Position numbers and translations under genes: made by a program. A stretch of 20,000 bases of DNA, from IMG/VR virus record IMGVR_UViG_3300010391_001807. The stretch is one strand, 5' to 3'. Under the pieces are notes generated by a model. It was given only the letters and a program-made list of their open reading frames with translations, made no database searches and was not told where the DNA came from. The stretch is from an uncultured virus (IMG/VR IMGVR_UViG_3300010391_001807) (lineage: Duplodnaviria > Heunggongvirae > Uroviricota > Caudoviricetes). This document shows, one piece after another, positions 1 through 20,000 of the stretch (its first letter is position 1; every line of letters begins with the position of its first letter).

Positions 1-420
1 GGCATTGGCACCAGATGCAGATGCGGTTGTAACATATTGGTCGCTCATGAATTCTCCACCAACGGAGAAGACTGTTACGCCACGTTTTGCGATACCAGAG
101 TCAGTCCAGTTTGTAACGTTGCTGATGGTTTCGTCTTTGTAATCACCAAGTCTGCGGGCTGGCCTCATATAGGGTACCTGATAGACAGGATCGATTGGAG
201 CAATGGTATTGCCACTATTGGTTGCGTCGTCTCCGGCGAGACCAGCAATGAAAGCACCAAATTCCGTTCCTGCGGTTGTTCTGGATGCCTTGATTAATTC
301 AGGCTCTCCAGTTGTTGAGTTGGTCTGCAAGGCTACCACCATTCCGGCAAGAATGCCAGAAGATGCTGTAGCTAGATAACCACTATTGTAAAACACAGCA
401 TTTTTAACGAATAACGCCAT
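1..420 (-). CDS. Probable capsid decoration/stabilising (head structural) protein, 3'-truncated by the window edge
   Basis: Not in the ORF track because it runs off the edge. ATG at 420 has SD AGGAGGT (427-433). The frame is open to position 1: MALFVKNAVFYNSGYLATASSGILAGMVVALQTNSTTGEPELIKASRTTAGTEFGAFIAGLAGDDATNSGNT...RGVTVFSVGGEFMSDQYVTT. It is rich in small residues with a beta-type 'I.AGMVVAL' start and lies after the protease/scaffold genes, where decoration and MCP genes usually sit. Function is inferred from position and composition. Confidence 0.65.
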   Translation of the reverse strand, partial: MALFVKNAVFYNSGYLATASSGILAGMVVALQTNSTTGEPELIKASRTTAGTEFGAFIAGLAGDDATNSGNTIAPIDPVYQVPYMRPARRLGDYKDETISNVTNWTDSGIAKRGVTVFSVGGEFMSDQYVTTASASGANA

Positions 421-451
421 TTTAATACCTCCTAAGATATTTTATTTCTAA

Positions 452-1702
452 TTATTCTTCCTCTTTAGGATATGAGAAAATACCCTTCAAGGCCTCTTTC
501 ATATCAGTGATATGATCGAAAGGTCTTTCTTGGGATGGATTTGGGTTAAAACCAATTCCTGAGGAAGTGAAAGGTTTAGGTGAGGCGTTCCTTTCCATTC
601 CTTTTCCGGTTTTTGCCACTCTTTCTTGATAGCGTTTCTTTGCCATTGAGGCAATTGTTTGTCGCAAGTGTTCAAGACCAGCGGCGTTTAACATCTTGTC
701 TGACATGAATTTCCCGATTGTCTCAGGGATGTCTGTGACTTCGATGTCTTCTGCATATGCCATGACTGCAGCAGTTTCGGCAGCTTTCGCATATTTTGCC
801 AAGGTTAATTGCAATTCTTGATTATCTTTTTCTAATTTTGCTACTTTCTTTTGGATGCTAGCATTAACTTCTAGATTATAATTACCATCGCCTTCGTCAT
901 CTTCCTCGGACTTCTTCACTCTAAAACCACCATCATTGTTCAAATCACCGTCGCCACGATTATCTTCTACAACTTCTGCACGATCTTGAGGAGTCTTGCA
1001 ATAGGCTTCCCAGTTAGGGCCGCAAGCTTCCTTAATATTCTCTTCATCTGCTGACGCACAAACAGGACAGTAATTTTCTTCGACACATTTGTCGCATAGT
1101 GGAATGTTGTTACCGCAAGTGTCACAGGCAACAACGAATAAAGCTTCTTCTTCTGGGTTGGTACAACCAGCACATTCGACAGTCTTACTAGCCAAAACGT
1201 TGGTTCTGCGTTGGGTAGTTGTGTCTAACTGTGATGGAAGGTCGAAACCTTGGATTAGGTCTTTCTTGCCCCACAAGGCATCTATCTCACCCATGGTAGG
1301 GAGTGGGTCTTTGGTTTCGTCGATCTTTCGGGTAAATAATCCACCCTCTTTGCCACCCTCGAATTTTTGGACATCGAAGGCTTCTGAATTATTAGCTAAC
1401 AATTCAGGGTTCACGGTTGGAATTTTATTTTCAGTGAATTTAGGGTCCCATAATAGGCTGTTCCCTTCACTATTTTCTAAGGTCATTTTTTCGCCTTTTT
1501 GTCCTGGGTTGGCGACACCTCTAGTGGCATCCTCCATCACGAAGTCTTTGCCTTGGGATGATGTATCATTGCCAAGTTTCTTTTCGGTAGATGGTTTCAC
1601 ATCCTCAGGCATCTGTTGTTCAGCTTCCTTGATGATGCTTGCTAATAGTTCTCTACGAGCGGCTTGTCGCTCTTGGGTACTGCTTTTATCTGTTTTAGCC
1701 AT
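452..1702 (-). CDS. Putative nested in-frame gene (416 aa, starts MAKTDKSS) from an internal start in the 699-aa gene
   Basis: AAGGAGGT (1713-1720) lies 10 nt upstream of an in-frame ATG at 1702 (M284), immediately after the low-complexity EGL-repeat region. Confidence 0.5.
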   Translation of the reverse strand: MAKTDKSSTQERQAARRELLASIIKEAEQQMPEDVKPSTEKKLGNDTSSQGKDFVMEDATRGVANPGQKGEKMTLENSEGNSLLWDPKFTENKIPTVNPELLANNSEAFDVQKFEGGKEGGLFTRKIDETKDPLPTMGEIDALWGKKDLIQGFDLPSQLDTTTQRRTNVLASKTVECAGCTNPEEEALFVVACDTCGNNIPLCDKCVEENYCPVCASADEENIKEACGPNWEAYCKTPQDRAEVVEDNRGDGDLNNDGGFRVKKSEEDDEGDGNYNLEVNASIQKKVAKLEKDNQELQLTLAKYAKAAETAAVMAYAEDIEVTDIPETIGKFMSDKMLNAAGLEHLRQTIASMAKKRYQERVAKTGKGMERNASPKPFTSSGIGFNPNPSQERPFDHITDMKEALKGIFSYPKEEE

Positions 1703-2551
1703 TATGTCATTAACCTCCTTTCTTGGTTTTAATCCTTCTGGCTTTAGTATGGGTGGTCCAAGTCTTTCTGATCCTAACCCTTTTGGTTCTAGTCCTTCTG
1801 GCTCTAATCCTCCAGATTCTAATCCTTCAGATCCTAGTCCTAGTCCTTCTGGTTCTAATCCTTCTAACTCTAACCCTTGTGATTCTAGTCCTTGTGATAG
1901 ATTTTCAAGAAGTTTTAGACTTAATGTATATCCTCCTGGTAATTCGATTTGCGTCTCCTCTCCAGGTGATAAGGCCTCTTCGGCAGCACCAATTTCTGGG
2001 CCTCCGAATGCATCGGCGACTTCCGGCTCTTCCTCTTCGGATGGGAACCCAAACTCTTGTGTAAGAGAGCCATCACTGATTTCATCTTCCAGCTTGCCCA
2101 TGCCCAACCCTTCGGCTGGAGTTTCCTCTTCTGTTGCTTCAATCACAGAGGCTGGGAATTTTTCTTCTTCATCAGTAATGGGTTCCTTCATAAATGGGGG
2201 TTTCTTTCCTTGAGGCTTGTCCTCGGGTTCATCGCCCTGGTCTTCATCTTCTTCTGAATGTCCAGGTATTGAAAATTCAGAGCCTTCTTTATCTTCTTCA
2301 CGATAATCGTCGTCTTCGTCGTCGTCATCAGCATCAGCATATTTGGCCATAATGTCATTTACATAAGCTTTTCGCAATTTTTCACTAACTAACTCAGCAT
2401 GTTGTTTTGATAAACCAACTGTTGATGGGTCCGTTAGATGTTTGATTGCCCGCTCATGTTCAAATTCATCGGTGGCATCTAGCTCTGCCAATTTGACTGC
2501 ACGAAGTTTTCTTGCATCTTCTTTACTTCTAGTATTTTCCTGCTTTGTCAT
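452..2551 (-). CDS. Acidic scaffold/head-core-like protein (699 aa) with GLE/EGL repeats, an 8-Cys Zn-binding region and a C-terminal coiled coil
   Basis: SD AAAGGAGG at 2563-2570. Very D/E-rich low-complexity N-half; CAGC..CDTC..CDKC..CPVC cluster; coiled coil QKKVAKLEKDNQELQLTLAK; ends in an amphipathic 'DMKEALKGIF' tail like scaffold coat-binding tails. Sits between the protease and decoration/capsid genes. Confidence 0.7.
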   Translation of the reverse strand: MTKQENTRSKEDARKLRAVKLAELDATDEFEHERAIKHLTDPSTVGLSKQHAELVSEKLRKAYVNDIMAKYADADDDDEDDDYREEDKEGSEFSIPGHSEEDEDQGDEPEDKPQGKKPPFMKEPITDEEEKFPASVIEATEEETPAEGLGMGKLEDEISDGSLTQEFGFPSEEEEPEVADAFGGPEIGAAEEALSPGEETQIELPGGYTLSLKLLENLSQGLESQGLELEGLEPEGLGLGSEGLESGGLEPEGLEPKGLGSERLGPPILKPEGLKPRKEVNDIMAKTDKSSTQERQAARRELLASIIKEAEQQMPEDVKPSTEKKLGNDTSSQGKDFVMEDATRGVANPGQKGEKMTLENSEGNSLLWDPKFTENKIPTVNPELLANNSEAFDVQKFEGGKEGGLFTRKIDETKDPLPTMGEIDALWGKKDLIQGFDLPSQLDTTTQRRTNVLASKTVECAGCTNPEEEALFVVACDTCGNNIPLCDKCVEENYCPVCASADEENIKEACGPNWEAYCKTPQDRAEVVEDNRGDGDLNNDGGFRVKKSEEDDEGDGNYNLEVNASIQKKVAKLEKDNQELQLTLAKYAKAAETAAVMAYAEDIEVTDIPETIGKFMSDKMLNAAGLEHLRQTIASMAKKRYQERVAKTGKGMERNASPKPFTSSGIGFNPNPSQERPFDHITDMKEALKGIFSYPKEEE
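1730..1900 (-). repeat. Degenerate ~15-bp tandem repeat encoding GLExE/GLGxE pentapeptides
   Basis: Plus-strand units resemble ccttctggttctaat; protein reads GLESQGLELEGLEPEGLGLGSEGLESGGLEPEGLEPKGLGSER. Confidence 0.8.
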
Positions 2552-2597
2552 ATCAGGGCTTTCCTCCTTTTTACAAAAATATAACCATCATACTTTG

Positions 2598-2625
2598 ATT
2601 AAATATACTTATGTATTTAACCTGC
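2598..2625 (-). promoter_or_regulatory. Putative late promoter GCAGGT-N18-TAAT upstream of the 699-aa gene
   Basis: Minus strand GCAGGTTAAATACATAAGTATATTTAAT; the same GCAGGTT(A/T)A core occurs at 6959-6967 and 16758-16766. Confidence 0.55.
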
Positions 2626-2647
2626 AAAATGATTTAAAATATTTAAC

Positions 2648-2679
2648 ATGAGGGAGAAATTATTAAATTTCTCCCTCAT
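2648..2679 (-). terminator. 14-bp perfect hairpin just downstream of the protease gene (terminator or mRNA-stabilising stem)
   Basis: atgagggagaaatt-atta-aatttctccctcat, 11 nt after the TAG stop. It is followed by AT-rich sequence but no clean U-tract. Confidence 0.7.
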
Positions 2680-2690
2680 TATATTCTTTG

Positions 2691-5318
2691 CTATTCACTT
2701 AAAGGCGGCAATAAATAAGAAACGGTAAAGATCAACTTGTCATCATGTTTCTTACTAGCGGTTACGTTGATTTTCCCTATCGTCCCACACTTGTCACAAT
2801 AGTAATCACTCTTGGCCCGGTGGACTTGCTTGTTGCCACAGGCAATACAAACAGTTCCCGGTGGTTTAGGGCCAGCAATCTGTTCATCGGTCAAACCTTC
2901 GATCTTATGCTTGGCCAACTTCACAAATTGCTCAGGAGTTCCATACCAACTAACTGAGGCAGCCATTGGCATTCCTCCGCCCATTGGAGCCCCGCCCATT
3001 GGAGCGGCAGGGCCAGCAGGTGGAGCCCCACCAGCAGGACCAGCAGCAGGAGGGCCAGGAGGTGCTAATGCAGCCCCCAAGCCCTCAGGAGCAGTTTCTT
3101 CTCCAGGCTGATCGGCTGTTTCATCAGGGGTTACGATATTATCAAGAGAAATCTTGATGTCGAACTTGGTATGACAATCTCCACATTCGCCTCTTCCGAC
3201 TGCTAAGTCAACATTGGTTGAACCACAAGCAGGACAGATGGAACCGATTGGTTTGATGTCACCAGGGGCAGCCATTGAATCTAGATTAGTATCTTCATCT
3301 TCGGCTCCCTCAGGACCAAGTAATGCGGAAAGACCAGGGCCTCCCATTGCGTCTGATGGAGGAGCACCTGGGGCACCGGCCCCACCAACATCTCCCATTC
3401 CTCCGCCGCCAGCAGGAGGTGGAGCGGCCTGGGCTTCTCTAATTAACGCTTCTCGGCGTTCCTTACGATTAGCTTTGGCCATTGGAGTCATGAATGTTTC
3501 ATCTATTCCACCGCCCTCTACTCCACTCTCAACTCCGGCATGAAATTCTGGAGTTTCAGGAGTATTCATTTCAATAGGTTCGTCACCAAATTCTTTGACG
3601 ATTGTGCTTTGAATGGTTGCGACAACCTCTCGGGTATCATTATTAACACTGAGTCTCGTAAAATTAAAAGTCTCAGGGTCTACTCTATAACCTTTGTTCT
3701 GTAAAAAAGCGATGGAATAATCTCTCACAGTGTCTGCAAATTCATCACTTGAAGGATCTGCGTTGGGGATTTCGTCCATGCTCATGCGGATTTCGCGAAC
3801 TGTGTCAGTTCGGTCGCTCATTGAGGCAGCTTCTTTGACATTATCATTTCGGGCTTGGATTGCAGCATTAACCAAGATTTTGCCATTCTCTCCACTGGCC
3901 GCTAATTTCTTAGCAACTTGCCAAATGAGATGACTAGGCATTTCTTTCTTATCATTGCTTTCTAAGGCCTCAGCATAATCTGCCAAAGAGGCAAATAATG
4001 AGGTTTTAATATCTTCTAAACCAATATCTTCCGTACTGGCTTGTTTGCCCCAATACTCTTTTCGCTCTTTGTTACGGATTCTAGACGCTACTGAATTTGG
4101 TAATCTTTCGGTCTCAATGGACATTAAAGCTTCTTGATTGTCTTCAATGCCGTCAATGACCTCAAATATCTCTTCTGGCGTTGCCCCAGTTTCACTAGCG
4201 GTTTCGGCTACTGCGAAAAGAGCCACTTTTAAATGTGAGCGGTCCAATGGTTGGTCAGATACTTCAGAAATTGATGCATAAACCGCACCTCTAATTAAAT
4301 CTTCCTGACTCTTTTCATCATCAGAAGATAATATAATATTTTGAGGGTTATTGTTAGCAATTTTAGTAATTACTCTCTTCATATCCCCTCTAGGTGCTTC
4401 TGCAATAATCTTCAAAGCATCTTTGATATTCTTAGGCGAAATATCTTCGTTTTCGATGAAGATGTCAGCGATTCTCTCATTAAAGGAAACATCAATAGCC
4501 TTTAGTGCTGGCTTGTCCAGCCCTAACTCTGCTCTTTCTCTAGTAGCCAATCTCTTTTTATAATCTTTTTCATTCATGAACGCAGCTACATCAGTAAGTT
4601 TGTGGTCAGTTGCAAATTTTTCTGCAAATTCGATGGCTTCAGATGGAGATACTCTAGCTTCAACAACCATATGAGCCAAGGCGGTTTGAGCGGCTCCGGC
4701 AACATGTACTGGATTAGCAGATTTGGACCTACGGCTTTCTAGACGATGCTCATGAACACGAACATCTTCTCCTTTGCGAACGTCACCCAGTTGTTCTTCT
4801 TGCACATCTTCTGGATTACCCTTGCGGCCCCAGACTGTAGCACTGTCTTCGGAAAGCTGTACTTCTCGAACATCAGTTGGGTTGCCCGTGCGGACTGCAG
4901 AAATCTGTTCTTCTTGAACATCTTCAGGATTTCCCTTTCGTTTGTCACCAATCTGTACCTCTTGGACATCTTCTGGGTTGCCAGAACGTTTCTTTGAGAT
5001 CTGTTCTTCTTGAACGTCACTAGGGGTCTGAACGGAGACGGCGGCGGTCTTAATAAAACCAACAAATTCATTCATTAATTTGTCAGTAACAGAAGCAATG
5101 CGATTCTCACGAATGGCATCGGCATCATCACTGTTTAATGTAGTTGGCTCCCAATCTGTTTTCTGGTCATTGTAATAACCAAGAATTTCTTCATCTGTTT
5201 TGTCACTAATGATAACCTTATATCGGCCATTATCACGACTGGCGATGATTGGTTGTTCTACAACAGTAGCCATTTTGTTCATAATTGCACTGGCTACTCT
5301 TTCATTTAAACTTTTCAT
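2691..5318 (-). CDS. Putative nested scaffold gene (875 aa, starts MKSLNERV) from an internal start in the protease gene
   Basis: AAGGAGGAG (5324-5332) lies 5 nt upstream of an in-frame ATG at 5318 (M526). Same architecture as lambda C/Nu3 and Mu I/Z. Confidence 0.6.
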   Translation of the reverse strand: MKSLNERVASAIMNKMATVVEQPIIASRDNGRYKVIISDKTDEEILGYYNDQKTDWEPTTLNSDDADAIRENRIASVTDKLMNEFVGFIKTAAVSVQTPSDVQEEQISKKRSGNPEDVQEVQIGDKRKGNPEDVQEEQISAVRTGNPTDVREVQLSEDSATVWGRKGNPEDVQEEQLGDVRKGEDVRVHEHRLESRRSKSANPVHVAGAAQTALAHMVVEARVSPSEAIEFAEKFATDHKLTDVAAFMNEKDYKKRLATRERAELGLDKPALKAIDVSFNERIADIFIENEDISPKNIKDALKIIAEAPRGDMKRVITKIANNNPQNIILSSDDEKSQEDLIRGAVYASISEVSDQPLDRSHLKVALFAVAETASETGATPEEIFEVIDGIEDNQEALMSIETERLPNSVASRIRNKERKEYWGKQASTEDIGLEDIKTSLFASLADYAEALESNDKKEMPSHLIWQVAKKLAASGENGKILVNAAIQARNDNVKEAASMSDRTDTVREIRMSMDEIPNADPSSDEFADTVRDYSIAFLQNKGYRVDPETFNFTRLSVNNDTREVVATIQSTIVKEFGDEPIEMNTPETPEFHAGVESGVEGGGIDETFMTPMAKANRKERREALIREAQAAPPPAGGGGMGDVGGAGAPGAPPSDAMGGPGLSALLGPEGAEDEDTNLDSMAAPGDIKPIGSICPACGSTNVDLAVGRGECGDCHTKFDIKISLDNIVTPDETADQPGEETAPEGLGAALAPPGPPAAGPAGGAPPAGPAAPMGGAPMGGGMPMAASVSWYGTPEQFVKLAKHKIEGLTDEQIAGPKPPGTVCIACGNKQVHRAKSDYYCDKCGTIGKINVTASKKHDDKLIFTVSYLLPPLSE

Positions 5319-6893
5319 TGATACTCCTCCTTCTTGAATAGTTGATTCAAATGTTTCTTCAGATTTTATATCCAAAGAATCTAAAATAGAGCCTAGCCTG
5401 ACATTGGCATTATTCAGATTTTGAGAAAACTTATTCCATTTTTTCTCAATGCCAGTAGATACTGTTTGTAAGAATCCAGGAGGCTCCAACGCCGGACTCA
5501 CTTGGAATGGGACATTATTAACTGCATTCCCAAGTACATTTGCAACGGGTTGTGTCTGTAGGGGTTGAGCAGGAGCTTCTTGCCCCATTGCTCTTCCAAC
5601 ATCCCCCGCAGCCGTATAATCATTAGGAGCCGCAATCTGTTGAGACTGATCTGGCTGTCCTAACCCTCCTTCGTTGCCAGGAGGTAGAGTGGCAGCTTCT
5701 GATAAAGTTCCGATACCATCATCGATCATGTCGGATACTTCTTGCTGGATGTCAGCCATGGCTTTAGATAGTTTGGCAACATGAGTTAAATCAATGTTGT
5801 CTTTTCTGCTTAATAGATTAATGATGACAGATTCAACTTTATTCAATACATCGTTTAATGTATCTAAAATGCTAAACGCCGTCTTCTCCATTCCAGCAGT
5901 CTTGTGCATGTTCTGAATGACCGCCCCAGAAAAGACATCAATTTTTTCCAAAATCCCCTTAGACTCGTCCAGGTAATGAGTTAATTCAAGGCTGGCCGAT
6001 GTTGCCCGCCTTTGCATGATCCCTTGGATATTTTGGTCTACCAAACTACTAATGTTACTGGCCGTTCTGCGTAATTTATCAGCATATGTGATAACTTCTT
6101 GATGTGGTAACACTTTGTCAATCTCACAATTCGCGAAAGCTCCATCGGAAACTATTGATAACTCAATAAATTTCAAATCATGGTTTTCTTCATAAACAAC
6201 TTCATCTGTTACCTTTTGGCCTTTTCTCTTCCCTTTATCAATGACGCCACTAAATTTCTTTCCCTTCCTAGTTTTTAAATGGTCACACCATTCTGATTCC
6301 TTCTCTGCTTTATGCCCGCAAAGTGAACACTCAGAAAATTCAACCTGTGCTCCCATTGATACGTCACTTATGGTGCCAATCTGAATGGAACGGGCAATGT
6401 CGCCATAAGCAGCCATATCTACATAAAAAGTACACCAGACGCACTTGTTTTCCTCATCTAATTCAGCAAATATAACCTTGCCCTTTGCTTTACTTATATC
6501 TCCATTTTCATGGTTGGTATAAACCGGAACGCCTTCGAAAGATTTATATGCTGCAATTTTTTTCTTATCACGATCACTTTGTATTTCTCTCTCTTTAGTT
6601 ATTTCTTCCCAAGAGAAATAATCGCCATTTTCATTGACTACATTAGCATCAATGGCCCTGGCCCTGACCCATAATAAGTCAGTATCTCTTTTCTTCATCT
6701 CGTCTACAATGTCAAACCCAACGCTCTTGTAATGTTCAATGACATCCTCGGGCTCTTCATATAAATTCTGTTTTCCAATTCTACCTGTGGTATCAGCCGT
6801 GCGAAGCATCTGTGAACGAACCAAATTCCCATCTGGATGTAAAATTTCCATACTATTAATAGGGATTCTTATTTCCCTACGTTCAAATGCCAT
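2691..6893 (-). CDS. Prohead (capsid maturation) serine protease fused to a long scaffold/core region (1400 aa)
   Basis: The N-terminal domain (~6120-6680) has the HK97/herpes-clan protease pattern: N.NGD.F, 'FEGVPVYTNH' (His), 'ISDVSMG' (Ser), a CSLC..CDH Zn insert and 'FIELSIVSDGA'. SD GGAGGT at 6902-6907; directly downstream of the portal. The remainder has helical repeats and two C-terminal Zn ribbons. Confidence 0.85.
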   Translation of the reverse strand: MAFERREIRIPINSMEILHPDGNLVRSQMLRTADTTGRIGKQNLYEEPEDVIEHYKSVGFDIVDEMKKRDTDLLWVRARAIDANVVNENGDYFSWEEITKEREIQSDRDKKKIAAYKSFEGVPVYTNHENGDISKAKGKVIFAELDEENKCVWCTFYVDMAAYGDIARSIQIGTISDVSMGAQVEFSECSLCGHKAEKESEWCDHLKTRKGKKFSGVIDKGKRKGQKVTDEVVYEENHDLKFIELSIVSDGAFANCEIDKVLPHQEVITYADKLRRTASNISSLVDQNIQGIMQRRATSASLELTHYLDESKGILEKIDVFSGAVIQNMHKTAGMEKTAFSILDTLNDVLNKVESVIINLLSRKDNIDLTHVAKLSKAMADIQQEVSDMIDDGIGTLSEAATLPPGNEGGLGQPDQSQQIAAPNDYTAAGDVGRAMGQEAPAQPLQTQPVANVLGNAVNNVPFQVSPALEPPGFLQTVSTGIEKKWNKFSQNLNNANVRLGSILDSLDIKSEETFESTIQEGGVSMKSLNERVASAIMNKMATVVEQPIIASRDNGRYKVIISDKTDEEILGYYNDQKTDWEPTTLNSDDADAIRENRIASVTDKLMNEFVGFIKTAAVSVQTPSDVQEEQISKKRSGNPEDVQEVQIGDKRKGNPEDVQEEQISAVRTGNPTDVREVQLSEDSATVWGRKGNPEDVQEEQLGDVRKGEDVRVHEHRLESRRSKSANPVHVAGAAQTALAHMVVEARVSPSEAIEFAEKFATDHKLTDVAAFMNEKDYKKRLATRERAELGLDKPALKAIDVSFNERIADIFIENEDISPKNIKDALKIIAEAPRGDMKRVITKIANNNPQNIILSSDDEKSQEDLIRGAVYASISEVSDQPLDRSHLKVALFAVAETASETGATPEEIFEVIDGIEDNQEALMSIETERLPNSVASRIRNKERKEYWGKQASTEDIGLEDIKTSLFASLADYAEALESNDKKEMPSHLIWQVAKKLAASGENGKILVNAAIQARNDNVKEAASMSDRTDTVREIRMSMDEIPNADPSSDEFADTVRDYSIAFLQNKGYRVDPETFNFTRLSVNNDTREVVATIQSTIVKEFGDEPIEMNTPETPEFHAGVESGVEGGGIDETFMTPMAKANRKERREALIREAQAAPPPAGGGGMGDVGGAGAPGAPPSDAMGGPGLSALLGPEGAEDEDTNLDSMAAPGDIKPIGSICPACGSTNVDLAVGRGECGDCHTKFDIKISLDNIVTPDETADQPGEETAPEGLGAALAPPGPPAAGPAGGAPPAGPAAPMGGAPMGGGMPMAASVSWYGTPEQFVKLAKHKIEGLTDEQIAGPKPPGTVCIACGNKQVHRAKSDYYCDKCGTIGKINVTASKKHDDKLIFTVSYLLPPLSE
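4730..5018 (-). repeat. ~48-bp (16-aa) tandem repeat, 5 copies plus 1 degenerate, consensus DVQE(E/V)Q(I/L)xxxRxGNPE
   Basis: DVQEEQISKKRSGNPE / DVQEVQIGDKRKGNPE / DVQEEQISAVRTGNPT / DVREVQLSEDSATVWGRKGNPE / DVQEEQLGDVRKGE / DVRVHEHRLESRR. Confidence 0.9.
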
Positions 6894-6937
6894 AGTCTCA
6901 AACCTCCAAAATAGGAGTCGTTAAAATAGTAATATGT

Positions 6938-6967
6938 ATTTTAACACTAGCATGATATTAAACCTGC
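6938..6967 (-). promoter_or_regulatory. Putative late promoter GCAGGT-N18-TAAAAT upstream of the protease gene
   Basis: Minus strand GCAGGTTTAATATCATGCTAGTGTTAAAAT, immediately downstream of the portal terminator. Confidence 0.55.
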
Positions 6968-6974
6968 AAACAAC

Positions 6975-7002
6975 AGAAAAAACATCACTACGGTGATGTT
7001 CC
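6975..7002 (-). terminator. Rho-independent terminator after the portal operon
   Basis: Minus strand AACATCAC-CGTA-GTGATGTT followed by TTTTCTG (8-bp stem, 4-nt loop, U-tract). Confidence 0.75.
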
Positions 7003-7038
7003 TCTCTTACTAATAATCTTATTTATTTTCTCTTTTGA

Positions 7039-7161
7039 CTAGAATAGACATATATTATGTTCGGACTCTAACTTTTTGTCTATTGATGCTATAATTCTCA
7101 TTAAATAAAATGTTGAATATTTTTCTAAATATTCTTCCATGTTACATGATGATTTCTCCAT
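7039..7161 (-). CDS. Possible small ORF (40 aa; 33 aa if started at 7140)
   Basis: MEKSSCNMEEYLEKYSTFYLMRIIASIDKKLESEHNICLF*. Starts 1 nt after the portal stop and fills the gap before the terminator, but it is AT-rich with only a weak SD. Confidence 0.25.
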   Translation of the reverse strand: MEKSSCNMEEYLEKYSTFYLMRIIASIDKKLESEHNICLF

Positions 7162-7162
7162 T

Positions 7163-10100
7163 CTATTGTGCCTGCTTGGGGGAAGTGGCCCCCTGCTTAG
7201 TCATTTCGGGTTCCTCTTGAGCAATTGTCCGATTAATTGGTTGACTCTTCTGGTTAATTGCATTTGTAATGACTTTTACTACATCCTGCATTTTTTCTTC
7301 GATTTCGCCCTCAGTAAATCTTAAAACCAACCACCCCTGTGAGGCAAGCTGGGTGTCACGATAACGATCTTTTTGAACCTTGTCATCATCTATGTGCCAA
7401 GTTTCACCATCGGCTTCGACCGCAACTTTAATGTCTGGGAAAGCACCATCCACTCTAAATTGATGATTACCATTAACTAAATACTGCATGAAGAATTTCA
7501 ACGGATAATTCTGTGACATAACCGCTTGATATAATTTAGCTTCAATAGAGGTCACTGGTGGTTTGTAGCCAATATTTTTATCTTTTTGTTTAGGATCTGG
7601 AGTTCCCATCAATCCTGCAGTTTTATAATGTTTTGTGATGATTTTGTCATAAACATTTGCATTAGAAGCATACAAGTATGATAATGGATAGCCTGGGGCT
7701 CCCCAGGTTGGAGTAATATCTAATAGAGCAATGGCATCTGCTTCTTCTGGCAATTCACCTCTGGCCCCATTTCCATCAACGATTCTATTCATGTCTGGCA
7801 AAAAGACATTCATGGTTTCAGTTGTTCCTGCAGTGCGAACCATGTTCCCAATATGTTGAGAGGCAGCTACTACTGTTCTATAATTCTCACTTAGAGCATT
7901 AGCTGTTGCTGCGGCAGGAGCCCCACCGGGAGCCCCACCTGGAGCCCCGCCCATGGCTCCTCCAGGCATTCCGCCCTCTGCAACAGGAGGCATTCCTCCC
8001 ATATCCCCACCCTCAGGCATGCCACCGCCCATCGCCGGAGGCATTACTGGCCCTCCGCCACCATAACCCCCTCCCGCTACATCTCCCGTGCCTACTCCTA
8101 ATCCAAGATTTGGACTGGCAAACATTTCTGACATTTCCTCTAACCTCATATTCTCAATTTCATTGTCCATATCTAAACCAAGGCCCTCTTCAATGAATGT
8201 TCTGGCCGATAAATCACCATTAGTCCTGGCCTGCCACATGAATTGTAATTTTTGAGAATTGTCTCTTAATTTTAAGTCATCCCAACGAACTGTTGGATAA
8301 ATATACTCTGTTTCTCCTCTTCTATTCTTATGAGTGAACCCATTAAATTCTGCAACTGGCTTGAATACTTTTTCCTCTAACCAGTTAGCAATTAAATTTC
8401 TTACGCTTTCTAAACGCTTGATGACAATTTCTACGGCAACCTGGGCATTAGAATAAGTAGGACCTTCGCCAGATAAAATGGCCTTCGTCAAACCTAAACC
8501 ATCAACCATCTCATTTTCAATCTGTTCAACTTCATTAGTTAATTGTAGGACCTTCCCAGAATTACCATGAATACCTATTTTACCATTTCTTTTAGTAATA
8601 AACAATCCAGTTGGTACTTGTAGACACCAAACAATATCATTATATGATTCTTTTGATATGTTTCTAGATCTAATTTCTCTAGTTTCCTGTTTAGTTTCAG
8701 GCCAATAAATTCTATAAATAGGTAATGGCGTATCTGTTTTATTAGTTTTTCTAATAGTTTCCATAGATACTTTAGGATTATATCCAAGTTTAATTAAAAT
8801 TTCTTGAACATTATCTGCTAATTCTTTAGATGTTGTAGAATATCTATTTTTACTTTTATTATTACAAGTGACAATATCTCCGTCACCATCCATTAAAGCA
8901 TCTAATAATATGGATAATTGTGATTGTGGCAAGTTTAACATCCATTGTGGGATTTTTTTACCATACGATTTAATACCAAATTCATTCACCAAATATCTAG
9001 ACAATTTAATATCATGTATTTTAAAATTTCTAACCTTTTCATTATTAATAGATGTTTTATATTTATTCTTAAAACACTTCTCTATATTTGATAATATTTT
9101 ATAATATGAATTATTATTTTCTTTTTGGTATATATATGTAGTTCCATTTAATTTATTTTCTTTGCTTGATCTTTGTTGGCTTCCTTCTGCAATATAATAT
9201 CCAATAAATCTAATAAAATCATTTAACTGTATATCTTTTAATATATCTATATTAGTATATGGATAATGATCTAAAAGAGAGCCAGCCCAATCTACAGATG
9301 ATAAAACTTTATCAAACTCTTGTATTTCATCAGCCCTAACTTTCATCCATTTAAAATCATATCTATTTTCTTCTTTATTCCATTTTCTCTTTTTTATCCA
9401 TAACATATGGTTAGGAGTAACTAAAGAATCATAATGCTTACCATGAATATTAATCATCGGCCCATAAGTTTCAGAATTGTAATCATAAATATATTTTTCT
9501 TCATATTTATAATATTCTAACTTATTATTTTCTGGATTATAGCAAGCAATATTATCATCTTCTAATACATCTGTATATTTTTTGAATCCATTTTTAGTTA
9601 ATACTTCTGTATCTGAAGAATAACAAGCTCCAACATAGTCATATTCAAAATCATGGTAAGTGACCAAAGTTGCAATTGGGTCATTAGCGATCTCTGCTAG
9701 TCTGGCTTGCAAATCATCAATATCTTGTTGGCTTGCAGGGCGATTATCACTGCCAATTTTGACAATTTTGATAGGGACAATGTGTCTTTCGGCGACGATC
9801 CACTGAGCCTGTCGGAGTTTATCCTTGTAGGCTAGAGTAGGAAATAGACGGCGAATTAATGGGACCCCATAGGTTGCATACGGCGGAGCCCCATGTTTAA
9901 AATGATGGATAGTTAAAGGATCTAGAGGAATTTTCTGGTTGGACCGCACTAATTTCTTAAGATGCTCTGGAATTCTAGCAACCACATCTTTCGGCTTATT
10001 ATCCTGAACCAACTTCTTCAATTCATTATTTGGGGTTAAATAGATTCTAGCTGCCTCAGGAGACAATGGCACGGGAATAACTTCCACTGTCAACGGGTCT

Positions 10101-10693
10101 AAAATGCTAATTCCTGACCAAGATGCTCCAGCATGGTCGCATTCCTCACCACCCTCTGTCATTCCCTGTCCTTTACATTTTGGACAGTCAATTTCCATCA
10201 TGACAAAAGCATCACCCATACCGAAATATTCTCTCAAAATCTTGGGCAAAGAAGATTCTAAGTCAATTTTTCTGATCATGTTCTCAAAATATTCTTTGAC
10301 CGCTGCATTAGGACAATCTAATTCGAAATGATTCATAGGAAAGTCCGAGAAAAAATCTATGGCCATGGCAATGCGTCCTTCATTTGCTATCCAGTAACTG
10401 CACCACTTGTAGACTTCAGTGCGGTTAGTAGGGATTTGCCATGCAGACGGGGTGTGTTGTGGCTGATAAAAACCTGGAGGGGTTTGAGTAATCCCCTGTG
10501 ATTGACTCGTGACTGTTCTACCCCTAGATGCTCTACGGGTATTATCGTAAAAAGACGAATTAACAAAAACAGGAGTTCCTCCTGCCGTGTTCATAGCTGG
10601 TATGTCGGGTTCTGTGTAAGAAGAGGCAAAATAACTTGCTCCCCTAATATTATTCCCCAATAATCTTCTTGGGGTTCCGGTGCGTTGCAGCAT
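7163..10693 (-). CDS. Portal protein precursor (1176 aa) with an intein and a C-terminal Vsr/DUF559-like endonuclease domain
   Basis: Portal-like motifs: 'IAMAIDFFSDFP', 'ILREYFGMGDAF', 'ILDPLTVEV', 'IHHFKH..PPYATYGVPLIRR', 'IKIVKIG', 'GLGLTKAILSGEGPTYSNAQVA', 'WLEEKVFKPVAEFNGF', 'PTVRWDDLKL'. Lies directly upstream of the prohead protease; SD GAGGGAG. Confidence 0.85.
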   Translation of the reverse strand: MLQRTGTPRRLLGNNIRGASYFASSYTEPDIPAMNTAGGTPVFVNSSFYDNTRRASRGRTVTSQSQGITQTPPGFYQPQHTPSAWQIPTNRTEVYKWCSYWIANEGRIAMAIDFFSDFPMNHFELDCPNAAVKEYFENMIRKIDLESSLPKILREYFGMGDAFVMMEIDCPKCKGQGMTEGGEECDHAGASWSGISILDPLTVEVIPVPLSPEAARIYLTPNNELKKLVQDNKPKDVVARIPEHLKKLVRSNQKIPLDPLTIHHFKHGAPPYATYGVPLIRRLFPTLAYKDKLRQAQWIVAERHIVPIKIVKIGSDNRPASQQDIDDLQARLAEIANDPIATLVTYHDFEYDYVGACYSSDTEVLTKNGFKKYTDVLEDDNIACYNPENNKLEYYKYEEKYIYDYNSETYGPMINIHGKHYDSLVTPNHMLWIKKRKWNKEENRYDFKWMKVRADEIQEFDKVLSSVDWAGSLLDHYPYTNIDILKDIQLNDFIRFIGYYIAEGSQQRSSKENKLNGTTYIYQKENNNSYYKILSNIEKCFKNKYKTSINNEKVRNFKIHDIKLSRYLVNEFGIKSYGKKIPQWMLNLPQSQLSILLDALMDGDGDIVTCNNKSKNRYSTTSKELADNVQEILIKLGYNPKVSMETIRKTNKTDTPLPIYRIYWPETKQETREIRSRNISKESYNDIVWCLQVPTGLFITKRNGKIGIHGNSGKVLQLTNEVEQIENEMVDGLGLTKAILSGEGPTYSNAQVAVEIVIKRLESVRNLIANWLEEKVFKPVAEFNGFTHKNRRGETEYIYPTVRWDDLKLRDNSQKLQFMWQARTNGDLSARTFIEEGLGLDMDNEIENMRLEEMSEMFASPNLGLGVGTGDVAGGGYGGGGPVMPPAMGGGMPEGGDMGGMPPVAEGGMPGGAMGGAPGGAPGGAPAAATANALSENYRTVVAASQHIGNMVRTAGTTETMNVFLPDMNRIVDGNGARGELPEEADAIALLDITPTWGAPGYPLSYLYASNANVYDKIITKHYKTAGLMGTPDPKQKDKNIGYKPPVTSIEAKLYQAVMSQNYPLKFFMQYLVNGNHQFRVDGAFPDIKVAVEADGETWHIDDDKVQKDRYRDTQLASQGWLVLRFTEGEIEEKMQDVVKVITNAINQKSQPINRTIAQEEPEMTKQGATSPKQAQ
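7255..7555 (-). other. Vsr/DUF559-like PD-(D/E)xK endonuclease domain at the portal C-terminus
   Basis: TSIEAKLYQA..FFMQY..FRVDGAFPDIKVAVEADGETWH..KDRYRDTQLASQGWLVLRFTEGEI matches the DUF559/Vsr pattern (E, Q, D, ExDG, H, RD..L...GW.VLRF). It is in frame with the portal with no intervening stop. Confidence 0.85.
8561..9625 (-). mobile_element. Intein (355 aa) with a LAGLIDADG homing endonuclease, inserted in the portal gene
   Basis: N-junction DYVGA|CYSSDTEVLTKNG (Cys357); block B 'LVTPNHMLW'; LAGLIDADG blocks 'FIGYYIAEGS' and 'LLDALMDGDG'; block H 'YSTTSKELADNVQEILIKLG'; blocks F/G 'VWCLQVPTGLFITKRNGKIGIHGN|S'. DNA is sharply more AT-rich than the flanks (e.g. 7 G+C in the 60 nt at 9061-9120). 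Confidence 0.95.
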
Positions 10694-10722
10694 TGTGAAA
10701 TCTCCCTCTTAGAATTAAATGC

Positions 10723-11073
10723 CTAAACAGAGACCCCTGCCCCCGGATTTTGAATTCGGTAATCTTCATATCTATTTGGATTATCTAATCCTCCTGGACC
10801 AGAAGGGTGTTGATCTAAAATAGCACTTGGAGTATTTCTGCCGATATTCTGTGACATAGGGAAGCCGAAGTATCCATTGGTATGTAAGTTTCTTAATTTC
10901 ATTTCCAAAGTTGTTTTCTCTGGAGGAGGGGACATCTTACTTTTCTGTGTTACTTCAGCGATCTGTTGTTCTGCTTCAGGCTCAGTCGCAATCTCATTGT
11001 TAGTTTTTACCAATGGAGGTAGTATGCCTCCACCGATACCTATAATTTTATTAAAAGCAGAAGTATACCACAT
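10723..11073 (-). CDS. Hypothetical protein (116 aa), probably head-associated
   Basis: Tightly packed in the operon; SD AGGGG; contains ExQI/ExKL motifs shared with neighbouring proteins. Confidence 0.75.
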   Translation of the reverse strand: MWYTSAFNKIIGIGGGILPPLVKTNNEIATEPEAEQQIAEVTQKSKMSPPPEKTTLEMKLRNLHTNGYFGFPMSQNIGRNTPSAILDQHPSGPGGLDNPNRYEDYRIQNPGAGVSV

Positions 11074-11075
11074 TA

Positions 11076-12863
11076 TTATTCCCCTGTAGGTCTAATAGAA
11101 TCTTTTCTAGGATAAGCTTGTTCCAATAATTCATCCATCAACTTATCTGTGTCAAACTTGAAGCTTTCCCTGAATTCTAATAATCTTTTTTCTACATTGG
11201 CATCTACTTCTTTGCCTTTATCTTTTTTATTATACAGTCTAGCTTCAGTATTTGAATCTACTTCATCTTTTTTATTAATTCCTCTCAATTTTGCCTCGGT
11301 GTTCTGGTCATAGCCAGTTTCGTGGCGATGAATGTCCTTAGAAGTTAAAACTTCATCTAATAATGATTCATAATTCAGCATTTTGCCAGGAGCCCCAGAG
11401 GTTGTTTTCTTGGAGGTTTTTAAATTATCCCACTCTCTGCCTCGAATATCAGCCTCTTCCATTCTTAGTTCGGTGCCCTTCATATATCCTCGTGGTGCCC
11501 ACGCTCGTTTCCCATCGGGTAATCTTAAATTCATGTCTTCATTATTAGGATTTTTCTGTACATCCAGTTTATCCATTACCTTGGCATGACTATCGGCCAC
11601 GTTTTCTAACCAATAAGCATATCGACAGAGAACACTACCATCTGTTTCAGTTTTCCCTTCGATGCAGTCTCTGCCACAAAAGGTCCAGGAAACAGGGATA
11701 TCTGTTCTGTTAAATGTTTTATATTTTGGACACATGTTATACCCGTGATTTACCCCACCGTCTCCTCTCGTCTCATAGAAAGCTTTCTTTAACATGGTTT
11801 TTTGTGGTAATAAACTATGATAAGCATATTTTAATCTTTCTGAAAGGTTCTCAAAGAATTCTGCGGTTTCGCTATAACAAGTTAGGTCTGAAATTAAACC
11901 ACTAATCACTTTTTTGGTCTTTTTATCTAAGGTAGTGGCATATTTCTCTGGGTTAAGATAACGAATTACTTCAGACACAACTAATTCATTAACATGGTTT
12001 GGATTATCAGCACATTTGACTAGTAAGTCAAAAGCCTCTTTGGTATTATAAATATATGTATCGCTGCTAGCAGAAGCAAATCTCTTCTGGATTTGGCTCA
12101 TGGCTGCAATGGTTTCACCAACATCATGGGAAACATCTTCTAAATTCTCTTCACAACCATTACATCCTTCTGGCAAAGCATTATGTGGTTTATCACCCAG
12201 ATTGATGACTTTCTCATCAACGTGCATTGGGCCGTCTCCCTCTTTCTTTCCAGTCATCATTGTAATTTTGCCCCTGATACCATCTAATTTCCCTTTATGC
12301 TCAGGGGATAGGACCACACCAGACAGTGGAAGACTATCTAAAATATTAGAATTCATCATTTTATTCATTAAGGACATTACACCAGAATTACCTTCTTCAT
12401 GAGAAGATGTAAGATCAGCGACTAGAAGACTCAGGATGTCCTGAATTTTCTTGAGATGATCAGCAATATTGAACCCAAATGTGTCTTCAGATTCCTCTAG
12501 CCCCTCTGGTTCCTCATCTCTGCCCTCATCACCCTCATCACCCTCATCACCCTCATCACCCTCGTCACCCTCGTCACCCTCATCATCCTCGTCATCCTCG
12601 TCGTAATCCTCTTCGAATTCACCTTCTGGTTCTTCGAGTTCTTCAACTTCCTCAGATTCATCATGAGGCCCTTCTAATTCTTCCGATCCAGATTCTTCAT
12701 CATGAGACTCCATGCTCTTTTGAAGGTTAAACTTAGGAGTTTCTTCCTCCAATTTATGTTTAGGAGCAAAACTTTTCATTTCTTCTGATGTATAAAATCT
12801 TGGATTTGTTTTTTTCTCAAGATGTTCTACTCTTTCTAACTGTGGTTTGCTAAACAATGGCAT
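11076..12863 (-). CDS. Hypothetical acidic protein (~595 aa) with a DEG repeat, a Cys-rich domain and ExRL repeats
   Basis: The ORF track starts at GTG 12872, but ATG 12863 has better SD spacing (AGGTG-6nt-ATG). Contains the CPK..FCGRDC..LCRY Cys cluster and C-terminal NTEAKL/NTEARL/NVEKRL repeats. Confidence 0.8.
   Translation of the reverse strand: MPLFSKPQLERVEHLEKKTNPRFYTSEEMKSFAPKHKLEEETPKFNLQKSMESHDEESGSEELEGPHDESEEVEELEEPEGEFEEDYDEDDEDDEGDEGDEGDEGDEGDEGDEGRDEEPEGLEESEDTFGFNIADHLKKIQDILSLLVADLTSSHEEGNSGVMSLMNKMMNSNILDSLPLSGVVLSPEHKGKLDGIRGKITMMTGKKEGDGPMHVDEKVINLGDKPHNALPEGCNGCEENLEDVSHDVGETIAAMSQIQKRFASASSDTYIYNTKEAFDLLVKCADNPNHVNELVVSEVIRYLNPEKYATTLDKKTKKVISGLISDLTCYSETAEFFENLSERLKYAYHSLLPQKTMLKKAFYETRGDGGVNHGYNMCPKYKTFNRTDIPVSWTFCGRDCIEGKTETDGSVLCRYAYWLENVADSHAKVMDKLDVQKNPNNEDMNLRLPDGKRAWAPRGYMKGTELRMEEADIRGREWDNLKTSKKTTSGAPGKMLNYESLLDEVLTSKDIHRHETGYDQNTEAKLRGINKKDEVDSNTEARLYNKKDKGKEVDANVEKRLLEFRESFKFDTDKLMDELLEQAYPRKDSIRPTGE
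12523..12603 (-). repeat. 9-bp tandem repeat (ccctcRtca x7 plus 2 degenerate) encoding (DEG)7
   Basis: Directly visible: ccctcatca/ccctcgtca units. Confidence 0.95.
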
Positions 12864-12877
12864 TTTTTGCACCTACC

Positions 12878-14077
12878 TTATACTTCAGAAGTTTTTACTG
12901 CTGAAGCCTTTCCCTGCACGGCCTTGGTTAAGAGATCTAAATACTCTTTGTTGTAATTTCTTCTTGTCAGTTCGGCCTTAACCATATTGAAATCTTTTTG
13001 TAATGTACCAGCCTCTATTGTTTTATTGCCAGGGTTATTTTCATTATATAATCCGGCCTCAAAGTCTTTGGAGCCAGTTAAATATGCAAGACGACTGATT
13101 AATTCCATGGTAGACATTAATTTGATATCTCTGTCAATATCATAGATGGATTTCCGATTCTTAAAACCGTCAATTTTCATGGGTTTAGAAGTATCTTTAG
13201 CCTGTGCATATTTAGCCAAGTTAAAACTAGATGATTTCTTATCCATTTTTTCTTCACTCCGTTTCTTTTCTTCTTTACGCCCCATGTTTTTCACAATGGA
13301 AACTGCTTTCTCAATGGTTTCGGCCTTCCACTGGTTCTTTTCTTGACGCAAAATCTTTCTCACAATTTCTCGCCGACTCATTCCGTGGTCTGACATTTTC
13401 CGAGCGAGGCCTAGTAATACTTTAAAAGGGTTCCCTTTCTTTCGTTTTTTGGTGGGATCCTCTTTTGCTTTCTCGTTGAATTCCTCACTGGTAGTTGAGG
13501 GAACTGACGTTGCCTTGGCCGCAGTTGCGACTCCACGGGTCCCTGGTGCAACTGCAGGGGCTCCAGTGGCAACTGCAGGAACTCCAGTTGCTCCTTCACT
13601 ATCTTGATGTCTGGCCTTTGCCTCATTAATCAATAATTCTGGGCTCCATTCCTCACCAGCCATTTGAGCAATTGATTCAGCCAATTCAATCAAAGACTGT
13701 TCTTTTTCGCCAGTTGCGGGGTTAACGGAAACCTTACGAGGATCTTCATCAGCCCTTCGGCTTAAAGCCATGACGCTTGTTACTAAACCATCATTACTAG
13801 CAAATTCTGGAGGGATGTCAGCCGTAGCGGCCTGCTTGGCTAAACTGCGGATCAATTCTTCATCTCCAGAACCAACGGCAGATTCATATACAATATCACC
13901 AATTATATCTCTCAGTGGTATTTTAGCATTATTACTATCCATAGGTTGGCCAGTATTATCTGTTAATTGAACCCCTGGCCCCATATCACTCCCGGTTGGT
14001 AAATTAATGACTGTTTCTCCATTAGGCAAAGCGATAGCTACTTTTTTTTCATATTGACTAAGATTAAATTTTATCAT
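12878..14077 (-). CDS. Hypothetical protein (399 aa)
   Basis: Long ORF within the operon; SD AGGA; acidic N-half, Ala/Thr linker and basic C-half; an FNL..Y motif occurs twice (KFNLSQYEKKVA, SFNLAKYAQA). Confidence 0.85.
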   Translation of the reverse strand: MIKFNLSQYEKKVAIALPNGETVINLPTGSDMGPGVQLTDNTGQPMDSNNAKIPLRDIIGDIVYESAVGSGDEELIRSLAKQAATADIPPEFASNDGLVTSVMALSRRADEDPRKVSVNPATGEKEQSLIELAESIAQMAGEEWSPELLINEAKARHQDSEGATGVPAVATGAPAVAPGTRGVATAAKATSVPSTTSEEFNEKAKEDPTKKRKKGNPFKVLLGLARKMSDHGMSRREIVRKILRQEKNQWKAETIEKAVSIVKNMGRKEEKKRSEEKMDKKSSSFNLAKYAQAKDTSKPMKIDGFKNRKSIYDIDRDIKLMSTMELISRLAYLTGSKDFEAGLYNENNPGNKTIEAGTLQKDFNMVKAELTRRNYNKEYLDLLTKAVQGKASAVKTSEV

Positions 14078-14085
14078 TCTTTATC

Positions 14086-14898
14086 CTATTTATTTAACAA
14101 ATCAGATAATTTGTTCATCAATTTACTACTTTCCATTTTCTTTTGCACAGATTGAGAGCGAATGGTTTCCTGATTAAACATTTGAGAGGTTCGCTCTTCT
14201 TTTGTTGCTGTGGGGCGACTAATTGACTTATGCCGTGTTTTCATAGCTTCTATCATTTCTTGTTTGCGTTGTTCTCGGGCAGCAGCATTGTCATAATTCA
14301 TCTGACCAAAGGCAGAATCGGTAACATTTTCAGTTGCTGTGCGGAAAATACTGCCACGAGACTGACTGGCAGAAATGGCTTCGTCATTGCGGCCTTTGAG
14401 GCGGGCCTGTGCCCAGGCATTGGCCTCTTCATCCCATCCTTGAGATGCTTCCATTTTCAAAACTTCTCGCCCTTTGGCAGCTTCTTCTGCCATGACGTGT
14501 CCCTGCATGTCTTCCATTAACATTTCTTCAATAACTGCTGTAGGGTCATCATACATATGGAACCCCATTGCTGTTCGAGGATCATATGTGGATTCGTCGC
14601 CAGGCTCTGCATCCATGGCACGGCGAATTGACCGACCATGCATATCATAGCCAGTATATTTTTGTTCATTAAAATCATCTACATCAGTAGGTGAAAAGCC
14701 CCTTTGGTCTACCCTTAAGGCTCCTTTCAATTGTTCCCACATGGATGTATCTGGCTGAGGGTCTGCTTTTTGAGCAGAGACATACTTTTTCTTGCGTCTT
14801 TCAGCCTTTACCACATCATTTTCTAATGCGACTTGCTTATTCATTAACTGCTCAAATGTACCATCGCCAACTTCTGCAATGCGACGTAGTTTACCCAT
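14086..14898 (-). CDS. Hypothetical protein (270 aa)
   Basis: SD GGAGG; 2-8 nt spacing to neighbouring genes; helical and charged. Confidence 0.85.
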   Translation of the reverse strand: MGKLRRIAEVGDGTFEQLMNKQVALENDVVKAERRKKKYVSAQKADPQPDTSMWEQLKGALRVDQRGFSPTDVDDFNEQKYTGYDMHGRSIRRAMDAEPGDESTYDPRTAMGFHMYDDPTAVIEEMLMEDMQGHVMAEEAAKGREVLKMEASQGWDEEANAWAQARLKGRNDEAISASQSRGSIFRTATENVTDSAFGQMNYDNAAAREQRKQEMIEAMKTRHKSISRPTATKEERTSQMFNQETIRSQSVQKKMESSKLMNKLSDLLNK

Positions 14899-14900
14899 TT

Positions 14901-15443
14901 TTATTTTCCTCCGTTATTTTGGAGAGAGGCTCTTAAATTTCTTAAAAACACTTGGTTACTTACTACCCCATCTGATACTTGGGCCTTGAACCACTCTTTT
15001 TGACCATCTTCAATTTTTAAGGTATCAATTAAACCATGAATTAGACTGTTCGCAGTCTTATTCATGTTGCTATTGTTATTGGAAGTAGGCAATAATGCTT
15101 CTATAGATGACAAAATATCACCTTTATCTTGAACAATTTCCTCTGAAGGGAACTCGTCAATTTCAACCTGAGCAATTAAATGCCTTTTCTTGGTTCTTGC
15201 TTCCAGAGGACTATCTTCCTTGGCAGCAGTTCGTTCTGGTTGTGGCCCCAATACGGCAAGATCTATCATATTAGAAGTAAAAGTTGGCACCTCAAGGGTG
15301 TCACCATCATTCATTCCAGAAGCCCGGCCATAATCATAGAACTTTGGTATTTTCTGTTCTAAAATGGAATTTAACTTATCAGTTAAACGCTCATATTTTT
15401 CATCACTACCTGCATCGCTTCTGCGAATTTTATTGGCTGGCAT
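14901..15443 (-). CDS. Hypothetical protein (180 aa)
   Basis: SD AGGAGG; abuts the upstream stop codon. Confidence 0.85.
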   Translation of the reverse strand: MPANKIRRSDAGSDEKYERLTDKLNSILEQKIPKFYDYGRASGMNDGDTLEVPTFTSNMIDLAVLGPQPERTAAKEDSPLEARTKKRHLIAQVEIDEFPSEEIVQDKGDILSSIEALLPTSNNNSNMNKTANSLIHGLIDTLKIEDGQKEWFKAQVSDGVVSNQVFLRNLRASLQNNGGK

Positions 15444-15797
15444 TTAAACTCCTCCTAATAAATCGGAATTCCAAGGGTCCATATTATTGGAAGCCCCGAC
15501 GTTTTCTTGTGTTTGTGGACCTTCTGGAGCTTCATGTTTTGATTTTATCTTTTTCAAGAAAGCCTGAAGTTGATTTTTATATTGCTGCTCTGGAGACAGT
15601 TGTGGACCCTGTGATACAAGATCTAATAAATCAGATTGCCAAACAAAACCATCGGAAGAACCTTGTTCCTCTATCGGTCCATTAGGAGACAATTGTGCGA
15701 CCACTCTAAATTTAGATTTAGGGGTTTCACAATCTAACAAATTAACTAATGGCTGTGTTAAAAAGACATTAGGATATTTTTCAGCAATGGTATCCAT
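15444..15797 (-). CDS. Hypothetical protein (117 aa)
   Basis: SD AAGGAG; tightly packed in the operon. Confidence 0.8.
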   Translation of the reverse strand: MDTIAEKYPNVFLTQPLVNLLDCETPKSKFRVVAQLSPNGPIEEQGSSDGFVWQSDLLDLVSQGPQLSPEQQYKNQLQAFLKKIKSKHEAPEGPQTQENVGASNNMDPWNSDLLGGV

Positions 15798-15810
15798 CCG
15801 AAGAATCTCC

Positions 15811-16683
15811 TTATTTTCCAGTTGGTTCAGAAACTAGGTCATCAATCCATTCGGTGTCAGGATAGCCCAGTTCTTTACTCCAATATGACTTGATACGACT
15901 GGCCTGCTCAGGGGCTAATTTAGCCTCTTTATGCATGGCGGTCACAATTTGTCTCTTAGCACTTGATTCTAGTTTTTTGTTATCTAAAACCATTTTGGTA
16001 GCTTCTGGGATAGATGCCAATTTAATGGACGAGGCGGTAACGGCCTCGACATATTCTCTTGGCCAACCCATGGCGTCGGCATATTTTGCGAAAACGGCTT
16101 TCTTTTGTGCAGATAGACTAGCTACTGACTCAAATGTAGAACAGACACATGTTTCCTTGTCACATTCTTCGCATTTTTCGCCCTTGCATTTACAAGGACT
16201 CTCATCACATTTCTCACATTTGCATTGACAAGGACTCTCACCACATTTCTCACACTTTTCATCATCCTCAGCTAATTTTTCAAGGTTGTCGATAACTTCT
16301 GAGCGGGCAGCAGTTCGAGCATTAAGCTCTTCCTGTGCTTCAACTTCTTCTAATTCAGCGATTTGAGCAGTTCGGCGGTTAGCTCTAATTTCAAGTAATG
16401 CCGCCACCTTCTCTTTGTCGCCTTCTTCTTGAGCCTTTACGACATCACAACTACAAGGATGGCCAACACCACATTCAGGGCAATCGCCATATTGTTTCTT
16501 CACTCTTTTCGTTTTCTTAGCCACGACTTCTTCTTTCTTTGCAGCAACTTTTGTCATATTCTCGGTTTCAATACCTGCAACTTTATTCATCTCGCCTGCA
16601 AATTTAGACCAGTCAATCGTGTTAATGACGGAAGATTTGTCGAGTTTCTCGCTTTGTAATGTTGGGAAAATTCTGCTATTCAT
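15811..16683 (-). CDS. Hypothetical protein (290 aa) with four CxxC-x4/5-CxC Cys clusters
   Basis: SD AAGGAGG; CPECGVGHPCSC, CEKCGESPCQC, CEKCDESPCKC, CEECDKETCVC; first gene after the putative promoter. Confidence 0.85.
   Translation of the reverse strand: MNSRIFPTLQSEKLDKSSVINTIDWSKFAGEMNKVAGIETENMTKVAAKKEEVVAKKTKRVKKQYGDCPECGVGHPCSCDVVKAQEEGDKEKVAALLEIRANRRTAQIAELEEVEAQEELNARTAARSEVIDNLEKLAEDDEKCEKCGESPCQCKCEKCDESPCKCKGEKCEECDKETCVCSTFESVASLSAQKKAVFAKYADAMGWPREYVEAVTASSIKLASIPEATKMVLDNKKLESSAKRQIVTAMHKEAKLAPEQASRIKSYWSKELGYPDTEWIDDLVSEPTGK
16184..16255 (-). repeat. 36-bp tandem duplication encoding CEKC(G/D)ESPC(Q/K)CK
   Basis: ttgcatttacaaggactctcatcacatttctcaca versus ttgcattgacaaggactctcaccacatttctcaca. 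Confidence 0.9.
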
Positions 16684-16738
16684 AGATAATAGTCCTCCTT
16701 ACAACTAATTAATTGTAAAACTTTAATAACTATATGTT

Positions 16739-16766
16739 ATTCCATCGCACCTTTGTATTAACCTGC
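16739..16766 (-). promoter_or_regulatory. Putative late promoter GCAGGT-N18-GAAT heading the portal operon
   Basis: Minus strand AAAAAAAGCAGGTTAATACAAAGGTGCGATGGAAT, with an A-tract upstream (UP-element-like). Resembles Bacillus sigma-H promoters such as spoVG (GCAGGA...GAAT). Confidence 0.6.
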
Positions 16767-16865
16767 TTTTTTTATAACTCACTGAGAAATTATAATCAAA
16801 TTTAGTTTGTAACGCTATTACTTTCTCTTTTAAACTTCTTACTGAACTAACAATGGTACCTGCTT

Positions 16866-17219
16866 CTATTTGAAATATAGCTGTTGATTGTTGCCGTCAA
16901 TGACCAAGAAATCACCAGTTTTGACTCCATCCAATGCCCCTTGACTAGTTTCCACAACATATTTAATACTATGACTCATCGCCCTACAAGGTAATGTCTG
17001 TCCAGCGTCCATTGTTTTCACCGCTATGACATACCCATTGCTATCACAAAAAGCCAAATGTAAAGGATATGAAACATTCTTATTCCAGAACGCATGGTCA
17101 CCTGTCTTATTGAAAGCAAACACAGCACATTTGTCATCATCTATCTTTTCGGTGAACATCAATCCCTTTTCTCTTTTTTCATCATTATCAGCATAAATTA
17201 TGATATCATATTTTTTCAT
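16866..17219 (-). CDS. DUF192 (COG1430) family protein
   Basis: AD..EKREKGLMF..., 'VFAF', 'FWNKNVSYPLHLAFCDSNG.VI', 'YVVETSQG', 'VKTGD' match the DUF192 pattern; SD GAGG. Confidence 0.9.
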   Translation of the reverse strand: MKKYDIIIYADNDEKREKGLMFTEKIDDDKCAVFAFNKTGDHAFWNKNVSYPLHLAFCDSNGYVIAVKTMDAGQTLPCRAMSHSIKYVVETSQGALDGVKTGDFLVIDGNNQQLYFK

Positions 17220-17221
17220 GC

Positions 17222-20000
17222 TTAAACCTCTAATTCTTCATCCATTCTCTTCATGGCACATTTGATGAATATTTTTAGACTATTAGCTGTACGGATTTTA
17301 AGTATATTAACATTTGTTCGGCTTCCTAAGGCATTAATAGCCCTTGTGGCAGACCCCTTCCCCTGTCGAATATCTTCATCAACCTTGAACAACAAGGGCT
17401 CTCTTATACCAGGGTATTTGGTTTGAATATTTCTCACAACATTATTAGGCTGTTCTCCTCTGTCTACCATTTCTTTAATGTCAAACAAAACATCCCCAGC
17501 AACAAAAAGCGGATCTATAAATCCTTTACTGCCACTTGCAATCATTGTTTCAGCAACAAAATCCATTGAATCATCAATTAAATCTGTTGGAATAAAGAAT
17601 GACGAGGCGGCTCTCATGGCAGCAACTGGGTTTCTAGTATATAATTCTGATTCTGCACCGATGTAATACTTTTTGACAAGGCTTAAAACATCTGATTTTA
17701 ATTGGTCAATAATTTTATCGGGAGAAACATTTTGAAATTGTGAAACATTAGCAAATAATGGAGCATATTGTTTAGCTAATTTTTCAGGAGCAAATTGATC
17801 AGAAAATATCTTTATTTTCCCAGGGGCAATTGGCTTGTCAGTTTTTGGATTAACCCCCCATGTTAATTCAATAAATCTAGGGTGTTTGAACGCACTATCC
17901 TCCGGCATCTTTTCTTTGAAAGCGTCCTGGAAGGTTATCCCAGAACCACCTCGGGCAGTTGCCAAATCTCGGGTGGATGCAAGCTCACTAATTGGTTTTC
18001 CACTAGCATCCGTGGCCGTATAAGCTGGCAATACATCATAGTCATCAGATAATCCAAATAACCCAGAAAGAGATAATAGTAAATCTCTGAATAATTGGTA
18101 ATCACTTATTAATGCATTACCTGATGTAGAATATATTAAATATCTCATCGCAGGGCTCATGTTGAGCACTGGATAAATTTGTTTATTACTAGAAGTAGTT
18201 AAAAGTCTAACTAAATTATTAACTAAATCATTAGATATTACTTCAGATAATTGAAAAATACCATCCTCATTATATGGCAACTCTTTATTTATTAATTCTC
18301 TAGATAATTCTTGGGTTTTATTACGCATAAATATAATTCTTTGAATAGCTACTTGAATTGCAAAATTTGCCTCAGGTTCATTTTCTGATAATATACCATC
18401 TGAAACCAACTGTAGTTTTAATTCATTGATAACCGTTGGACTATCTTCTGGTGGAATTATATTATTAGCTGTTAAATAACTATAAACAGCAGAAATTTTA
18501 CCTTCGGCAGATGCAACCTTTGCTGCTTGTGGCTTCCTCTCAGGACTCGGAATCAGACCAGTTTCAGGATCTACAACCAAATTTAAATCTGAAACATCCT
18601 GCATTTTTGGATCTTGATAAACACTTTCATCTAATGGCAATATTTGGCCAGTGTTTAAATGCTCCAAATCTTCAGGAGGAACTTTAGAAATATGGTCTAT
18701 TGTTGAAGTAATAGTATATAAAAATTTTATAATATCTTCATCTGGCACCCTAACCAATAATCTTTTGATTTGGAAAACAGCCTCGGCTAATAGATCTTGG
18801 TTTTCAGATTCAAATAATGCCATAAGAGGGGTTGGTCGTTGATATTTTAATGCCAATGCCTGTTGAGTCATATTTACTACTGCAATCAAACGTTTAGCAT
18901 AAGGCTGAACGCCTGAGGCAGAGGTATTATCCTTCTTAAGTCCTGCAGGCGGTACTCCTTGCATTTGTTCTTGTATTCCGGGGTCTCTTAATACCATGGG
19001 AAGGAGTTCATTTACGACCATCGTATTCACAATCTCATTCATTTCGAATGGGTGAACTTGAATAAGGGATCTCCCTTTCGTCCCCGCTCCACTTGTAGGA
19101 ATAGCAACGCCATCTGGGGTACGCTCCCCCCATTCTGTAACAGCAGGGCCACCAAGGCCCAAAGGAGCATCTCTGTCTATCCCCACAGCATAACCACCAG
19201 TAGGGAACCCCACTCCAGATAATAATTGTTCTAATGGCATCCCATGCCAAGCGATAGTATCTCTAATAGTATCTTGAGATGTTTGTGAATCTTTAGCATT
19301 TTCAAATTTATGTTTCCCGGCCTTGACTAAGAACATACGGCCCTTATTATATATCAAAAGAAACCCCAAACCAGCAGCCGACGTGCCCGACCGAGAGGCT
19401 CCAACCCTACTAATTTTCACTATAGTATAATTCATTAAATTTTCAATTTCATCAGCTATAAGATTTCTTTTTCTACCTTTCTCATCTATATAATCTGTTT
19501 GATGATTATTTAAATATTCTCTCTTTTTCATATCCAAAAAAGCTAATACTGGAATATGTAATGAATATTTCATATCATTCAAACGAGTAGTTGCCGAGTG
19601 GCATACTTGACATAAATATTCACGGCCCCTACCAACCATTGCTGGCGATACAAGTTCTTCATTATCTTGTACTGGAACCTGATCAAAAATTGCTCCACAT
19701 TGAGGGCACGGATTGGCATCTGGCAATACGTCAGTGGAATTCTCAAAATCTACATATGGTAATATATTTTTCAAAGATGCCGACATACGAGGGGGCATCA
19801 TGCTCTGATTCTTAATTAAGAAATTTTGGAACTCTTCAGTCCATTGTGGTAACAAATCCGGCTGGCCAATTTGATTCGCAATCGTATTTAATCTACTAAT
19901 AGTAAGAACTCTATCTTCTTTTCTTTGTGAATCAATAGTCTCTTCATCACCAGTCCCGAGAGCATCCTGCATGTCATCGGACATTCTTTCAATAATATCA
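17222..20000 (-). CDS. Large hypothetical protein (>920 aa) with a Zn ribbon, probably 5'-truncated
   Basis: The frame stays open upstream of ATG 19984 to the window edge (..DIIER-MSDD) and there is no SD before that ATG. Contains CPQC..CQVC. No recognisable family. Confidence 0.8.
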   Translation of the reverse strand, partial: DIIERMSDDMQDALGTGDEETIDSQRKEDRVLTISRLNTIANQIGQPDLLPQWTEEFQNFLIKNQSMMPPRMSASLKNILPYVDFENSTDVLPDANPCPQCGAIFDQVPVQDNEELVSPAMVGRGREYLCQVCHSATTRLNDMKYSLHIPVLAFLDMKKREYLNNHQTDYIDEKGRKRNLIADEIENLMNYTIVKISRVGASRSGTSAAGLGFLLIYNKGRMFLVKAGKHKFENAKDSQTSQDTIRDTIAWHGMPLEQLLSGVGFPTGGYAVGIDRDAPLGLGGPAVTEWGERTPDGVAIPTSGAGTKGRSLIQVHPFEMNEIVNTMVVNELLPMVLRDPGIQEQMQGVPPAGLKKDNTSASGVQPYAKRLIAVVNMTQQALALKYQRPTPLMALFESENQDLLAEAVFQIKRLLVRVPDEDIIKFLYTITSTIDHISKVPPEDLEHLNTGQILPLDESVYQDPKMQDVSDLNLVVDPETGLIPSPERKPQAAKVASAEGKISAVYSYLTANNIIPPEDSPTVINELKLQLVSDGILSENEPEANFAIQVAIQRIIFMRNKTQELSRELINKELPYNEDGIFQLSEVISNDLVNNLVRLLTTSSNKQIYPVLNMSPAMRYLIYSTSGNALISDYQLFRDLLLSLSGLFGLSDDYDVLPAYTATDASGKPISELASTRDLATARGGSGITFQDAFKEKMPEDSAFKHPRFIELTWGVNPKTDKPIAPGKIKIFSDQFAPEKLAKQYAPLFANVSQFQNVSPDKIIDQLKSDVLSLVKKYYIGAESELYTRNPVAAMRAASSFFIPTDLIDDSMDFVAETMIASGSKGFIDPLFVAGDVLFDIKEMVDRGEQPNNVVRNIQTKYPGIREPLLFKVDEDIRQGKGSATRAINALGSRTNVNILKIRTANSLKIFIKCAMKRMDEELEV

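Follow-up and report, generated by a model that had tools for sequence, protein, structure and literature searches.

Nucleases and enzymatic fusions at the portal vertex

Phage portals are usually described as passive structures, whether ring, valve or sensor, and the terminase is credited with the cutting that packaging requires. Nucleases do occur at the packaging vertex: HK97 gp74, an HNH protein, reportedly works with the terminase, and T4 endonuclease VII is said to bind the portal protein gp20. Both are separate proteins outside the head, unlike the portal-DUF559 fusion described here, and the C-terminal barrel of the P22 portal, which reaches into the head, is non-enzymatic. Iyer et al. 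(2017, PMC5512222) interpreted enzymatic domains fused to portal or MuF proteins as a means of getting an enzyme into the head, and the portion of that paper covered here describes PBECR RNase, 2H phosphoesterase and InPase domains, among them an InPase fused to the portal of Burkholderia phage BcepF1, and does not contain the term "Vsr." A sequence-only reading of the present DNA had held that packaging nucleases are normally separate genes; this needs qualifying for the portal- and MuF-fused effectors, although DUF559 is not among the fusions described in that portion of PMC5512222. Those fusions are patchy, whereas the portal-DUF559 fusion runs through its whole lineage and changes at a rate as low as that of the portal core; it shares with them an enzymatic domain on a portal-vertex protein but not the polymorphism of an effector. 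Neither "Vsr" nor "DUF559" occurs in the covered portion of PMC7824862, and a literature search that left subscription journals outside its coverage, and so does not prove absence, returned nothing on a portal-DUF559/Vsr fusion.

EDxHD enzymes such as I-Bth0305I carry a conserved acidic/His motif and nick or cut DNA, according to the covered portion of PMC3239194. The portal domain has the catalytic fold (3r3p) and the acidic/His motif in common with this family, but whereas EDxHD enzymes have N-terminal NUMOD-like regions, an intron/intein or split-intein context and a sporadic distribution, it is C-terminal, fixed in its lineage and single-copy. By HMM and by fold, it shares its family with stand-alone DUF559 proteins (PF04480; 3hrl, Neisseria gonorrhoeae NGO0050). 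Other DUF559 proteins, however, occur as small free-standing proteins in bacteria or at the C terminus of helicases, none of them part of a virion protein, and the DUF559 matches in phage records were all helicase fusions. Escherichia coli Vsr (1vsr, 1cw0) belongs to the same fold superfamily, with a TM-score on Vsr of only 0.44; unlike Vsr proper, the portal domain gave no match to any Vsr family model in a Pfam scan at E ≤ 1 and shows no sign of T:G mismatch specificity.

Among deposited phages, the closest portal is gp14 of Bacillus phage G, likewise a giant phage. Its core is homologous (30.5% identity over 90% of the N-extein; E = 2e-37), but the protein is 648 aa long and lacks DUF559. 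Neither a close portal match nor a portal-DUF559 match was found among 50,697 phage records, and no cultured member of the lineage is known.

Architecture of the portal gene

The locus lies in a 20,000-nucleotide stretch of DNA (here called the window; IMG/VR IMGVR_UViG_3300010391_001807). The source is an uncultured giant phage from sediment. The portal gene is a single open frame read without interruption, in which the portal core, divided in two by a LAGLIDADG intein of 355 aa, is followed by a Gly/Pro/Met linker, a middle region of ~135 aa, a nuclease domain and a short tail (Table 1). The segment that had first drawn attention, 7163 to 8130, corresponds to residues ~855 to 1176. Because the intein is confined to residues 357 to 711, the nuclease domain at residues 1047 to 1146 lies outside it, as the sequence-only reading had stated.

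Table 1. Features of the portal locus, with positions in the window
Feature	Residues	Coordinates	Strand	Remarks
Whole portal ORF (P0001)	1-1176	7163..10693	(-)	1176 aa: portal core, intein, linker, middle region, DUF559 domain, tail
Portal N-extein	1-356	9626..10693	(-)	Portal_Mu and phrog_16240; Cys-x2-Cys...Cys-x-His cluster invariant
LAGLIDADG intein	357-711	8561..9625	(-)	Cys start, HGN end, +1 Ser; compositional outlier
Portal C-extein, core to crown	712-850	8144..8560	(-)	Alignment A1; P0002 equivalent
Gly/Pro/Met-rich low-complexity linker	851-905	7979..8143	(-)	GC 0.564
Middle region	906-1040	7574..7978	(-)	Weakly conserved; G-x-L-P-[ED]-[ED] motif kept
DUF559/Vsr-like PD-(D/E)xK nuclease domain	1047-1146	7256..7555	(-)	Pfam, alignments, Foldseek
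Variable C-terminal tail	1147-1176	7166..7255	(-)	Homologue tails 2-134 aa
Downstream gene (1400 aa)		2691..6893	(-)	N-terminal prohead-protease domain (phrog_18299, phrog_2774)

The core was recognized as a portal by Pfam (Portal_Mu, PF06074; 32.2 bits against a cut-off of 23.9) and by PHROGs (phrog_16240; E = 1.5e-36), and the intein by LAGLIDADG_3 (34.5 bits; cut-off, 22.5). In the N-extein, the residues C163, C166, C178 and H180 are invariant in alignment A1, the query carrying CPKC...CDH from residue 170. The portal fold was confirmed on a predicted model of P0002, an intein-free homologue with 58% identity, which gave 163 PDB matches at E ≤ 0.001, the top ones all portals. Its VIA Z scores were 19.8 against the P23-45 portal (rmsd 5.1, 346 residues aligned), 19.4 against lambda and 17.4 against Mu. 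Residues 79 to 500 of P0002 matched whole solved portals as far as the crown (Z 16 to 20), and the stretch equivalent to the C-extein core ended at about residues 497 to 500, aligned with the C-terminal end of the solved portals. A predicted disordered segment follows directly (residues 501 to 563, the linker equivalent; pLDDT < 50). The topology of solved portals, dodecamers at one vertex, would thus place the DUF559 domain inside the capsid in up to 12 copies, in agreement with the sequence-only reading.

Base composition departs from that of the window (GC 0.398) only in the linker (0.564, with Gly/Pro/Ala codons) and in the intein (0.254, taken over residues 356 to 735). At 0.394, the DUF559 part is phage-like, and its earlier description as host-gene-like in composition has to be dropped. 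The linker varies in length between strains in steps of 12 nt. In a C-terminal model (AF2, residues 900 to 1176; pLDDT 79.6, pTM 0.73), the middle region was partly helical with high pLDDT, and Foldseek searches with this model yielded no fold match for it. The downstream gene is likely the protease/scaffold gene of the same head, to judge from its sequence: in addition to the protease domain, its product has an extended acidic/helical stretch, Gly/Pro/Ala/Met linkers of a similar kind and, at the C terminus, a pair of CxxC...CxxC ribbons.

For the nuclease domain itself, Pfam, PHROGs and the predicted fold bear out the proposal of a portal fused, behind a low-complexity linker, to an apparently intact Vsr/DUF559-type nuclease. 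The Pfam family that had been suggested, DUF559 (PF04480), was found above its cut-off (E = 9e-11; 42.1 bits against 20.6; 47.3 bits in the nearest relative, G001), and the domain was modeled with a pLDDT of ~90 to 97. The best Foldseek match of the C-terminal model in the PDB was the catalytic domain of I-Bth0305I (3r3p; E = 9.6e-4, TM on target 0.83), with further matches to the DUF559 protein 3hrl (TM 0.76) and to Vsr (1cw0/1vsr); the best PDB match by sequence was 3hrl (E = 0.009). The Pfam scan at E ≤ 1 listed only DUF559, MTES_1575, Portal_Mu, LAGLIDADG_3 and Hint, and thus no NUMOD-type DNA-binding module. Matches in PADLOC were weak (HEase, E = 2e-4; methyl-directed REase, E = 2.9e-4).

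Conserved residues of the domain comprise E1051, Q1070, D1082, E1093-A-D1095, H1100, D1109, R1112-D1113, G1120-W1121 and R1125-F1126. In alignments of 41 and of 52 sequences, the E/D/D/H/GW/RF columns were invariant, and the Q, the E of E-x-D (E1093) and the D..RD residues (D1109, R1112, D1113) were at least 90% conserved. The invariant acidic and His positions among the 52 sequences (E1051, D1082, D1095 and H1100) are, by sequence, residues of the catalytic type. Inteins favor conserved active sites, and in four relatives (L055, L061, L068 and P0119) an intein is placed exactly within the E|CDG motif. Our reading is that this domain belongs constitutively to the portal protein and is catalytically competent; its activity and substrate, and the timing of its action, are inferred.

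Conservation and selection of the fusion

A close-relative scan of IMG/VR that used the full-length protein retrieved nothing but G001; profile A1 was needed to find others. The lineage numbers at least 230 IMG/VR loci and 220 protein clusters, with genomes of up to ~550 kb. The automatic JGI name for such portals, "very-short-patch-repair endonuclease," hides them. Among the matches listed, the domain was present in 114 of 120 portal homologues (40 to 60% identity) and in 114 of the 115 with a complete or near-complete C terminus. Across 80 IMG/VR loci, 75 had the portal core and the complete domain in one frame, 4 were cut by the contig end and 1 (L021) had an in-frame TGA within the linker; a clean unfused portal was found neither there nor among 20 shorter matches. 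The fusion is therefore kept across related portals. Each of five complete genomes (98 to 100% complete, 461 to 548 kb) had one DUF559 domain, on the portal.

The domain is under strong purifying selection: in 16 non-independent pairs, dN/dS was 0.011 to 0.015 for the domain, 0.02 to 0.025 for the portal core and 0.11 to 0.13 for the middle region. Furthermore, divergence in the domain tracks that in the portal core (Mantel r = 0.88; none of 999 permutations was as high). Very probably, this is a genuine portal module, both fixed and functional, and the distribution, as read from sequence, is that of a housekeeping part and not of a polymorphic effector. One homologue, P0030, the sole such case among the 120 listed, keeps the linker and the adaptor motif of the middle region but has a different C-terminal domain, which gave no usable match in the ESM Atlas and none in Pfam or PADLOC. 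This looks like an exchange of cargo. L021 and three homologues with frameshifted-looking ends (P0305, P0307 and P0308) may be natural split forms.

Two explanations would make the fusion something other than a part of the portal. A frameshift, an assembly chimera or a missed stop could have joined two separate genes, and a GC-rich, low-complexity linker is error-prone; a few relatives (L021, P0305, P0308) have a stop or frameshift-like ends at the linker. Against this, a 98%-identical, independent IMG/VR record has the same stop-free portal-DUF559 frame, and a contig from a second study differs across 7100 to 8600 by 38 substitutions and a single 12-nt insertion, which is in frame. Because both share it, the fusion frame is independent of the present assembly; with one-frame fusions in 75 of 80 loci, an artefact is barely conceivable. 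Alternatively, the domain could be a captured and still selfish Vsr-type (EDxHD) homing endonuclease gene that inserted at the 3′ terminus of the portal gene, as the sequence-only reading had also considered. Its top structural match is indeed a homing endonuclease, PADLOC returned the weak HEase match and the genomes of relatives are rich in inteins and LAGLIDADG genes. But the domain was cleanly absent from none of the 80 loci, was single-copy in all five genomes, has the composition of the phage and was not accompanied by a detectable NUMOD-type module, and its dN/dS of ~0.01 and co-divergence with the portal run counter to selfish behavior. A homing gene is thus very improbable, and a selfish mobile insert is largely refuted by fixation, single copy, co-divergence and purifying selection. 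RNA-library contigs (run X3) overlap parts of the domain; such contigs cannot show transcription.

Possible roles of the nuclease inside the head

The most likely mechanism, which we put forward tentatively, is that the domain stays tethered in the head and nicks or cuts DNA at the portal in a site- or structure-specific manner. The domain would hang from the portal crown on a disordered Gly/Pro/Met tether of ~55 residues and an adaptor of ~135 aa. Because it would do so on each portal subunit, the assembled head would hold twelve nuclease copies where the DNA channel opens inward, and there they could nick or cut DNA while it passes or ends at the portal; cutting within the head would then be central to packaging the genome or releasing it. 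Since almost every relative keeps the domain intact on the portal, the head of each virus in this lineage probably contains twelve copies of the nuclease. Several observations speak against tethering. Unless specific or latent, a nuclease lying next to packaged DNA is a paradox; the neighboring protease gene, the conserved GxLP[ED][ED] adaptor motif and the injected-effector reading of portal/MuF fusions, as given in the covered portion of PMC5512222, would fit release; and P0030 has its different C-terminal domain, while L021 and P0305/P0307/P0308 are possible natural split forms.

The main rival to the tethered nuclease, and one that we consider rather unlikely, is that the portal C terminus carries the nuclease into the prohead as cargo, that the prohead protease, cutting in the linker or adaptor, frees about 12 copies per virion and that these are ejected with the DNA and act on host DNA or defense. 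The portal of phage Mu, gpH, is reportedly processed during head assembly. Here, a protease-bearing gene lies directly downstream of the portal gene, the tether is disordered, the adaptor has a conserved motif and, in P0030, the same linker and motif precede a different C-terminal domain; portal/MuF-effector fusions, too, have been read as injected proteins in the covered portion of PMC5512222. Effectors in arms races, however, are usually polymorphic, whereas here 114 of 115 C termini share a domain with a dN/dS of ~0.01, and fusion to the portal itself would be unnecessary for cargo. The proposed release motifs MVRTAG and HYKTAG (RTA/KTA) were not conserved across 52 aligned sequences, and no conserved cleavage motif was found. 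A third possibility is that the fold has been retained for DNA binding or structure, for instance, to hold the genome end or to sense head filling. The position of the domain at the inner portal mouth and the need for packaged DNA to stay intact would suit such a role, but it is precisely the acidic and His residues of a Vsr/EDxHD-type site (motif in the covered portion of PMC3239194) that are invariant, and inteins have inserted in that E|CDG motif, so that a non-catalytic module is improbable.

Whether tethered or released, the nuclease is retained intact by a whole giant-phage lineage on the end of each portal subunit that would face inward. Either DNA would be enzymatically processed in the head or the portal would be a fixed-stoichiometry carrier of an injected nuclease, and both outcomes would bring something new to the biology of head assembly and infection. 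Because the domain is small, it could be tested by recombinant expression without phage culture. An unlikely but more far-reaching version of the tethered nuclease is that the portal itself is an enzyme, its twelve Vsr-like domains cutting the phage's own DNA in the head (through site-specific nicks, at the leading end or as the termination cut or its backup), with processing shared by the terminase outside and the portal inside. If true, such a self-cutting portal would be the first catalytic portal.

We also considered whether the domain makes a cut that the terminase does not, namely, headful termination or genome-end trimming from inside the head, with the work split between TerL and the portal. 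The placement of the domain at the channel exit would allow this. Searches of five complete genomes with Pfam Terminase_6N and Terminase_6C and with phage G TerL as the query found no terminase, nor did Pfam among all 112 ORFs of at least 300 aa in one genome (G006). The lineage TerL is therefore highly divergent, which would also fit a division of labor. The idea that the lineage has no terminase was rejected when PHROGs identified a 624-aa TerL in G006 (phrog_2; E = 5e-25 over residues 108 to 578), showing that the earlier misses were a problem of sensitivity; homologues of this TerL were present in five of five other genomes. PDB sequence searches with TerL or a five-sequence profile gave only weak matches, to the ATPase domain (E ~0.08 to 0.2), so that its nuclease site was assessed only by its invariant acidic residues and by general TerL motifs. 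The presence of TerL and the retention of these residues in its C-terminal half make the additional cut quite improbable. The residues in question, D402, D472 and D554/D555/D558, are invariant and presumably form the RNase H-type nuclease site of TerL.

A portal and a nuclease in one reading frame

Minus-strand genes form a run in the window, and one of them, the portal ORF P0001, encodes a portal and a nuclease in one frame, as a sequence-only reading of this DNA had proposed; the interval that it gave, 7163-8130, runs from the linker to the stop codon. Pfam finds Portal_Mu in P0001 (32.2 bits against a cut-off of 23.9), and PHROGs place it in the portal family phrog_16240 (E 1.5e-36). The C-terminal domain matches DUF559 (PF04480; E 9e-11, 42.1 bits against a cut-off of 20.6), the family suggested for it; a REase_MTES_1575 match lies under its own cut-off. 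P0001 also gives a LAGLIDADG_3/Hint intein signal: VGA closes the N-extein, the intein begins with Cys and ends with HGN, and SGKVLQL opens the C-extein.

Features of the portal region and neighboring genes
Feature	Window position	Strand	Protein position or length	Remark
Portal ORF P0001	10693..7163	-	1176 aa
Cys-x2-Cys ... Cys-x-His cluster	~10100-10190	-	aa 170-186	in portal core
Intein in portal	8561-9625	-	aa 357-711, 355 aa	LAGLIDADG type
Linker		-	aa ~851-905	Gly/Pro/Met-rich, after portal core
Middle region		-	~135 aa	between linker and DUF559 domain
DUF559 domain		-	aa 1047-1146	PF04480
Tail		-	30 aa	C-terminal of DUF559 domain
Protease/scaffold-like gene	2691-6893	-	1400 aa	downstream of portal
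C-terminal part of the 1400-aa protein	2691-3600	-		two low-complexity linkers
DUF192 protein	16866-17219	-		PF02643, E 8e-19

A stop or frameshift in raw reads, parting off the domain, had been named as what would undo the fusion. We found the same open frame in G001, the nearest IMG/VR record (17 kb, 98% identical), where it has the DUF559 match, and in a contig of another study. The window and G001 differ in the DUF559 part by one non-synonymous and three synonymous changes, and they differ in length only by an insertion of 4 codons close to where the linker meets the middle region. One contig, of the probable source run, spans window positions 7100-8600 with one difference; another, of a different study, also spans all of it and has 38 substitutions and a single 12-nt insertion, and a third study has a 12-nt insertion in the same area. 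Every length change seen in the compared contigs and records keeps the frame. In L021, a related locus, a single in-frame TGA in the linker (L021:11519-11521) parts the portal core from the nuclease part, and three shorter database proteins (P0305, P0307 and P0308) have ends that look frameshifted in or after the linker; such cases are natural split forms or else mistakes made in a GC-rich stretch of low complexity.

Conservation of the fusion among relatives

The portal N-extein (aa 1-355) as a query found 220 proteins, on contigs of up to 422 kb, and among the best 120 of these (40-60% identity) the query's nuclease domain was matched in 114. The other six are P0014, P0037 and P0042, which end inside the core or an intein, P0005, which ends in the middle region, P0110, which ends at the first domain residues, and P0030, in which the linker and the middle-region motif are followed by a different C-terminus of ~200 aa. 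This search admitted only proteins of 646-2058 aa and was biased to fused forms, and three checks were therefore made, on shorter proteins, on loci at the DNA level and on complete genomes. None of the 20 matches of 30-645 aa was a clean, complete portal without the extension; apart from P0305, P0307 and P0308, they are truncated within inteins or by the end of the contig. At the DNA level, a portal profile run against IMG/VR gave 230 loci, and 75 of the best 80, which include G001 and some near-duplicates and whose ranking by likeness to the fused query may favor fused forms, have the portal core and a complete DUF559 domain in one open frame. Contig ends cut L029 inside the domain and L010, L028 and L064 earlier; the remaining locus is L021. 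All five genomes rated 98-100% complete (461-548 kb) have exactly one PF04480 match, in a portal frame of 757-776 aa. The fusion extends across the lineage.

In P0030 (784 aa), a GRGxxGxLP motif is retained with the linker, and the last ~200 aa, unrelated to DUF559, have no match in Pfam, PADLOC or Atlas; an exchange of the C-terminal module is possible. Members of a sub-group (P0085, P0088, P0092, P0103-P0105, P0107, P0116 and others) extend beyond the nuclease domain by a further 40-134 aa, in which a ...G.L.D......Y..Y... pattern recurs.

When aa 900-1176 were compared with the whole representative library, 3592 matches were obtained at E <= 0.001, the best being portal C-termini, followed by free DUF559 proteins and helicase fusions. 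The 50,697 deposited phage records hold no close portal match; the best is the phage G portal (30.5% identity over 90% of the N-extein), which has 648 aa and, unlike P0001, no DUF559 domain. A tblastn search of deposited phages with the domain found helicase fusions only. The JGI pipeline names these portals "very-short-patch-repair endonuclease." No description of a portal-DUF559/Vsr fusion was found in the literature searched, and the accessible parts of a jumbo-phage survey (PMC7824862) and a paper on polyvalent proteins (PMC5512222) mention neither Vsr nor DUF559, while those of the latter do present, in general terms, fusions of enzymatic domains to portal or MuF proteins. We concluded that the fusion is genuine and conserved and that it varies, in a form so far undescribed, the known theme of an enzyme fused to a portal-vertex protein.

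Constraint, topology and possible role of the nuclease domain

An AlphaFold2 model of aa 900-1176, built on a 52-sequence alignment, had a pLDDT of 79.6 (90-97 in the nuclease domain) and a pTM of 0.73. Its top Foldseek match in the PDB was the I-Bth0305I catalytic domain (3r3p; E 9.6e-4, TM on target 0.83), followed by the DUF559 protein 3hrl (TM on target 0.76) and Escherichia coli Vsr (1cw0, 1vsr); by sequence, the best PDB matches were 3hrl (E 0.009) and 3r3p (E 0.025). In the 41- and 52-sequence alignments, E1051, D1082, D1095, H1100, G1120, W1121, R1125 and F1126 are invariant and Q1070, E1093, D1109, R1112 and D1113 are at least 90% conserved. In four relatives (L055, L061, L068 and P0119) a class-1 intein splits the nuclease motif E-C-D-G precisely after its E, before CDG (...E/CLHP...HN/CDG..WH). 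Inteins tend to occupy the conserved active-site motifs of essential proteins, and this position therefore fits a constrained, presumably catalytic site. The conserved residues also appear to match the acidic/His pattern that the accessible part of PMC3239194 describes for Vsr and the EDxHD family.

Column conservation of the DUF559 domain (0.51-0.62) is at the level of the portal core, against 0.34-0.39 for the middle region. By the Nei-Gojobori method, in 16 non-independent pairs with core dS of 0.05-1.0 (from 1711 pairs of 59 loci), dN/dS was 0.011-0.015 in the domain, 0.02-0.025 in the core and 0.11-0.13 in the middle region. Across pairs, core identity correlates with domain identity (Mantel r 0.88, a value reached in 0 of 999 permutations), which argues for their vertical co-inheritance. 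Two earlier suggestions did not hold. The domain had been described as host-like in composition; its GC is 0.394 and its GC3 0.364, and the window as a whole has 0.398. Codon content makes the linker GC-rich (0.564), and the true compositional outlier is the intein (0.254). Possible release of the domain had been placed at the motifs MVRTAG and HYKTAG, and an alignment of 52 sequences shows neither to be conserved; in the middle region, conservation is confined to G-x-L-P-[ED]-[ED], with G present in 38, L in 36 and P in 28 of the 52.

The AlphaFold2 model of P0002, an intein-free homologue 58% identical, is confident over the core (residues ~80-500) and the DUF559 domain, with disorder at 501-563 (the linker) and 586-643. 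It had 163 PDB matches at E <= 0.001, the top ones all portals, and VIA-align superposed residues 79-500 on whole portal chains to their C-terminal end. The C-terminal crown of solved portals faces the capsid interior, and the tether and nuclease should therefore be in the head, in twelve copies.

Alignment of the P0002 model with solved portals
Portal	Z	rmsd	Aligned	Model residues	Chain residues
P23-45	19.8	5.1	346	79-482	47-428
Lambda	19.4	4.9	366	82-499	51-506
Mu	17.4	5.7	339	1-479	18-401
T4	16.2	7.0	352	83-504	71-516

The conservation pattern is that of a core virion component, not of a selfish gene or a polymorphic arms-race effector, and we therefore lean, tentatively, toward a nuclease kept in the head. 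The tether would hold the domain there, and its putative activity would fall on DNA where the portal channel opens into the head; we infer both substrate and timing. The main rival, which we consider rather unlikely, is that the portal is a carrier from which the adjacent prohead protease frees the domain for injection. Portal/MuF-effector fusions are so read in the accessible part of PMC5512222, and the swapped C-terminal domain of P0030, the motif conserved in the adaptor (the middle region) and the possible split variants fit this as well, but the conservation pattern is unlike that of a polymorphic effector. It is likewise unlike that of a selfish gene, and we give small weight to a homing endonuclease, as we do to a non-catalytic domain and to an artefact.

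Another possibility was that the portal nuclease stands in for a missing terminase nuclease. With Pfam Terminase_6N, Terminase_6C and phage G gp1 as queries, no terminase was detected in five complete genomes, nor did Pfam find one in G006, a complete 461-kb relative, when every ORF of at least 300 aa (112 in number) was scanned. However, PHROGs identified a 624-aa TerL in G006 (phrog_2; E 5.4e-25, aa 108-578), which lies ~14 kb upstream of the portal. Homologues of this TerL occur in 5 of 5 other genomes, and insertions interrupt two of these homologues. In five sequences its C-terminal half has invariant D402, D472 and D554/D555/D558, which, by comparison with TerL motifs, we take to resemble an RNase H-type nuclease site; PDB searches with TerL did not confirm this assignment. 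With these acidic residues kept, replacement of the terminase nuclease by the portal nuclease is unlikely. The TerL of this lineage is missed by Pfam terminase models and detected by PHROGs only.

Inteins and other genes of the lineage

The Cys/His cluster in the portal core is invariant in a 41-sequence portal alignment (C163, C166, C178 and H180 in P0002) and is a probable zinc knuckle; we know of none in solved portals. The portals of the lineage are intein hot spots, with about four core positions (profile ~32, ~50, ~290 and ~327) and one in the nuclease motif, and some, such as L077 (1687 aa), have three inteins. GC in the portal intein of the window is about 0.25 and GC3 is 0.14.

The G001 counterpart of the protease/scaffold-like gene (L004, an 1837-aa frame) has a 425-aa intein after aa 181 of the window protein (...DVSMG/CFPVG...AKN/CQVE...), and the window has Ala in place of the +1 Cys. 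Intein presence is therefore polymorphic in this gene between near-identical strains; the G001 site is probably in the protease active-site region. The two linkers of the 1400-aa protein, of Gly/Pro/Ala/Met and portal-like, are each followed by a CxxC...CxxC zinc-ribbon-like motif, and together these account for a GC peak of 0.548 at 3001-3500. Such linkers may be a common trait of the head-internal proteins of this phage. Of 12 neighboring ORFs scanned, 10 had neither a Pfam match above the curated cut-off nor a PHROG match, and the DUF192 protein lies amid otherwise unannotatable structural-region ORFs. G006 (L087-L118) has inteins in RNR, a papain-like protease and a primase-like gene, and it also encodes an actin-like Volactin, a PARP-like protein, a ligand-gated ion-channel-like protein, several DNA methyltransferases, RecA and a split Pol III alpha.
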